Positions 1-64,000 of a stretch of 64,000 nucleotides of DNA are shown piece after piece. A program made the position numbers and the translations under genes. Within the stretch, counting starts at the first letter, position 1, and each line of letters opens with the position of its first letter. The notes under the pieces are model-generated. The model saw only the letters and a list, made by a program, of their open reading frames with translations. It did no database searches and was not told the origin of the DNA. This DNA is from Rhodoluna sp. (GTDB taxonomy: Bacteria; Actinomycetota; Actinomycetes; Actinomycetales; Microbacteriaceae), in contig JAIOXP010000002.1 of the NCBI GenBank assembly GCA_021741705.1, positions 7,499 through 71,498 on the forward strand. The letters run 5' to 3'.

Positions 1-174
<174 letters not shown>

Positions 175-215
175 TTTCACAAACTCTTTCAAATTTGTCA
201 AGTATTTTTCAAAAA

Positions 216-236
216 CTTGAGTCGCGCCTGCTCAAG
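216..236. promoter_or_regulatory. HspR operator (HAIR) 2
   Basis: CTTGAGT-N7-GCTCAAG upstream of dnaK. Confidence 0.9.
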
Positions 237-315
237 TTCAACAACAGGGATCTGTTCACGCCGAATTTTCCGCCTTATAGGCGGAAACTGGCCATGCTTG
301 CGCTACCTTGTTGCC

Positions 316-1656
316 ATGACAAACACATCTGGAAACTCAAAGACCCGACTACCTAAAACCAAGCTTGGCCAGAAGGGCACCTTCGCCTGGGCCCTGTGGG
401 ACTGGGCAGAGCAGCCCTATCCCACCATCATGCAGACCTTCATCTTCCCGGTCTACTTAGCCTCCGCGGTGGCGGAGGCCGGCACCAATGCCGATGCGCT
501 GCTGGGTATCGCAACCGGTATTGCGGGCTTTGTCCTGGCGGTAGTCGCCCCGATTCTTGGTCGTCGCTCCGACATTGGTGGGCGCAGAAAGTTCTGGCTG
601 ATGACTAACACTTACGTGTTGGTTGGAATCATGATCGCCAGCTTCTTTGTCGAGCCCAAGGCAGAGTTCCTACTGTTTGGTCTAGTTCTTTATGGACTGG
701 GTTCCATTGTTCAAGAGACAGCTTTTATCAACTACTACGCGATGCTTAGATCCGTTTCGTCTCCAACTACCATTGGTCGAATCTCAGGCTACGCATGGGG
801 ATTGGGTTACCTCGGAGGAATCATCTTGCTTGCTGTTGCGCTATTTGGTTTCGTGTTGCCAGGAACAGTGTTTGGTGTTCCCGCTACTGACGGATTAGAA
901 GTTAGAACTGTCTTCTTGTTCTGTGCAGTTTGGACTCTAGTTTTCTCTATCCCACTACTTCTGAGGGTTCCTGAAATTGAAGGAAAGAAAAATGCACCCA
1001 AAGAAAGTATCTTTGCTTCCTACGGCAAGTTATGGGGGCAACTAAAGAGCCTATACAAGCAAGCACCAGACACTTTCAAGTTCTTGATTTCCTCTGCTGT
1101 TTACCGTGATGGTCTAGCTGGTGTCTTCACCTTTGGAGCAGTGCTTGGATCCCTTGCTTTTGGTTTCACTCAAACCGAGATCATCATCTTTGGTATGGGG
1201 GCGAACATAGTCGCTGGAATTGGAGCTGTGATTGGCGGTCGTATTGACGATGTCGTTGGATCACGAAACGTTATTGCGGCTTCCCTAATCGGCTTGATAA
1301 TCGCTGGATTTGGTGTTTTCTTGTTTGCAGACGCCGGACAGATAACCTACTGGATTGGTGGCTTGGCGCTTTGCTTGTTCGTAGGCCCAGCACAGGCTTC
1401 CTCTAGAACTTTCGTCTCAAGGTTCGCTCCTGAGGGTCGCGAAGGTGAAGTGTTTGGTTTGTATCAGACCACTGGTCGCGCAATAAGCTTCCTATCGGGT
1501 TTATTCTGGGCAACCGCAATCACAATTGCAGCAGTGGTTACCGGAGAAGAAAACACAACTATTTACGGTGTGTTGGGTCTGATGGTAATTCTGGTTGTTG
1601 GATTGGCGCTGCTACTTAGAGTAAATCCAAACCCGAAGGTTAGTTACTCTAGCTAG
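316..1656 (+). CDS. MFS transporter (UMF1/Atg22-like)
   Basis: About 12 hydrophobic segments and a WALWDWA N-terminal motif. Start moved to ATG 316 because the longer ORF overlaps the HAIR sites. Confidence 0.85.
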
Positions 1657-2249
1657 TTTTCTAGCGGAGCAGAACCAACATCTGTTCTATAGAAGTTTTT
1701 GTAACTTCTAGAAGCTGTTGGTCCGCGCTGGCCTTGATATCTTGATGAGTACTTCTCGCTGCCGTAAGGATGCTCTGAAGGTGATGTCAGCTTGAAAAAA
1801 CATAGCTGACCGATCTTCATTCCTGGCCATAGCTTGATTGGCAACGTTGCAACGTTTGATAGCTCGAGAGTTACGTGACCTTTGAAACCCGGGTCAACAA
1901 ATCCTGCTGTTGAGTGAGTTAGCAGCCCAAGTCTTCCAAGAGAGCTTTTTCCTTCTAACCTTGCTGCAACATCGTCTGGCAGTGTCACAAACTCATAAGT
2001 TGAACCAAGCACAAATTCTCCGGGGTGCAAGATAAACGGTTCGGTAGGGTCGACTTCGATAAGACGAGTTAGCTCGTCTTGCTGCTCGGCAGGATCGATG
2101 AATGCGTACTTGTGATTGTCAAACAATCTAAAGAATCGGTCTAATCGAACATCGATTGAGCTTGGCTGGAGTAAACCCATCTCGAGAGGGTCCAGGCCAA
2201 TAAGCCCCGCTTCGATACTTGCGCGTATATCGCGATCTGACATCAGCAT
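1653..2249 (-). CDS. dcd: dCTP deaminase
   Basis: [34 protein letters not shown] motifs. Confidence 0.96.
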
Positions 2250-2311
2250 TGCTCTAGATTACTGCCTCGCCAAGCGTTGCTAGGGTAATAACTACCGGGA
2301 AAGGAATCACT

Positions 2312-3421
2312 ATGTTCGGTCACGAAGTGCGCGCCAGAATCTATTTCGTCCTAGCTGGCATCGGGCTAGTTACCGCCTGGTGGTTTAACGCAATCGCCTC
2401 TATCGAGGGTCAGGACTACATAAAGGCCTGGTTTGGTTCCGCTGTGGACTGGGTGCTCTCGCTGGATCTACTTATTGTGATTTTGGCTCTAGTTGTTTTC
2501 ATGCTCTACGAAGCAAAGAAGCTTGGCATGAAGCGAGTATGGCTGTATTTCTTAGCTTCTGGGATAACCGCGATGGCATTTACTTTTCCGCTGTTTATGG
2601 CCTTCAGGGAACTTCGCAAGCAAAAGATTGCCATGGCCTTTGGAAAGCTCGAGACCTTTACAGTTGACAACCACCGCGTTGATGTTTGGGTTCCAGAGAA
2701 AGTTGTCTCCTACACGCCGATACTGATGATGCACGATGGCAAGAATGTCTTTGATCCAAGGACTGCCTCTACCAATACGCCTTGGAGAATCCTGGATGCC
2801 CTTAGAGACAAGAGAATCAAGGCTGATCCACAACCGCTTATTGTTGCCGTTCATGGCCTAGGCCCTGGCACCAGAATGCTGGAACTTGCTCCAAAGGAAA
2901 TAGTCGAAGCGCATCCAGACATCTTTGACAACCTGCCTCTTGAATACAAACCAATTCATAAAACCTCTATGAACGGTGAATACAACGTTTTACTTGCCGA
3001 AAAGATACTGCCGATGGTTCTGGAAAAATACGGCATCGAGCATCAGATGGAACGAACTGCAATCGCTGGGGGTTCGATGGGGGGGCTTGCTTCCCTGTAC
3101 TTGATGAGCAAATACCCACATCTTTTCGGAGCAGCGCTTTGCTTCTCAACGCACTGGATTATCGGCCACGAATACATGTCGCAAGAACTTCCCAAGTATC
3201 TTCCAAATCCTGGCAAACACAAGATCTATACCGACAGTGGAACCGAAGGTTTGGATTTGTTCTATCCTCCCTTTCACAACAAAGCCATCAAGGGTTTTGA
3301 AGCTAGGGGATATGTTCGAGATAAAGACTTAATGTTTGGAATATTTCCTGGAACCGCCCACGAGGAAAGCGACTGGGCAGCACGGCTTCATCAGCCAATC
3401 AACTGGTGGCTGCTGGGCTAG
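2312..3421 (+). CDS. Membrane (DUF2834-like) domain fused to an alpha/beta-hydrolase esterase
   Basis: Three N-terminal TM helices ending AFTFPLFMAFRE, then HDGKN, GGSMGG nucleophile elbow and AHEESDW. Confidence 0.7.
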   Translation: MFGHEVRARIYFVLAGIGLVTAWWFNAIASIEGQDYIKAWFGSAVDWVLSLDLLIVILALVVFMLYEAKKLGMKRVWLYFLASGITAMAFTFPLFMAFRELRKQKIAMAFGKLETFTVDNHRVDVWVPEKVVSYTPILMMHDGKNVFDPRTASTNTPWRILDALRDKRIKADPQPLIVAVHGLGPGTRMLELAPKEIVEAHPDIFDNLPLEYKPIHKTSMNGEYNVLLAEKILPMVLEKYGIEHQMERTAIAGGSMGGLASLYLMSKYPHLFGAALCFSTHWIIGHEYMSQELPKYLPNPGKHKIYTDSGTEGLDLFYPPFHNKAIKGFEARGYVRDKDLMFGIFPGTAHEESDWAARLHQPINWWLLG

Positions 3422-4776
3422 AAAAGCTTTTCAACCGGTGCGGTCTTAACTCCGCTCATGAACCTGACCACGTCTTTATCAACCATGACATCTTGTTGCC
3501 TTATGGCGCGAGTCAAATACAGCCCTTCCAAAGAGCGAATTCGAGATAGCGCTACGTAGGTTTGCCCAGGACTAAAAGCTCCTCGACCAAGATCAATAAC
3601 TGCCTCGTCGTAAGTTTGCCCTTGAGATTTGTGAATGGTTACTGACCAAGCAAGCCTCAAGGGAATCTGTTGATACTCCGCCAGAGGAATAGTTACTAGC
3701 ACTTCTTTCACGCGACCAGTTTCTTCATCAAATTCTTCGTCAATTTCGTAACGAACTTTTTCCCAAGTTGCCTTCCCAACATCTAATCGTTCGCCATCAA
3801 CTTCTACAACCACTCCACCACTAGATGGCATGTCAACTACTTTTCCAATAGTTCCATTGACCCAGCGTCGAACTAATCCGTCGGAAGTTCTTTTGCCGTC
3901 ATCGTTTTTTATGAACATAACTTGGGCACCAACTTTTAGTTCAAGTAAAGGCTCCGCTGGAAGTGTTCTTCCAAATGCACTTTCATCACTTGCACTATAA
4001 ATCGCTTCAAAGGTCTTTGGTTTGGTCGTGAGCAAATTCATTCGCTCTTTGTTTGTTTTGTCAACGCTTGCATTTATCGTCGCCAGACGAATGATCTCCT
4101 CGTGAGAGGGGAACCTGTTTCCGGCAGCATTCAAGGTGTCGAGCATGTGCTGCTCGACTTCACCAACTCGAATCGCATTCAAAATAGTTTTGAAATCTTC
4201 GTCCGACTGACGGAAGATTTCGCCAAGCTCGAATCTTTCTAGGGAATCTTCGCGCCAGACTTTTGCATCGAAAAACCAAATGGATTGGTAGTTCTCGCTC
4301 ATGTAGTTTCGCTCTTCATTGTTTCCTGGAACCGGCGATAGCTGATACGGATCTCCGAACATAACAACCTGCGCTCCACCAAAAGGGAGCTTCCTTCGAC
4401 CCCTGGCAATTCCCATGGCTCTGGAGATTGCGTCCATCAAATCGGCATTGACCATCGAGACTTCGTCGATGATCAAAACATCCAAAGCCGCAAGAACTTC
4501 TCTGGTTCGTTTGTTCATGTGCCGTGCGAGATCTTGATCGGCCAGAATTCCAAAGGGAAAACCAAATAGCGAGTGAATGGTTACTCCGCCAACATTTAGC
4601 GCCGCAACACCAGTTGGAGCACACACAGCAACATTTTTTTGGGTGTTCTCAACCAGGTAGCTAAGCAGGGTTGATTTTCCGGTTCCAGCTCGGCCGGTAA
4701 TGAAGATGTTGTTTTCAGACTGTTCGATGTAATCGAAAAGGTTCTGTTGCTCAACAGAGAGTGTCACAGATTGCAT
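3418..4776 (-). CDS. Pif1-family (SF1B) DNA helicase
   Basis: GRAGTGKS, APTGVAA, IIDEVSMV, GDPYQL, FRQ, TIHKSQGQT, GQTYVALSR. Confidence 0.9.
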   Translation of the reverse strand: MQSVTLSVEQQNLFDYIEQSENNIFITGRAGTGKSTLLSYLVENTQKNVAVCAPTGVAALNVGGVTIHSLFGFPFGILADQDLARHMNKRTREVLAALDVLIIDEVSMVNADLMDAISRAMGIARGRRKLPFGGAQVVMFGDPYQLSPVPGNNEERNYMSENYQSIWFFDAKVWREDSLERFELGEIFRQSDEDFKTILNAIRVGEVEQHMLDTLNAAGNRFPSHEEIIRLATINASVDKTNKERMNLLTTKPKTFEAIYSASDESAFGRTLPAEPLLELKVGAQVMFIKNDDGKRTSDGLVRRWVNGTIGKVVDMPSSGGVVVEVDGERLDVGKATWEKVRYEIDEEFDEETGRVKEVLVTIPLAEYQQIPLRLAWSVTIHKSQGQTYDEAVIDLGRGAFSPGQTYVALSRIRSLEGLYLTRAIRQQDVMVDKDVVRFMSGVKTAPVEKLF

Positions 4777-6729
4777 CTAGGGCCTTTGGTTGATGCGATC
4801 TAGCATCTGGTTGTAACTATCTAGGTCTTTGTTGCCGCTTCGATCAGAAGCGCGGTCTAATCTGACCGAATCTCTTCGGTCTGATTTGAACCATTGCCAA
4901 GACACAATTATCGCGAGCGCGATGGTTGGAAGCTCGCCAATTGCCCAAGCGATTGCTCCACCGTTTTGCTGATCTTCCAATGGAGGAAGACCCCAGGTGC
5001 GACCCATAGCGCCAAACCAATCAGGAAGCAGTAATCCAGACCCTGTCATCAGAGCAAGTCCAAAGAAGGCGTGGAAGGCCATTACGAGTATGAGAGTAAT
5101 AATCCGAAACGGATAGCCAACTCTGGCAGGTCCTGGATCAATGCCAATAAGCGACTGAACAAACAGGTAGCCGGTGATCAAGAAATGAATAATCATCCAC
5201 TGGTGCCCGATGTGTTCGCGGGTGGCCCAATCAAAAATAGGCGTGAAGTAGAAAATCACCAAGGAGGCCGCAAAGTTGACTGCCGCGAAAGCAGGGTGAG
5301 CGATAAACATCGCTGGCTTGGTGTGAACAGCCCAGAGCACCCACTCCCTAACTCCCCTAGATTCATCCGTCCTTTTATGAACTGCCCTCATCAATAGAGT
5401 CACTGGTGCCCCTGGCACCAGCAGCACCGGTATCGCCATCGTCAGGCTCATGTGAGCGATCATGTGAACGCTAAATAGATACTCCTGATAGGCGTTCAAG
5501 GCACCGCTGGTTGTATAGATCAGTAGCAGCATGCCTGCCAGCCAAGAAACCGTTCTAGCTAACGGCCAGCTATCCCCGCGGAGCTTTAGAACCCTTACGC
5601 CAAGAAGATATGCCCCCATCGCAGCCAGGGCAATTACTAGCCAGAGAATATCGACCTTGGTGACGGTCAAAAAAGTCTCGAGGGTCAGTTCCGGTGGAAG
5701 CATCTCGCCAGTAAGAAACTGAGCTGGGGTTGGAACCACAAATTCCCCTTGCTCAACTGGGGGCGCGGTTCGAGCAAGAGCGGTGCCTGTGCCAACAGCC
5801 AAGCCCATAACCGATATCTCAAGAAGCGCTAACTTGAAGAACGAACCCCTCTGGTCAATCTTTTGAAGTATCCCTCTGCGATAGATCGCACCAAATACTC
5901 CAAGGGCAATCAATAGCCCAGCCTTTAGTATCAAGAGTGCCCCGTAAGGACTTGCCAAACTTTCAAAACTTGGCAGTCGGACATAACTAGATCCAATGCC
6001 CGATATGGCAACCAGCGCAAAGCTTGCTAACGCCAGTGAGGAATATCTCAAAGCCATCGGCTTGGAATTTCCTTGAAGTTCGGGGCGAATGGAAAACAAG
6101 GCAATTAGGCCCCCAACCCAGATCACAATTCCAACTAGGTGCATGAGCAAAGAGTTCACCGCTAGCGAGTGATTCTCTGTTCCCGAAGCGTGGCCAATAA
6201 GGGCTAGGGGAATCAAGCTAGCGAGTCCCAGAGCCGCCGTGAGGGCGGTTCCGGTGAGGGAGCTAACCATCAGTGCCAATGTTGCAATCGCGAGCGCTGC
6301 CAGGATATTTAGCCCAAATGAAATACCCAGCTCAATTTCGGTTGCATAAACCAGCAAGCCCTGGCTAAAGCTGGGCTCTAACGAAAAGCTCGCTCCAGAC
6401 ACTGAGATGAAACTCAGTAGAAAGTGTGCGGAACCTATAAGGACCCAAGCGGCAGCGGAAATAGCCGACAAGTTCAAGAGCTTGCGTAAAACAGCGGATT
6501 TATCGTTGGCCGCGAAGGCCGCCAAAACCATTGTCCCGATGGCCATAGCCATCGCTAGATTCATAAGGCCTTTAGCTATTGGGGTTCCGTAGCGAACTAT
6601 TGGACCTGGATCAGAAAACTGCAGTGGGTCGGCGCCGCCGCCGATTGCTAGCCCAAACATGATTGCAACCAACAGGCCGGAGACAGCGACCAAGATGGCA
6701 GCTAGGAAGCGGTTTTGAAGTAAGGTCAC
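4777..6729 (-). CDS. CopD plus cytochrome c oxidase assembly (CtaG/caa3) membrane protein
   Basis: Polytopic. GHA...H..WVGGL in the CopD half; FSVHMIAH, HAFFG, DQQNGG..W..GE in the CtaG half. Confidence 0.88.
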   Translation of the reverse strand: MTLLQNRFLAAILVAVSGLLVAIMFGLAIGGGADPLQFSDPGPIVRYGTPIAKGLMNLAMAMAIGTMVLAAFAANDKSAVLRKLLNLSAISAAAWVLIGSAHFLLSFISVSGASFSLEPSFSQGLLVYATEIELGISFGLNILAALAIATLALMVSSLTGTALTAALGLASLIPLALIGHASGTENHSLAVNSLLMHLVGIVIWVGGLIALFSIRPELQGNSKPMALRYSSLALASFALVAISGIGSSYVRLPSFESLASPYGALLILKAGLLIALGVFGAIYRRGILQKIDQRGSFFKLALLEISVMGLAVGTGTALARTAPPVEQGEFVVPTPAQFLTGEMLPPELTLETFLTVTKVDILWLVIALAAMGAYLLGVRVLKLRGDSWPLARTVSWLAGMLLLIYTTSGALNAYQEYLFSVHMIAHMSLTMAIPVLLVPGAPVTLLMRAVHKRTDESRGVREWVLWAVHTKPAMFIAHPAFAAVNFAASLVIFYFTPIFDWATREHIGHQWMIIHFLITGYLFVQSLIGIDPGPARVGYPFRIITLILVMAFHAFFGLALMTGSGLLLPDWFGAMGRTWGLPPLEDQQNGGAIAWAIGELPTIALAIIVSWQWFKSDRRDSVRLDRASDRSGNKDLDSYNQMLDRINQRP

Positions 6730-7190
6730 CTTTTAAGCTTAGGTAAAAACTTGCCGGTTTTATCCGCGTAGCTTGCGTAGTCAACGTATCTTGCGCGAAG
6801 TAGTTGCTCTTCAAAACTTGCCTTGTAATTGAGCAGAAAAACAAGGGCTATGAAAAACAACAGGTGCGGAAACAAGCCACCACCTAGGGCCATTGCCAAA
6901 CCAATAGCTAGCAGGCCCGTGTAAATGGGGTGCCTAGCAAATCGATACAAACCATCAGTAACTAACACGCCTTGTTTAGCTGGCATTGGATGGGCGGTAA
7001 GCGATTTTCCAAGGGCTATGAAAGAAAGGCCAAGAATCACAAGCCCCATGGCTAGCAGCACTGCGATAGCGATAGTTACCGTGAGCGTAAAGGGCCCGTA
7101 GTTGATTGAGTTTGCTGGGTACAAAATCAGCAACCCAAGCAGTATGAATTGGCCAATAACCAGGAGGTTGCCTTTTAGCGAGTTGTTCAT
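6726..7190 (-). CDS. Isoprenylcysteine carboxyl methyltransferase (ICMT/PEMT) family protein
   Basis: LVTDGLYRFARHPIYTG and EEQLL...Y..Y motifs. Confidence 0.88.
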   Translation of the reverse strand: MNNSLKGNLLVIGQFILLGLLILYPANSINYGPFTLTVTIAIAVLLAMGLVILGLSFIALGKSLTAHPMPAKQGVLVTDGLYRFARHPIYTGLLAIGLAMALGGGLFPHLLFFIALVFLLNYKASFEEQLLRARYVDYASYADKTGKFLPKLKR

Positions 7191-7217
7191 TGCCTAGCCT
7201 TTTGATTGAAAGTAATG

Positions 7218-7250
7218 AAAAAGGCACCGACCGGAGCCGATGCCTTTTTC
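7218..7250 (-). terminator. Intrinsic terminator after HU gene
   Basis: AAAAAGGCA...TGCCTTTTT hairpin just downstream of the hup stop. Confidence 0.65.
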
Positions 7251-7264
7251 TTCAAGAATGTAAG

Positions 7265-7537
7265 TTACTTGACTGAAGCCTTTAGCTTGGAGCCTGCAGA
7301 TACCTTTACGGTGTTTGAGGCTGCAATCTGGATAGTTGCACCAGTCTGTGGGTTACGGCCCGCACGTGCTGCACGGAAGCCCTTCTCCACTGATAGCCAA
7401 CCTGGAATGGTCACTTTGGTGCCCTTCCTGATTTCCTTGGCAATAGTGTCAAACATTGCGTCAACAATGCGGTTTACGGCAGCCTGTGACTCGCCAGTGC
7501 TATCTGCGATTGCAGCTACTAGTTCGCTCTTGTTCAT
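7265..7537 (-). CDS. hup: HU family DNA-binding protein
   Basis: MNKSELVAAIA...RAARAGRNPQTG; SD AGGAGG precedes ATG 7537. Confidence 0.95.
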   Translation of the reverse strand: MNKSELVAAIADSTGESQAAVNRIVDAMFDTIAKEIRKGTKVTIPGWLSVEKGFRAARAGRNPQTGATIQIAASNTVKVSAGSKLKASVK

Positions 7538-7645
7538 GTGGTCCTCCTGGACGATCTCTACGTGACTTGATGTCCGAATCAATCTAACGGCGGCCTATTG
7601 GCCTGGACCCTTTATTTCGAGACGGCGTGTTGCTATGGCTAAAAA

Positions 7646-7951
7646 CTACCAGCTGGACTTGGTAATGCCAGGCAACTCGCCTCGGTGCGCCATATCGCGG
7701 AATCTGATGCGGGAAACGCCAAATTTGGCCAAAACTCCCCTTGATCTTCCGTCGATTGAGTCACGGTTACGAAGTCTTACCGGGGAAGCGTTCCTTGGGA
7801 GCTTCTGAAGGCCTAGGCGAGCTTCCTCGCGCTGGGCATCGGTGGAATTAGGGTCTACTAGGGCCTTTTTCAGGGCTAGACGCTGTTCGGCGTAGCGCTC
7901 GACCACGATCTTGCGCTGTTCGTTACGGGCAATCTTGCTTTTCTTGGCCAT
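7646..7951 (-). CDS. rpsN: 30S ribosomal protein S14 (long, Cys-free form)
   Basis: [10 protein letters not shown]...RLRNRD..DGR...[11 protein letters not shown]. Confidence 0.97.
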
Positions 7952-7953
7952 TT

Positions 7954-8121
7954 TTAGCGCTCCTCGCGAAATTCGACGTGCTTGCGCACAACAGGGTCAT
8001 ACTTTTTCAAAGTAATGCGGTCTGGGTCATTACGACGGTTCTTCTTGGTTACATAGGTGTATCCGGTGCCAGCAGTTGAACGCATCTTGATGATTGGACG
8101 GATGTCCTTTTCTTTGGCCAT
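7954..8121 (-). CDS. rpmG: 50S ribosomal protein L33 (Cys-free form)
   Basis: Manual translation [55 protein letters not shown] (55 aa, below the track cutoff). Confidence 0.96.
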
Positions 8122-8131
8122 TTAGCTGTCC

Positions 8132-8368
8132 TTAGATCTTCTCGCCGCGGGCAAGCATTTCGCTAACCACAGACTCGATGCCACGAGCATCGATGACCTT
8201 GATTCCGCGAGCGGATAGTTGCAAAGTTACGTTTCTCTTTAGAGAAGGAACGAAGTAAGTCTTCTTCTGGATGTTTGGGTTAAAGCGGCGCTTGGTTTTG
8301 TTCTGAGCGTGCGAAACGGCATGGCCAAACTGTGGTTTGGTCTCAGTTACCTGGCAGTAAGCTGCCAT
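8132..8368 (-). CDS. rpmB: 50S ribosomal protein L28
   Basis: CQVT..KPQFGHAVSHAQNKTKRRFNPNIQ. Confidence 0.96.
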   Translation of the reverse strand: MAAYCQVTETKPQFGHAVSHAQNKTKRRFNPNIQKKTYFVPSLKRNVTLQLSARGIKVIDARGIESVVSEMLARGEKI

Positions 8369-8505
8369 TTGTTCCTCCTACTGGGCAAAACAAGCCAAAA
8401 TCAAGAAAATTTGCTTGAAAGCTTTTATTTGATTTGTGAATAAACCCTCACAACTCATGCCAGTCTAGGCCAATTTCTGACCTGTTTGCAACTTTTTTCT
8501 AAGGT

Positions 8506-9993
8506 CTAGAGCCCTGACCTAGGTCTTGAGGCAGTGATCTGGGTGAGTAGCTTTTGCCAAGAATGAAGGGTTTTGTCGGGGCCAGCCGATTTGGCCCAAT
8601 TAACCGCCTCGATCGAGAGTTTCGAGGCTAACTTTAGGTCGCCAAGGACCTTAGTTATTGCAGCAGCCAGGGCATCAATGTCGCCACTTGGCACCAATAG
8701 GCCCGAGTGCCCATCGGAAATCATTTCTGGTGGTCCGTACGAGATCTCATAAGAAATCGATGGGCAGCCAAGAGCCATGGCCTCTGCGATGGCCAGGGAC
8801 TGGCCCTCGTAGCTGCTTGTAAGGATATGACAAATAGCTGTGCGAGCTTGCTCGCGCGCATTTTCCCGGTAGCCATGCAAGGTGACTTTATCTTCGAGCC
8901 CTAATGAACCAATCAGCTTCTGGAGTTGATCTTTTTCTGGTCCGTCACCGTAAATGTCTAACTTGGCTTGGGGAAGTGATTGAGCAACTTTCTGCCAAGC
9001 CAAAATCGCGTGATCAACTCTTTTCACAGCAACAAGTCGCGTGATCATGATTGCGCGAAGCGGCTTCATGGAATTTCCGCTGGCAATAGCATCCAAAATG
9101 CTTTCTGAATCTGCCGGAATAGCTGGCGGATTTGGAATCACAAAACTTACCATCTCTGTTTTACCTAAGCGCTTTTCAACATCCAAGCTCTGTTGCTCGC
9201 TCAACCAAACCACGGCGTCGTATTTGTGCGCAGCACTAAGCCATTCGCTCCAGATTTTATCCATCGGGCTGTCCCAGTTATGCGGAGCTTGGGTATGTGA
9301 GCTATGAACGGTATGAACTAGATACGCACCCTTATACCCAAGAAAGAGCTCACCCACCTGTCTAGCTTCAGCAATTGCAACAATGGGAGCAGCAGGTTTT
9401 AGTTCACGAGTTTGCGAAACTACCACATCCCACCAAGCCCGATACAAAGCTCCAAAACCAGCAAGGCCGCCAACACGAGTTGCACTCTGTTTGTTGTCAG
9501 CAGTTTCAAACACATCGATAACTATCGGAGCTCGCCACCAATCAGCTTGCTCCAAAAACGGCAATCTAAAAAGCAGCGAGCCGCTGTTGTCAAAAAAGTC
9601 TGTATAGGAAATTGCCCCGTTCGAGTTTCGCGATACCAGTCGCCATGGAACTCCTTGGTGATCAAGTTCAACTTCGCCGGCAACTACTTCTTTGTTGGGA
9701 GTTGTGTTTTCAAGCGATGGTTCTGCTGCCTTTCGAAGAATGTCCGGTGATCTGCGAACTTCTTCTAGAAAGTTTCGAATTTTGGTTTTGTCAGTGGCTA
9801 ACCCAATCGCACGAAACTTATCCAAGAAAGGCTGGGGGTTGGGGTGAAGATCAACCGTGACAAGAGTCACTGGCAATCCAGAACTTGAAAGAAGCATTGC
9901 TCGTTGAAGAGTGGAAACGGTATGCCCACCGTCCAATCCAGGGCGAAGCCGACTGGTCAATACAAGAACAGCGGCGTCCGTAGTTTCCGACAT
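8506..9993 (-). CDS. GT4 glycosyltransferase (TagE/GtfA-like)
   Basis: TRLVAVKR, YGDGPE, TSSYEGQSLAIAEAMALGCP. Confidence 0.88.
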   Translation of the reverse strand: MSETTDAAVLVLTSRLRPGLDGGHTVSTLQRAMLLSSSGLPVTLVTVDLHPNPQPFLDKFRAIGLATDKTKIRNFLEEVRRSPDILRKAAEPSLENTTPNKEVVAGEVELDHQGVPWRLVSRNSNGAISYTDFFDNSGSLLFRLPFLEQADWWRAPIVIDVFETADNKQSATRVGGLAGFGALYRAWWDVVVSQTRELKPAAPIVAIAEARQVGELFLGYKGAYLVHTVHSSHTQAPHNWDSPMDKIWSEWLSAAHKYDAVVWLSEQQSLDVEKRLGKTEMVSFVIPNPPAIPADSESILDAIASGNSMKPLRAIMITRLVAVKRVDHAILAWQKVAQSLPQAKLDIYGDGPEKDQLQKLIGSLGLEDKVTLHGYRENAREQARTAICHILTSSYEGQSLAIAEAMALGCPSISYEISYGPPEMISDGHSGLLVPSGDIDALAAAITKVLGDLKLASKLSIEAVNWAKSAGPDKTLHSWQKLLTQITASRPRSGL

Positions 9994-10038
9994 GCTCGAA
10001 TCCTAACAAACCTCAATAAGTTGCCGTATTGAAAGAAA

Positions 10039-10443
10039 CTACTTTGCAAGTCTCTTTCTACAACTAGAGCAGTCGCCAAAGATATCAATCACGTGACTCG
10101 AGTTGGAAAAACCGTGCTCTTTTGCAACCTGGTCAGCCCAGGATTCAAGTTTGTTCGCTTCGATTTCGACAGTCTTGCCGCAGTTTCGGCAAATCAAGTG
10201 ATGGTGATGTCCACCACCGCAGGCTCGATAAAGCATCTCGCCATCGTTAGATTGCAAGGAGTCTGCTTCACCGACTGAAACCAAATCACTTAGCGCACGG
10301 TAAACAGTTGCCAGACCGATTGCTGGGCCTTTGTCTTTGAGTGATGAATGTAGTTGTTGCGCAGAACAAAAACCTGCTGATTCGGAAAGCGCTTCCTTGA
10401 CTGCGGATTTTTGCCAAGTATTGCGCTTTATCCCTTGTGGCAT
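10039..10443 (-). CDS. zur: Fur-family regulator, zinc uptake regulator Zur
   Basis: GLATVYRAL, HHHHLICRNCG, C-terminal CxxC; last gene of the znu operon. Confidence 0.88.
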   Translation of the reverse strand: MPQGIKRNTWQKSAVKEALSESAGFCSAQQLHSSLKDKGPAIGLATVYRALSDLVSVGEADSLQSNDGEMLYRACGGGHHHHLICRNCGKTVEIEANKLESWADQVAKEHGFSNSSHVIDIFGDCSSCRKRLAK

Positions 10444-11289
10444 TTACTTCACCGCTTTCCAAGACTTAGATTTTTCAATAACTCTGGCAACCAAATAGAT
10501 TGCAAAAGACAAAGTTGTAACGTACGGGCTAATTGGTAACCCGCCACCAAGGGCTAGCAATATTCCCCCCACTACAGATGCCACGGCAAAGCTAACACTT
10601 AGAACCGGAACCAAAACTGGGGAGGAAGTTAGTCTAAGGGCGGCGGCAGCTGGTGTAACAAGCAAAGTCATTACAAGCAGTGCTCCAACTACCTGAACTG
10701 ATGCCGCTACCGCCAAGGCCAGTAACAACATAAAAACAATTCCAAGAGTCTTGGTAGGGACCGCTCTAGCTTCAGCAACTTCCAGATCCAAGCTGGCAAA
10801 AGATAGTGGTCGCCAGATAACCAGCAAGGCGCTCACCACAACAACAGAGGTGGCGATAAGCCAGAACACTTGCGGGTCATCAACGGCAATGATTTGCCCA
10901 GTAAGCAACCCAAACTTGTTGGCTGCTCTGCCCTCGTAGAGAGCGAGTGCCAAGATGCCAATTCCAAGACCGAACGGCATCAGCACGGCAATGATTGAGT
11001 TTCTATCCTTAGCCCGAGATCCCATGATGGCAATGATGACCGCGGCAACTATCGAGCCAAGTGTTGCACCGAGTGCAATGTTTAGTCCGAATAGTAAAGC
11101 CAGCGCAGCGCCTGCAAAAGACAGTTCGCTGATGCCATGAACTGCAAAGGACATATCTCTTGTCATTACGAAAACACCAATCAGTCCACCCATAAGTCCA
11201 AGTAGTGCGCCGGCAATGAGCGAGTTCTGAACCAGCGGAATTAGCTGATCGTAATCAGAGAAGTCAAAGAGTCTGTCCATTAGATCCAC
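10444..11289 (-). CDS. znuB: Zn/Mn ABC transporter permease
   Basis: ABC-3 permease: HGISELSFAGA, VGALLV..LLVTPAAAA. Confidence 0.9.
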   Translation of the reverse strand: MDLMDRLFDFSDYDQLIPLVQNSLIAGALLGLMGGLIGVFVMTRDMSFAVHGISELSFAGAALALLFGLNIALGATLGSIVAAVIIAIMGSRAKDRNSIIAVLMPFGLGIGILALALYEGRAANKFGLLTGQIIAVDDPQVFWLIATSVVVVSALLVIWRPLSFASLDLEVAEARAVPTKTLGIVFMLLLALAVAASVQVVGALLVMTLLVTPAAAALRLTSSPVLVPVLSVSFAVASVVGGILLALGGGLPISPYVTTLSFAIYLVARVIEKSKSWKAVK

Positions 11290-12086
11290 TTCTCGTTCTC
11301 GTGATGATCGTGATTTGAAGAACCTAAAACCGCAATGCGTCCCTGGTTTCTTACAACATCGACATCCCGGCCGTAAAGCTTTGATAAAACATCAGATCTC
11401 AAAACCTCATCCGGAGTTCCGATTCGGAACTTTCCGTTAGCTAAATACAGCACCCTGTCGATGTAATCAAGTACCGGGTTTACATCATGTGTGACAAACA
11501 ACACCGCAGCGCCACTTAGTTGGCGCTGATTGTTTATTAGTTCTGCAACAACAGACTGCTGCTTTAGATCAAGTGCGCTAAGTGGCTCATCCGCCAAGAT
11601 CAACTTCGGCTTATCGATAACTGCTTGAGCAACTCGAATGCGTTGCAATTGACCACCAGAAAGTTGACCTATTGGAGTGTTCGCAATATCACTTGCTCCA
11701 ACCATTTCTAAAACTTCTGCAATTCGTTTATTGGTTTTTGAAGAAGGCAGCGGCAAACCAAAGCGGTGACCATCTAGTCCCATTCGAAGTAGATCTCTAG
11801 CGCGAAGTGGTAAGCCGCTATCAGCCTGGCGATGTTGGGGGATGTAGCCAACATTTCTGGAGCCGTGACGAACCGGTTCGCCAAATAGTTCAATCGATCC
11901 AGCAGATAAAGCAAGCTGACCCAAAATTGCTTTTAGTAGCACTGTCTTTCCTGAAGCATTCGCTCCAATGACCGCAATGAACTCACCTGGTTTTACGCTC
12001 AGGTCTAGATTGCTCCAAACACTTTTTTCAGCAAAACCAAGGCTTGCGTTTTTGACCTGTAGTACGGCCTCGTTGGAAGAAGTAAT
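11280..12086 (-). CDS. znuC: Zn/Mn ABC transporter ATP-binding protein (probable ATT start)
   Basis: The frame is open to 12086. Walker A GANASGKT lies upstream of the track's GTG. LSGGQ, LADEP and THD motifs present. Confidence 0.85.
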   Translation of the reverse strand: MTSSNEAVLQVKNASLGFAEKSVWSNLDLSVKPGEFIAVIGANASGKTVLLKAILGQLALSAGSIELFGEPVRHGSRNVGYIPQHRQADSGLPLRARDLLRMGLDGHRFGLPLPSSKTNKRIAEVLEMVGASDIANTPIGQLSGGQLQRIRVAQAVIDKPKLILADEPLSALDLKQQSVVAELINNQRQLSGAAVLFVTHDVNPVLDYIDRVLYLANGKFRIGTPDEVLRSDVLSKLYGRDVDVVRNQGRIAVLGSSNHDHHENEKWI

Positions 12087-13021
12087 TACTTTAGACCTGC
12101 CTCAATTGCGGAGATGTTTTGTTCCATCCATGCGAGATAGCCTAAACCTTCAGGCAAAAGCTCGCTCACCTGAATTACTGCTACTCCGTTAGCTTCCGCC
12201 AGTTCAACCAGTGCATCAATCTGAACCGATCCGGTCTGGACATTCACAACGAACAAGTCAACCGAGTTTGTTGAAATCAGATTCTGAATTCCCAGCAGAT
12301 CTGCAGGAGACACATCCAGCTCTTCCTCAATTGCTTGAGAGAAGGACTCGGGCGTGATGTTGGTAAGACCAAGCTCGGCAAGTAGGTAGTCGGCCACTGG
12401 CTCCGATGAAATCACCTTCGCGTCAGAAACCGAACTAGCAACTGCAGCTGCACGTTCTTCGAGAGATTCGATTCCAACTAGAAACTCTTCAAGGTTGGCT
12501 GTGTATTGCGCAGCGTTGTCTGGATCCAAAGTCTTTAGCTGCTCGGCTAGTCGAGATGCAAAATCCTCCACCACGTGGAAGTCGTACCAAACGTGTTCGT
12601 TACCGTGAGCATGATCGTGGTCGTGGTCGCCTTCTTCTGCAGCGTGGTCCTCTTCTTTGCCCTCTTCGGGTAGGTAGGCATAAACAACATTGCTGTTGCC
12701 AGCGGCCTCAGCCAGGGTGTCAATAAACGAGTCATAGCCGCCGCCGTTGGCAACAACTAGATCGGCATCGTTAACAGCCAGTTGATCTCTGGCGGATGCC
12801 TCGTAGGAGTGTGGGTCTTGGGAGAAGCTATCAATTATTGAAACGACCTGAACTAGGTCCCCGCCTACCGAGGAGGCGACATCGCCCCAGACGTTGGTGG
12901 AAGAAACAATCGTTAGCCCGGCAAAGGACTCATCGGTGGCATCTGTGGTCGAATCAGTGGCTGCACAGCCTGCTAGAAGAAGGACCGTGGCGGTGGCTAG
13001 GGCAAGGACTTTAGTTTTCAT
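12086..13021 (-). CDS. znuA: Zn/Mn ABC transporter substrate-binding lipoprotein
   Basis: Lipobox LAGC, DPHSYE, His/acidic loop DHDHDHAH, NEHVWY. Confidence 0.92.
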   Translation of the reverse strand: MKTKVLALATATVLLLAGCAATDSTTDATDESFAGLTIVSSTNVWGDVASSVGGDLVQVVSIIDSFSQDPHSYEASARDQLAVNDADLVVANGGGYDSFIDTLAEAAGNSNVVYAYLPEEGKEEDHAAEEGDHDHDHAHGNEHVWYDFHVVEDFASRLAEQLKTLDPDNAAQYTANLEEFLVGIESLEERAAAVASSVSDAKVISSEPVADYLLAELGLTNITPESFSQAIEEELDVSPADLLGIQNLISTNSVDLFVVNVQTGSVQIDALVELAEANGVAVIQVSELLPEGLGYLAWMEQNISAIEAGLK

Positions 13022-13037
13022 ACCCTCAAGATAACAC

Positions 13038-13060
13038 TTATTGATAATGATTGTCAATAA
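13038..13060. promoter_or_regulatory. Zur box
   Basis: Palindrome TTATTGATAATGATTGTCAATAA just upstream of znuA; resembles the actinobacterial Zur operator. Confidence 0.85.
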
Positions 13061-13072
13061 TGATAGTGAGGT

Positions 13073-13282
13073 CTATAGACCGTTCTTTTTCCGGAACACG
13101 GCAACAATGGCATTGGCGTGGCCATGGCCCATTTCGAATTTTGTCTTTAGGTGAGCTACTTGCTCCATGTGAGTTAGCTTGATGACTTTCTTGAGCTCTT
13201 TCATCCAGTGCTCAATTGGCTTTCCGTACTTCGCCTGAATCGAAGGAAAATATGAGGCTGGGCCAGTTACCTTTTCTGCCAT
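13073..13282 (-). CDS. DUF4287-family small protein
   Basis: GPASYFPSI..KYGKPI..W...HGHANAIV. Confidence 0.85.
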   Translation of the reverse strand: MAEKVTGPASYFPSIQAKYGKPIEHWMKELKKVIKLTHMEQVAHLKTKFEMGHGHANAIVAVFRKKNGL

Positions 13283-13294
13283 TGCTTTTTCTTT

Positions 13295-14641
13295 CTAGTC
13301 CAGCAGTAGCGCCGGTTCTTCGATTACCGATGCTACATCTTGGACAAATCTGGACGCAACATCGCCATCCACAACTCGGTGATCGAAGGTGGCGCCAATT
13401 GTGGTCACCTGGCGAATCACAATCTCGTTGTTTACAACCCAAGGCTTTGGGCGAATCGAACCAAGCGCCACAATTGCAACCTGACCTGGGTTCAAGATTG
13501 GTGTTCCTGTGTCAACACCAAAGACACCGATGTTGGTGATTGTGATGGTTCCATCTTTCATGTCCTCTGGTGTGGTTTTTCCCTCACGAGCTGTGGCTGC
13601 AAGTAATTCAAGCTGTCGAGCAAGTTCAAGCATCGACATCCGATCCGCATCTTTGATGTTTGGAACAATCAACCCACGCGGTGTTGCGGCAGCAACACCA
13701 AAGTTTACGAAGTTGTGAACAATGATTTCTTTGTCTGTCCAGGTTGAGTTGACTGTTGGGTTTCGTCTAACCGCCCACATCATTGCCTTGGCCATAAGTA
13801 GCAAGGGGGTAACTTTCACACCAGCAAAATCTGTTGAAGCTTTGAGTCTCTTTACGTATTCCATAGTTCTGGTGGCATCGACATCAACAAATATCGAAAC
13901 GTGCGGTGCGGTAAAAGCAGACTGCACCATCGCCGTTGCGATAGCTTTTCTAACACCCTTAACAGGAATGCGCTCTTCGCGCTCCGATGGAATCGCAGGA
14001 GTCGTTAGATTTCTAAACACCGAAGCTTGACTTGCGGCATTGACAACATCTTCGCGCGTTATTTCTCCAGCTGGACCAGTAGATGCAACTTTAGAAAGAT
14101 CCACGTTTAAATCCTTGGCAAGTTTTCTAATCGGTGGCTTTGCGATTACATCGCCACTAAGCGCAGATGGGACCGCAGAAGTTGCAGTTGGTATCGCGCT
14201 TGCCAAAGAAGCTAAAGGAACCGTTCCAGAGCGTTTGCGTCTGGTTGCGCCGTGACCGGCGGAACCATAACCAACCAGGTTGGGCTTGGTTTCATCTGAT
14301 GCAACCGATGAGGCAACATCGGCAACGGCTTCGTGCATGGAGTCAGACTCGGTAATTATCGGAATAGAGCTGGTGGCGGGACCTGCTACCAAGATGTTTC
14401 CTTCGGCCTGGACCGAGATGATTGGGGTGCCAACCAAGACGGTGTCGCCTTCTTTGGCAAAGAGCTTTTCGATTGTTCCTGCGAACGGGCAAGGTAGCTC
14501 AACGATTGATTTTGCGGTTTCAATTTCGCAAATAACTTGGTTCACGCTTACCTGGTCGCCAGCTGCTACTTTCCAAGAAACAATTTCGGCTTCAGTTAGA
14601 CCTTCGCCAACATCGGGCAAGTTGAATACTGCAAGTGACAT
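13295..14641 (-). CDS. pdhC: 2-oxoacid (pyruvate) dehydrogenase E2 dihydrolipoamide acyltransferase
   Basis: Lipoyl domain ETAKS, E3-binding domain, catalytic DHRVVDG. Confidence 0.92.
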
Positions 14642-14655
14642 CTTCTTACCCTTTC

Positions 14656-15639
14656 TTAGTAGGCGAGCGAACGATCTACTGCTTCTAGAATCCGATCTGC
14701 ATCGGGTAGGAACAGTTCTTCAAGTTTGGCAGGTGGATATGGCACATCGAAGCTTCCAACCCGAAGTACAGGTGCCTCGAGGCTATAAAAGGCCAATTCA
14801 GCCACCTTTGCAGCTACTTCAGATGCAACCGAGTAAGAAGTTGAAGCCTCTGACGCAATTACCAAGCGACCGGTTTTTCGAACCGAGTTCAAGATTGTTG
14901 GAAAATCAATTGGAGAAATTGATCGAAGATCAATTACCTCCAAGCTGATTCCCTCAGCGGTGGCAAGGTCTGCAGCTTGCAAAGCGGTTACCACCATCGG
15001 TCCGTAGCTAACTAGCGTTACTTGAGTTCCCTCGCGCAAAACTTTTGCCTGATGCATGGTGGCCGGTGGTGTATCGAGATTTACTGTTCCTTTGAGCCAG
15101 TAGCGTCTCTTGGGTTCAAAGAAGATTACTGGGTCATTTGATTCAATTGCTTGCTGAATCATCCAGTAAGCATCGTTTGGATTTGAAGGGCTAATTACTC
15201 GAAGTCCTGGAGTGTGAGCGAAATATGCTTCGGGGGATTCACTGTGATGCTCGACGGCACCAATTCCTCCTCCGTAAGGAATACGAATGACAACCGGCAT
15301 GCTCAAATGGCCTTCAGATCTGTTTGTTAGCTTCGCAAGCTGCGAAACGATTTGATCAAATGCCGGATACACAAAACCTTCAAACTGAATCTCCGCTATT
15401 GGTTTGTAGCCGCGCATTGCAAGACCAATTGCAGTTCCAACAATTCCAGATTCAGCAATAGGAGAGTTGAACACTTTTTGATTTCCAAATTCTGCAAGTA
15501 ATCCTTCGGTGACTCGAAACACTCCACCTAGTTCTGCAACGTCTTCTCCAAATACCAAGACCTTGGAGTCTTTTTGCATTTGCTTCTGAATGCCCGCGTT
15601 GATTGCTTTGGCAATACTCATCTCAGCTGTGTTGGTCAT
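14656..15639 (-). CDS. pdhB: 2-oxoacid dehydrogenase E1 beta subunit
   Basis: [22 protein letters not shown]. Confidence 0.93.
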
Positions 15640-16760
15640 TTCGAATCCTCCTCAAATGAGGATTCGTAGTTTTCTAGCCAGGCCTGCTGCTCTTGAACCA
15701 GCGGGTGTGGGTCGGTATAGACGTGCTTGAAGATGTTCTCTAAAGGAGGGTTAGGCATAGCAAAGGTAGCTTCCCGAATTTGAGTTGCTAGATCATCGCC
15801 GGCTTGAGCAACCTCTTGGAAGAACTCGTCGCCGACACCTTGGCGGCGAAGGAACTTCTCAAATCGGGTTATTGGGTCTCGGGCAATCCAGTAGTCAGTT
15901 TCTTCTTGAGGTCGGTACTTCGACGGGTCATCGCTTGTGGTGTGTGCACCGACTCGATAGGTCAGCGCCTCAATAAGTGATGGGCCAAGGCCATTTCTAG
16001 CATCATCCATGTGCTTTGCGGTTACCGCGTAGCAAGCCAAAACATCGTTACCGTCCACTTGGATTCCAGGAACCCCAAAGCCTTCACCTCGAAGATAAAG
16101 AGGAACTACCGTTTGGGCAGATACTGGCGAGCTAATTGCCCACTGATTGTTCTGACAAAAGAAAACCAATGGCGATTTGTTGACCGCGGCAAACAAGAGG
16201 GCTTCGCTAACATCACCCTCGGCGGTTGCGCCATCGCCAAAGTAAGTAATTACCGCTTGGTCAATCTCCGGGTCACCGGTTCCAACATTGCCATCGAAGT
16301 TGACACCCATCGCATAACCGGCTGCGTGCAGCACCTGGGTTCCCAAGACAATTGCATAGAGATGAAATCTTGTTTCTTCGGGATTCCAACCACCGTGATT
16401 CACACCGCGCATCATCTTGATAATCGACATCAAATCAATTCCGTGGGTTATCGCCACGCCGTGCTCGCGGTAGCTGGGAAACATGTGATCGTTCTTTCCA
16501 ACGGCGTAACCTGATCCGATTTGGGCAGCTTCTTGACCAACTGCGGGAACCCAGAGACCCATTTGTCCTTGGCGTTGCAAGGCGGTGCACTCGTTATCAA
16601 AGCGACGAATTCGCGCCATGTCGCGATAGAACTTCAAAAAGTCGTCGAGGGTTAGCTTTTCAATATATTTGCCATAGTGTGCGTATTCGCTAGGCACCTC
16701 AAACACGCCATCCGGAGACAGCATCTGAACTTGCGGCACGCGGCCCGCCGAAGTAGTCAC
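15636..16760 (-). CDS. pdhA: 2-oxoacid dehydrogenase E1 alpha subunit
   Basis: GQEAAQ, TPP motif GDGA...NN, HTTSDDP. Start set at GTG 16760 behind a TAAATT -10 element. Confidence 0.92.
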   Translation of the reverse strand: MTTSAGRVPQVQMLSPDGVFEVPSEYAHYGKYIEKLTLDDFLKFYRDMARIRRFDNECTALQRQGQMGLWVPAVGQEAAQIGSGYAVGKNDHMFPSYREHGVAITHGIDLMSIIKMMRGVNHGGWNPEETRFHLYAIVLGTQVLHAAGYAMGVNFDGNVGTGDPEIDQAVITYFGDGATAEGDVSEALLFAAVNKSPLVFFCQNNQWAISSPVSAQTVVPLYLRGEGFGVPGIQVDGNDVLACYAVTAKHMDDARNGLGPSLIEALTYRVGAHTTSDDPSKYRPQEETDYWIARDPITRFEKFLRRQGVGDEFFQEVAQAGDDLATQIREATFAMPNPPLENIFKHVYTDPHPLVQEQQAWLENYESSFEEDSK

Positions 16761-16798
16761 AGACTCTAATTTAGCTCTAATGCTGGGACAATAGAAAA

Positions 16799-17224
16799 AT
16801 GATTCGTTTCTTTGTCTCCACCTCAATAAACGCGCTAGCTCTATGGGTTGCAACAATCCTTATTCCAGCCATAACACTCACTCCTTACGGTGGTGAAGGG
16901 CTCTGGCAGCGAATTGGTTCCTTCTTACTTGTTGGAGCAATCTTTGGTTTAGTGAACGCGATAATCGCACCGATTATCAAAGTGCTGACGTTCCCGCTTT
17001 ACATTCTCACTTTTGGTCTGATCTCATTTGTTATCAATGGAGCTCTGCTTTTGTTTGTTGCCTGGCTTTCATCTCAAATTGGATCTGACATCTTCACCAT
17101 CGATGGCTTCACCTCTGAAGGTCTAACGATTGAGTCCATGGGTTGGGCAATCTTGGGTGCAGTAATCATTTCGATTGCTTCCTTGATTGGCCGCTGGATT
17201 TTCAAGGTCCTCAGAATTCTCTAG
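16799..17224 (+). CDS. 4-TM 'phage holin family' (YvlD-like) membrane protein
   Basis: INALALWV...FGLVNAII.PI...LTFPL.ILT.GL..FVIN. Confidence 0.85.
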   Translation: MIRFFVSTSINALALWVATILIPAITLTPYGGEGLWQRIGSFLLVGAIFGLVNAIIAPIIKVLTFPLYILTFGLISFVINGALLLFVAWLSSQIGSDIFTIDGFTSEGLTIESMGWAILGAVIISIASLIGRWIFKVLRIL

Positions 17225-18269
17225 AGATAACAAAATCCATCGCCTTTCCAACAGGCGCCCCTTGCACCTGAGACAGTAGCTGCTGCTTGATGTTCACAAT
17301 CCCCTTGACTTTTGACGCATCCACTTCTTGAGTTGTGTTTTTATAGCTTTTCAAAGAATGCGAATGCATCGGGGCATCTGATTCCAAAGATAGGGAAGTG
17401 CGTTGAATCGTCACCCAGTTTTTGGTTATTGGATTCACTCTTCCGGAAGCATTTGGGATTGGGTCATTCACATGCTCTATTGCCATCACCGGAACCTTAG
17501 TTAATTTCAATTGCGCAATCGGAGCACCGATGGTTACCAAACCGGCTGCTATATAACCGGCGGGGTGCTGGGCAAGATTGCCCGCCACCATTCCACCTTG
17601 CGAGTGCCCAACGAATATCACTTCGTCGGTTGCCATAATGCCAGCTTGATTCATGGCTTCCAATACAGCTCGTTCGCTAGCAGCTAAGCCGTTACCTTGC
17701 ATTGCCAAAATGTTGGACTGCAGATCAAGCGGATTTGATCCATCTCCAAGGCCTAGGGTCTGTGTACCAGGAATGTAGACAATTGCGGTTCTTTGATCTG
17801 CGGTTTGGAAGAATTCAATGCCAACCGTAGGTTGGGTTTTTGATGACACCTGCGATAAACGATCTAGTAGTTGCGTTATGGAATTTGGAGAACGGGTGGC
17901 GAAGGTGCTCGTCTTGGTTGCAGAAACCGTGTGGTCAAATTTCCAACCGAAAGTTGTGGCGATGTTGTTGGTGACTTCCGCAAGGGCTGGAACAAAGTGA
18001 ATTTCAAATCGCCTGTGAATTTGGGCTTCTGTTGAAAAATACTGTTCGGAGGCGACCAGGCAATTACTGTGTAGGCGCTCTAGTTTTGAGAGGACGTTTA
18101 TTGTTGCCGCTCGGTACTGCAGCTGACGAAGTGGGTCCGATAACAAAGATTCAATCAAGCTAAATGCTGCTAGTTGCTCCGCTGCAAGTTTGATCTCGAA
18201 AGCAACGCGGTGTATTTCTTCGCGGGTAGCGACAATGTCTGGATTTCCCCCGTAGCTATCAATAGTCAC
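17211..18269 (-). CDS. Alpha/beta hydrolase with helical N-terminal domain
   Basis: VYIPGT, GHSQGG nucleophile, G.P, DPIP, C-terminal H. Confidence 0.8.
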   Translation of the reverse strand: MTIDSYGGNPDIVATREEIHRVAFEIKLAAEQLAAFSLIESLLSDPLRQLQYRAATINVLSKLERLHSNCLVASEQYFSTEAQIHRRFEIHFVPALAEVTNNIATTFGWKFDHTVSATKTSTFATRSPNSITQLLDRLSQVSSKTQPTVGIEFFQTADQRTAIVYIPGTQTLGLGDGSNPLDLQSNILAMQGNGLAASERAVLEAMNQAGIMATDEVIFVGHSQGGMVAGNLAQHPAGYIAAGLVTIGAPIAQLKLTKVPVMAIEHVNDPIPNASGRVNPITKNWVTIQRTSLSLESDAPMHSHSLKSYKNTTQEVDASKVKGIVNIKQQLLSQVQGAPVGKAMDFVISREF

Positions 18270-18427
18270 CAGTTCAGGGATTGCCCTAGGGCAATTAGTT
18301 CAGACTCTAAAGCTGCAAGTTGAGAGGTAACAACTAAGGCAGCTGCCCCGCACCAGTAGCCGGGCTCAGGCTTGGCAAGCCTAATTCGATAAAGGCTTTG
18401 CTCAATTTGAGACTGAATCTGGTCCAC
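18266..18427 (-). CDS. Small hypothetical protein with a W-x-G motif
   Basis: Manual ORF VDQIQSQIEQSLYRIRLAKPEPGYWCGAAALVVTSQLAALESELIALGQSLNW. Its TGA overlaps the hydrolase GTG (GTGA coupling). Confidence 0.55.
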   Translation of the reverse strand: MDQIQSQIEQSLYRIRLAKPEPGYWCGAAALVVTSQLAALESELIALGQSLNW

Positions 18428-18527
18428 GTAAATACTCTGCGCTGTTTGATTAGATTTTTGGCATCAAATTTGCGAATTGTTGAAAGCCCGAAGGCAATAA
18501 CAGCCCTCGATGCGCCAGAATGGTTTG

Positions 18528-19907
18528 GTGAGCCTTTCTTCGCAGCCAATTAGCCCGCTAGACGGTCGATACGCACCGGCTGTTTCTGAGCTTTCTCTAT
18601 TGCTTTCCGAAGCCGGTCTAAACCGGGCCAGGGTTCAAGTCGAAATTGAATGGCTCTTGCTGCTTGCAAACTCCGAGATTTTTGGTCGTGACAGGTATGT
18701 CACCGAAGAACAAGCCAAAGCTCTAAGAAAAGCCTTTGAAGACTTTAGTGACGAAGACGTTTTGGCACTAGCTGCGATTGAAGCCACAACCAAACACGAC
18801 GTCAAAGCAGTCGAGTACTTTGTTAGAGATAAACTCACCAAACTAGATCGCAAGGACCTACACGAGCTAACTCACTTCGCGGCAACCAGCGAAGACATCA
18901 ATAATCTCTCCTACGCTCTGACTATCAAGCAAGCTGTAACCACGGTCTGGCTACCAAAAGCCAAAGCAGTTGTTCAGGAGCTTTCTCTACTAGCCAAGTC
19001 CTCGGCTGGCGTTTCGATGCTTTCTAGAACACATGGCCAGCCGGCAACGCCAACCACTATGGGTAAAGAAATGGCGGTCTTTGTTCACAGACTCCAAAGA
19101 CAAATTGCTCGCATTGAAAAAACCAGCTATCTAGGAAAGTTCTCTGGGGCTACTGGAACCTACTCAGCACATATGGTTGCGGTCCCTAATTTTGACTGGC
19201 AAGCATTTGCAAAGAAGTTTGTCGAGTCACTTGGTCTTGAATTCAACCCACTAACTACCCAGATTGAATCGCATGACTGGCAAGCGGAGCTTTACCAGAG
19301 TGTTACTCACTTCAACAGAATCTTGCATAACCTAGCTACCGATATCTGGAGTTACATCTCCATTGGTTACTTCACCCAGATTCCCGTTAAAGGCGCAACC
19401 GGTTCTTCGACCATGCCTCACAAAATCAACCCGATCAGGTTCGAAAACGCAGAGGCCAACCTTGAGCTATCCAACGCCGTACTAGACAACCTGGCCCAGA
19501 CCTTGGTCACCTCACGGATGCAAAGAGATTTGTCTGATTCCTCGGCCCAAAGAAACATTGGGGTTGGCTTTGGTCACTCACTAGTCGCAATAGATAACAT
19601 TCACAAAGGCTTAGGGGAGATCAAGGTCGCTGATGCGGCAATCGCTGCCGACTTGGCAGATAACTGGGAAGTTTTAGCCGAGGCTATCCAAACTGTTATT
19701 CGCGCCGATGTTGCAAGCGGTAAGTCAGAGATCGCCAACCCCTACGAGCTACTCAAAGACCTGAGTCGAGGCAAGAGGCTTACTCGTGAAGACCTAGCTG
19801 ATTTTGTTTTGAAGCTAGATATCCCTCAGGCATCAAAAGATAGAGTGCTTTCCTTGTCCCCGAAGGATTACACGGGGCTTGCTAAGAAATTGGCTGAGTC
19901 GATCTAA
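18528..19907 (+). CDS. purB: Adenylosuccinate lyase
   Basis: SPLDGRY, TSEDINN, RTHGQPA, GSSTMPHKINP. Confidence 0.97.
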   Translation: MSLSSQPISPLDGRYAPAVSELSLLLSEAGLNRARVQVEIEWLLLLANSEIFGRDRYVTEEQAKALRKAFEDFSDEDVLALAAIEATTKHDVKAVEYFVRDKLTKLDRKDLHELTHFAATSEDINNLSYALTIKQAVTTVWLPKAKAVVQELSLLAKSSAGVSMLSRTHGQPATPTTMGKEMAVFVHRLQRQIARIEKTSYLGKFSGATGTYSAHMVAVPNFDWQAFAKKFVESLGLEFNPLTTQIESHDWQAELYQSVTHFNRILHNLATDIWSYISIGYFTQIPVKGATGSSTMPHKINPIRFENAEANLELSNAVLDNLAQTLVTSRMQRDLSDSSAQRNIGVGFGHSLVAIDNIHKGLGEIKVADAAIAADLADNWEVLAEAIQTVIRADVASGKSEIANPYELLKDLSRGKRLTREDLADFVLKLDIPQASKDRVLSLSPKDYTGLAKKLAESI

Positions 19908-20116
19908 CGAAGAACGGGTTTGTCCGGATCGTTGTTTTGCTCCGGAACCATAAGTGCCAAAGTTGCTATTCCAACCAAAGAAACAATAAAAGTTACTCCG
20001 GCTGCTATTAGCACCATGTCAACTTTTCTCACTCCAAAAAAGACCAAAACTCCAACAAACGCTGCCGCTACTGCAGACAGCGTCAAAAATGTTGTGGCGG
20101 TTAATTTCTTGGGCAT
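19904..20116 (-). CDS. Small 2-TM membrane protein
   Basis: Two hydrophobic helices; TAGGCT -10 element 6 nt before ATG. Confidence 0.7.
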   Translation of the reverse strand: MPKKLTATTFLTLSAVAAAFVGVLVFFGVRKVDMVLIAAGVTFIVSLVGIATLALMVPEQNNDPDKPVLR

Positions 20117-20131
20117 AGAGCCAGCCTAAAG

Positions 20132-20644
20132 CTATTTTTGCGGGGTTAGAGCAGCAATACCTAAATGCACACCGCAGATAACTAAATATGCTCCAAAGAA
20201 ACCAACAGCGCTAACGATATCTAGTGGTGCAATCAAGAAAAGTGCTCCAAGAGCTAAGCCAAGAACTGCAGTGATAAGCCCATCCTTGCCAGCACGAGTT
20301 CTAAAGCCACTTCGATTCGCGAGATAAAGCTCGAGCGCACCAGATACAAAAGCCCAACCGGACACCAAGTAGACAAACGCTAACGATTGAGCAGTTGTTT
20401 CGGTTTGGGGGATTAGCACTGCAAATAAACCAACGGCCAAGGAGATAAGAGTCAGAGGAAGTGACTCGACCGATAAGTAACTTCTTTTGTCCCAGATAGT
20501 TGCGGCGGTGTTGGCTACTGCAAATCCAATTCCAAAAATAGCTAGCGCCAACAATCCTGTTGCCGCTGAGTGCGACTGAGTAAATGTAATAAAAAGTCCA
20601 ACAGCAACAAAAACTATTGCCCTTACGCTAAGAACTTTCTGCAA
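20132..20644 (-). CDS. HdeD/DUF308-like membrane protein
   Basis: Six hydrophobic helices in a repeated pattern, downstream of dnaB. Confidence 0.65.
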   Translation of the reverse strand: MQKVLSVRAIVFVAVGLFITFTQSHSAATGLLALAIFGIGFAVANTAATIWDKRSYLSVESLPLTLISLAVGLFAVLIPQTETTAQSLAFVYLVSGWAFVSGALELYLANRSGFRTRAGKDGLITAVLGLALGALFLIAPLDIVSAVGFFGAYLVICGVHLGIAALTPQK

Positions 20645-20657
20645 GATGAGATTCTTG

Positions 20658-22013
20658 CTAGTTCTTCATGTTGACAAAACGCGAGTAGTTACCCTGGAAG
20701 GCAACAACGACTGTTCCGGTGGGGCCCGAGCGCTGCTTGGCCAGAATAAGGTCTGCTTCTCCCGCTCTTGGGTGATCGGTGTCACCTGCTGCTTCGCGGT
20801 GGAGCAAAACAACAACGTCAGCGTCTTGTTCCAGCGATCCGGATTCACGCAGGTGAGAAAGTTCTGGCTTCTTATCCTTTGTCTGCTCCGCTTGACGGTT
20901 CAGCTGTGACAAGGCGACAACTGGAATTCCTAGTTCTTTAGAAAGCAGCTTCAGTGCACGAGAGAACTCGCTAACTTCCTGCTGCCTGGATTCAACTTTC
21001 TTTCCAGAAGTAAGTAGCTGCAAGTAGTCAATGATCACCATCTTCAACCCAACTCGCCCTGCAAGTCTTCGACACTTGGCACGAATTTCAGCAAGAGTCA
21101 TGTTTGGTGAATCGTCAATGTAAAGGGGCGCGTCGTTTATGTTTCCGCGGACCTGTGCCAGCTTGGTCCAGTCGCTGTCTGCGATATTTCCTTTACGCAT
21201 GGACTGCAATGGAATCATTGATTCCGCAGAAAGCATTCGCATGGCAATTTCTGCTCGACCCATTTCGAGCGAGAAGAAAAGTGTTGGCTTGTCAGACTTG
21301 ATAGCCGCATTTCGAGCCAGGTCAAGAGCGAATGTCGACTTACCCATTGCAGGTCGCGCAGCAACAATAATTAGTTGACCTGGGTGCAAACCATTTGTTA
21401 GTGCGTCCAGTTCTGTAAAACCAGTTGGAACACCAACTAGATCTCCTTCTTTGGCAGATGCTGCTTCAATTTCGGCAATGGCCGCTTCTATGGAGTCATT
21501 TAGTGCAACGAAGTCTTCGCTAGAGCCAGTGCGAGTAACTGAATAAACATCTTCTTGTGCTTGGTTTACAAGTGACTCGACTTCACCCTCGTTGGCATAG
21601 CCAAGCTGAGCAATTCTTGTTCCAACTTCTACCAGTCTGCGTAGCGTGGCTTTTTCCTGAACAATCTTTGCGTAGAAGGCTGCGTTTGCTGCAGTTGGAA
21701 CAGTGCTAGTAAGTGTGTGAAGGTAGTCAGCACCACCTGCGCGCACCAAGGTGCCAGTTTTTACCAATTGATCGGTAACGGTGATGACGTCGGTAGGTTC
21801 ACCCATTCCGTAAAGAGTAAGTAGCGCATCAAAAACAATCTGATGTTTTGGTGCGTAGAAATCATTTCCTCGGATATGTTCAAAAACTTCCGCTACTGCT
21901 TCCTGGGAAAGAAGCATGGCACCCAAGGTGCTTTGTTCTGCGAGAAGATCGTGCGGCAAGACTCGGTCAGTTGAGCGCCCGGGTTCAACCGGAAGTACTG
22001 GCGCCAATGACAT
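20658..22013 (-). CDS. dnaB: Replicative DNA helicase (no intein)
   Basis: PHDLLAEQ, AARPAMGKS, IDYLQL, LSQLNR, LRESGSLEQDAD. Confidence 0.98.
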   Translation of the reverse strand: MSLAPVLPVEPGRSTDRVLPHDLLAEQSTLGAMLLSQEAVAEVFEHIRGNDFYAPKHQIVFDALLTLYGMGEPTDVITVTDQLVKTGTLVRAGGADYLHTLTSTVPTAANAAFYAKIVQEKATLRRLVEVGTRIAQLGYANEGEVESLVNQAQEDVYSVTRTGSSEDFVALNDSIEAAIAEIEAASAKEGDLVGVPTGFTELDALTNGLHPGQLIIVAARPAMGKSTFALDLARNAAIKSDKPTLFFSLEMGRAEIAMRMLSAESMIPLQSMRKGNIADSDWTKLAQVRGNINDAPLYIDDSPNMTLAEIRAKCRRLAGRVGLKMVIIDYLQLLTSGKKVESRQQEVSEFSRALKLLSKELGIPVVALSQLNRQAEQTKDKKPELSHLRESGSLEQDADVVVLLHREAAGDTDHPRAGEADLILAKQRSGPTGTVVVAFQGNYSRFVNMKN

Positions 22014-22110
22014 TTAGTGCTCCTGAATGGAAATGATGTTTTCGGGTAAAAAGCTTGCGCTTACTTACTTGTCTAGCATCCACCACTGACAACTATCGAT
22101 AAAGCCACGG

Positions 22111-22240
22111 TGTGTATAAAGCTGTGGATAAACCTGGGGAAACACTCTAATAACTTACCTTTATCTGTGGAGACAGCTGTGGGTAAATGAGTGCTAAAGA
22201 ACCCAATAGCAGTGATCTGTTGGGGACTGGATGTGGAAAA
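22111..22240. promoter_or_regulatory. Cluster of co-oriented DnaA boxes upstream of dnaB
   Basis: TGTGTATAA 22111, TGTGGATAA 22123, TGGGGAAAA 22135, TGTGGAGAC 22166, TGTGGGTAA 22178, TGTGGAAAA 22232. Confidence 0.75.
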
Positions 22241-22565
22241 CAAATATGGGTGAAAGTCTAAAGACCCCCCTGAGGGTCGGTTTGGAACAAGTTTGTATCG
22301 GTTAGCAAATTCTTTGGGGAATTCAAGAAGGTCAGCTAAAAGTGCCCGGTTAAATCCGGGAGAGCAATTGTCAACAATTACAAGACAGAAATCCTGGGGG
22401 TTTGCGCTTCCGGGTCTTGAATACGCTCCTTGATGTACTGCTCACCTCCTATTGGGATAAAAGCGCTTTTGACTGAAGTCCCTGCTGGAAAGTGAGCTAC
22501 TTGGTCCCAGTAAGGCATGAGCTATTATTCAGTGAGGCAAACGACTACTAAACCTAGGAGATTTC

Positions 22566-23633
22566 TTGGCTAGCACGAGTGTTTCGGTAGTCATCGCGTT
22601 CTACAACGGATCTCGTTGGATAAAGCGTGCACTGGAAAGTGTTCAGAATCAAACAATGCCGCCTAACGAAGTTATTGTGGTCAACGATGGCTCAAGCGAA
22701 GATGAGTTAGGGTTTCTAGTCGGTCTCCAACAAAGCTTTAACTTCCAAATCCTAAATCAAGAAAATTCTGGCCAGTCTGCTGCTAGAAATTTGGGAGTTT
22801 CCAAAGCAACCTCGGATTACATTTGCTTCCTGGATCAGGACGATTACTATCGTCCTAAACACAATGAATGCCTTCTGGCAAATGCCGATTTCGAAGATCT
22901 AAAATTTGGCTTCTCCTATGGTGACCTATGGCGATCAGATGAAGCGGGCCGAATCCTTTCGCACTCCTCTGTAAACGCGGATATTGAACACCCGCACACA
23001 AGTCTCAATACTTTGGTTGGCAAAAACATGTACATCGTTCCTTCGGCCACACTAATTAGTAGAACTGCCTTTTTGGCAGTAGGTGGTTTCGATCCCAAAC
23101 TTCGCGGCTACGAAGATGATGATTTGTTTCTTAGATTCTTCTTGGCTGGATATTCAAGCAAGTTCACGCCCGAAGCGGTTACGGTTTGGACCATGAACAC
23201 TACAAGTACCTCATTTACTGAATCCATGGCTCGAAGCAGATTCATTTACTTCAAGAAGTTGCTTAATACCTTCCCAGAAAGTTCGGTTTTCGGGAACCAT
23301 GTTTTTGGAGACTTAATGTTCCAAAGGTTCGCCTATCAATTTGCAGGAGATGTAATTGAGTCCGCGTTTAAAGGCGGCGAAAACTATGAAGAGCGATTGT
23401 CCAGGCTCAAGGAGTTCAGGTCGATTGTGCGAGCAAGTAACGAAATCACAGCCCGCGGGAAAAGAAAATACCTTTTCATAACTTTTCCGATAGTTAAATT
23501 CAGCAAGAAAATTCTTAGGTTATTTCTCTTGATCATTCTTCGGTCTGGCCTTTTGTCAGTCCTGGCCCGGCTTCCCTCTAAGGCTCTTCGTGAGTTCGGC
23601 GGTAGGTACCTACCGCGAAAAAAGGATCTCTAA
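22566..23633 (+). CDS. GT2 glycosyltransferase
   Basis: VSVVIAFYN, VVNDGS, ARNLG, FLDQDD, GGFD...EDDD. Confidence 0.9.
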   Translation: MASTSVSVVIAFYNGSRWIKRALESVQNQTMPPNEVIVVNDGSSEDELGFLVGLQQSFNFQILNQENSGQSAARNLGVSKATSDYICFLDQDDYYRPKHNECLLANADFEDLKFGFSYGDLWRSDEAGRILSHSSVNADIEHPHTSLNTLVGKNMYIVPSATLISRTAFLAVGGFDPKLRGYEDDDLFLRFFLAGYSSKFTPEAVTVWTMNTTSTSFTESMARSRFIYFKKLLNTFPESSVFGNHVFGDLMFQRFAYQFAGDVIESAFKGGENYEERLSRLKEFRSIVRASNEITARGKRKYLFITFPIVKFSKKILRLFLLIILRSGLLSVLARLPSKALREFGGRYLPRKKDL

Positions 23634-24495
23634 GTCTGGCTCTGTTCTTTCGAAGAATACCTATAACGTCAGTTACTGCTCTTGAAAAACCCGAAACACT
23701 CAGAGATTTTGGTCTTGTTTGAGCCTCGCGGTGAATTAGCTCAGCCTTCACGCAGACGATGTTCTTGTAATCATGGTTTGAGCTACGAATAGAAATATCC
23801 ACATCATTAAATCCTGATGGGAAGCTTTCATCCAGGGCCCCTATTTCCCAAAACTTTCTTGTCGATATCATCGCACAAGCAAAAGTTACTGCACTGACTT
23901 GGAAGCAACTTTCGGGAACGCAATCATCTTTGGATTCGCCGCGATATGGGTGACCCGCAATTCCGGTATAGCCCAGAGCTATCCCCGTGTGTTGAATGGA
24001 TCCATTTGGATAGCTAAGAACGGCACCCACTAATCCACTACTACTTGTGGATGCATGCTCGACCATGGAACTTAGCCAGTTTTTAGAGACCGCCTCAGTG
24101 TCGTTGTTGAAAAAACAAAGGTAATCACCGGTGGCCTTAGTGGCAGCAAAGTTGCAGATTGCCGAGTAGTTAAAGACTCCAGGGTATTTCAGGATTGAAA
24201 TACCTTCGGATTCAAATTGGGCTAGAAGATCTTTAGTTTCGTGCTCGATTGATGAGTTATCAACAATTAGAAGTTCGTAGTTCGAGTAATTCGTATTTTC
24301 TCGAATCGACTCAATGCAAGCACGAAGCAGCTTGGGCTTGTCTCTAGTTGGAATAATGATTGAAACTTTGGGTTCGAGATTTTTGGTGTTGGACTGGGTG
24401 TCGTGGTCGTTATCAAAACTAACCAGGTTTGAAAGGTGCCAGCTTCTGGTGTCTAACTTGCGAGCCAAATAACCAAGTAGCGAAGAAACTAACAA
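23578..24495 (-). CDS. GT2 glycosyltransferase (putative rhamnosyltransferase)
   Basis: VSIIIPTRD, VDNSS, FNYSAICN, FNNDT, FNDVD. Confidence 0.87.
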   Translation of the reverse strand: MLVSSLLGYLARKLDTRSWHLSNLVSFDNDHDTQSNTKNLEPKVSIIIPTRDKPKLLRACIESIRENTNYSNYELLIVDNSSIEHETKDLLAQFESEGISILKYPGVFNYSAICNFAATKATGDYLCFFNNDTEAVSKNWLSSMVEHASTSSSGLVGAVLSYPNGSIQHTGIALGYTGIAGHPYRGESKDDCVPESCFQVSAVTFACAMISTRKFWEIGALDESFPSGFNDVDISIRSSNHDYKNIVCVKAELIHREAQTRPKSLSVSGFSRAVTDVIGILRKNRARLRDPFFAVGTYRRTHEEP

Positions 24496-24549
24496 GTCAC
24501 ACCTCCCTGTCGCTTTTCAATTCCAGTATTTTCATACCTGGGCTTGGGT

Positions 24550-25122
24550 TTAATACTTTGGAAGAAGTCCTTTTACATTTGCCTCTGCTAGAGAGTAAGC
24601 GTCTGTGTCTTTTGGGCTGGTCAAAAATTCTGATTTGCTCCATTTGTCAGCAAATGGGATTCCGATCTTTTCGTCCAGTGGATTTACCTCGTGTTCGGCA
24701 CTTGGGTTGTACGGTTCGCTGCACAGGTAATTAACAACCGTGTTGTCTTCGAGTGCAAGAAATACATGCCCTAAGCCCTCTTTTATTAGGACCGCTTTGC
24801 CGTTTTTTTCTGAGATGACATCGGCATCCCATTTGCCAAAGGTTGGGGAGCCGACTCTGATGTCAACAACAATGTCCCAGATTGACCCCCTGGGACAGAA
24901 CACATACTTTGCCTGACCTGGAGGAACGTCCGCCCAATGAATCCCACGAATTACTCCGGCCTTCGAAACAGATTGGTTGACTTGCTTCACCTGAAAATCG
25001 AATCCTAATGTTTCCGATATTGCGGATAGCTTGAACACCTCATGAAACGAACCACGTTCGTCGTCAAGTTTTTGAGGGGTGAAAACCCAGGAGCCCTCAA
25101 TGCTAAGCGGTGTGAAGCTCAT
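24550..25122 (-). CDS. rmlC: dTDP-4-dehydrorhamnose 3,5-epimerase
   Basis: DERGSF, QVNQSVS..GVIRGIH, GQAKYV, VDIRVGSPTFG. Confidence 0.95.
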   Translation of the reverse strand: MSFTPLSIEGSWVFTPQKLDDERGSFHEVFKLSAISETLGFDFQVKQVNQSVSKAGVIRGIHWADVPPGQAKYVFCPRGSIWDIVVDIRVGSPTFGKWDADVISEKNGKAVLIKEGLGHVFLALEDNTVVNYLCSEPYNPSAEHEVNPLDEKIGIPFADKWSKSEFLTSPKDTDAYSLAEANVKGLLPKY

Positions 25123-25174
25123 TTATCCCTCTGATAGTTTGATTATCCTAAGACTACCGAACGAAGGGAATTCC

Positions 25175-26008
25175 ATGCGATTTGCTGTGATTGGAAATCG
25201 CGGAATGTTCGGTTCAGAGATGATGCTCGTTCTGGCCGATAGAGGCCATGAGGTTTTGGGGTTTAATCGCGAGTCACTCAATCTAGATGATTCAATCGAA
25301 AGCATTTCTCGTCAGCTGGAAAATTTTGATGCAGTACTAAATGCTGTTGCTTACACAGCGGTGGACAAAGCCGAGTCAGAAATTGAGCTAGCAAATCTAG
25401 TGAATGGCGATTACGCGGGCAAGCTAGCCCGCGCATCAAAAATAGTTGGTGCTAAGTTTCTGCACCTTTCTACCGATTACGTATTTGACGGCAACTCTGA
25501 GATTCCCTACAAAACGAATGCGATTCCAAATCCCCAAGGCGCCTACGGTCGCTCCAAGTTACTAGGTGAAAAGCTAGTTGAAGAATCAGGTTCAAATTAC
25601 ACAATTTTCAGAACTGCTTGGCTCTATGGTGCACACGGAAGATGCTTTCCAAAAGTTATGCATGGGAAAGCTTTACAGGGTGAGCTGCTAAGAGTTGTGA
25701 ACGACCAGTTTGGACAACCTACCTGGACCAAAGACCTTGCCGAGCAGATTCTTAGTTACGCCCAACTAGAAAATGCACCCGCCATTGTCCACTCCGTATC
25801 TTCGGGTAAAGCAAGTTGGTTTGATTTTGCTTCTGAAGTAGTTGGTGATTACCCAATCGAGCCAGTGTCTAGTGGCGAATTTGTAACTGCAGCAAAGCGA
25901 CCAACATATAGTGTCTTGGACAACTCGAGCAATTTAGTCACGCCAATTGGTGATTGGGAAGAACGTTGGCTTGTGGCCAAAGGCGATGTATTAGGACTAC
26001 TGAAGTAG
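25175..26008 (+). CDS. rmlD: dTDP-4-dehydrorhamnose reductase
   Basis: [37 protein letters not shown]. Confidence 0.95.
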
Positions 26009-26857
26009 ATCCATCAGATACTTGCCATAGCCTGATTTGAGAAAACGATTCGCTTCTGCTTTTAGTTGAGCGTCGTCGATGTAACCAAGTCGCCAAGCAA
26101 TTTCTTCTGGAACTGAGATTTTTGTTCCCTGCCTGTGTTCGATAACCTTTACGAATTCTGCGGCTTCGTGGAGAGAATCAATGCTGCCGGTATCCAACCA
26201 GGCGGTACCACGATCAAGTTTTTCTACCTGTAATTCGCCTTTGTCGAGATAAGCCTTGTTCAGGTCCGAGATTTCAATCTCACCACGGGCTGAGGGCTTG
26301 AGACTCTTTGCAATCTCGGAAACTTTGTGATCGTAGAAATAGAGGCCTGGAATTACATATTTACTCTTCGGCTTGGTTGGCTTTTCTTCAATCGAAAGTA
26401 CTTTGCCCGATTCATCAAACTCGATGACTCCATAGTCCTGTGGGTTTTTTACTCGGTGGGCAAATACCGTCGCGCCTGGACGGCTCTTCATTCGACTAAG
26501 TGTCGAACCTAGGCCAGCCCCGTAAAAAATGTTGTCTCCAAGAACCAGTGCGACATTGTCGCCATCAATAAACTTTTCACCTATGACAAATGCATCGGCA
26601 AGACCCTTAGGTTCGGGTTGTTCTGCATAGCTAATCTTGATGCCCCACTGTGAACCATCTTTGAGAAGTCTCTTAAATTGCTCGGCTTCGTGAGGTGTGG
26701 TGATCACCAAAATTTCGACAATTCCCGCAAGCATCAGTGTGCTCAGTGGGTAGTAAATCATCGGCTTGTCGTATACCGGCATCAGCTGTTTAGAGTTTGC
26801 GATAGTCAGAGGGTAGAGCCTGGTTCCGGATCCGCCGGCAAGAATTATGCCCTTCAT
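25997..26857 (-). CDS. rmlA: Glucose-1-phosphate thymidylyltransferase
   Basis: [33 protein letters not shown]. Confidence 0.97.
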
Positions 26858-26941
26858 TTTTCCCTTCACCGCGCTAAAGCTTTCGGCGCTCATCATTTCC
26901 CCAAAACATGAATCGCTCTGCTGATAGCCTATTACAGAGTC

Positions 26942-27889
26942 ATGGGAGGCATTTTGAAGGTTGTTGTCACCGGCGGAGCTGGATTTATCGGCTCAAACTT
27001 TGTCCGTAGGACACTCGCAACTCGCCCCGATGTAAAAATCACAGTTCTAGATTCTCTTACCTACGCCGGACGTCTTTCAAACCTAGAAGGCCTCGAGGGT
27101 AAATTCGAGTTTGTTCAAGGGGATATCTGCGACTCGAAAGTTGTGGAATCTGTTGTTTCAAAGGCAGATGTCGTTGTTCATTTCGCTGCCGAAAGTCACA
27201 ACGATAATTCATTGAAATCTCCGCGCCCGTTTATTGAGACAAACGTTTTCGGAACTTTCGAACTAATTCAAGCTTGTGTCAAAAACAACGTTCGAATACA
27301 CCACGTTTCAACCGATGAGGTCTTTGGAGACTTGGCCCTTGATGGAACAGACAAGTTCACTAGACACACCCCTTACAACCCTTCGTCTCCATACTCAGCT
27401 TCCAAAGCCTCGAGCGATCACCTGGTTAGAGCATGGGTTCGCTCTTTTGGTCTTCGGGCAACTATCTCTAATTGCAGCAATAACTTTGGTCCATACCAAC
27501 ACGAAGAAAAGTTAATCCCACGCATGATCGGCCTAATGAACTCCGGATCTAAGCCAGAGCTTTATGGAAATGGAGCAAACGTCAGAGACTGGATCCACGT
27601 CGATGATCACAACGATGGTGTTTGGGCTGTTATTGATAAAGGTGTTATCGGTGAGACCTACCTTCTGGGTGCAGACAATCAACGCTCGAACCTGCGGGTT
27701 GTTCAAGCGTTGCTTGAAATCATGGGCAAACCAAAAGACTGGATTGAATTTATTGGTGATCGTCCAGGCCACGACTTGAGATATGCGATTGATGCTTCGG
27801 CAACAGAAGCTGAGCTTGGGTGGAAGCCAAAGCACGGAAACTTTGAGGAAAAGCTAGCTGAGACGGTGGGGTTCTACGCGGCTAACTGA
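26942..27889 (+). CDS. rmlB: dTDP-glucose 4,6-dehydratase
   Basis: [40 protein letters not shown]. Confidence 0.97.
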
Positions 27890-27909
27890 TGAGCCCAAGT
27901 AAGGGTTCT

Positions 27910-28650
27910 CTAGCCGAAATAGTCTTGAACGATTTCTTTGGTGGGGCCAACTTTTTTCATTACTCCGTGTTCCATCCACACGACCTTGTTGCATGTTTGC
28001 TCGATCAATTCTCTATTGTGGCTTGCAATAACGAGTATTTCTGACTGGTTCACTAAATCTTGCAGTCTCTTACTTGCTCGATCGGCAAAGGCTCCATCTC
28101 CCACAGAAAGCCACTCGTCCATTATCAAAATGTCCGCAGACATTGAGGTTGAAACAGAAAATGCCAGTCTCAGAAGCATTCCAGAGCTGTATATACGAAC
28201 TGGCAAATTCACGTAATCGCCAAGTTCGGAGAACTCAATGATTTCGTCAATCTTTTGATTGATTTGTTTCTTTGAAAGGCCCATAAGTTTTCCACGAAGA
28301 AGGATGTTTTCCCTTCCGGTATTTTCTGGATTAATTCCGAGAGAAATATCCACCAAAGAGGAAATTGTGCCCGATCTTTCAACCGTTCCAGAACTTGGCT
28401 CGAACACTCCAGTAAAGAGTCTTAATAGGGTGCTCTTTCCAGCACCGTTGTGACCGATTACTCCAACCCTGTCACCAGGTTTAATCTCGAGATTCAGTTC
28501 TTTCAATGCTTCAATGCTTAGGTGGCCGCCTCGTTGAGCAGTTAGAGCTCCACCGGTTGCAGCACTCACAAGAGTATTAGTCAGTGATCTTGCAGATGAG
28601 TTGTAAATGGGAAGTACAACGGATGCGTTCTTTAGTCTTATGTGTGCCAT
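27910..28650 (-). CDS. wzt: Polysaccharide ABC exporter ATPase (no C-terminal carbohydrate-binding domain)
   Basis: GHNGAGKSTLL, YSSGM..RLAF, MDEWLSVGD. Confidence 0.9.
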   Translation of the reverse strand: MAHIRLKNASVVLPIYNSSARSLTNTLVSAATGGALTAQRGGHLSIEALKELNLEIKPGDRVGVIGHNGAGKSTLLRLFTGVFEPSSGTVERSGTISSLVDISLGINPENTGRENILLRGKLMGLSKKQINQKIDEIIEFSELGDYVNLPVRIYSSGMLLRLAFSVSTSMSADILIMDEWLSVGDGAFADRASKRLQDLVNQSEILVIASHNRELIEQTCNKVVWMEHGVMKKVGPTKEIVQDYFG

Positions 28651-28652
28651 GT

Positions 28653-29411
28653 CTATACCCAATACGCAATTCTTTTTTCGTACTTCTTGAATAGCAGAAG
28701 TCCGATTGTCCAAAGGGCTATTCCCAACGCCACAACCCATATCCAGTTTTCAAGAGATGGGTATTGACTGATCAGTGGCAGTCTCATCACCTGCAGAACG
28801 TGATACAGCGGATTTAGGCTCACAATGGTCTCAACTAGTTCGTTGTCCCCAAGGCTTTCTTTGATCCAAATAACTGGTGTTATGTAGAAAGCAACGGTCA
28901 AAGCAGCGCTGATGATTTGAGGGAGGTCTCTAAACCTTGTTGCCACAATTCCAAAAATCATAGCCATTCCCGATAAAGCGAACACAGCCAGCAAAACTCC
29001 AAGCGGCCACAAAAGTAATGCCCAGGTAACTCCACCGCCAAAGATGAGGATCACAACTGGCATGATCACGATGTTGTGGGCAGAAACAATGATGTTCCGC
29101 CAAACAACGCGAACCACATATACAATCTTTGGCAGCGGCAGCTGCTTGATCATTGCTTCTGCGACGATAAAAGCCTGGTTGCCTTCATTAAGAATTCCGG
29201 CAATCAAACCCCAAGTAATTAGTCCAGAGGCCAGGTAAGGAAGAAACACTTCTAGTGGCGTGTTGAATATAGTTCCGAAGACTATTCCAATAGCAGAAAT
29301 GGTTACTGCCATTCCGATGGTTATCCAAAGTTGACCAAAAACACTTCTTCGGTATGACTGTCTTATGTCTTGCCAGCCAAGCATCAAGCCAATTCCAAGC
29401 GTTTTTCTCAC
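28653..29411 (-). CDS. wzm: Polysaccharide ABC exporter permease
   Basis: DIRQSYRRS.FG..W, RFRD, TPVIW, NPLYH. Confidence 0.9.
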   Translation of the reverse strand: MRKTLGIGLMLGWQDIRQSYRRSVFGQLWITIGMAVTISAIGIVFGTIFNTPLEVFLPYLASGLITWGLIAGILNEGNQAFIVAEAMIKQLPLPKIVYVVRVVWRNIIVSAHNIVIMPVVILIFGGGVTWALLLWPLGVLLAVFALSGMAMIFGIVATRFRDLPQIISAALTVAFYITPVIWIKESLGDNELVETIVSLNPLYHVLQVMRLPLISQYPSLENWIWVVALGIALWTIGLLLFKKYEKRIAYWV

Positions 29412-29472
29412 CTGTTTTGACTCTCCTCTTAGTTAGAGTGCAGGAACTTTATAGACCTAAAGCAATAGCAGT

Positions 29473-29925
29473 TTACTTCTTGGCTACAACTTTTAGCTTG
29501 ATGGTTGCAACTAGGTCACCGTGTAATCTAACGGTTGCTAGGTACTCACCAACAGAGCGAATCGGGTTTGGAATTTCAACTTTGCGCTTGTCGATCTGAC
29601 CAAGGCCAGCTTCTGAAACAGCAGAAGCGATGTCGCCGGTCTTCACAGAACCAAACAGTCTTCCACCAACACCGGCCTTAACAGCAAGCTTCACAGAACC
29701 CTCTTCAAGTCTTGCCTTTAGAGTTTGTGCTTCTTCAAGTGTTGCTAGTTGACGTGCGTCACGAGCTGCACGGATAGAGCTAACTTGCTTTTCTCCACCC
29801 TTGCTCCAGGTAACAGCAAATCCTCTAGGCAGCAGGTAATTGCGTGCGTAACCGTTTTTTACTTCAACAACATCTCCAGCGGAGCCAAGGCCAGAAACCT
29901 CATTGGTAAGAATGATCTTTGACAT
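29473..29925 (-). CDS. rplI: 50S ribosomal protein L9
   Basis: [24 protein letters not shown]. Confidence 0.98.
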
Positions 29926-29936
29926 GGGGTTTCTCC

Positions 29937-30194
29937 TTAGCGGCCAGCGCCAGCGTATGGCAACAAAGCCATCTCACGTGCGTTCTTGATAGCGGTTGCG
30001 ATTAGGCGCTGCTCTTGAACAGAGACGCCGGTGATTCTGCGAGCGCGGATCTTTCCGCGGTCAGAGATGAACTTTCTCAAGGTTGCAACATCTTTGTAAT
30101 CGATGATGCCAACCTTCATGAACTTAACTGGAGCTAGCTTGTCTAGCTTCGAGTTTCTAGTTGGTTTACGACGTGGGTCGGTTTTTCCAGCCAT
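29937..30194 (-). CDS. rpsR: 30S ribosomal protein S18 (Cys-free)
   Basis: IDYKD...[18 protein letters not shown]...AREMALLPY. Confidence 0.97.
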
Positions 30195-30217
30195 TTATTT
30201 CTCCTAGTTTCTAGTCT

Positions 30218-30724
30218 TTAAAAAGGTGTGTCGTCAGATGCAGGTGCACCTGGGTTAGCCCAGCCGTCATCGGCCTTGGCAGCTGCCGGAGCAGCTGGGG
30301 TGTTTGCCCATGGGTCTGATTGAACCTGTGCGGCTCCACCAGCTGGTCCACCCTCGCGAGCGCGACGGGTAACAGCTGCTGTTGCGTAACGAAGTGATGG
30401 ACCGATTTCTTCGATTTCCATCTCTAGTGATGCACGAGATTCTCCCTGGGCACTCTGGTAAGCAGAGGGTGCCTTCAAGCGTCCAGATACAACAACACGG
30501 GATCCTTTGGTTAGGCTCTGAGCTACGTTTTCCGCAAGTTCACGCCAGGCGGTGCAACGAACCCAAACAGTTTCGCCGTCCTCCCAAGTATTTGTGGTTT
30601 TGTTCATAGCTCTAGGGGTTGAACCAACTCGTACGCTGCAAACAGCGATGCCACCTTGGGTGTAACGAAGTTCTGGGTCGTCAGCCAAGTTGCCAACTAC
30701 TGTGATATTTACTTCTCCAGCCAT
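30218..30724 (-). CDS. ssb: Single-stranded DNA-binding protein
   Basis: VVGNL..DPELRYT, C-terminal DDTPF. Confidence 0.97.
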   Translation of the reverse strand: MAGEVNITVVGNLADDPELRYTQGGIAVCSVRVGSTPRAMNKTTNTWEDGETVWVRCTAWRELAENVAQSLTKGSRVVVSGRLKAPSAYQSAQGESRASLEMEIEEIGPSLRYATAAVTRRAREGGPAGGAAQVQSDPWANTPAAPAAAKADDGWANPGAPASDDTPF

Positions 30725-30726
30725 GA

Positions 30727-31188
30727 TTACTCAACCACCGCTGCTACTTCAGCCACAGCTTCTTGCTTCTTATAAGAAGGCTTGCTGTCTGAACGAGAAT
30801 CTGAACGAGAGTCAGATCTTGAATCTGAGTCACCCTTCTTGGCATATGGCTTACGGGCCGGACGCTCTGGAGAGAATTCAATAGGTGTGATAGTGAACTG
30901 AACGTCTTCTGCACGCAAAACCTTGGTGCGCATAACGGCTTCAGAAATATTTAGCTGACGGTCAAGCTCAATAACAGCTTCAGAAGGTGCGGTCATGTTA
31001 ATAACTGCGTAGATACCTTCGGTCTGCTTCTTGATTTCGTAAGCTAGGCGGCGTCTTCCCCAAATGGAAAGGATGTCGATTGTTCCCTTGGCGTCAGTGA
31101 TTACCTTGAGGAACTTCTGGATTGATGGTTCAACAGTTTTTTCCTCAACTGTTGGGTCGAGAATTACCATTACTTCATACTGATGCAT
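30727..31188 (-). CDS. rpsF: 30S ribosomal protein S6 with C-terminal extension
   Basis: [19 protein letters not shown]. Confidence 0.97.
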
Positions 31189-31246
31189 AGCTAACCCACC
31201 TCCTTTGGACTAGAGCGGCCATGGACGTTCCATGACAGGAGGGTAT
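31189..31246 (-). ncRNA. S6:S18 ribosomal protein leader (cis-regulatory RNA)
   Basis: CCTCCT can pair with the SD AGGAGG. Inner stem TCATGGA/TCCATGG followed by CCG, directly upstream of rpsF. Confidence 0.75.
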
Positions 31247-31311
31247 GTGGCATCTGTTTTCTTGATTTCTTTTCTTTATTTCAGAGCCGAAATCTAGGCA
31301 ACTTCACGAGT

Positions 31312-32727
31312 CTAGCCCTTGGAGTGCCACTCCAGCAAGGCCTTCTTTGCGGCCTCGGGGCCAAGTGGGCCATTCTCGATCCGAAGCTCCAAAAGGTACT
31401 TATAGGCCTTGCCAACCTTGGGACCTGGCTTCAGATTCAAAATCTCCATAATTTCCTCGCCGGTTAGATCGGGCCTCATGGCATTGAGCTCTTCTTGCTC
31501 CATGACAATTGCAATTCTCTTTTCAAGATCGTCGTAGGCGTGAGAAAGCTGGTCAGCTTTGCGCTTATTTCTTGTAGTTACATCAGATCGGGTAAGAATG
31601 TGTAGCCGAACCAACTGCTCCCCAGCATCGCGAACATACCTTCTTATTGCAGCGTCGGTCCAGGATTGATCACTGTATCCAAAAAAGCGCAAGTGAAGCT
31701 CAACCAGTTTCGAAACCGCCTTGGTGGTGTCATTATCGAAACGAAGCGCCTTCATTCTCTTGGAGGCAAGCTTTGCCCCCACCACATCGTGGTGGTAGAA
31801 ACTAACTGCCCCGCCTGGCTCCAGCTTTCTTGTTGCCGGTTTTCCAATGTCGTGAAGTAGGGCTGCAAATCGCAACACGAAATCTGGCTCTAGGTTGTAA
31901 TCCTTTTCGTAGTCGATTGCTTGCTCGACAACAGTGAGGGTGTGTTCGTAGACATCTTTATGGTGGTGATGTTCGTCGGTTTCTAGCTTTAGTGCAGGAA
32001 GCTCTGGCAAAACTATTTCCGCAAGTCCCGAAGTAACTAGTGCCTCAAGACCCTTGCGGGGATTTGCTCCAAGCATAAGTTTTTGTAATTCAACTTGAAT
32101 TCTTTCTGCAGAAACTATCTCGAGTCTTTGGCGCATTGACTGCATTGCCTCAAATGATGCTGGTTCTATTTCAAACCCAAGTTGAGATGCAAACCTGGCC
32201 CCACGAAGCATGCGTAAGGGGTCATCACCAAACGAGTCTTCTGGCTTACCTGGGGTTTTGAGCACCTTGTCGCCCAGATCGCGCAAGCCTCCAAATGGGT
32301 CAACAAACTCCCTAGCAGGAAGAGTTAGAGCCATGGAGTTGACGGTGAAGTCACGGCGTTGTAAGTCGTGCTTCAAATCGGTTCCGAATTTTACTTCTGG
32401 TTTTCTAGAGTCAACATCGTATTTATCGGTTCGATAAGTTGTAATTTCAATTTGACTGTCACCGACTCGACAACCAATGGTTCCAAACTCTTTTCCAATT
32501 TCCCAGTGGGTATCCACTTTGCCCTTGATGACTTCAAGAATCTGTTCTGGGGTGGCGTTTGTGGTTAGGTCAATATCAGGTGCTACTCGACCAAGAATTG
32601 CATCTCGAACCGGTCCTCCGACAAGGGCTAGCTCATATCCTGCGATTTCGAACATCGCACCGAGCGAATCAAGAAGCGGTGTTTTTGTAACACGCTCAAG
32701 GTTTTTCATAGCGTCGGATGAATGCAT
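31312..32727 (-). CDS. cca: CCA tRNA nucleotidyltransferase with HD domain
   Basis: LVGGPVRD, DIDLTT, RRDFTVN, DDPLRMLR, LLHDIGKP. Confidence 0.95.
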   Translation of the reverse strand: MHSSDAMKNLERVTKTPLLDSLGAMFEIAGYELALVGGPVRDAILGRVAPDIDLTTNATPEQILEVIKGKVDTHWEIGKEFGTIGCRVGDSQIEITTYRTDKYDVDSRKPEVKFGTDLKHDLQRRDFTVNSMALTLPAREFVDPFGGLRDLGDKVLKTPGKPEDSFGDDPLRMLRGARFASQLGFEIEPASFEAMQSMRQRLEIVSAERIQVELQKLMLGANPRKGLEALVTSGLAEIVLPELPALKLETDEHHHHKDVYEHTLTVVEQAIDYEKDYNLEPDFVLRFAALLHDIGKPATRKLEPGGAVSFYHHDVVGAKLASKRMKALRFDNDTTKAVSKLVELHLRFFGYSDQSWTDAAIRRYVRDAGEQLVRLHILTRSDVTTRNKRKADQLSHAYDDLEKRIAIVMEQEELNAMRPDLTGEEIMEILNLKPGPKVGKAYKYLLELRIENGPLGPEAAKKALLEWHSKG

Positions 32728-32808
32728 ATGTTCAACCTTGCCACAACGCATAGGTGGTTTCTATCAGGCAAAATGGGCGCATTTGGTCTTGAGGTTAGGC
32801 TTAACAAC

Positions 32809-33264
32809 ATGACCCGTGAAAAGCCAGCTCCTGTTGTAGAAGTCTCGGCTGGTGGTTTTGTGGTTTCGAAAACTGATTCGACTCTGGTGGCGCTTATGGC
32901 GAGGTTTAATCGGGGCGGAAAACTCGAATGGTGTATTCCAAAGGGCCATCTAGAGCCGAATGAATCCAATGAGCAGGCAGCGTTGCGAGAGGTTTTTGAA
33001 GAAACGGGCCTGAGCGCAGAAATCACAGATTACCTAGGGGGTGTGAGTTACACCTTTAATCAAAAAGGTAAGAACGTATCCAAAACTGTTCACGTCTACT
33101 TAATGAACCAACTATCCGGTGAGCTAACCATGGAGCACGATCCAAATCATGAGGCAAGTGAACTAGCCTGGGTAAAATTGAGCGAGCTTATCAATAGGCT
33201 CTCTCATGTAAATGAGAAAAGAATTGCCAAAGTGGCTCTAGAACTTATCGAGGCTCGAATTTGA
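32809..33264 (+). CDS. NUDIX hydrolase
   Basis: Nudix box PKGHLE..E....AALREVFEETG. Confidence 0.92.
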   Translation: MTREKPAPVVEVSAGGFVVSKTDSTLVALMARFNRGGKLEWCIPKGHLEPNESNEQAALREVFEETGLSAEITDYLGGVSYTFNQKGKNVSKTVHVYLMNQLSGELTMEHDPNHEASELAWVKLSELINRLSHVNEKRIAKVALELIEARI

Positions 33265-33764
33265 AGAAAATAACAATTGTCCTAATTGTTGCTATCGCTG
33301 CCTCCATTGGGTTGGCAGCAATGCCTGCATTCCCAAACGAGAGAACGGCGGTCTTCCCTGAGGGTGTTTCGATTCTGGGCGGATCCGACATCACGCTGGT
33401 TGCCAGACAATCAACTTTTCCAGTGGTCGTGAGTAACAGCCACGGTAGTGAGGCGAGAGTGATTGTGCATCTGATTTCTACGAGCCCAAAACTTGTTGTT
33501 GAGGAAACGACAGATTGGCTCGTTATGCAACCGGGTACCACCGTCAATGCTCAGTTTCCAGTGTCTGCAATCGGTAGCGGTGATGTTGTGATGGTTGCCT
33601 GGTTAACTTCAATTAGCGGAGTTGAGATCGGGCCAAAGGTGCTAATTAAACTCACCGTTAATCCTGATATTGAAACTTGGGCAATAGGCTTGTTTTTTGG
33701 GATTGTTGCGGTGTTGACAGTCGTTGGATTGATTCGAACATCGCGTAGACATAGATCTAGCTAG
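33261..33764 (+). CDS. Short DUF6049-like secreted/membrane-anchored protein
   Basis: Signal peptide, beta-rich domain and C-terminal TM with basic tail; occupies the NUDIX-murJ slot. Confidence 0.6.
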   Translation: MKKITIVLIVAIAASIGLAAMPAFPNERTAVFPEGVSILGGSDITLVARQSTFPVVVSNSHGSEARVIVHLISTSPKLVVEETTDWLVMQPGTTVNAQFPVSAIGSGDVVMVAWLTSISGVEIGPKVLIKLTVNPDIETWAIGLFFGIVAVLTVVGLIRTSRRHRSS

Positions 33765-33772
33765 GAAATCTT

Positions 33773-35401
33773 ATGGGTGTCGCCAAATCATCTTTAGTGA
33801 TGGCCGGTGGAACAATAACCTCCAGGGCTCTCGGGTTTATTCGCACCGTAGTTTTGGCGCTGACAATCGGTGTTACTACCGATGCCGCAGACGCCTTCGG
33901 TGTTGCAAACCAACTACCCAATAATGTTTACGCAATTATCGCCGGTGGTGTCCTCTCTGCGGTGCTGGTTCCGCAGATAGTAAAGGCTAGATCTCACAAA
34001 GACGGTGGTTTTGGCTACATCGACCGCCTTTTAACTTTGGCAATTGTGGTTTTTGCTTCGGTGAGCGTGGTTGCTACCCTCGCGGCACCCTTCTTGATTT
34101 CTATTTACACAACCGGGTGGTCTCCAGCTCAGTTGGCACTTGCTTCCGCGTTTGCTTACTGGTGCATTCCGCAGCTATTTTTCTACGGTCTTTACGCGAT
34201 GCTCGGAGAAGTTTTAAACGCTCGAAGTGCATTTGGTCCTTACATGTGGGCTCCGGTTCTAAACAACGTTGTTGGGATTATTGGTCTGATTGGCTTCTTG
34301 GTAATTTTTGGAGCGGACCCAGTCGGGGCTAGGTCTGTGGAGAGTTGGGGACCAGATCAAATTGCCCTTCTGGCTGGCTCCGCAACCCTAGGGGTTGCAT
34401 CCCAAGCGCTCATATTGTTTTTGTCTTGGAAGAAAATCGGAATCAATTTTTCGCTGAACTTCTCTTGGCGAGGGGTTGGGCTTCGTCCCGCGATGAAAGC
34501 GGCCACTTGGACAATCGGAATGGTCTTGGTTTCACAAATTGGTGGTTTGGTTCAGACCTTCGTCGCGTCTCGGGCAGTAGCGGATAGATCAGAAGATCTA
34601 GCGATTGCATCGGTTGCAGCCATGTTGATTGCTTGGTTGCTTTTCATGCTGCCCCACTCCGTCGTAACAGTCTCGATAGCTACGGCTTACTTCACCAAGA
34701 TGAGTGAGCACGTTCACGATAAAAGAATCGATCTTATGAAGATTGATCTTCGTGCGGCCCTTCGAGTGGTTGTTTTGGTCAACGTGTTTTCATCAATAGC
34801 ACTTATTCTTCTTTGCTATCCAGTTGCCAGAGTGTTTGTTGGAGAGTATCCATCAACAGTTGCTTTAGGTAACGTGTTGTTTACAACCATGTTTGGTTTG
34901 GTCCCTTTTGGTTTGGTGTTCATGTTTCAAAAGGCATTTTTTGCTCTAGAAGACACCAGAACACCATTTGTTTTCACAACTATCCAGATAGCGATTCACA
35001 TCGCCGGTTCAATCACCTTGTTTTTCACAATGACATCTGAATTTCTTGTTATGTCACTAGCTGGTCTCACCAGCGCAACTATTCTGATTCAGGCTCTGTT
35101 TGCTTACGCATTCCTAAGGGCACGGATCGGATTTATAGGAACTGCGCCAAAGGGTGAGGGCTTGACACTAAGAGTGGTGGTTGCAGCTGTGGCTGCGGCC
35201 CTGGTTGGCTACGGAATGATTCTGGCCTTAGGTGGGACAGCTGAGGGCAGTTTGGGCCTCGGTTCTATAGCCGGTGCTCTCATGGTTATCGTTGCCACGG
35301 GAATAGCCATGCTTCTTGTTTACGTCTTGGTTTTGAAGCTTCTAGGTGTTCCAGAGATAGATAGCGCCCTTAAGGGAATTCGCGGAATACTGCGTCGCTA
35401 A
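33773..35401 (+). CDS. murJ: Lipid II flippase MurJ/MviN
   Basis: SRALGFIR, AF.VAN.LPN, FGPYMWAPVLNN, F.ALEDTRTP. Confidence 0.95.
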   Translation: MGVAKSSLVMAGGTITSRALGFIRTVVLALTIGVTTDAADAFGVANQLPNNVYAIIAGGVLSAVLVPQIVKARSHKDGGFGYIDRLLTLAIVVFASVSVVATLAAPFLISIYTTGWSPAQLALASAFAYWCIPQLFFYGLYAMLGEVLNARSAFGPYMWAPVLNNVVGIIGLIGFLVIFGADPVGARSVESWGPDQIALLAGSATLGVASQALILFLSWKKIGINFSLNFSWRGVGLRPAMKAATWTIGMVLVSQIGGLVQTFVASRAVADRSEDLAIASVAAMLIAWLLFMLPHSVVTVSIATAYFTKMSEHVHDKRIDLMKIDLRAALRVVVLVNVFSSIALILLCYPVARVFVGEYPSTVALGNVLFTTMFGLVPFGLVFMFQKAFFALEDTRTPFVFTTIQIAIHIAGSITLFFTMTSEFLVMSLAGLTSATILIQALFAYAFLRARIGFIGTAPKGEGLTLRVVVAAVAAALVGYGMILALGGTAEGSLGLGSIAGALMVIVATGIAMLLVYVLVLKLLGVPEIDSALKGIRGILRR

Positions 35402-35453
35402 ACTTAGTTCTTGTTGAGTGGTTGCCATTGTCGCCACACCAAGAAAGAAGAAG

Positions 35454-36374
35454 ATGCGCGAAGTAATCATTATTGGATCAGGCCCCGCCGGATACACCGC
35501 GGGCATCTATGCCGCGAGAGCAGGCCTGAAGCCTCTTCTTATTGCTTCCAGCGTTGAAGCCGGTGGCGAGCTAATGAAGACCACCGATGTTGAAAACTTC
35601 CCTGGTTTCCCAGATGGGCTAATGGGACCAGATCTAATGATGAAATTTCAGGCCCAGGCCGAACGCTTCGGAACAGAAATCTTGCTACAAGACGTTGTTG
35701 AAGTTGACCTCAAGGCGAACCCAAAGATCGTCAAGATTGGTACCGGAGAAACCTTTGAAGCCAAGACCGTCATTTTGGCCACCGGGGCTGCTTACCGTGA
35801 GCTTGGTTTGCCCAAGGAAAAGGAACTATCCGGGCACGGTGTGAGCTGGTGCGCCACCTGTGATGGTTTCTTCTTCAGAGAAAAAACCATCGCTGTTGTT
35901 GGTGGTGGGGATTCCGCCATGGAGGAAGCTAACTTCCTAACCCGCTTTGCATCCAAGGTTTATGTCATCCACCGCAGGAACGAGCTCAAGGCCTCAAAGA
36001 TTATGCAGGATAGGGCGAAGGCCAATCCCAAGATTGAATTCATCTGGAACGCCGGTGTTGAAGAGCTTCTAGGTGAAGGCAAACTCACCGGGGTGAAACT
36101 CAAGGACACCGTCACAGGGGCTGAGTCCCAGCTAGATCTAGATGGCTTATTTATTGCCATTGGAAATGACCCGAGGGTCTGGTTGGTTGAGAACCAGCTG
36201 GAGCTGACTGAGGACAAGTTCATCAAGGTAGATGGTCGAACCTCAAAGACTTCGCTACCCGGGGTTTTTGCATGTGGCGATGTGATTGACCCGACTTACC
36301 GTCAGGCAATCACAGCGGCGGGTTCGGGTTGTGTCGCAGCGTTAGACGCCGAGCATTTCATCAGCGCGCAGTAG
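35454..36374 (+). CDS. trxB: Thioredoxin reductase
   Basis: IIGSGPAGYTA, CATCDG, GGGDSA.EEA. Confidence 0.98.
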   Translation: MREVIIIGSGPAGYTAGIYAARAGLKPLLIASSVEAGGELMKTTDVENFPGFPDGLMGPDLMMKFQAQAERFGTEILLQDVVEVDLKANPKIVKIGTGETFEAKTVILATGAAYRELGLPKEKELSGHGVSWCATCDGFFFREKTIAVVGGGDSAMEEANFLTRFASKVYVIHRRNELKASKIMQDRAKANPKIEFIWNAGVEELLGEGKLTGVKLKDTVTGAESQLDLDGLFIAIGNDPRVWLVENQLELTEDKFIKVDGRTSKTSLPGVFACGDVIDPTYRQAITAAGSGCVAALDAEHFISAQ

Positions 36375-36406
36375 ATTTAGAACAGATCGATAATTTAGGA
36401 GAAATC

Positions 36407-36730
36407 ATGGCACCCAAGAATGTAACCACCGCTTCTTTCCAGGCGGATGTGCTTTCAAACCCGAAGCCTGTAATGGTGGACTTCTGGGCCGAGTGGTGTG
36501 GGCCATGTCGCATGGTTTCACCAATTCTTGACGAGATTGCAGCTGAGTACTCAGACAAGATCGAAATCGTAAAAGTAAATGTCGATGAAGAGCCAGAGCT
36601 AGCCATGCAATATGGCGTTACTGGAATACCGCTTATGGGTATTTTTCAAGGTGGCCAGCTGGTCAAGCAAATGGTTGGAGCAAAGCCTAAGCAGGCAATT
36701 GTTGCTGACCTTGCAGAATTCCTAGCCTAA
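36407..36730 (+). CDS. trxA: Thioredoxin
   Basis: WAEWCGPC. Confidence 0.98.
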   Translation: MAPKNVTTASFQADVLSNPKPVMVDFWAEWCGPCRMVSPILDEIAAEYSDKIEIVKVNVDEEPELAMQYGVTGIPLMGIFQGGQLVKQMVGAKPKQAIVADLAEFLA

Positions 36731-36748
36731 AAACCGAAAGGTTTTTAG
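36727..36748. terminator. Bidirectional terminator between trxA and parB
   Basis: Perfect hairpin CTAAAAACC-GAAA-GGTTTTTAG between convergent stops. Confidence 0.75.
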
Positions 36749-37681
36749 TTAGCTTCCTTTTTTCTTGTAACCAATCTCATCCAGGATTCGGTTCAAATCC
36801 GCGACCGTTGCGAAGTCAATAATTAGCTGACCCTTCTTGCGACCAAGAGCGATCTTCACTGTCGTGTTTAGCTGGTCGCCAAGTCCCTCGGCAATTTCCT
36901 TCAAAAGATCCTGACGGGTCCCTTGAATGATTTTTGGCTTTTTGTTTTCTGGCTTATCGATGCCAACAATTTCTTCCAAAGATCTAACTGACAAACCTTC
37001 GTTGATTGTTTTAGTTGCAAAGTACTCCATGCGAGAGGCATCAGCTGCACCAAGAATTGCTCTGGCGTGACCGGCAGATAAAACGCCCGATGCCACTTGT
37101 CTTTGAACGCTCGCCGGTAACTTCAACAAACGAAGGGTGTTGGTGATTTGTGGACGTGATCGACCAATGCGCTCAGCGAGCTGTTCTTGAGTAATTCCAA
37201 AATCTTCCAAGAGCTGCGAGTAAGCACTTGCTTCTTCGAGTGGGTTTAGATCACTGCGGTGAAGGTTTTCTAGGAGTGCATCGCGCAACATATTTTCGTC
37301 TGCTGTTTCACGAATAACAGCGGGAATCTTTGTCAGTCCTGCTTCTTTGGATGCGCGAAGTCTTCGCTCCCCCATGATCAATTCATATTTGCCTTCAGAT
37401 TTTTCTCTGACGACAATAGGCTGCAAAACACCTAGCTCGCGAATGGAATGAACGAGTTCTGAAAAAGCCACTGGTTCAAAAACAGATCTTGGTTGTTTTG
37501 GGTTAGGAACTATTGCCTGAACGTCTAGGTGGCCAAAGCGAGCACCAGGAACTGCGACAAGGTTTGATTCTTTTGTTCCACCGACTGGAAAAAATATGTC
37601 CACTGGTCGTTCAGTAGTTTTATCTGAAGTTGGAATTAGTGAACCAATGCCTCTACCGAGACCGCCTTTTTTCTCAGCCAC
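36749..37681 (-). CDS. parB: Chromosome partitioning protein ParB
   Basis: [29 protein letters not shown]. Confidence 0.97.
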
Positions 37682-38588
37682 GAGCTGCTCCTCTGTTTGC
37701 CATTTCTATTGCTGCTTCCAGATATGCAATTGCACCTGGTGATGTTCGATCGTAAGAAATTACAGTGCGTCCATAACTTGGTGCTTCGGAAACTCGAACT
37801 GATCTTGGAATGATTGTTGAAAGAACTTGATTTGGAAAATGTAGTTTTACTTCGTCCGCAACTTGCGAAGCAAGTTTGGTTCTTGAGTCATACATCGTTA
37901 GCAAGATTGTAGAAAGTTCAAGTGAAGGGTTAAGGTGCTTCTTGATCATCTCGATGCTCTTTACAAGTTGGCTTAAACCTTCGAGTGCGTAGTACTCGCA
38001 TTGAATTGGAATTAGAACTTCTCTTGCTGCAACGAACGCGTTCACTGTCAACAGACCCAAGCTAGGTGGGCAGTCAATCAAGACAAAATCCGGTGGTGTT
38101 GGGGTTGAAGCGATATAGGTCTCTATAGCGGTACGAAGGCGCTGTTCTCTAGCAACCAACGAAACGAGTTCGATCTCGGCACCGGCGAGATGGATGGTAG
38201 CTGGGACACAGGTTACTCCTGGGCTTTCAGTGCTCACCTGAACCACTTGGGCCATAGCGACATCGTCAATAAGCACTTCGTAGATACTCTTGATGTCGGC
38301 GTGATGATCAATTCCTAGGGCTGTGGACGCGTTGCCCTGTGGGTCTAAATCCACGACGAGAACCTTCAAACCTTTAGAAGCAAGAGCCGAAGCCAAGTTA
38401 ACTGTGGTAGTGGTTTTGCCCACACCGCCTTTTTGGTTGGAAATAGTGATAATTCGAGTAGTTAAAGGTTTATCCACAACCTTAGACCCGGCTTGCTCCA
38501 AACGTTGAGAGTTTTCCACAAGCTCTCGAGCCAGCGGAGTATCAGCTAAGTCGGTCAAATTAGACGCTAAATCATCGGGATGTTTCAC
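37674..38588 (-). CDS. parA: Chromosome partitioning ATPase ParA
   Basis: [31 protein letters not shown]. Start assigned to the GTG inside parS. Confidence 0.95.
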
Positions 38589-38596
38589 GTGAAACC
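38581..38596. other. parS site 1
   Basis: TGTTTCACGTGAAACC matches the parS palindrome. Confidence 0.92.
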
Positions 38597-38730
38597 CCCA
38601 AAATCTCAGACTTATCCACAAGCCATCCTGTGGGGTGTGGAGAACTCTCAAGTCGACCGTTAGGGTAGCCCAGTCCCTTTACAACGCTAGGTTTGGTAAC
38701 CGCTGTGGTCTCTGAAGGCTGTTCTGACAT

Positions 38731-39372
38731 TTAGTTCTCCTTCGAAGAATCTAGCGTAGTTTTGACTACCGATGTGGGCTCAGCGAGAAACTTTTCACCA
38801 CAAATTTGGATCTCGAACGATGCAATTCCCAGCTTCTTTTGGAGCCTCTTCGCAGCCTCTATTTCCTCAGCAGCTTTCGATCCCTTGAGGGCTATAAGTG
38901 AACCCCCTGTTTTCAGAAGGTGCACTGTCAATCGAAGGAGTTTATCCAGAGCGGCTACCGCCCTAGCAGTGACGATATCAAACTTTAGGTCCAAGACTTC
39001 CTCAGCCCTAGCTCTTCTGACTTCAATGTTGGTCAGACCAAGTTCCTGAATTACCTCTAGCATCCAGCTGGATCTGCGTTCCATAGGTTCAATTAGGACA
39101 AAGCGAGCCTCTGGCAAGGCAATTGCCATGGGGATGCCCGGTAGTCCGGCCCCTGACCCAACGTCGGCAACCAGGTCCCCTGCTTTGACGGTTTCGGCTA
39201 CCACAGCTGAATTCAGGATGTGTCTGGACCAGAGCTTGTCGAGCTCCCTGGGCCCAAGAAGGCCTAGGTCATCACTGTCATTGGCGAGCTTCTGGGCAAA
39301 GGCTCTGGCCTTCTCAATCTGAGGGCCAAAAATTGCTTTGGCTGATTCTGGCTCAGCCTCGAATTGTTTCAC
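38731..39372 (-). CDS. rsmG: 16S rRNA m7G527 methyltransferase
   Basis: RHILNS, DVGSGAGLPG, TARAVA, KG. Confidence 0.96.
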   Translation of the reverse strand: MKQFEAEPESAKAIFGPQIEKARAFAQKLANDSDDLGLLGPRELDKLWSRHILNSAVVAETVKAGDLVADVGSGAGLPGIPMAIALPEARFVLIEPMERRSSWMLEVIQELGLTNIEVRRARAEEVLDLKFDIVTARAVAALDKLLRLTVHLLKTGGSLIALKGSKAAEEIEAAKRLQKKLGIASFEIQICGEKFLAEPTSVVKTTLDSSKEN

Positions 39373-39380
39373 GTGAAACT
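39365..39380. other. parS site 2
   Basis: TGTTTCACGTGAAACT palindrome. Confidence 0.92.
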
Positions 39381-39873
39381 ATTCAGGCTTGGAGATTACG
39401 ATGTGACGGTCGCGTCCTTCGCCTTCGGACTCTGAGCTCAAACCAGCCTCACCGATCAAGTCGTGAGCAAGTTTTCTTTCGTAGGAGCTCATTGGCTTAA
39501 GGTGCTTTGGTTCGCCGGTTTCTTTCACCTGGCTGATGAACTTCTCAACCACCTTGGTGAGCTGGTCGATCTTGGCCTGTCTGGAGCCGCCAACATCCAA
39601 GATCAGGCGTGAGTAGCTAGAGGTCTTGACCTGTACGGCCAGGCGGGTGAGCTCCTGGAGGGCCTCGACGGTGTCCGGGTGTGAGACCAAAGCTAGGTTG
39701 GAATCCTTGCTAGCGGTGACCGCTAGATACGCTCTGCCTTCACGAACGTCGATGTCAATATCGCCATCTAAATCTGTTATGTCAAGTAGTTCTTCGAGGT
39801 AGTCAGCGGCAATGTCGCCTTCTTCCTCAAGTTGCTTGACTGTTCTTTCTTTGCTTTCTTCTAAATCTGCCAT
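39379..39873 (-). CDS. jag: Jag/KhpB family KH-R3H RNA-binding protein
   Basis: [35 protein letters not shown]. Confidence 0.92.
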   Translation of the reverse strand: MADLEESKERTVKQLEEEGDIAADYLEELLDITDLDGDIDIDVREGRAYLAVTASKDSNLALVSHPDTVEALQELTRLAVQVKTSSYSRLILDVGGSRQAKIDQLTKVVEKFISQVKETGEPKHLKPMSSYERKLAHDLIGEAGLSSESEGEGRDRHIVISKPE

Positions 39874-39882
39874 CTTGGTTTC

Positions 39883-40836
39883 CTACTTCTTCTTTTTCTG
39901 GTCTTTTTTGGCCCGCTTCTTTGAAACTGGCTGGTCTCGTTGAGCCTTCTCGGCTGCTTCAGCTGCTGCCTGGGCAGCCTCTTCGGCGTCTTTTTTGGCC
40001 TGAAGTTCCTTTGGAAGCTTGCCTTTCTTGGCTAAGCGCTCGATCCTAGCTTTGTAAGCAGGGGATCCTTCGGTTGGCATGTTGCGGATAACAATGAACT
40101 GCTGACCCATGGTCCAGAAGTTAGAGGTTAGCCAGTAGAAGATAACCGCGATTGGGAAAGATACTCCGGAGATTACGAAGATTAGTGGGAACACGTAGAG
40201 CAGGATCTTCTGGGTCTGCATGTATTGGCTGTTTTGGACATCAGGATTCTGGTTTTTCGCGATGATCTGCTTCTGGGTAATGAACTGTGAGGCAGACATC
40301 AAAACCACCATGACTCCAGCCAAGATCTGGACCTCGATACCGGTAGCGGTAAGGAAGGTTTCAGAGAGCTTTGCGCCGAGTAGGTTGGCGTCTGAGAACT
40401 GGGTTGCAAGGGTGGAGTTCATTAGGCCAACGCCAGATTTTTGGGCCTGGGCGTCGTTCAAGACGAAGAAAAGGCCGGTAAAGATAGGGATTTGGACCAG
40501 GATTGGAAGGCAGGAGCTGAGGGGGTTAGACCCGGTTCTTTTGTATAGATCCATCTGCTCTTTGGCAAACTTCTCTCTGGATTCGCGGTCGTTTTTACCC
40601 TTGTATTTCTTTTGCAGCTTCTGAAGCTCAGGCTGGACCAGCATCATGTTTCGTTGAGATTTAATCTGCTTAACAAACAGCGGGATAAGAGCTGATCGAA
40701 CGACCAAAACTAGACCAACGATGGCCAAAACCCAGCTCAAACCGGACTCAGCGGCTATGCCAAAAAAGGTGAAGAAGGTGTGAAAACTGACCAAAATCAG
40801 CTCAATTATCCACTTAATTGGAAACAGAAAATCCAT
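39883..40836 (-). CDS. yidC: Membrane protein insertase YidC
   Basis: PLFVKQIKS, NPLSSCLP, YWLTSNFW..GQQ. Confidence 0.96.
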   Translation of the reverse strand: MDFLFPIKWIIELILVSFHTFFTFFGIAAESGLSWVLAIVGLVLVVRSALIPLFVKQIKSQRNMMLVQPELQKLQKKYKGKNDRESREKFAKEQMDLYKRTGSNPLSSCLPILVQIPIFTGLFFVLNDAQAQKSGVGLMNSTLATQFSDANLLGAKLSETFLTATGIEVQILAGVMVVLMSASQFITQKQIIAKNQNPDVQNSQYMQTQKILLYVFPLIFVISGVSFPIAVIFYWLTSNFWTMGQQFIVIRNMPTEGSPAYKARIERLAKKGKLPKELQAKKDAEEAAQAAAEAAEKAQRDQPVSKKRAKKDQKKKK

Positions 40837-40840
40837 TTGA

Positions 40841-41143
40841 TTACCTTCCTTGGGGCTTTGGTGAAACAAAGCCGTTTTCTAGCACAATAAAACTCTGGTT
40901 TGAGGGCTTGACCTGGTCAATTCCCCCCTGGGACCAAGGGTTGCATCTGACAATCCTTGCCGCTGTCAACACGCTACCAACAATCACTCCCCGCTGTTGG
41001 ATTTGGCCTAAGCCATAAGCCGAACAGGTCGGATAGTACCTACAAACATCTCCGTAAAGCGGAGATATGAACTTCCTGTACCCCTTGAGGAACAAAACAA
41101 CCAGGTTCCTAGGAACCAGCCAAATTGTCCACAAGGCATTCAT
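40841..41143 (-). CDS. yidD: Membrane protein insertion efficiency factor YidD
   Basis: ISPLYG..CRYYPTCSAY, RCNPW..GG.D. Confidence 0.95.
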   Translation of the reverse strand: MNALWTIWLVPRNLVVLFLKGYRKFISPLYGDVCRYYPTCSAYGLGQIQQRGVIVGSVLTAARIVRCNPWSQGGIDQVKPSNQSFIVLENGFVSPKPQGR

Positions 41144-41466
41144 TTCAGCCCGCAGACCTTCTCAAAATCGGCGGAAAGCTGCTGAAAATCAAGTTCTGCG
41201 CTGCCTGGGAGGGTCCTGAGCACGACCTGGGAGCCAGTTGGAAATGATTCCAATTGCTTCCTCACTAGGCTCCTAAGTCTTCTTTTCAAAAGATTCCTCT
41301 TGACAGCTCCCCCACTTGCCTTCGAAACCACCAACCCAAATTTTTTGGGTTGGTCTTCTTCGATTAGTCGATACCCGACCAAATGGCTAGTGGATTGTTT
41401 TTTGCCGGCTCGCATGATCTTGCGAAAGTCATCGCCTCGAACTAGTCGGTTGGCCCGATCCAGCAT
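41140..41466 (-). CDS. rnpA: Ribonuclease P protein component
   Basis: FGLVVSK..G.AVKRN.LKRRLR. Confidence 0.95.
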   Translation of the reverse strand: MLDRANRLVRGDDFRKIMRAGKKQSTSHLVGYRLIEEDQPKKFGLVVSKASGGAVKRNLLKRRLRSLVRKQLESFPTGSQVVLRTLPGSAELDFQQLSADFEKVCGLK

Positions 41467-41474
41467 TTTGGTTT

Positions 41475-41612
41475 TTAGGCCGAAAGTTCTTTGCGACCCT
41501 TACGACGACGTGCAGCCAAAATAGCCCTGCCGGCGCGGGTTGCCATGCGAAGTCTGAAGCCGTGCTTTTTTGAGCGACGACGGTTATTTGGCTGATAAGT
41601 GCGCTTGCTCAT
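41475..41612 (-). CDS. rpmH: 50S ribosomal protein L34
   Basis: Manual translation [45 protein letters not shown]. Confidence 0.97.
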
Positions 41613-41842
41613 TTGAATACACTCCGAAAATTAATTTAGGAACCAGGTGAGTCGGCTAGTGGCCTTTATTTTATTGGGCTGTTGGTTCCTTGCTACAGCG
41701 CAACCTCTCAAATCTAGAGCCTCGAGGGGTGTTTGGTCAAGTCGAAAACCTACCAATATTTTAATTAGAAAAATCGCATTCACAAATCTTGGATTTGCTT
41801 TTAATCCCAGATTTCAGTTGACTACTTGTCTAGTCTTCGATG

Positions 41843-41883
41843 TTTTCCACAGCCCCGAAAATGTTAATAGATTATGTGGAAAA
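41843..41883. promoter_or_regulatory. DnaA boxes upstream of dnaA
   Basis: TTTTCCACA 41843 and TGTGGAAAA 41875. Confidence 0.6.
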
Positions 41884-41912
41884 CTATTCAAATTGACGAA
41901 AGGGGGATCCAA

Positions 41913-43331
41913 GTGAGTGAGCTAGACGAAGTTGCAAAGCAATGGTCATCGGTAGTTTCAAGACTCACAACTAAAGGATCCCTTAGCCCCCAACTAATGG
42001 GTTTTTTGACCCTTGTGGAACCAAAGGGTGTCCTCGCGGACACCTTGTATTTGGAGGTTCCAAATGATCTAACCCGCGGAATGCTCGAGCAGCGGATCCG
42101 AACCGACATCCTTGAGGTGTTGCAAGAGGACGCTCTCATGGGTGGGCCAACCAACTTTGCCGTTGTGGTCAACCCAGATATTGAGGGAAAAACCGCCGTT
42201 TCTGATACCCCTGAAAACGTCTTTCCGATTGGTTCCGCACCATCCCTTCAGTCTGAGGAATACCCTAGAAAAACCGGGTCTGTTGGGGTAGTTTTTGACA
42301 CCAGATTAAATCCCAAATACAACTTCGATAACTTCGTAACCGGAGGGTCCAACCGCTTTGCTCATGCAGCTGCATTTGCTGTATCGGAGACTCCGGCCAA
42401 GGCATACAACCCGCTATTTATTTACGGTGGTTCAGGTCTTGGCAAGACTCATCTTCTGCACGCCATTGGCCACTATGCCCTCAGTCTTTATCCAAAAATC
42501 AAGGTTCGTTACGTGTCCTCCGAAGAGTTCACAAATGACTTCATCAATGCCATCCAGAACAACCGAAGCTCGGCCTTTCAGGCTGAATATCGGGATATCG
42601 ACGTTCTGTTAATTGACGACATCCAATTCCTACAAGGAAAAGACCAGACCCAAGAAGCTTTTTTCCACACCTTCAACACCCTGCATGATCACAACAAGCA
42701 GGTGGTCATAACCTCCGACTTGCAGCCAAAAGAGCTAACCGGCTTTGAGGAGCGGATGCTTTCCAGGTTTGAGTGGGGTCTAATAACTGATATCCAGGCT
42801 CCTGAGCTGGAAACCCGAATCGCAATCCTAAGAAAAAAGGCCGAAAACGAAAAGATTAAGGTCCCGGACGAGATCCTTGAATATATGGCCGCTCGTGTTG
42901 CCTCCAATATTCGAGAGCTTGAAGGCACTTTGATTCGAGTCACAGCCTTTGCAGCCCTAAACAGGACTCGGGTGGATATGAACCTGGTTCAAACCGTCCT
43001 AAAAGACGTTGTTCCGCTGGGGGAGCAGAACATTATCATCCCCAACGACATCATTGCCGAGGTGTCAAAGTATTACTCGATTACCCCAAGTGACCTTTTT
43101 GGCTCTTCCAGGCAGCAAGCCGTTGCCCAAGCTAGGCAGATTGCCATGTATTTAATTAGGGAGCAAACCAACTTGTCGCTTCCAAAGATTGGCCAGTTGT
43201 TTGGAAACCGGGACCACACCACGGTTATGTATGCAAACAAGAAGGTTACAGACCTAATGAAGGAGCGCCGAGCCCTTTATAACCAGGTAACTGAGATCCT
43301 CAACAGAGTTAAGCAAAAGTCCCGTGGATAA
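41913..43331 (+). CDS. dnaA: Chromosomal replication initiator DnaA
   Basis: YNPLFIYGGSGLGKTHLL, IDDIQFL, RDHTTV; GTG start after GGGGG SD. Confidence 0.98.
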   Translation: MSELDEVAKQWSSVVSRLTTKGSLSPQLMGFLTLVEPKGVLADTLYLEVPNDLTRGMLEQRIRTDILEVLQEDALMGGPTNFAVVVNPDIEGKTAVSDTPENVFPIGSAPSLQSEEYPRKTGSVGVVFDTRLNPKYNFDNFVTGGSNRFAHAAAFAVSETPAKAYNPLFIYGGSGLGKTHLLHAIGHYALSLYPKIKVRYVSSEEFTNDFINAIQNNRSSAFQAEYRDIDVLLIDDIQFLQGKDQTQEAFFHTFNTLHDHNKQVVITSDLQPKELTGFEERMLSRFEWGLITDIQAPELETRIAILRKKAENEKIKVPDEILEYMAARVASNIRELEGTLIRVTAFAALNRTRVDMNLVQTVLKDVVPLGEQNIIIPNDIIAEVSKYYSITPSDLFGSSRQQAVAQARQIAMYLIREQTNLSLPKIGQLFGNRDHTTVMYANKKVTDLMKERRALYNQVTEILNRVKQKSRG

Positions 43332-43627
43332 CCTGTGGATAACTATGTAATTGGCTGATTTAATGCTAAAAACCAACGCTGTGGAGAATAAAAGTCAACA
43401 GGATAGGTGGTTATCCACACACTTATACACAACTGTGTAAACAAGTTTCAAAGATGTAGTTTTTAGAGAAATAAAGGGATATAGCAAGTTATCCACAGTT
43501 TCAACAAGGGTTAATGTGATTATTACTTAAATAGCTTCTAAGTAGATCTATAACCCTTATAAAACTGCTGGTCTAAAACCCGTATCAGAGTGTGCCAAGA
43601 TTAAAGACCTACTAGGAGGGGAACCAA
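43323..43627. other. Replication origin oriC
   Basis: dnaA-dnaN intergenic region with DnaA boxes at 43323, 43334, 43380, 43411, 43423 and 43489, then an AT-rich tract (about 43510-43565). Confidence 0.9.
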
Positions 43628-44770
43628 TTGAAGTTTCAAGTCAATAAAGACGTATTAAACGAGGCTGTGTCATTTGCGGTGAGATTACTCCCTCAAAGAA
43701 CCACCCTCCCAATTCTTAGTGGAATCCTCATCGAGGCAGATGCCAATAATCTTCGGTTATCAGTCTTTGACTACGACACCTCCGCCCAGGTAGAAATAGC
43801 GGCCAAAGTAGAACAATCCGGCAGGGTGCTGGTCTCTGGTCGCCTTCTGGCTGAGATTGTAAGTAAACTCCCAAACTCGATTGTTGACTTTGCTACCGAT
43901 GGGTCAAAAGTTCAAGTGAATTGTGGCTCAGCCAAATTCTCACTACTAACCATGCCAATTGATGAGTATCCAACACTTCCAGCGATTCCGGAAACTTCAG
44001 GACAAGTTTCTGGTGAAGACTTCGCTTCCGCTATCTCCCAGATTTCTGTCGCGGCCTCCAAAGAGGATGTGACACCAGTTCTCACAACAGTGCTACTAGA
44101 AACCTCAACGGAAAACATTTCTCTTGTTGCAACAGATCGTTACCGTGTCGCGGTTCAGGATATTCCATGGAAATCAAAAACCTCTGGTGCTAATCAGACA
44201 GCGCTAATTCCAGCAAAGACCCTTCAGGAGATAGCAAAGACTTTTGCCAACCAAGGTGAAGTTTCGATTTCAATTAACCCATCCGATGAGAAAGATTTAA
44301 TTGCTTTTAAGGCAAACAATCGCTCCGTTACTTCAAGACTAATCAAGGGAAACTTTCCAGCCGTAAAAACCTTATTCCCTGAAAAGATTGAAAACTTCGC
44401 AATCATCAACACGCAGGATTTACTTGATTCAACCAAGCGAGTCTCCTTGGTTCTAGAACGCGAAAGTCCAATCAAATACATTTTCAGCTCAACTTCCTTG
44501 AATTTAGAGGCCGCTGGCGGAGAAACCGCCCAGGCCTCCGAAAGCATTGATGTTCAAGTTACCGGTCCTGATGTAACAGTTTCTCTAAAGCCACAATTCC
44601 TAATAGATGGTTTAGCTGGTGTAAAAACTGAATTTGCGAAAATTGGCTTCACAAACAGCGACAACCCAAATAGGCCAAGTCCGGTTTTGATTACCAACCA
44701 CCAGGCAAAAGAAAAATCAGCTAGCGATAGCTACATGTATCTTCTACAGCCAAATCTTCTTGGCCGCTAA
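43628..44770 (+). CDS. dnaN: DNA polymerase III beta clamp
   Basis: P.LSGILI, ATDRYR, RLI.G.FP; follows oriC. Confidence 0.96.
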   Translation: MKFQVNKDVLNEAVSFAVRLLPQRTTLPILSGILIEADANNLRLSVFDYDTSAQVEIAAKVEQSGRVLVSGRLLAEIVSKLPNSIVDFATDGSKVQVNCGSAKFSLLTMPIDEYPTLPAIPETSGQVSGEDFASAISQISVAASKEDVTPVLTTVLLETSTENISLVATDRYRVAVQDIPWKSKTSGANQTALIPAKTLQEIAKTFANQGEVSISINPSDEKDLIAFKANNRSVTSRLIKGNFPAVKTLFPEKIENFAIINTQDLLDSTKRVSLVLERESPIKYIFSSTSLNLEAAGGETAQASESIDVQVTGPDVTVSLKPQFLIDGLAGVKTEFAKIGFTNSDNPNRPSPVLITNHQAKEKSASDSYMYLLQPNLLGR

Positions 44771-44796
44771 AAAGAAAATAGAGTTTTCTCGAGAAG

Positions 44797-45960
44797 ATGT
44801 TTGCGAAGCGAGTAAAACTCACCAACTTTAGAAACTACGAGTCAGCAGATATTGAGTTTACTTCTGGGATAAATCTAATTTACGGGCCAAACGGCCAGGG
44901 AAAAACCAACCTGGTTGAAGCCCTGAATTTCTTTGCAGCCCTGGATTCACATCGAGTGGCTGGGCAGACCCCACTTATCAAACAAGGCAAATCAACTGCC
45001 CTAATCTCGCTTGAGTTGTCCCACGAAAGTAGAGACTTACTTCTCGAGTATGAGATCAACGCTGATTCATCAAACAGAGCCAGGCTCAATAAGTCTGAGG
45101 TTGCTAAACCTAAAGACATACTGGGTTATCTTAACTCGGTAATTTTTGCCCCCGAGGACCTAGACATAGTAAAACGAGACCCAAGTAACAGAAGGGCCTT
45201 TATAGACCAACTGATTGTTCAGTTCAACCCCCGGATGCACGGTGTTTATGCCGATTATGACCGTGTTCTAAAACAACGAAACACCCTCTTGAAATCCGCC
45301 AGAGCCACCGGCACCAAGGGAGATAGTTTGTCTACCCTAGACGCCTGGGACCAAGCCTTGGTCAAAAATGGAACCGAAATCATCGCTGCACGAGTTGCAA
45401 TCACCAAAAAACTCTCACCCCCGCTTGTGACCAACTACCAAAACATCGCCAAGAGCAATAACCAACCAGGCATGTTTATTCGATCTTCCGTGGTGGAAGC
45501 AAGCAAGATTGATCAAGATGATCTTGAGACCCAGGATGCTATAGACACAACCAACAAAGAAGAAACCTCAATCTTGTTCCAGCAAAAACTGTCCCTGGTT
45601 CGCCATAAAGAACTTGAGCGAGGAATCACGCTAGTTGGCCCACACCGCGATGATCTTCAGCTAAACCTCGGCTCTCTTCCAGCAAAGGGCTATGCAAGCC
45701 ATGGAGAGAGCTGGTCCTACGCTCTTTCTTTGAAGCTTGCATCGCTTGAGATTCTCAAATCTGAATCAAAGCTAGGAGACCCGATCTTGATACTCGACGA
45801 CGTCTTTGCTGAGCTAGATAAAGACCGCAGAGAAAAGCTTTCTGACCTAGTGCAGCAGAATGAACAGGTGCTAATAACAGCTGCCGTGATAGAGGATGTC
45901 CCCAATAATTTGCTTGCCAACAAATTTGAAGTTGAGTCTGGAAAGGTAAGGCATGCCTGA
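44797..45960 (+). CDS. recF: DNA replication/repair protein RecF
   Basis: NFRNY, GPNGQGKTN, GPHRDDL, SHGE, LDDVFAELD. Confidence 0.97.
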   Translation: MFAKRVKLTNFRNYESADIEFTSGINLIYGPNGQGKTNLVEALNFFAALDSHRVAGQTPLIKQGKSTALISLELSHESRDLLLEYEINADSSNRARLNKSEVAKPKDILGYLNSVIFAPEDLDIVKRDPSNRRAFIDQLIVQFNPRMHGVYADYDRVLKQRNTLLKSARATGTKGDSLSTLDAWDQALVKNGTEIIAARVAITKKLSPPLVTNYQNIAKSNNQPGMFIRSSVVEASKIDQDDLETQDAIDTTNKEETSILFQQKLSLVRHKELERGITLVGPHRDDLQLNLGSLPAKGYASHGESWSYALSLKLASLEILKSESKLGDPILILDDVFAELDKDRREKLSDLVQQNEQVLITAAVIEDVPNNLLANKFEVESGKVRHA

Positions 45961-46438
45961 AGACAACAACTTTGCTGTTGATTTCTATTACGCCATGAAG
46001 GCAGCCGTTACCGGAAGGGTATCCAAGGACCAGAAGCGAATCATAGAGAAAAAGAAAATTCGCTCAAAACCCTTTGATTCTGGCCGTGACCCAGTCCCAG
46101 CAGGAAACACCATCGACTCCCTAATGCACGATTTTCGCTGGCAATCGCAGCTAGAGGAAGCAGAGCTATTTGTTCGCTGGAGCGAAATAGTCGGTGAAAT
46201 TAACGCTAAGAATTCACAACCTGAAACCTTGAATAATGGCAAGTTAACAATTCGCTGTAAATCGACCGCTTGGGCTACCGAATTGCGATTGATGCAAAAT
46301 CAAATTTTGGAGAAAATCGAGGCCGCATTTCCAGAGCTAAAAATATCGAATATTTCGTTCATTGGTCCAGACGCACCAAGTTGGAAAAAAGGCTCAAGAT
46401 CGGTTCCCGGTCGAGGACCTAGAGACACCTACGGATAG
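45953..46438 (+). CDS. dciA: DciA/DUF721 family protein
   Basis: W.EIVG, STAWATEL, PGRGPRDTYG; between recF and gyrB. Confidence 0.9.
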   Translation: MPEDNNFAVDFYYAMKAAVTGRVSKDQKRIIEKKKIRSKPFDSGRDPVPAGNTIDSLMHDFRWQSQLEEAELFVRWSEIVGEINAKNSQPETLNNGKLTIRCKSTAWATELRLMQNQILEKIEAAFPELKISNISFIGPDAPSWKKGSRSVPGRGPRDTYG

Positions 46439-46561
46439 ATTTCCCCAACCTCGAATATTTGCCCTTCGGACAATGTAAAATAGAAAAGTTAGCAAACCCG
46501 AATATAAGTCGCGTTGCGCTGTTATGTGGAACTAACTCGTTACTAGAGGAGCATTTCGTAA

Positions 46562-48622
<2,061 letters not shown>

Positions 48623-48637
48623 GAAAGAGAGAAAACC

Positions 48638-51136
48638 ATGGCAGATAAGACAGACGCACCAGAGCCTCGTATGGACCACGTTGAGCAGGTAGATCTGCAA
48701 GTCGAGATGCAGCGAAGCTACCTCGACTACGCCATGAGCGTTATCGTTGGACGCGCGTTACCGGATGTTAGAGATGGACTAAAGCCAGTTCACCGCAGAG
48801 TTTTGTATGCGATGTATGACGGGGGATACCGACCAGACAAGCAGTTCTCAAAGTGCTCTCGTGTTGTTGGTGACGTTATGGGTCAGTACCACCCACACGG
48901 TGACACTGCTATTTATGACACCTTGGTAAGACTTGTTCAGTCTTGGAACCTTCGCTACCCACTTGTTCTAGGTCAAGGTAACTTCGGCTCTCCTGGAAAT
49001 GACCCCGCAGCTGCTCCTAGATATACCGAATGCAAAATGGCTCCACTTGCCATGGAGATGGTTCGAGACATCGACGAAGACACAGTTGATTTCCAAGATA
49101 ACTACGACGGTAGAACTCAAGAGCCGACCATACTTCCAAGCAGGATCCCAAACCTTCTAATAAATGGTTCGATCGGTATCGCAGTTGGTATGGCCACCAA
49201 CATCCCTCCTCACAACCTGCGTGAGGTTGCCGAAGGTGCGATCTGGTATCTAGAGAACCCAGATGCTTCGGAAGAAGAATTGCTTTCAGCATTGATGCAA
49301 CGCATCAAGGGACCAGATTTCCCAACCGGAGCCGAAATCATTGGCCGGCGTGGTATTGAAGACGCTTATCGAACCGGACGTGGTTCGATCACCATGCGAG
49401 CAATCGTAAATGTCGAAGAACTGCAGGGAAGAACCTGCCTTGTTGTTACCGAGCTTCCATATCAAGTAAACCCCGACAACCTAGCTCAGAAAATTGCAGA
49501 GCTAGTTAAGGAAGGCAAGCTGAGCGGAATTGCAGACATCAGAGACGAAACCTCAGGTCGTACCGGACAGCGACTGATTATTGTCCTAAAGCGAGATGCC
49601 GTAGCAAGAGTTGTTCTAAACAACTTGTTTAAATACACCCAGCTAAGAGATAACTTCAGTGCCAACATGCTGGCACTTGTCGACGGGGTACCAAGGACGT
49701 TGTCCTTGGATGGATTCATCTCGCACTGGGTAAACCACCAGGTTGACGTAATCGTTAGAAGAACTAACTTCAGACTGAAAAAGGCTGAAGAAAGAGCCCA
49801 TATTCTTCGTGGTTATCTAAAGGCCCTAGACGCATTGGATGCCGTAATTGCCCTTATTCGAAAGAGCGAAAATGCAGATGTCGCCAAAGAAGGCTTGATG
49901 AAGCTTCTCAAGATTGATGAGTTGCAAGCTCGTGCAATCTTGAACATGCAGCTACGTCAACTTGCTGCTCTTGAGCGCCAAAGAATCATCGATGAAGCAG
50001 CTGCTTTGGAACTTGAAATCAAGGATTACAAGGCCATAATCGCAAGCCCTAAGAAACAACGCGAAATCATAAAAAGTGAATTGGTTGAGGTTGTTGAGAA
50101 GCACGGCGACGAGCGACGCTCTCAAATTCAATCCGGCGGCGATGACGATGTCTCTACCGATGACCTAATTCCTGAAGAGGAAATGGTTATCACTGTCACC
50201 CGCGGTGGGTACATCAAACGAACCAAGAGCACCAATTACCGCAGCCAACACCGCGGTGGTAAGGGCGTAAAGGGTGCCTCGCTGAGGGCAGACGATGTGG
50301 TACTTCACTTCTTTGTTACCACCACTCACCATTGGCTGCTCTTTTTTACCAACAAAGGTCGTGTTTACAGAGCCAAGGCTTATGAAGTTCAGGAAGCAGG
50401 GCGTGACGCAAAAGGACAGCACGTTGCCAATTTGCTCGCGTTGCAACCAGACGAGCAGATTGCGTCGATCCTGGATATCAGAGATTACAACCAGGCGCCT
50501 TATCTTGTCCTTGCCACTAAGTCAGGGCTGGTCAAGAAAACCGAACTTGAGTCCTACGACACCCCAAGATCTGGTGGAATCATCGCCATCAAGCTAAAAG
50601 GCAACGACGAGGTTATCTCGGCCATGTTGGTTTCAGAATCAGACGATCTGCTGTTGGTTTCACGCAAGGGCATGTCAATTAGATTCTCTGCATCTGATGA
50701 ATCACTTCGCCCGATGGGCCGTGATACATCAGGAAACATCGGTATGAACTTCCGCAAGGGCGATGAATTACTGTCCGCCACAGTTATCAACGACATTGCA
50801 GATTCCTACGTATTCATAGCCACCGAAGGTGGCTATGCCAAGCGCACTGCCGTGGACCAATATCGCCCACAAAACCGCGGTGGTTTGGGCATCAAGGTCG
50901 CCAAACTAGAGGAAAAACGCGGTGATTTAGTGGGTGCAATCATCTGCTCTGAAGCAGACGAGGTGCTAGTTGTGCTCTCTAGCGGTAAAGTTGTCAGGTC
51001 CGCTGTTAGCGAGGTACCGGCCAAGGGCCGGGACACCATGGGAGTGGTGTTTGCCAGATTTGACGAAGCGGACTCAGTAATAGGACTAGCAAAAAACTCA
51101 GAGCGCAATTTGGAAGGTTCAATCGAGAATGAGTGA
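48638..51136 (+). CDS. gyrA: DNA gyrase subunit A
   Basis: [21 protein letters not shown], GyrA box QHRGGKG. Confidence 0.98.
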
Positions 51137-51563
51137 AGCCCCATCAAGGAAATCTAAACTGAAATCCCTATCCAGATTAAAGCTTCGCCCAACCCCAAGT
51201 GCCGACCAAAAAAGAGTGCAACTTAGGCTTGTGAAAATCGAAGTTTGGTCAGCGGCCAAGGCAGGGTTCTTTATAACAGTTGCTGCGGGAGTAGCAACCA
51301 TTGTTGGTTTCTTTGCCATGTGGCTTGTAGTTGGTCAGCTGGGCTTGTTTGCATCGATTAACACTCTGCTAGCTAGTGCATTTGGCGATGGTGGCGTTGA
51401 CATTCAACAAGAACTCTCTTTACCCCGAGTCATATCTTTTGCTTTTGGCTTATCCGTTTTCAACGTCTTGGTAGGAACATCTTTGGCAGCTGTTTACGCC
51501 ATGATTTTCAACGTAATCGGCAAGATTACTGGCGGTATTGCGGTTAGCTTCACAAACAACTAG
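51129..51563 (+). CDS. DUF3566 membrane protein
   Basis: L.L.KIE.WS..K, TGGI.V.F; conserved position after gyrA in actinobacteria. Confidence 0.88.
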
Positions 51564-51634
51564 ATTCACAACTGGTTTGGCTTCAATAGGTTTGTGCATT
51601 GTTTTTGGATGCATTAGACTCAATGAAGCTCTAC

Positions 51635-51711
51635 GGGCCTATAGCTCAGGTGGTTAGAGCGCTTCACTGATAATGAAGAGGTCGGAGGTTCAAGTCCTCC
51701 TAGGCCCACCA
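51635..51711 (+). tRNA. tRNA-Ile(GAT)
   Basis: GGGCCTA...CTGATAA...GGTTCAAGTCC...TAGGCCCACCA cloverleaf with encoded CCA. Confidence 0.97.
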
Positions 51712-51771
51712 GGGAGCATCTCTTCATCAGAGGTGATGGTTCCGTCCAAGAAACACCAGATCTAACGATCC

Positions 51772-51844
51772 GGGGACTTAGCTCAGTTGGTAGAGCACCT
51801 GCTTTGCAAGCAGGGGGTCAGGGGTTCGACCCCCCTAGTCTCCA
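51772..51844 (+). tRNA. tRNA-Ala(TGC)
   Basis: GGGGACT...TTTGCAA...GGTTCGACCC...AGTCTCCA. Confidence 0.97.
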
Positions 51845-51850
51845 CTAGTC

Positions 51851-51884
51851 AAAAAACTCCCTTATGTTTGAAGGGGAGTTTTTT
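51851..51884 (+). terminator. Intrinsic terminator after tRNA-Ala
   Basis: AAAAAACTCCCTT...AAGGGGAGTTTTTT hairpin with U-tract. Confidence 0.85.
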
Positions 51885-51898
51885 ACTTGTGTGGAGAA

Positions 51899-51922
51899 AT
51901 AGTCTGATTTATAGTCTGATTT
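51899..51922 (+). repeat. Perfect tandem 12-bp direct repeat (ATAGTCTGATTT x2)
   Basis: Read directly from the sequence. Confidence 0.8.
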
Positions 51923-52009
51923 TGGTCCCAAAACACCAAACTAGCTGCCACGGACAAAAAATTGCGGGTCAGCGAAAGAAACATAGTATCGTGAAATAGT
52001 GTTTGGCAT

Positions 52010-52885
52010 TTGGCAAATAAAAATATAATTGCCTTCCTGTCCGGGGGACTGGGTAATCAGCTTTTTGTCTATGCGGCTGCGCTCGAACAAGCCGACCGCA
52101 TAGGGGTAAATGTATTGGCGGATGTTTCGTGGTTTTACAGGCAAGACAAGAGGGTGTACCTGCTCGGTCATCTCTTTCCGAATCTCCAAGTAGTTGGAGG
52201 TTCATCGAGGGCCTCAAGAACACTTAGCAAAGCCTCTTCGATTTTGAACCGACTTAGAAAACACTCTGTTTTTGTGGAAAAAGGCTTCTATGAGACAAAA
52301 AACTCCTTTGATGATCGAATTTTTTCGATAACAGAAGGAACAAGGCTTCGCGGGTACTTTCAATCCACTAAGTATTTTCCATCGACAGGAGCTCTAGTCG
52401 CTGAGGCCGTAAGGCAGGCACGGGTGAGTAAAGAGGAACAGAGCACTTTAGACGACATTTGTTCGCGTCCATTTAATGCAATTCACGTCAGGCGCGGTGA
52501 CTACTTTCATAGCCCATCCACTAGAGATTTTCACGGACTCACAACCAAGGAGTATTTCGAAGCGGGGTCAAGACTGTTCGGCAACTCAACCTTGCCTTGC
52601 CTTGTCTTTTCGGATTCCCCACAACTAGCCCGAAAAGAATTGGATGGGGTTGGGAATTTTGTCTTTGATCCCAAAATCTTGGATTTAGGAGAAGTTGCCA
52701 CCCTAAAACTTATGTCCTACGCAAAAGGACTGGTTATTAGTAATTCATCATTTAGTTGGTGGGCCGCCTACACCATTTCCCAACGTGACCCGTGTGCAGT
52801 CATTGTGACTCCAAGGCCATGGTCAAAAAATATTGACTTCAACCACAACCTAATCCATCAAAATTGGATTAACCTCTCAATCTGA
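52010..52885 (+). CDS. Alpha-1,2-fucosyltransferase (GT11)
   Basis: GGLGNQLF, GYFQS, IHVRRGDY, NSSFSWWAA. Confidence 0.93.
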   Translation: MANKNIIAFLSGGLGNQLFVYAAALEQADRIGVNVLADVSWFYRQDKRVYLLGHLFPNLQVVGGSSRASRTLSKASSILNRLRKHSVFVEKGFYETKNSFDDRIFSITEGTRLRGYFQSTKYFPSTGALVAEAVRQARVSKEEQSTLDDICSRPFNAIHVRRGDYFHSPSTRDFHGLTTKEYFEAGSRLFGNSTLPCLVFSDSPQLARKELDGVGNFVFDPKILDLGEVATLKLMSYAKGLVISNSSFSWWAAYTISQRDPCAVIVTPRPWSKNIDFNHNLIHQNWINLSI

Positions 52886-52967
52886 CACCCAAAGCCTCGA
52901 AAGATGGCACTGTCTCACTAGTATTGAAGTAGTTCTCAAAGCATGAAAGCCCTGAAAAGGGAGCCTA

Positions 52968-53040
52968 GCGTTTGTAGCTCAACGGATAGAGCATCTGACT
53001 ACGGATCAGAAGGTTGGGGGTTCGAGTCCCTCCAAGCGCA
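52968..53040 (+). tRNA. tRNA-Arg(ACG)
   Basis: GCGTTTG TAGCTCAACGGATAGAGC A TCTGA-CTACGGA-TCAGA ... GGTTCGAGTCC ... CAAGCGCA; CCA not encoded. Confidence 0.96.
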
Positions 53041-53104
53041 CTTTTAGATCAATACCCCTGATTTTTCGGGGTGTAGAAACTCCAGTGGCTAACTTGCATG
53101 GAAA

Positions 53105-53142
53105 TTGACAACTATTGATAAACAATGTATCGTTTATCAATA
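53105..53142 (+). promoter_or_regulatory. Sigma-70 promoter overlapped by an inverted-repeat operator
   Basis: TTGACA (53105)-17 bp-TATCGT (53128); IR TATTGATAAAC-N8-GTTTATCAATA (53113-53142). Confidence 0.75.
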
Positions 53143-53174
53143 TACATGTTTCGAAAGACCAAAGGAGAAGAATC

Positions 53175-53657
53175 GTGAGGGGATCGGAACGAGCGATACA
53201 AATCGGAACCATTTTGGTAATTGGGGTTTTGATGTTTATAGGACTTCTGGTTTCTGTAGCGGTGCCATTTGTAGCCTCTGGGCTAGTTGACGAATACAGT
53301 GAATACGCAAATGATTTCTGGGTAATTGTAGGAATGCTATTCGCACCAACTATTCTGGCAGAGTCGCTTCTGGTGATTATTCTTGTTCTACTGAGACGCA
53401 TTCGAGTGGATCAAATGTTTTCTAATGCCTCGCACAAGTGGGTAGTTTCACTTTCCTACAACGCTGCTGCTCTTTCGGCTACGTTTGTGGTTATTTTGGT
53501 TTGGTTGAGTATCAAGAACACTCTTCCGCCCGTCATCGCACTGCTTTTGCTGATTGGAATTTTCCTGCCACTGGCAGTGTCGCTGGTAACCAGATCTTTG
53601 CTAGTTCTATTGAAGAGAGCTACGGCGAAATCCGAAGAGTTGGAAGGGGTTGTGTAA
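53175..53657 (+). CDS. DUF2975 membrane protein
   Basis: Four TM helices and a C-terminal A..KSEELEGVV coupled to an HTH gene; GTG after AAGGAG. Confidence 0.8.
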   Translation: MRGSERAIQIGTILVIGVLMFIGLLVSVAVPFVASGLVDEYSEYANDFWVIVGMLFAPTILAESLLVIILVLLRRIRVDQMFSNASHKWVVSLSYNAAALSATFVVILVWLSIKNTLPPVIALLLLIGIFLPLAVSLVTRSLLVLLKRATAKSEELEGVV

Positions 53658-53914
53658 TGCCTATCATCGTAGATTTCGAGGAGCAACGGAACCACAAGGG
53701 ACTTACGGTTTCCCAACTTGCTGATGACGTTGGAATCACTCAAGCAAACCTTTTTGTCCTCAAAAGTAACCGAGCCAAGGCAATCCGCTTCTCAACGCTC
53801 GAGGCTCTCTGCATTGCTTTAGATTGCCAGCCTGGAGATATCTTAAAGTTTGAATCCGATAAGAGAAGAAACAAAGTCAGCATGGCGAAAGAACTCCGCA
53901 GAGAGCAGAAATAG
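53657..53914 (+). CDS. YozG-like Cro/C1 HTH transcriptional regulator
   Basis: LADDVGITQANL..LK.NRAKAIRFSTLEALC.ALDCQPGDIL. Confidence 0.9.
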   Translation: MPIIVDFEEQRNHKGLTVSQLADDVGITQANLFVLKSNRAKAIRFSTLEALCIALDCQPGDILKFESDKRRNKVSMAKELRREQK

Positions 53915-54036
53915 CTTTTGTGCTCTGATGCTTAGTTATCTGACCCTAGAAACAAACTGAATCTCTAGCTATTGCGGCACAACGACCCACTGATACTGAA
54001 TCAGTTGCCCTATTGAGGGAAGAAGATTTTAGGGAA

Positions 54037-54432
54037 TTACAAATTTTTGTAGACAGCTTCAATTTGCCAACCGTCTGGGTCAATGAGATAAGCAGCGTAG
54101 TAGTCTGGTCCGAAATCTGACCAGATCTTAGGCGCTCCCTTGCTTGTGCCACCCATCGCAATGCCTTGCCTGTGCCATTCGTCAACGGCTTCTCTGCTGG
54201 GTGCTGAAAACGCCAAATGAAAACCAGGTCCAGGAGATAACTCAGTTGAGAAACGCTCCTTTATTGTGAACTTATCCTCATTGATTTCAAAGCCATACCC
54301 GATTGCCTGGTGCTTCTCACCTGGACGTAAATCCTCAAAAGCTCGTATGTAGCCCAAAGGCTTCAGAATCGCATCGTAAAAGATGCTGGAGGCTACGATC
54401 TCGGAAACTCCGATGCTTATGTGGTGAATCAT
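54037..54432 (-). CDS. VOC/glyoxalase family protein
   Basis: MIHHISIGV, FYD.IL..LG, HLAF.A.SR..VD, YYAAY..DPDG..IE. Confidence 0.9.
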   Translation of the reverse strand: MIHHISIGVSEIVASSIFYDAILKPLGYIRAFEDLRPGEKHQAIGYGFEINEDKFTIKERFSTELSPGPGFHLAFSAPSREAVDEWHRQGIAMGGTSKGAPKIWSDFGPDYYAAYLIDPDGWQIEAVYKNL

Positions 54433-54463
54433 TCTCCTAGGATACTGAAGGCACAAAGTGGAT

Positions 54464-54565
54464 AAATGTCTGACCATCTGACTAATATTGAGGGTATAAG
54501 AACAAATACTTGACTGGATTGACTACGGATCAGAAGGTTGGGGGTTCGAGTCCCTCCAAGCGCAC
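54464..54565 (+). repeat. 102-bp att-like element, copy B (arm + 3' half of tRNA-Arg)
   Basis: 54520-54568 is identical to 52996-53044 (49 bp). The whole element aligns without gaps to 55529-55630 with 9 mismatches by hand count. Confidence 0.95.
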
Positions 54566-54566
54566 T

Positions 54567-55133
54567 TTACTCCTGAATTATATGTTTAGGCTCACCCTGG
54601 ATCTCAAAGTATCCAATTCTGCCCTTGTCCCTCCCAATAGAGAAGTCAACAAAGTATGAACCGTCATCTCTCCTCGAAATTACGGTCACTTTCCCTAAAC
54701 CATCTTCCCCACCATCCCCATAGAGAACTGTGCCTTCATAGTAGTTTTGATTTGGTGCGGAGCCCAGATTGCGCTCCAGTCCTTCAACACAGAAGTCAAT
54801 TACCTCATTCAAGTCACTAGGCGGAGCTATTTCCGAAGCTCCCTCTGCTGAGTAGGCATCGAGTTCTAACTGGCTTTGAAACTCAATCACGGACGCACAA
54901 ACATCCCTTGCATTTATTGATGACCCTGCAAAGAAATAGACACTATAAAGGGGTTGTTGGCAAGGAATACCGTAGGAGGCACCACAGTTTGGCGCCAGTT
55001 CCTCTGAAAAGAGCTGTAAATGTTCAAAGTTTTTCTGCTGAATCTTTATAGCCATAGGTTCAATTTGAGGCGAGCAGCCCGTAGTGGCTGAAATCGCAAC
55101 AACACAAAGGGCTAACAGGACTGATCTTTTCAT
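54567..55133 (-). CDS. Hypothetical lipoprotein
   Basis: MKRSVLLALCVVAISATTGC signal and lipobox; several Cys; stop abuts repeat B. Confidence 0.7.
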   Translation of the reverse strand: MKRSVLLALCVVAISATTGCSPQIEPMAIKIQQKNFEHLQLFSEELAPNCGASYGIPCQQPLYSVYFFAGSSINARDVCASVIEFQSQLELDAYSAEGASEIAPPSDLNEVIDFCVEGLERNLGSAPNQNYYEGTVLYGDGGEDGLGKVTVISRRDDGSYFVDFSIGRDKGRIGYFEIQGEPKHIIQE

Positions 55134-55182
55134 CGACTCGCTAACTCTCCGATGTGCTTTAGGTTGGCCCACCAATTCAAGT

Positions 55183-55440
55183 TCATGACCTTGGATTCGT
55201 TTTTCTGTATAGATGCCTGGCAAAAGAGATAATCGCAAGGCACACGGCTGCGACTGCTGCAAATATCCAAGCCAATCCCTCACTCATGTGTGACCAATTT
55301 GTGAGGTGAAGCCAAATATTGATTACAGAGAATGCTACAAGACCACCATAAATTGCATAAGTTAGAAACAGGGACCATTTTCTTCGAATGAACGGAAGAG
55401 ATAAAGGGGGTAGGAGCAGCAGAAGTAATAAAACATCCAT
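55183..55440 (-). CDS. Small 3-TM hypothetical membrane protein
   Basis: Hydrophobic helices; SD TAAGGAG upstream. Confidence 0.6.
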   Translation of the reverse strand: MDVLLLLLLLPPLSLPFIRRKWSLFLTYAIYGGLVAFSVINIWLHLTNWSHMSEGLAWIFAAVAAVCLAIISFARHLYRKTNPRS

Positions 55441-55528
55441 TTACACATCTCCTTAGAAGCAAAATCGATTCAGTAGGTCAGGTTAAATACCTTCCTATTT
55501 AAGTAGATAATACGTTTAATTATTTAGG

Positions 55529-55630
55529 AAATGTCTGATCTCCTGACTAATATTGAGGGCATAGAAACTAAGACTTGACTGGATTTACTACGGATCAGAA
55601 GGTTGGGGGTTCGAGTCCCTCCAAGCGCAC
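55529..55630 (+). repeat. 102-bp att-like element, copy C (arm + 3' half of tRNA-Arg)
   Basis: 55587-55630 is identical to 52998-53041 (44 bp); the upstream arm is homologous to copy B. Confidence 0.95.
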
Positions 55631-56069
55631 CTCCACCCACGATATATTAACAAACTTCGTGGGCTCCTCTGTTTCCGCTAGTTTCCGTCCAAGCCAGCTT
55701 AGGTACCTCAGTAAAAAAATTAGAATATCTTCGAACTTGAGCCCCGAGAGTATGACAAGTTTACTAAGTAACCAAATTGCCGCGTGGAATTCATTTCACT
55801 ACACAGAGTGAGACTGCCTTTAGGCAACAACATTTTTGTGGTAATTGGAAATAACGTCGGAGGAGTTAAAAAACACTTGAATTCCTGAGAAACCAAGGGT
55901 CCTGAACAAGAATCGACTCTACAGAAATTGTAATGAGTTTCAGAAGACTCGACCTGCAACTTCCCAAATTGGCAAATCATGTATCCGATTCAAAGTAAAC
56001 ACAGAATCCTAATGTTTGATGAATAGAATTTGTCAATAGCTCACTAGCTGAAGTGATTAGAGTAGGACG

Positions 56070-57602
56070 ATGAAAGTTATTGTTCCAAGTTTTGGGTCAG
56101 GCCGTTATCAAGTTGCGGCTATGAACGCTCGAAAGATTTCGCAACTGCAGATGTCTGTTAATGGTTTTGAATCAACATCCATGCCAAGCAGTACATACAA
56201 GGCTGACGCTTTCTTACATAAATTTGAGATCTGGAAGCAAGCTCTTGTGGGCAATAATGAAGAAATCTTTGTGCATCTTGATGCAGATGCTTCGTTTACG
56301 GGTAGTTTTTCCTCTGAAATATTGGAGCGCGACCTGGGTCAACGCTCAATAGGTATGGTCGAGCAGCCGCAAATTCTTGGGAGCAATCCACGAAGTCGAA
56401 GAGATTTGTATGAGCACTACCTAAAGGTCGCTCATGCAGCTGTTTCTCCGTTGTCACAGAAACCAAATTTTCAGAGCTTTAGGTTCTTCAACACAGGCTT
56501 TGTGGTGTTTAGAAGACGAGCATTAGAAAACTTTCTATCTTGGGTAGAAGAAAAAATCCCATCAGTACCTCGAGAAATTGATGGGCGCATGGTTGCAGAT
56601 CAGGACCTGATGCAGGTTTACGCAAATGAAGTAGCTCCCGATGAAGTTATGCAGCTGGATTGGAGTTGGAATCACTGCGAATGGTGGGACGAGAGCTTTC
56701 CTAATCCTCACGCCAAGGTCATCCACATGTCGAATTTCTGCAACGGACCTTTAGCCTCGCAGATGAATCGAAGAGCAGTTCTTTGCCGAGCTACCCAGGG
56801 AAGGAGCTTTGGAAATTTGACCGTAGTACTTGTTATTCACAACTCGAGTGCTGTGATTAACGAGTGCTTAGGTGCTCTTTTAGAAATTCCTGACCTTCAG
56901 ATTCTCCTCGTCGACAATGCATCTACAGAAGCTCTGGACTTACCAAAAAGCGAGCGCATAAGACTTATTCGGAACACCAAAAACCTGGGTTTCTCAAAAG
57001 CGGTGAATCTAGGAATTGATGAGGTTTGCACAAGATACATCTGTCTCTTGAATCCGGATGCTTTTCTGACATACGAGGCAGCCGAAGAAGCAATAATCCA
57101 GCTTGAGCTAGATGCAAACCAGCTTTTGGCTCCTGACTTTTATGATGCTTCTGGAAACCTAACCCAAGCATTGCGAAACGGACAACCGCTACACCAGCTA
57201 ATTAAAGACATTATTCCGGAAAGTCACAAACTTCGCAGGAAAATGTTGTTAACCCTTATCCCCGACAGGTTCGGGGAGGATTTCAAGTGGCTTATTGGAG
57301 CATGTGTTTTCTCAACAAAGGATTTCCTGCTTGGGATAGGTGGATTAGATGAAAGCTACTTTCTCTACATGGAGGATGTCGAGCTAGGAAAAGCTGCGTC
57401 AGCTAAAGGCAAAGTGAGCAGCATTGACTCCGCAATTGAACATCTAGGTTCTATGAGCACAGATAGAGCCCCAAATTTCAAATCGCAAGAACTTGCTGGA
57501 GCAAGACTTAAGTTTCTTAGACGACACTTTGGCATTTATCCATGGCTTTTTACATTGCTGGTGTCGGGTTATCTGTTTAGAACAAAGATAAAAAGAGGTT
57601 AG
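56070..57602 (+). CDS. Two-domain glycosyltransferase (GT8-like/GT-A + GT2)
   Basis: N-half HLDAD, FNTG, ADQD, WN, IH; C-half VDNAS, NLGFSKAVN, LLNPD, YFLYMEDV. Confidence 0.82.
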   Translation: MKVIVPSFGSGRYQVAAMNARKISQLQMSVNGFESTSMPSSTYKADAFLHKFEIWKQALVGNNEEIFVHLDADASFTGSFSSEILERDLGQRSIGMVEQPQILGSNPRSRRDLYEHYLKVAHAAVSPLSQKPNFQSFRFFNTGFVVFRRRALENFLSWVEEKIPSVPREIDGRMVADQDLMQVYANEVAPDEVMQLDWSWNHCEWWDESFPNPHAKVIHMSNFCNGPLASQMNRRAVLCRATQGRSFGNLTVVLVIHNSSAVINECLGALLEIPDLQILLVDNASTEALDLPKSERIRLIRNTKNLGFSKAVNLGIDEVCTRYICLLNPDAFLTYEAAEEAIIQLELDANQLLAPDFYDASGNLTQALRNGQPLHQLIKDIIPESHKLRRKMLLTLIPDRFGEDFKWLIGACVFSTKDFLLGIGGLDESYFLYMEDVELGKAASAKGKVSSIDSAIEHLGSMSTDRAPNFKSQELAGARLKFLRRHFGIYPWLFTLLVSGYLFRTKIKRG

Positions 57603-57606
57603 ATCC

Positions 57607-58473
57607 GTGCTCTATTACTTTCTACCTCAACCGACAATTCATGGAGGAATCAAGGTGGGATTCCAATTCGCATCGATCCTTGGAAAAATTGGAGCCGAGG
57701 TGGTGATGGTGACACCAAATGGTGCTGCTCCAAATTGGTTTCCAAGCAACCTAACGGTACTAAGACGTGAACGAGTCCTTCCCACTTTGTCAAAAACAGA
57801 TAAAGTACTTTTCTCTCACCCCCGCGACTACAGGGACCTAGAGAAAACAGGTGCCAAATTGATTCTTCACTGTCAGGGAACCGATGAAAGTATCCTACCG
57901 ATTCTTGAAGACAAGAAGGTCGGTCTTCTGGCTTGTTGGGAGCAGGCAGAAGTTTTCTTTCAAGAGCATTCGCGGCAAGGAGAGAATGTCGGTATTTCAA
58001 TTTCGGAAGTTTTCTTCTATAACGGTCAATTAAAAAAGCCCGGGAGTTACTCCATAATGCCTAGGCGTGGGACTCTACACCACGAGGAAAAGCTGGATCG
58101 CTTTGAAAAAAGAGTAATTGACAATTGCACTGAGAAAGAAACTGGAGAAATACTCAAATCCGTGAGTGGCTTTATTGCGCTAGTTGAGAATGAGGGCTTT
58201 GGCCTTCCAGCCCTAGAAGCGATGGCAGCTGGTTGTCTAGTTGTTAGCCCGAGAACAATCGGCGGCCGAGAATATCTCATGCATGGTAGCAACTGTCTAG
58301 TTTCGGAAGTCCAAGACCTAAGCGGGACAATGGCAGAACTCCTCAGCTCGGAATCAAAGCACGAAGAATTAAGACTCGCAGCCCTTAGAACGGCATCTGC
58401 CTATCACCCAAGATCTCAGTTGGGTCACTTGAGAAGAAAACTAAAGTCAGGGGGCTTAAAGTGGCTTCTCTAA
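57607..58473 (+). CDS. GT4-like glycosyltransferase
   Basis: HGGIKV, EGFGLPALEAMAAGC. Confidence 0.85.
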   Translation: MLYYFLPQPTIHGGIKVGFQFASILGKIGAEVVMVTPNGAAPNWFPSNLTVLRRERVLPTLSKTDKVLFSHPRDYRDLEKTGAKLILHCQGTDESILPILEDKKVGLLACWEQAEVFFQEHSRQGENVGISISEVFFYNGQLKKPGSYSIMPRRGTLHHEEKLDRFEKRVIDNCTEKETGEILKSVSGFIALVENEGFGLPALEAMAAGCLVVSPRTIGGREYLMHGSNCLVSEVQDLSGTMAELLSSESKHEELRLAALRTASAYHPRSQLGHLRRKLKSGGLKWLL

Positions 58474-59222
58474 AAATTGGCATTGTGATGCTGGCAAGGG
58501 ACATGCATTCAATGACACAAACATCCGTCACTGCTCTGGAGAAAGCCCTATCCTATGCGGGTTTACTGAAATATTCGAAGTTAGTGCTTGTTGATAATTC
58601 GTCTCTCAAACCTTATCGGCCCGAACATCTGAATACTAATCTTTCGCTCAGAATCGTTCGGCTCGACAGGAGCCATTCGTTTTCAGCCGCCTCAAATTGG
58701 GGAGCATCCAAACTAAGCGATTCAGATATGTTGCTTTTCTTGAACAACGATGTCTTTCTCAACCCCAGAGCGTTAGAGGCGATGATCCATGATAAAAAGG
58801 AGCTTAACGCGGAAGTTTGTGGATTAAGGCTTGTTTACCCGAATGGAAACATTCAACACATGGGTGTTGGATTTGCCCCAAGCACGACAATCCCTCATCA
58901 TTTGAATCATTACGAACCCTCCAGTCTTCATGCTCGAGTAAGCGGATATTGCCAATCCATCACGGGCGCAGTAATGCTAATTGATTCAGAGTTATTCTTG
59001 GACCTCGAAGGGTTTGATGAAATGTTCTCCTTTTGCTACGAAGATACCGACCTGTGTCTTCGAGCAGGGGCTATAGGCAAGAGAGTAATTTGCTCCCAGA
59101 CAGTGGACTCCATCCATCTTGAAGGACAGACCAGGGACGAAAAATCCATGAGATATCAAAACCTGTCAGCCGAGATATTCTTCGCTAGGTGGGGCGGTCG
59201 CGTTTCATCTCTGAGAGCTTGA
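58461..59222 (+). CDS. GT2 glycosyltransferase
   Basis: VDNSS, FSAASN, LFLNND, IQHMG, TGAVM, EDTDLCLR. Confidence 0.87.
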   Translation: MASLKIGIVMLARDMHSMTQTSVTALEKALSYAGLLKYSKLVLVDNSSLKPYRPEHLNTNLSLRIVRLDRSHSFSAASNWGASKLSDSDMLLFLNNDVFLNPRALEAMIHDKKELNAEVCGLRLVYPNGNIQHMGVGFAPSTTIPHHLNHYEPSSLHARVSGYCQSITGAVMLIDSELFLDLEGFDEMFSFCYEDTDLCLRAGAIGKRVICSQTVDSIHLEGQTRDEKSMRYQNLSAEIFFARWGGRVSSLRA

Positions 59223-59232
59223 AAGGAAAAGA

Positions 59233-60207
59233 ATGAACTCCATTGAAAAATTGACGCTCCTGGTTCATACTCATGATTCAATCGATCGCATTCAACCCTT
59301 GATTGAAACAACGGATTGGATCCCTAATCGGATTGCGATTGATATGCAAAGTAAAGACGGCACGGCAGAGACACTAGCTGAAGCGGGCTTTGAGGTCATT
59401 GCCATTGAACCCCAGATCTTCTCCGATGAGTTGAGAAACTCTTATCTTTCATTACCTAAAACACCTTGGACTCTAGTTTTGGATAGCGACGAGTACTTAG
59501 CGGATGATGCTAGCGAGCAAATCAGCCAGCTTATTGACGCAGCTGATGCAGGTGTAGTGGGTTTTCGGATACCTCGTCACAACTACATTATGGGAAGAAA
59601 GTTCACCGGCTCTGGATGGTACCCCGATCATCAGCTGAGGCTATTTAAATCCAATCAGGTGCACTATCAAAAAGGGCATCATTTACCACCACTTCCAAAG
59701 AACTCAAATGAAAATGTAGTTGTCTTGGAGGCCCCTAGTTGTCTTCACATCCACCACAATAACTACTCCACGATTGCCGAAATGCTTTCTCGGCAACTTC
59801 ACTACACCACTACAGATATATACGACTCAGCCCCAGACTCATTTGATTTTGATGATTACATGCTTTCGGCCATCAGAGAATTCAACAAGAGAAATGACTT
59901 TCAAGACGATGGTCAATTTTCATATGTCGCCGGAATGGTCATGTACTGGAATGAGATAAATCGAGGACTCATTCACTGGGAAAAAACCGGATATCAAGGT
60001 CGTCTAACAACTCATCTACCAAACCAAGTTTTTCTGTCAAATGAATTCGACACATTGAGACGTGAAATTGACCGCCTAAACAACAGAGACCGTGTAGACC
60101 TAGAGACAGTCCATAACGAGTATCGAAAGTCAAACTCATGGAAACTTACTGCACCATTTAGACGATTAAGCAAGATGATTACTGATATGCGCGGAAACAT
60201 GAATTGA
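59233..60207 (+). CDS. GT2 glycosyltransferase (beta-1,4-glucosyltransferase-like) with C-terminal coiled coil
   Basis: D..S.DGT, VLDSDE, GWYPDHQLRLF, C-terminal SWKLTAPFR. Confidence 0.82.
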   Translation: MNSIEKLTLLVHTHDSIDRIQPLIETTDWIPNRIAIDMQSKDGTAETLAEAGFEVIAIEPQIFSDELRNSYLSLPKTPWTLVLDSDEYLADDASEQISQLIDAADAGVVGFRIPRHNYIMGRKFTGSGWYPDHQLRLFKSNQVHYQKGHHLPPLPKNSNENVVVLEAPSCLHIHHNNYSTIAEMLSRQLHYTTTDIYDSAPDSFDFDDYMLSAIREFNKRNDFQDDGQFSYVAGMVMYWNEINRGLIHWEKTGYQGRLTTHLPNQVFLSNEFDTLRREIDRLNNRDRVDLETVHNEYRKSNSWKLTAPFRRLSKMITDMRGNMN

Positions 60208-61232
60208 AAGCTGCCATTGTTCAGGAAACTTCAATCGATCCTGAAAGAGATGCGGGCGCCCGTGCCATCAAAGATTTGGCTGACTCATTTACGAGAATTG
60301 GGTTTGAAACGATTCTCTTAGTAGACAACCCGAACCTAGAAGATGCGCTAACTAAATTCAGTGCCGACGTGATTATTGTCAGCCAACCAAGCACAATGAT
60401 TCGGGCTCGGAATTTTAGAACTGACTTTAATGTACCTGTGGTGTATTGGGCTCAAGACCTCCACGCAAAGCGCATGAGTTTAGGAGAGGGTGTTGAAGGA
60501 GCATCGGCCAGCGGTTCATTGGCGATGAGCTTGAAAGAGCAGCTGGCAATTTCATCGGCAGATTTGGCAGTGTTTCCAACAAAAGAGGATTCAGACGCTG
60601 CCCGCAGGAAATACTCTGTCTCGAATCTAGAACAGCATCAATACTTCTCTATTGGATCTTCACTGCCTATCCATGAACCAAAAAGGGAAGACACTTTGGT
60701 CTTTATAGGCGGCCCAGCGCACCTCCCTAACTTGGATGGACTTAGGTGGTTTTTGAAAGATTGCTGGCCGCTAATTCAGGATAAGGAGAAGTCGGTAAAG
60801 CTCCAAATCATCGGATCATGGCAAGATTCTGAGATTTATAAACAATTCCACGACGGTGTAGCGTTTACTGGTCAGTTAGCCGAGGATGAAGTCAGGGACG
60901 TTATGAGAAATAGTTTAATTGGAATTTCACCACTGAGGTTTGGTGCTGGTATGAAGCGAAAAACACTCCAGTATCTCGAATACGGCCTGGCGCTGCTCTC
61001 TACGGATTTTGGCTTGCAAGGATTACCTAGAAGTCAAGACAATAAATCGTGGTTAAGAGCAAACACCAAGATTGATTTCGTTGATGCCACCATCCGACTA
61101 ATTCAAAAACCCGAAACAACGAAAGAAATGGCAAAATCAGGTAACGAATTTGTGAAAAAGTCCTTCTCGGAGGAAGCTTTTGATTTGGGATTAGAGCGAA
61201 TACTCACCAAAGTGAACGTTCTAAGACCTTAG
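60204..61232 (+). CDS. GT4-like glycosyltransferase
   Basis: RDAG, FIGG..H.PN.DG..WF, PLRFGAGMK.K. Confidence 0.85.
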   Translation: MKAAIVQETSIDPERDAGARAIKDLADSFTRIGFETILLVDNPNLEDALTKFSADVIIVSQPSTMIRARNFRTDFNVPVVYWAQDLHAKRMSLGEGVEGASASGSLAMSLKEQLAISSADLAVFPTKEDSDAARRKYSVSNLEQHQYFSIGSSLPIHEPKREDTLVFIGGPAHLPNLDGLRWFLKDCWPLIQDKEKSVKLQIIGSWQDSEIYKQFHDGVAFTGQLAEDEVRDVMRNSLIGISPLRFGAGMKRKTLQYLEYGLALLSTDFGLQGLPRSQDNKSWLRANTKIDFVDATIRLIQKPETTKEMAKSGNEFVKKSFSEEAFDLGLERILTKVNVLRP

Positions 61233-61680
61233 GTTCTTAGCCCAAATAATGTTTTTGCTGAGTTTCGACGGACCTTTTGAGTGTTTGGTCGATAGGCGGT
61301 AAATCCCTGAGGCTTTCGAACGCGCTATAAATTTTGACTAGCTCCAGAAATGTCAGTTCACCCATGAAATCAATACTCGGTACACCAAATACGACACGCT
61401 GTGACCGTTGAGCGTGACCACGTCCTGTCTAGTAACTCATGGAAGATAAATAAGGGTCTAAGCAAGGTAATCCATGTTCAGAGGTTCCTAAAAGCAAAGA
61501 TTTAGATCAGGAAAGCTTGAATATAGAAGTTGTTCTTTAGAAAAGCCCTTTATCCACCAATCTGCAGCACAGCCGAAATTCTGGAACCACCTCGATTAGC
61601 AAAACACAAGGCGGGAACACCGGAGATTAAGCAAACCAAAGCCTTTGGCAAATGCATAGGTCGGTGTAGCTGGTCTTTCA

Positions 61681-61724
61681 GTTTACCTTTCATTAACCTT
61701 TGTTATTCCTGCCATTAACTTTGC
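61681..61724 (+). promoter_or_regulatory. PHO box (11-bp direct-repeat units) upstream of pstC
   Basis: GTTTACC 61681, ATTAACC 61692, (TTATTCC 61703), ATTAACT 61714 at exact 11-bp spacing; TAGTTT -10 element 6 nt before GTG. Confidence 0.7.
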
Positions 61725-61741
61725 CTAGGTAGTTTTGGGCT

Positions 61742-62785
61742 GTGAAAACCGTGTCTACTTTGCCAAAAGCGGAAGGTAAAGGGTCCTCTAACCCTTCATT
61801 ACTGAACTCCGCTACGGACAGTCCTCGCGACATAAGTCATGTTTATGACAATGCAGATCAGTTGTTTAGAGTCATTCTTAGGGCTGGCGGAGTTGCGGTT
61901 TTGGCAATCATGGCACTTGTGGGCTTTTTCCTTGGCTTACGAGCCTTTCAGGCATTGTCACTTTCAGGCTTTAAGTTTTTTACAACGCAAGCCTGGGAAC
62001 CTGACTCAGGAAACTTTGGCATTGTCGCAATTCTTTTCGGCACTGTTGTTATTGCTGTAATTGCAGTGCTTGTGGCTGTTCCCCTATCACTTGCTACCTC
62101 TCTATATATCTCGGAGTACGCACCCCCTGGTCTTGCCCGGGGTTTAGTAACCCTTGTCGACCTAATGGCGGCAATTCCTTCGGTTGTGTTTGGACTTTGG
62201 GGCGTCTTCTTTCTCCAACCCCAACTAACTCCAATATCAAAATGGATCTCGCAAAATTTCAGCTGGATACCTATTTTTTCTGTTGATGGATCAGACCCGA
62301 ACGACCCACTCACGTCAAATACAGTCTTTACTTCTTCAAGTTTTATAGCGGGTGTGGTCGTGGGCCTAATGATTACTCCCGTGGTTACTTCCGTTATGAG
62401 GGAAGTTTTTTCTCAGGCACCAATAGGTGAAAGAGAAGCAGCTCTGGGTCTTGGGGCCACACGCTGGGGAATGATAAGAAATGTAGTTTTGCCGTTCGGG
62501 AAGGGCGGAATAATTGGGGCAACAATGCTTGGCCTTGGCAGGGCCCTAGGGGAAACAATTGCGGTTTACATGATTATTTCGCCAGTTTTTGAAATTCAAT
62601 GGCACATCCTTCAAAATGGAGCAATCTCAGTAAGCTCTCTAATTGCGCTTCGGTATGGGGAGGCAACCCAGTTTGGAATGTCAGCCTTAATGGCGGCGGG
62701 ACTTGCCCTTTTCGCTATGACATTAGTTGTGAATTTCGCTGCCGCAACCATCGTTTCTAGATCCAGATCGGGGGCTGCGAGTTGA
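61742..62785 (+). CDS. pstC: Phosphate ABC transporter permease PstC
   Basis: LMAAIPSVVFGLWG, REAALGLGATRW, LGLGRALGETIA. Confidence 0.93.
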   Translation: MKTVSTLPKAEGKGSSNPSLLNSATDSPRDISHVYDNADQLFRVILRAGGVAVLAIMALVGFFLGLRAFQALSLSGFKFFTTQAWEPDSGNFGIVAILFGTVVIAVIAVLVAVPLSLATSLYISEYAPPGLARGLVTLVDLMAAIPSVVFGLWGVFFLQPQLTPISKWISQNFSWIPIFSVDGSDPNDPLTSNTVFTSSSFIAGVVVGLMITPVVTSVMREVFSQAPIGEREAALGLGATRWGMIRNVVLPFGKGGIIGATMLGLGRALGETIAVYMIISPVFEIQWHILQNGAISVSSLIALRYGEATQFGMSALMAAGLALFAMTLVVNFAAATIVSRSRSGAAS

Positions 62786-63966
62786 CCCCTATTAAGAAGA
62801 GCAAGAATGAACCTACTGACTCAAAGGTGAAGGAATCTATTGACGAATTTGAAGAGCGAAGAGCAGTCAAGGGTCTGCGTGTTCGTGATTGGTTGTATTT
62901 TCTAGGAGCCGGTCTCGGAGCGGTTTCGAGCACTGCTTTCTTGTTCGGTCAAATCTTACCTTTTTCAGGGGCAATCCCATTCGTACTTATAAGTTACGTA
63001 TTGTTTCTTGTTTACTTCGCAATCTTGGTTTCTCTCGACGATAATGGCCAGGCAGTGGCTGATCGAATGGTTTCTATCACCGTGAATTCCCTTGCCTTAT
63101 TAGTCTTTGTAACGTTAGTTTTCATTGTTGTTTTCACTGTGGGTCGTGGCAGCACCGCACTCGCTAACTGGAACTTCATTTCTCAAGATATGTCCCTTGC
63201 AGGACCTCTTGATCCCCTTACGGACGGGGGAATTACCCATGCCATTGTTGGATCGTTGACTCAGATAGCAATTGCTCTTGCCGTAACTGTTCCACTAGGG
63301 CTGATAACCGCTGTCTACTTGAATGAGATTCAATCAAAATTGTCGAGATTTGTTCGCACAATTGTTGAGGCAATGACAGCCTTACCTTCGATAGTCGCCG
63401 GGCTATTTATTTATGCAACGGCGATTTTAGTGCTAGGCATTCAGAAGTCCGGGTTGGCAGCCGCATTAGCAATCAGCGTAATGATGCTGCCAATTATGAT
63501 TCGCGCCTCGGATGTGGTCCTTAGGTTAGTCCCATCGACACTTAAGGAAGCATCTCTGGGCCTTGGGGCAAGCAATTTCAAGACTACGATGATGGTCACC
63601 CTTCCAACCGCTAGATCGGGTCTAACAACTGCAATAATCCTGGCAACCGCAAGGGGTGTGGGTGAAACATCCCCAGTGCTCCTAACTTCTGGCTTCACTG
63701 CTGCCTTGAATCTAGACCCACTCCAAGGTCCGATGATTTCCCTCCCACTTGCCATATTTGAATTCGTTAAGTCTCCAGAACCCACGATGATAGCCAGGGG
63801 CTTCGGAACTGCAGCAGTTCTAATGTTGCTTGTCTTGGTCCTCTTCGCCTTAGCCAGGTTGCTAGGAAGTAACGCCAGGCCTTTCCATCAATTGCGAATT
63901 CAGCTAAACAAACTAGTAAGAATAATCAAGACATTCACAGCGACACTCAAGAAGGAAGCAAAATGA
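62782..63966 (+). CDS. pstA: Phosphate ABC transporter permease PstA
   Basis: GGI.HAIVGS, LPSIVAGLF, LKEASLGLGA, ARGVGETSP. Confidence 0.93.
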   Translation: MTPIKKSKNEPTDSKVKESIDEFEERRAVKGLRVRDWLYFLGAGLGAVSSTAFLFGQILPFSGAIPFVLISYVLFLVYFAILVSLDDNGQAVADRMVSITVNSLALLVFVTLVFIVVFTVGRGSTALANWNFISQDMSLAGPLDPLTDGGITHAIVGSLTQIAIALAVTVPLGLITAVYLNEIQSKLSRFVRTIVEAMTALPSIVAGLFIYATAILVLGIQKSGLAAALAISVMMLPIMIRASDVVLRLVPSTLKEASLGLGASNFKTTMMVTLPTARSGLTTAIILATARGVGETSPVLLTSGFTAALNLDPLQGPMISLPLAIFEFVKSPEPTMIARGFGTAAVLMLLVLVLFALARLLGSNARPFHQLRIQLNKLVRIIKTFTATLKKEAK

Positions 63967-64000
63967 CGCCGAAAAGATCCCAGCGACCTGTATCAATATT
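63963..64000 (+). CDS. Next gene of the pst operon, N-terminal fragment
   Basis: ATGA overlap with the pstA stop and AAGGAAG upstream; MTPKRSQRPVSI runs off the window. Confidence 0.5.
   Translation, partial: MTPKRSQRPVSI

What the first reader, a model, noticed from the sequence alone, without database searches (positions are those of the whole stretch)
52968..55630. Integrase-less, tRNA-Arg-anchored array of ~1-1.5 kb gene cassettes separated by a conserved 102-bp att-like element
Seen: intact tRNA-Arg(ACG) is followed by two direct repeats of its 3' half (54520-54568, 49 bp identical; 55587-55630, 44 bp identical). In both, identity starts at the anticodon loop (CTACGGA); the 5' anticodon stem TCTGA is replaced by ATTGA or ATTTA. 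Each fragment is preceded by the same ~56-bp non-tRNA arm (AAATGTCTGA-N4-CTGACTAATATTGAGGG...ACTTGACTGGATT), and the two 102-bp elements differ at only 9 positions with no gaps. Between them sit unrelated cargo genes: DUF2975/HTH/VOC, then a lipoprotein and a membrane protein whose stop abuts the repeat. Established: tyrosine integrases often cross over in tRNA anticodon loops and leave a P-arm plus 3' tRNA fragment at the distal end. Inference: these units are too small to encode a recombinase and none is in the window. A shared but diverged arm with different cargo points to a family of non-autonomous mini-cassettes stacked one by one at the tRNA by an integrase acting in trans, i.e. an integron-like system that uses a tRNA as its insertion site.
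Basis: partly seen in the sequence, partly recalled or inferred. Interest (0 to 1): 0.88.

Follow-up and report, generated by a model that had tools for sequence, protein, structure and literature searches.

The report
tRNA-stacked mini-elements of a minimal integrase
Behind one arginine tRNA gene of a freshwater actinobacterium lie integrase-less gene blocks that end in the same attachment arm and likely derive from a small mobile element with a 254-residue integrase, which likely also swaps single-gene modules between this tRNA and a lysine tRNA.

Summary
In detail: two 102-bp arm + tRNA-3' elements follow tRNA-Arg(ACG). A third copy closes an 18-kb block just beyond the window. The arm occurs in 13 distinct copies in Rhodoluna genomes and metagenome contigs, each with different upstream DNA and none with an integrase in view. 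The first 45 bp after the tRNA are identical to the left end of an element in relative G062 that encodes a 254-aa tyrosine integrase without an arm-binding domain. A 90%-identical integrase sits at tRNA-Lys(CTT) in G142, and the Lys and Arg right arms are co-linear. Both tRNAs, and an internal box at 53984-54010, have the form CTGA-N7-TCAG. The window's VOC module (92% identical) also lies in a tRNA-Lys array, bounded by these sites. This genome carries an inversion that ends at such a site. Best reading: non-autonomous derivatives of that element, stacked in trans, with secondary shuffling at internal sites. It is not an integron: no IntI and no attC hairpin. One loss event crossed over outside the core, and no circles were shown. 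tRNA accretion is known; the minimal two-tRNA integrase and box-bounded module exchange were not found in print.

The parts
52968..53041 (+). Intact tRNA-Arg(ACG), the target. Half-sites at 52989-52998 and 53006-53015 flank the 7-nt anticodon-loop overlap CTACGGA (52999-53005).
   Evidence: half-site reading inferred
53042..53086 (+). Left end of the element, cut short after 45 bp. Identical to the left end of the integrase-bearing element in G062.
   Evidence: 45 of 45 identical; 82-90% to L059, L083 and L074; runs into the integrase-type continuation in contigs of X4, X6 and X9
53115..53657 (+). Cargo: DUF2975 membrane protein
   Evidence: PF11188, E 6e-14
53657..53914 (+). Cargo: Cro/C1-type HTH regulator
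   Evidence: PF13443, E 5e-17
53984..54010 (+). Internal box GACCCACTGA-TACTGAA-TCAGTTGCCC: an inverted look-alike of the tRNA anticodon arm and the left boundary of the VOC module
   Evidence: 9 pattern hits in 8 of 183 genus genomes against 2 control hits, 8 of 9 in tRNA-Arg or tRNA-Lys units; homology to G007 starts here; contig joins at 53993 and 53999
54037..54477 (-). Cargo: VOC/glyoxalase protein (ORF as listed; the true start is probably further downstream)
   Evidence: PF00903; module 464/507 identical to the one in the G007 tRNA-Lys array
54464..54522 (+). Right arm, copy 1 (59 bp). Inner half-site GACCATCTGA at 54472-54481. TACTTGACTGGA at 54507-54518 is the inverted repeat of a 12-mer in the full left end.
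54523..54565 (+). Overlap plus 3' half of tRNA-Arg, copy 1
54567..55133 (-). Cargo of unit 2: predicted lipoprotein of 188 aa; its stop abuts repeat 1
   Evidence: no Pfam family; the lipobox reading is from my own knowledge
55183..55440 (-). Cargo of unit 2: small hydrophobic ORF (85 aa)
   Evidence: no Pfam family
55529..55587 (+). Right arm, copy 2
55588..55630 (+). Overlap plus 3' half of tRNA-Arg, copy 2
55631..64000 (+). Start of unit 3 (18,037 bp in all; glycosyltransferases and a phosphate-transport cluster). It ends beyond the window at a degenerate third arm copy, G000:C22:7889-7978.
   Evidence: no integrase similarity in it

Best explanation
The blocks are integrase-less units that share their ends with a small integrative element found in relatives, and they were likely stacked at the tRNA-Arg anticodon loop by that element's 254-aa tyrosine integrase acting in trans, which likely also recombines look-alike sites inside the units. 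Shown: the shared arm, the identical left end, the integrase gene directly behind that left end at tRNA-Arg (G062) and at tRNA-Lys (G142), co-linear Arg and Lys arms, the same VOC module at both tRNAs, and a box-bounded inversion in this genome. Inferred mechanism: (1) The enzyme has only core-binding and catalytic domains and binds a 10-bp half-site (about RACCWWCTGA); tRNA-Arg(ACG) and tRNA-Lys(CTT) both offer CTGA-N7-TCAG. (2) Each integration restores the tRNA and leaves arm + 3' half at the far end, so repeated events build the array. (3) Extra half-sites in the arm and in front of the integrase gene probably help build the attP complex, but they sometimes serve as crossover sites. The half-site in front of the gene has the ribosome-binding region as its 7-nt spacer, so a crossover there removes or flips the integrase and leaves a non-autonomous unit. 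(4) Spacers differ between sites, so strand exchange probably tolerates mismatched overlaps, which lets one- or two-gene modules move between arrays. (5) Units are also lost by recombination between the tRNA repeats.
For: Arm: 15 copies, 13 distinct, with a sharp 5' edge and unrelated upstream DNA; none has an integrase in the DNA held. Left end: 45/45 identical to G062, where the integrase start follows AACCTACTGA-TTGGAAG; L059 and the window have this left end and the arm on one unit; a 12-bp inverted repeat links left end and arm. Integrase: PF00589 + SAM_3; R128, K156, H192, R195, H218 and Y228 invariant in 63 aligned sequences; median length 252.5 aa among the best 120 homologues, 1 of 120 with an N-terminal extension over 30 aa; model pLDDT 87, best fold match the arm-less fragment of the Tn1549 integrase, E 3e-10. 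Second target: a 90%-identical integrase behind tRNA-Lys in G142; 4 Lys arms and 4 Arg arms compared are all 76 nt and align without gaps. Module exchange: VOC module 464/507 identical at tRNA-Lys in G007, starting at the box and ending in the arm's inner half-site; in X4 and X6 the DUF2975-HTH and VOC pieces are present and VOC runs into a Lys-type arm; in X7 VOC is joined to the rsmD-end site. Crossover at the pre-integrase site: in G000:C25 a block of about 5.9 kb lies inverted relative to 3 relatives, bounded by that site and a tRNA-Lys right half, with the first 74 bp from the integrase start region flipped to the far junction (79/87 identical to G142). Sister system at the same tRNA: arm B occurs on 3 elements with 406-417-aa integrases and on 3 complete units without one.
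Against: No recombination assay and no circle or empty site of these units was shown; only contigs were laid. The right ends of the G062 and G142 elements are not assembled, so the pairing of integrase and arm A rests on the shared left end. G062 itself had no arm-A match. Units 2 and 3 have no recognisable left end or box. The loss of a 510-bp unit (L053 vs C22) crossed over in the T-arm region, not at the anticodon core. VOC and DUF2975 homologues (69-82% DNA identity) also lie at tRNA-Ser islands and elsewhere without these boxes. At rsmD, 9 of 10 relatives are empty and show no half-site, and the insert begins at the outer edge of the half-site, which a core crossover does not explain. The G007, X6 and X7 module junctions show a 4-nt offset from the best half-site. 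The half-site consensus was drawn from the same sites it scores. The integrase is intact in only 2 of 183 genus genomes and was not found in G000, which is 80% complete.
Confidence: 0.7

Rival explanations
1. The units are passive decay products (CIME-type) of larger integrase-bearing islands. Cargo is exchanged by homologous recombination or slippage at the tRNA repeats and short shared arm sequence, and the internal boxes are only binding sites.
For: The L053/C22 loss crossed over in the shared tRNA 3' half. Integrase remnants exist in G153 and in G000:C25. Unit 3 is 18 kb. Cargo homologues travel without boxes. CIME formation and accretion are described in PMC5704250 (passages).
Against: Module edges fall at the box and at the arm's inner half-site in G007 and in contigs of X4, X6 and X7. 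The C25 inversion ends at a 7-nt spacer where the two sites share only about 16 bp with mismatches. The arms stay 85-98% alike and of constant length across unrelated cargo, which suggests continued use.
Confidence: 0.17
2. This is a dedicated integron-like system: the site in front of the integrase is an attI equivalent, and single-gene cassettes bounded by boxes are inserted there one by one, with the tRNA serving only as the platform's anchor.
For: G007 has tRNA-Lys, box, VOC, hybrid box, SMR gene, arm. Boxes precede single genes (LysE, APH, VOC) in several genomes. G142 has an internal box between two restriction modules behind the integrase.
Against: In both integrase-bearing elements the gene follows the site directly, and no element shows cassettes between the site and a retained integrase. 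There is no attC-like fold and the enzyme is not IntI. Most units carry at most one box.
Confidence: 0.09
3. Host XerC/D moves the modules, as with pdif modules or phages that exploit Xer.
For: The only tyrosine recombinase found in G000 is Xer-like.
Against: The sites have 7-nt spacers centred on tRNA anticodon loops, not the 11-6-11 dif layout (dif layout recalled). The same ends flank a dedicated integrase gene.
Confidence: 0.03
4. The array is an assembly artefact of a metagenome-assembled genome at a tRNA repeat.
For: No single contig laid spans the whole array.
Against: The two arms differ at 9 positions. Each unit is a contig of its own in X1, and unit 2 also in X4 and X7. Arm arrays occur in G007, L053 and L059.
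Confidence: 0.01

Closest known systems
CIMEs and tandem accretion at att sites (ICESt1/ICESt3 model; review PMC5704250, passages read)
   Same: Units that keep att ends but lack integration genes, stacked at one target by later integrations; related integrase-bearing elements exist.
   Different: There is no conjugation module. The parent is a small element with an arm-less integrase. Sibling elements use two different tRNAs. Modules appear to move through internal tRNA-like boxes.
tRNA-targeted genomic islands (Islander principle, PMC4383910, passages); tycheposon-built islands of Prochlorococcus (bioRxiv 10.1101/2020.12.28.424599, passages); additive islands of Methylopumilus (PMC10872708, passages)
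   Same: Intact tRNA, anticodon-centred crossover, displaced 3' fragments marking successive insertions, and a streamlined aquatic host.
   Different: Islander requires an integrase and at least 2 kb per island, so units 1 and 2 would be rejected. The passages read describe no conserved non-tRNA arms, no internal boxes and no exchange between tRNA arrays.
Simple (arm-less) tyrosine integrases such as the Brujita integrase (PMC8138268, passages; Lunt and Hatfull 2016 seen only as a title in that reference list, details recalled)
   Same: Core-binding plus catalytic domain only; integrates a mobile element in Actinobacteria.
   Different: Only 22% identical over 178 aa and rank 27 in the fold search; 254 vs 318 aa; no phage context found.
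Tn916/Tn1549-type integrases (PMC5871717, passages)
   Same: Best fold match. They recombine ends with non-matching 5-7-nt crossover regions, as the varied spacers here would require.
   Different: Those have an arm-binding domain, an excisionase and conjugation genes, and they insert at many sites. Here identity is under 20% and the targets are tRNA anticodon arms.
Integrons (IntI, attI, attC; defining features recalled)
   Same: Rows of one- or two-gene accessory modules with repeated boundary sites.
   Different: No IntI, no single-strand hairpin sites, and no retained integrase beside an array.

Membership tests
Integron | Integron integrase IntI | tested here: not met
   TIGR02249 38.7 bits vs cut-off 265 for the 254-aa protein; the only recombinase found in G000 is Xer-like
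Integron | attC sites that fold as single-strand hairpins | tested here: not met
   102-nt elements z 0.07 to 1.07 on both strands; box region z -0.95 and -1.35
Integron | Integrase and attI next to the cassette array | tested here: not met
   No integrase in the window or in unit 3; the two integrase-bearing elements have no cassette between site and gene
Integron | Cassettes excise as circles and reorder | not testable with these tools
   Only contigs could be laid
tRNA-targeted tyrosine-integrase island | Intact tRNA plus displaced 3' fragment in direct orientation, starting at the anticodon loop | tested here: met
tRNA-targeted tyrosine-integrase island | Own integrase gene | tested here: not met
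   met only by the relatives in G062 and G142
CIME / non-autonomous integrative element | att ends kept, integration and transfer genes absent | tested here: met
   Unit 1 has both ends; units 2 and 3 have the right end only
CIME / non-autonomous integrative element | Related autonomous element with the same ends | tested here: inconclusive
   Left end identical to G062; right ends of the G062 and G142 elements not assembled
CIME / non-autonomous integrative element | Mobilised in cis by a conjugative element | not testable with these tools
   No conjugation genes were noticed in the ORF lists of the loci; they were not searched for by profile
Simple (arm-less) tyrosine recombinase | Core-binding + catalytic domain, no arm-binding domain, catalytic residues intact | tested here: met
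   the homologue search covered only proteins of 139-445 aa
IntBrujita subgroup | Sequence clustering with the Brujita integrase | tested here: inconclusive
   22% identity, pairwise E 2e-5; no tree was built
Tn916-like homology-independent recombination | Strand exchange with mismatched crossover regions | not testable with these tools
   Spacer variety and the C25 inversion fit this, but it needs an assay
Tycheposon | Hallmark integration and replication genes of the Prochlorococcus family | not tested
   No profiles at hand; the G062 element carries an HTH_36 protein and G142 a GNAT protein and restriction genes
XerC/D-dif modules | 28-bp dif-like sites with a 6-bp spacer | tested here: not met
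   Spacers are 7 nt between CTGA and TCAG; judged by eye against the recalled dif layout

The most novel reading that the evidence does not exclude
A minimal arm-less integrase recognises the CTGA-N7-TCAG anticodon arm shared by tRNA-Arg(ACG), tRNA-Lys(CTT) and perhaps tRNA-Tyr, ignores the 7-nt spacer, and uses copies of this site inside its elements as cassette boundaries. This would make a double-strand, hairpin-free cassette-shuffling network that spans several chromosomal sites and can delete or flip its own integrase gene at the ribosome-binding site.
Probability: 0.3. Interest if true: 0.85.

Novelty: new variant of a known kind. Interest (0 to 1): 0.64.

Why it matters
Streamlined freshwater bacteria have small genomes and few mobile elements, yet strains differ by small accessory genes. 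This locus links such gene-sized differences to one identifiable enzyme and defined short sites, so the question of how additive tRNA islands gain single genes becomes directly testable. Units this small and without an integrase fall outside island finders that require both (PMC4383910). A 254-aa integrase that may serve two tRNA targets with different spacers is also of mechanistic and possible tool interest. The family is large in metagenomes (1,913 hits at E <= 0.001, the best 120 at 56-99% identity), and no close relative was found among phages (best 29%).

Tried and rejected
Viral collections: the arm patterns gave 0 hits; 0 of 67 hits to a 15-mer carry the arm's end; no integrase relative was confirmed. 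Wider family: the junction pattern matched 0 of 400 other genomes drawn, and the integrase profile matched 0 of 60 order-level genomes at E <= 1e-60. RNA or hairpin role of the arm: no Rfam family above the gathering score besides the tRNA, and folding no better than shuffles. Pre-existing secondary attB at rsmD: rejected, because 9 of 10 relatives lack the half-site. Circle evidence: the 'goes back' joint in X4 (55473 to 54472) is explained by an arm variant in a repeat-bounded contig and was not counted. Depth differences in X1 (17.3 vs 12.8) were not used. The unseen upstream parts of L056-L059 could not be searched for integrases. Xer/dif reading: rejected on site layout. One box hit (G030) lies in unrelated DNA and is probably chance. 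The G075 arm hit (25 nt, E 0.005) was left out of the counts. The Brujita paper is not held. Earlier-finding look-ups by place and by sequence were empty.
Full report
Observation. The window comes from an 80%-complete, 1.08-Mb genome (G000) in the same genus as G007, whose record title names Rhodoluna sp.. tRNA-Arg(ACG) lies at 52968-53041. Two 102-bp elements (54464-54565, 55529-55630) differ at 9 positions and hold the tRNA's 3' part from the anticodon loop on. A third, degenerate copy is at C22:7889-7978. C22 overlaps the end of the window's contig by 139 bp, so a third unit of 18,037 bp follows (glycosyltransferases, phosphate transport). The only PF00589 match in G000 is Xer-like and lies at a contig end. 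In run X1, possibly the source, units 1 and 2 are separate contigs that end in the tRNA repeat. X4 and X7 hold unit 2 without the window's flanks. The units are real; their order rests on the assembly.

The arm is a family. A genus search found it in G000, G007 and G163 of 183 genomes, plus a weak 25-nt hit that I left out. An exact-pattern scan found 8 metagenome loci. The junction pattern matched 0 of 400 other family genomes drawn, and viral contigs gave nothing. Clustering gave 15 copies, 13 distinct (L052 = L058; C22 = first copy in L053). Similarity stops about 60-70 bp before the core, and the upstream DNA differs. No integrase was found in the DNA held around any copy, but six of these loci are short contigs or lack a visible left end, so larger parents are not excluded. 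In five of the distinct arm copies the match to the tRNA breaks at position 42-53 and unrelated DNA follows (L052/L058, L054, L057, the middle L059 copy) or a single change follows (L147). This is near the outer edge of the 10-bp right half-site. The tRNA is a general hotspot: of 97 genus regions that I chose for flank length, 94 had the intact tRNA, 61 had at least 5 kb downstream, and 16 of those 61 carry a repeat. A second arm family (B, 127 bp) pairs 3 elements with 406-417-aa integrases with 3 complete integrase-less units, one of which (L092) shares both ends.

The likely integrase. The 45 bp after the window's tRNA are identical to those after tRNA-Arg in G062. There they continue through TCCAGTCAAGTA, the inverted repeat of TACTTGACTGGA in the arm, to AACCTACTGA-TTGGAAG and the start of a 254-aa tyrosine integrase. 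The window's left end breaks off inside that 12-mer. L059 has this left end and arm A on one 1.4-kb unit. Contigs in X4, X6 and X9 continue the left end into the integrase-type sequence, and X7 into the L059 type. The integrase is intact in 2 of 183 genus genomes. The second, in G142, is 90% identical and sits behind tRNA-Lys(CTT), after GACCTACTGA-TAAGGAG, where the spacer reads as the ribosome-binding site (the reading is mine). The best 120 homologues are 192-299 aa long (median 252.5), and 1 has an N-terminal extension over 30 aa (search limited to 139-445 aa). Six catalytic residues are invariant in 63 aligned sequences. The model (pLDDT 87) matches the arm-less fragments of the Tn1549 and lambda integrases best. 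It is not IntI, XerC or XerD and is 22% identical to the Brujita integrase. The right ends of both integrase-bearing elements lie beyond their contigs, so the link to arm A is an inference.

Two tRNAs, one site grammar. Both tRNAs have CTGA-N7-TCAG in the anticodon arm. Four Lys-type right arms and four Arg-type arms are each 76 nt from the shared start to the outer edge of the right half-site and align without gaps. A box of the same form lies at window 53984-54010. Its pattern hit 9 sites in 8 of 183 genomes against 2 control hits. Six follow a tRNA-Lys end, two are in tRNA-Arg units and one is unrelated. Read backwards, the box resembles the tRNA anticodon arm. A scan of G000 gave 13 strand hits at 8 places against 0-2 in 5 shuffles, and 6 of the 8 are tRNAs or element boxes. 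The consensus came from these sites, so this test is circular. Spacers vary widely among boxes.

Module exchange. The VOC module is 464/507 identical to one in G007's tRNA-Lys array. The match starts at the box and ends in the arm's inner half-site, where G007 continues into a second box, an SMR gene and a Lys arm. In X4 and X6 (two studies) VOC runs into a Lys-type arm after 54489; in X4 one contig also holds DUF2975-HTH. In X7 VOC is joined to the sequence found at the rsmD end in G000 and G093. The letters just inside these joins are not shown, so the exact crossover cannot be placed, and three junctions are offset by 4 nt from the best half-site. The clearest trace is in G000 itself. Behind tRNA-Lys on C25, a block of about 5.9 kb is inverted relative to G064, G062 and G009. 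It begins at the pre-integrase site and ends with the flipped start of the integrase gene (79/87 identical to G142), joined across a 7-nt spacer to a tRNA-Lys right half. The two sites share about 16 bp with mismatches, which fits site-specific better than homologous recombination (inference).

Results against. L053 carries a 510-bp unit that C22 lacks. The C22 site is a hybrid that switches 3' of the anticodon arm, so this loss was not a core excision. Units 2 and 3 have no left end or box. VOC and DUF2975 homologues also occur at tRNA-Ser islands or elsewhere without boxes. At rsmD, 9 of 10 relatives are empty and lack the half-site, and the insert starts at the half-site's outer edge; this is unexplained. 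No circle was shown.

Comparison. Accretion of integrase-less units at att sites (CIMEs; PMC5704250, passages), tRNA-fragment islands (PMC4383910; tycheposon preprint; PMC10872708; all passages only) and simple integrases (PMC8138268, passages) are known. Spacer-tolerant exchange is known for Tn1549 (PMC5871717, passages). This scan's index holds 20 findings with the same key words, 8 of them shown (unchecked AI notes), so the outward pattern is common. Eight literature searches showed no description of this element, its integrase or its boxes in Rhodoluna. The library lacks most subscription papers, and I read no supplements; island tables there could list these loci.

Verdict. A real, non-autonomous, tRNA-stacked element family with a likely cognate minimal integrase (confidence 0.7). 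It works like CIME accretion with an added, cassette-like exchange at internal tRNA-like sites, and it is not a member of the integrons. New variant of a known kind; interest 0.64.

Noticed in passing
G000:C25:7247-13414 (L265): tRNA-Lys(CTT) with the sibling left end, and a block of about 5.9 kb (ugd, DedA, SGNH, PhoH; names read from sequence) inverted between the pre-integrase site and a tRNA-Lys right half, with a flipped 5' remnant of the integrase.
   Followed up: yes
G000:C7:about 11000-12640 (L264); G093 L269: An insert of about 1.66 kb at the rsmD 3' end begins with a half-site and a tRNA-Lys 3' half. G093 has other cargo in the first slot, and 9 of 10 relatives are empty. Its spacers resemble the tRNA-Tyr anticodon loop.
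   Followed up: partly
L035, L036, L038, L092, L109, L139, L059: Second arm family (B) at tRNA-Arg with ATTCCGTTT-type repeats at both ends: three elements with an integrase and primase/helicase-like genes, and integrase-less derivatives carrying beta-oxidation, copper-oxidase or heme-synthesis genes (names read from sequence).
   Followed up: partly
G000:C45:1721-6500, C39:336-7792, C40:63-660, C34:8927-8954: Other tRNA-fragment arrays in the same genome: Ser(GGA) with three 22-24-nt repeats, Arg(TCT) with one 45-nt repeat, and a 28-nt tRNA-Tyr fragment. Shared arms were not evident by eye.
   Followed up: no
L282, L283, L285 (G140, G027, G035): VOC and DUF2975 homologues lie near tRNA-Ser(GGA) genes or fragments, beside a tandem TTTCTACGCCA repeat: probably another mini-element family.
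   Followed up: no
L033 (G014), L124 (G173), L146 (G104): Whole or 5' copies of tRNA-Arg duplicated together with upstream DNA, a different route to tandem islands.
   Followed up: no
window 51850-52960 and relatives G007, G093, G139, G140: The DNA between tRNA-Ala and tRNA-Arg also varies (about 1 kb here, 4.5-5.3 kb from gyrA to tRNA-Arg in these relatives), so the tRNA sits inside a variable surface-polysaccharide region.
   Followed up: no
L074 / L256 (G153:C45): A degenerate copy of the left end and a frameshifted start of the 254-aa integrase lie 1.7 kb downstream of tRNA-Arg.
   Followed up: partly
L054: A unit of about 0.5 kb flanked by a box and by arm A joined to an inverted copy of the box's left half-site, possibly another inversion-type product.
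   Followed up: no
window 61742-64000 and G000:C22:1-6336: Phosphate-transport cluster with several long PstS-like proteins and a sortase-like gene inside unit 3 (names read from sequence).
   Followed up: no
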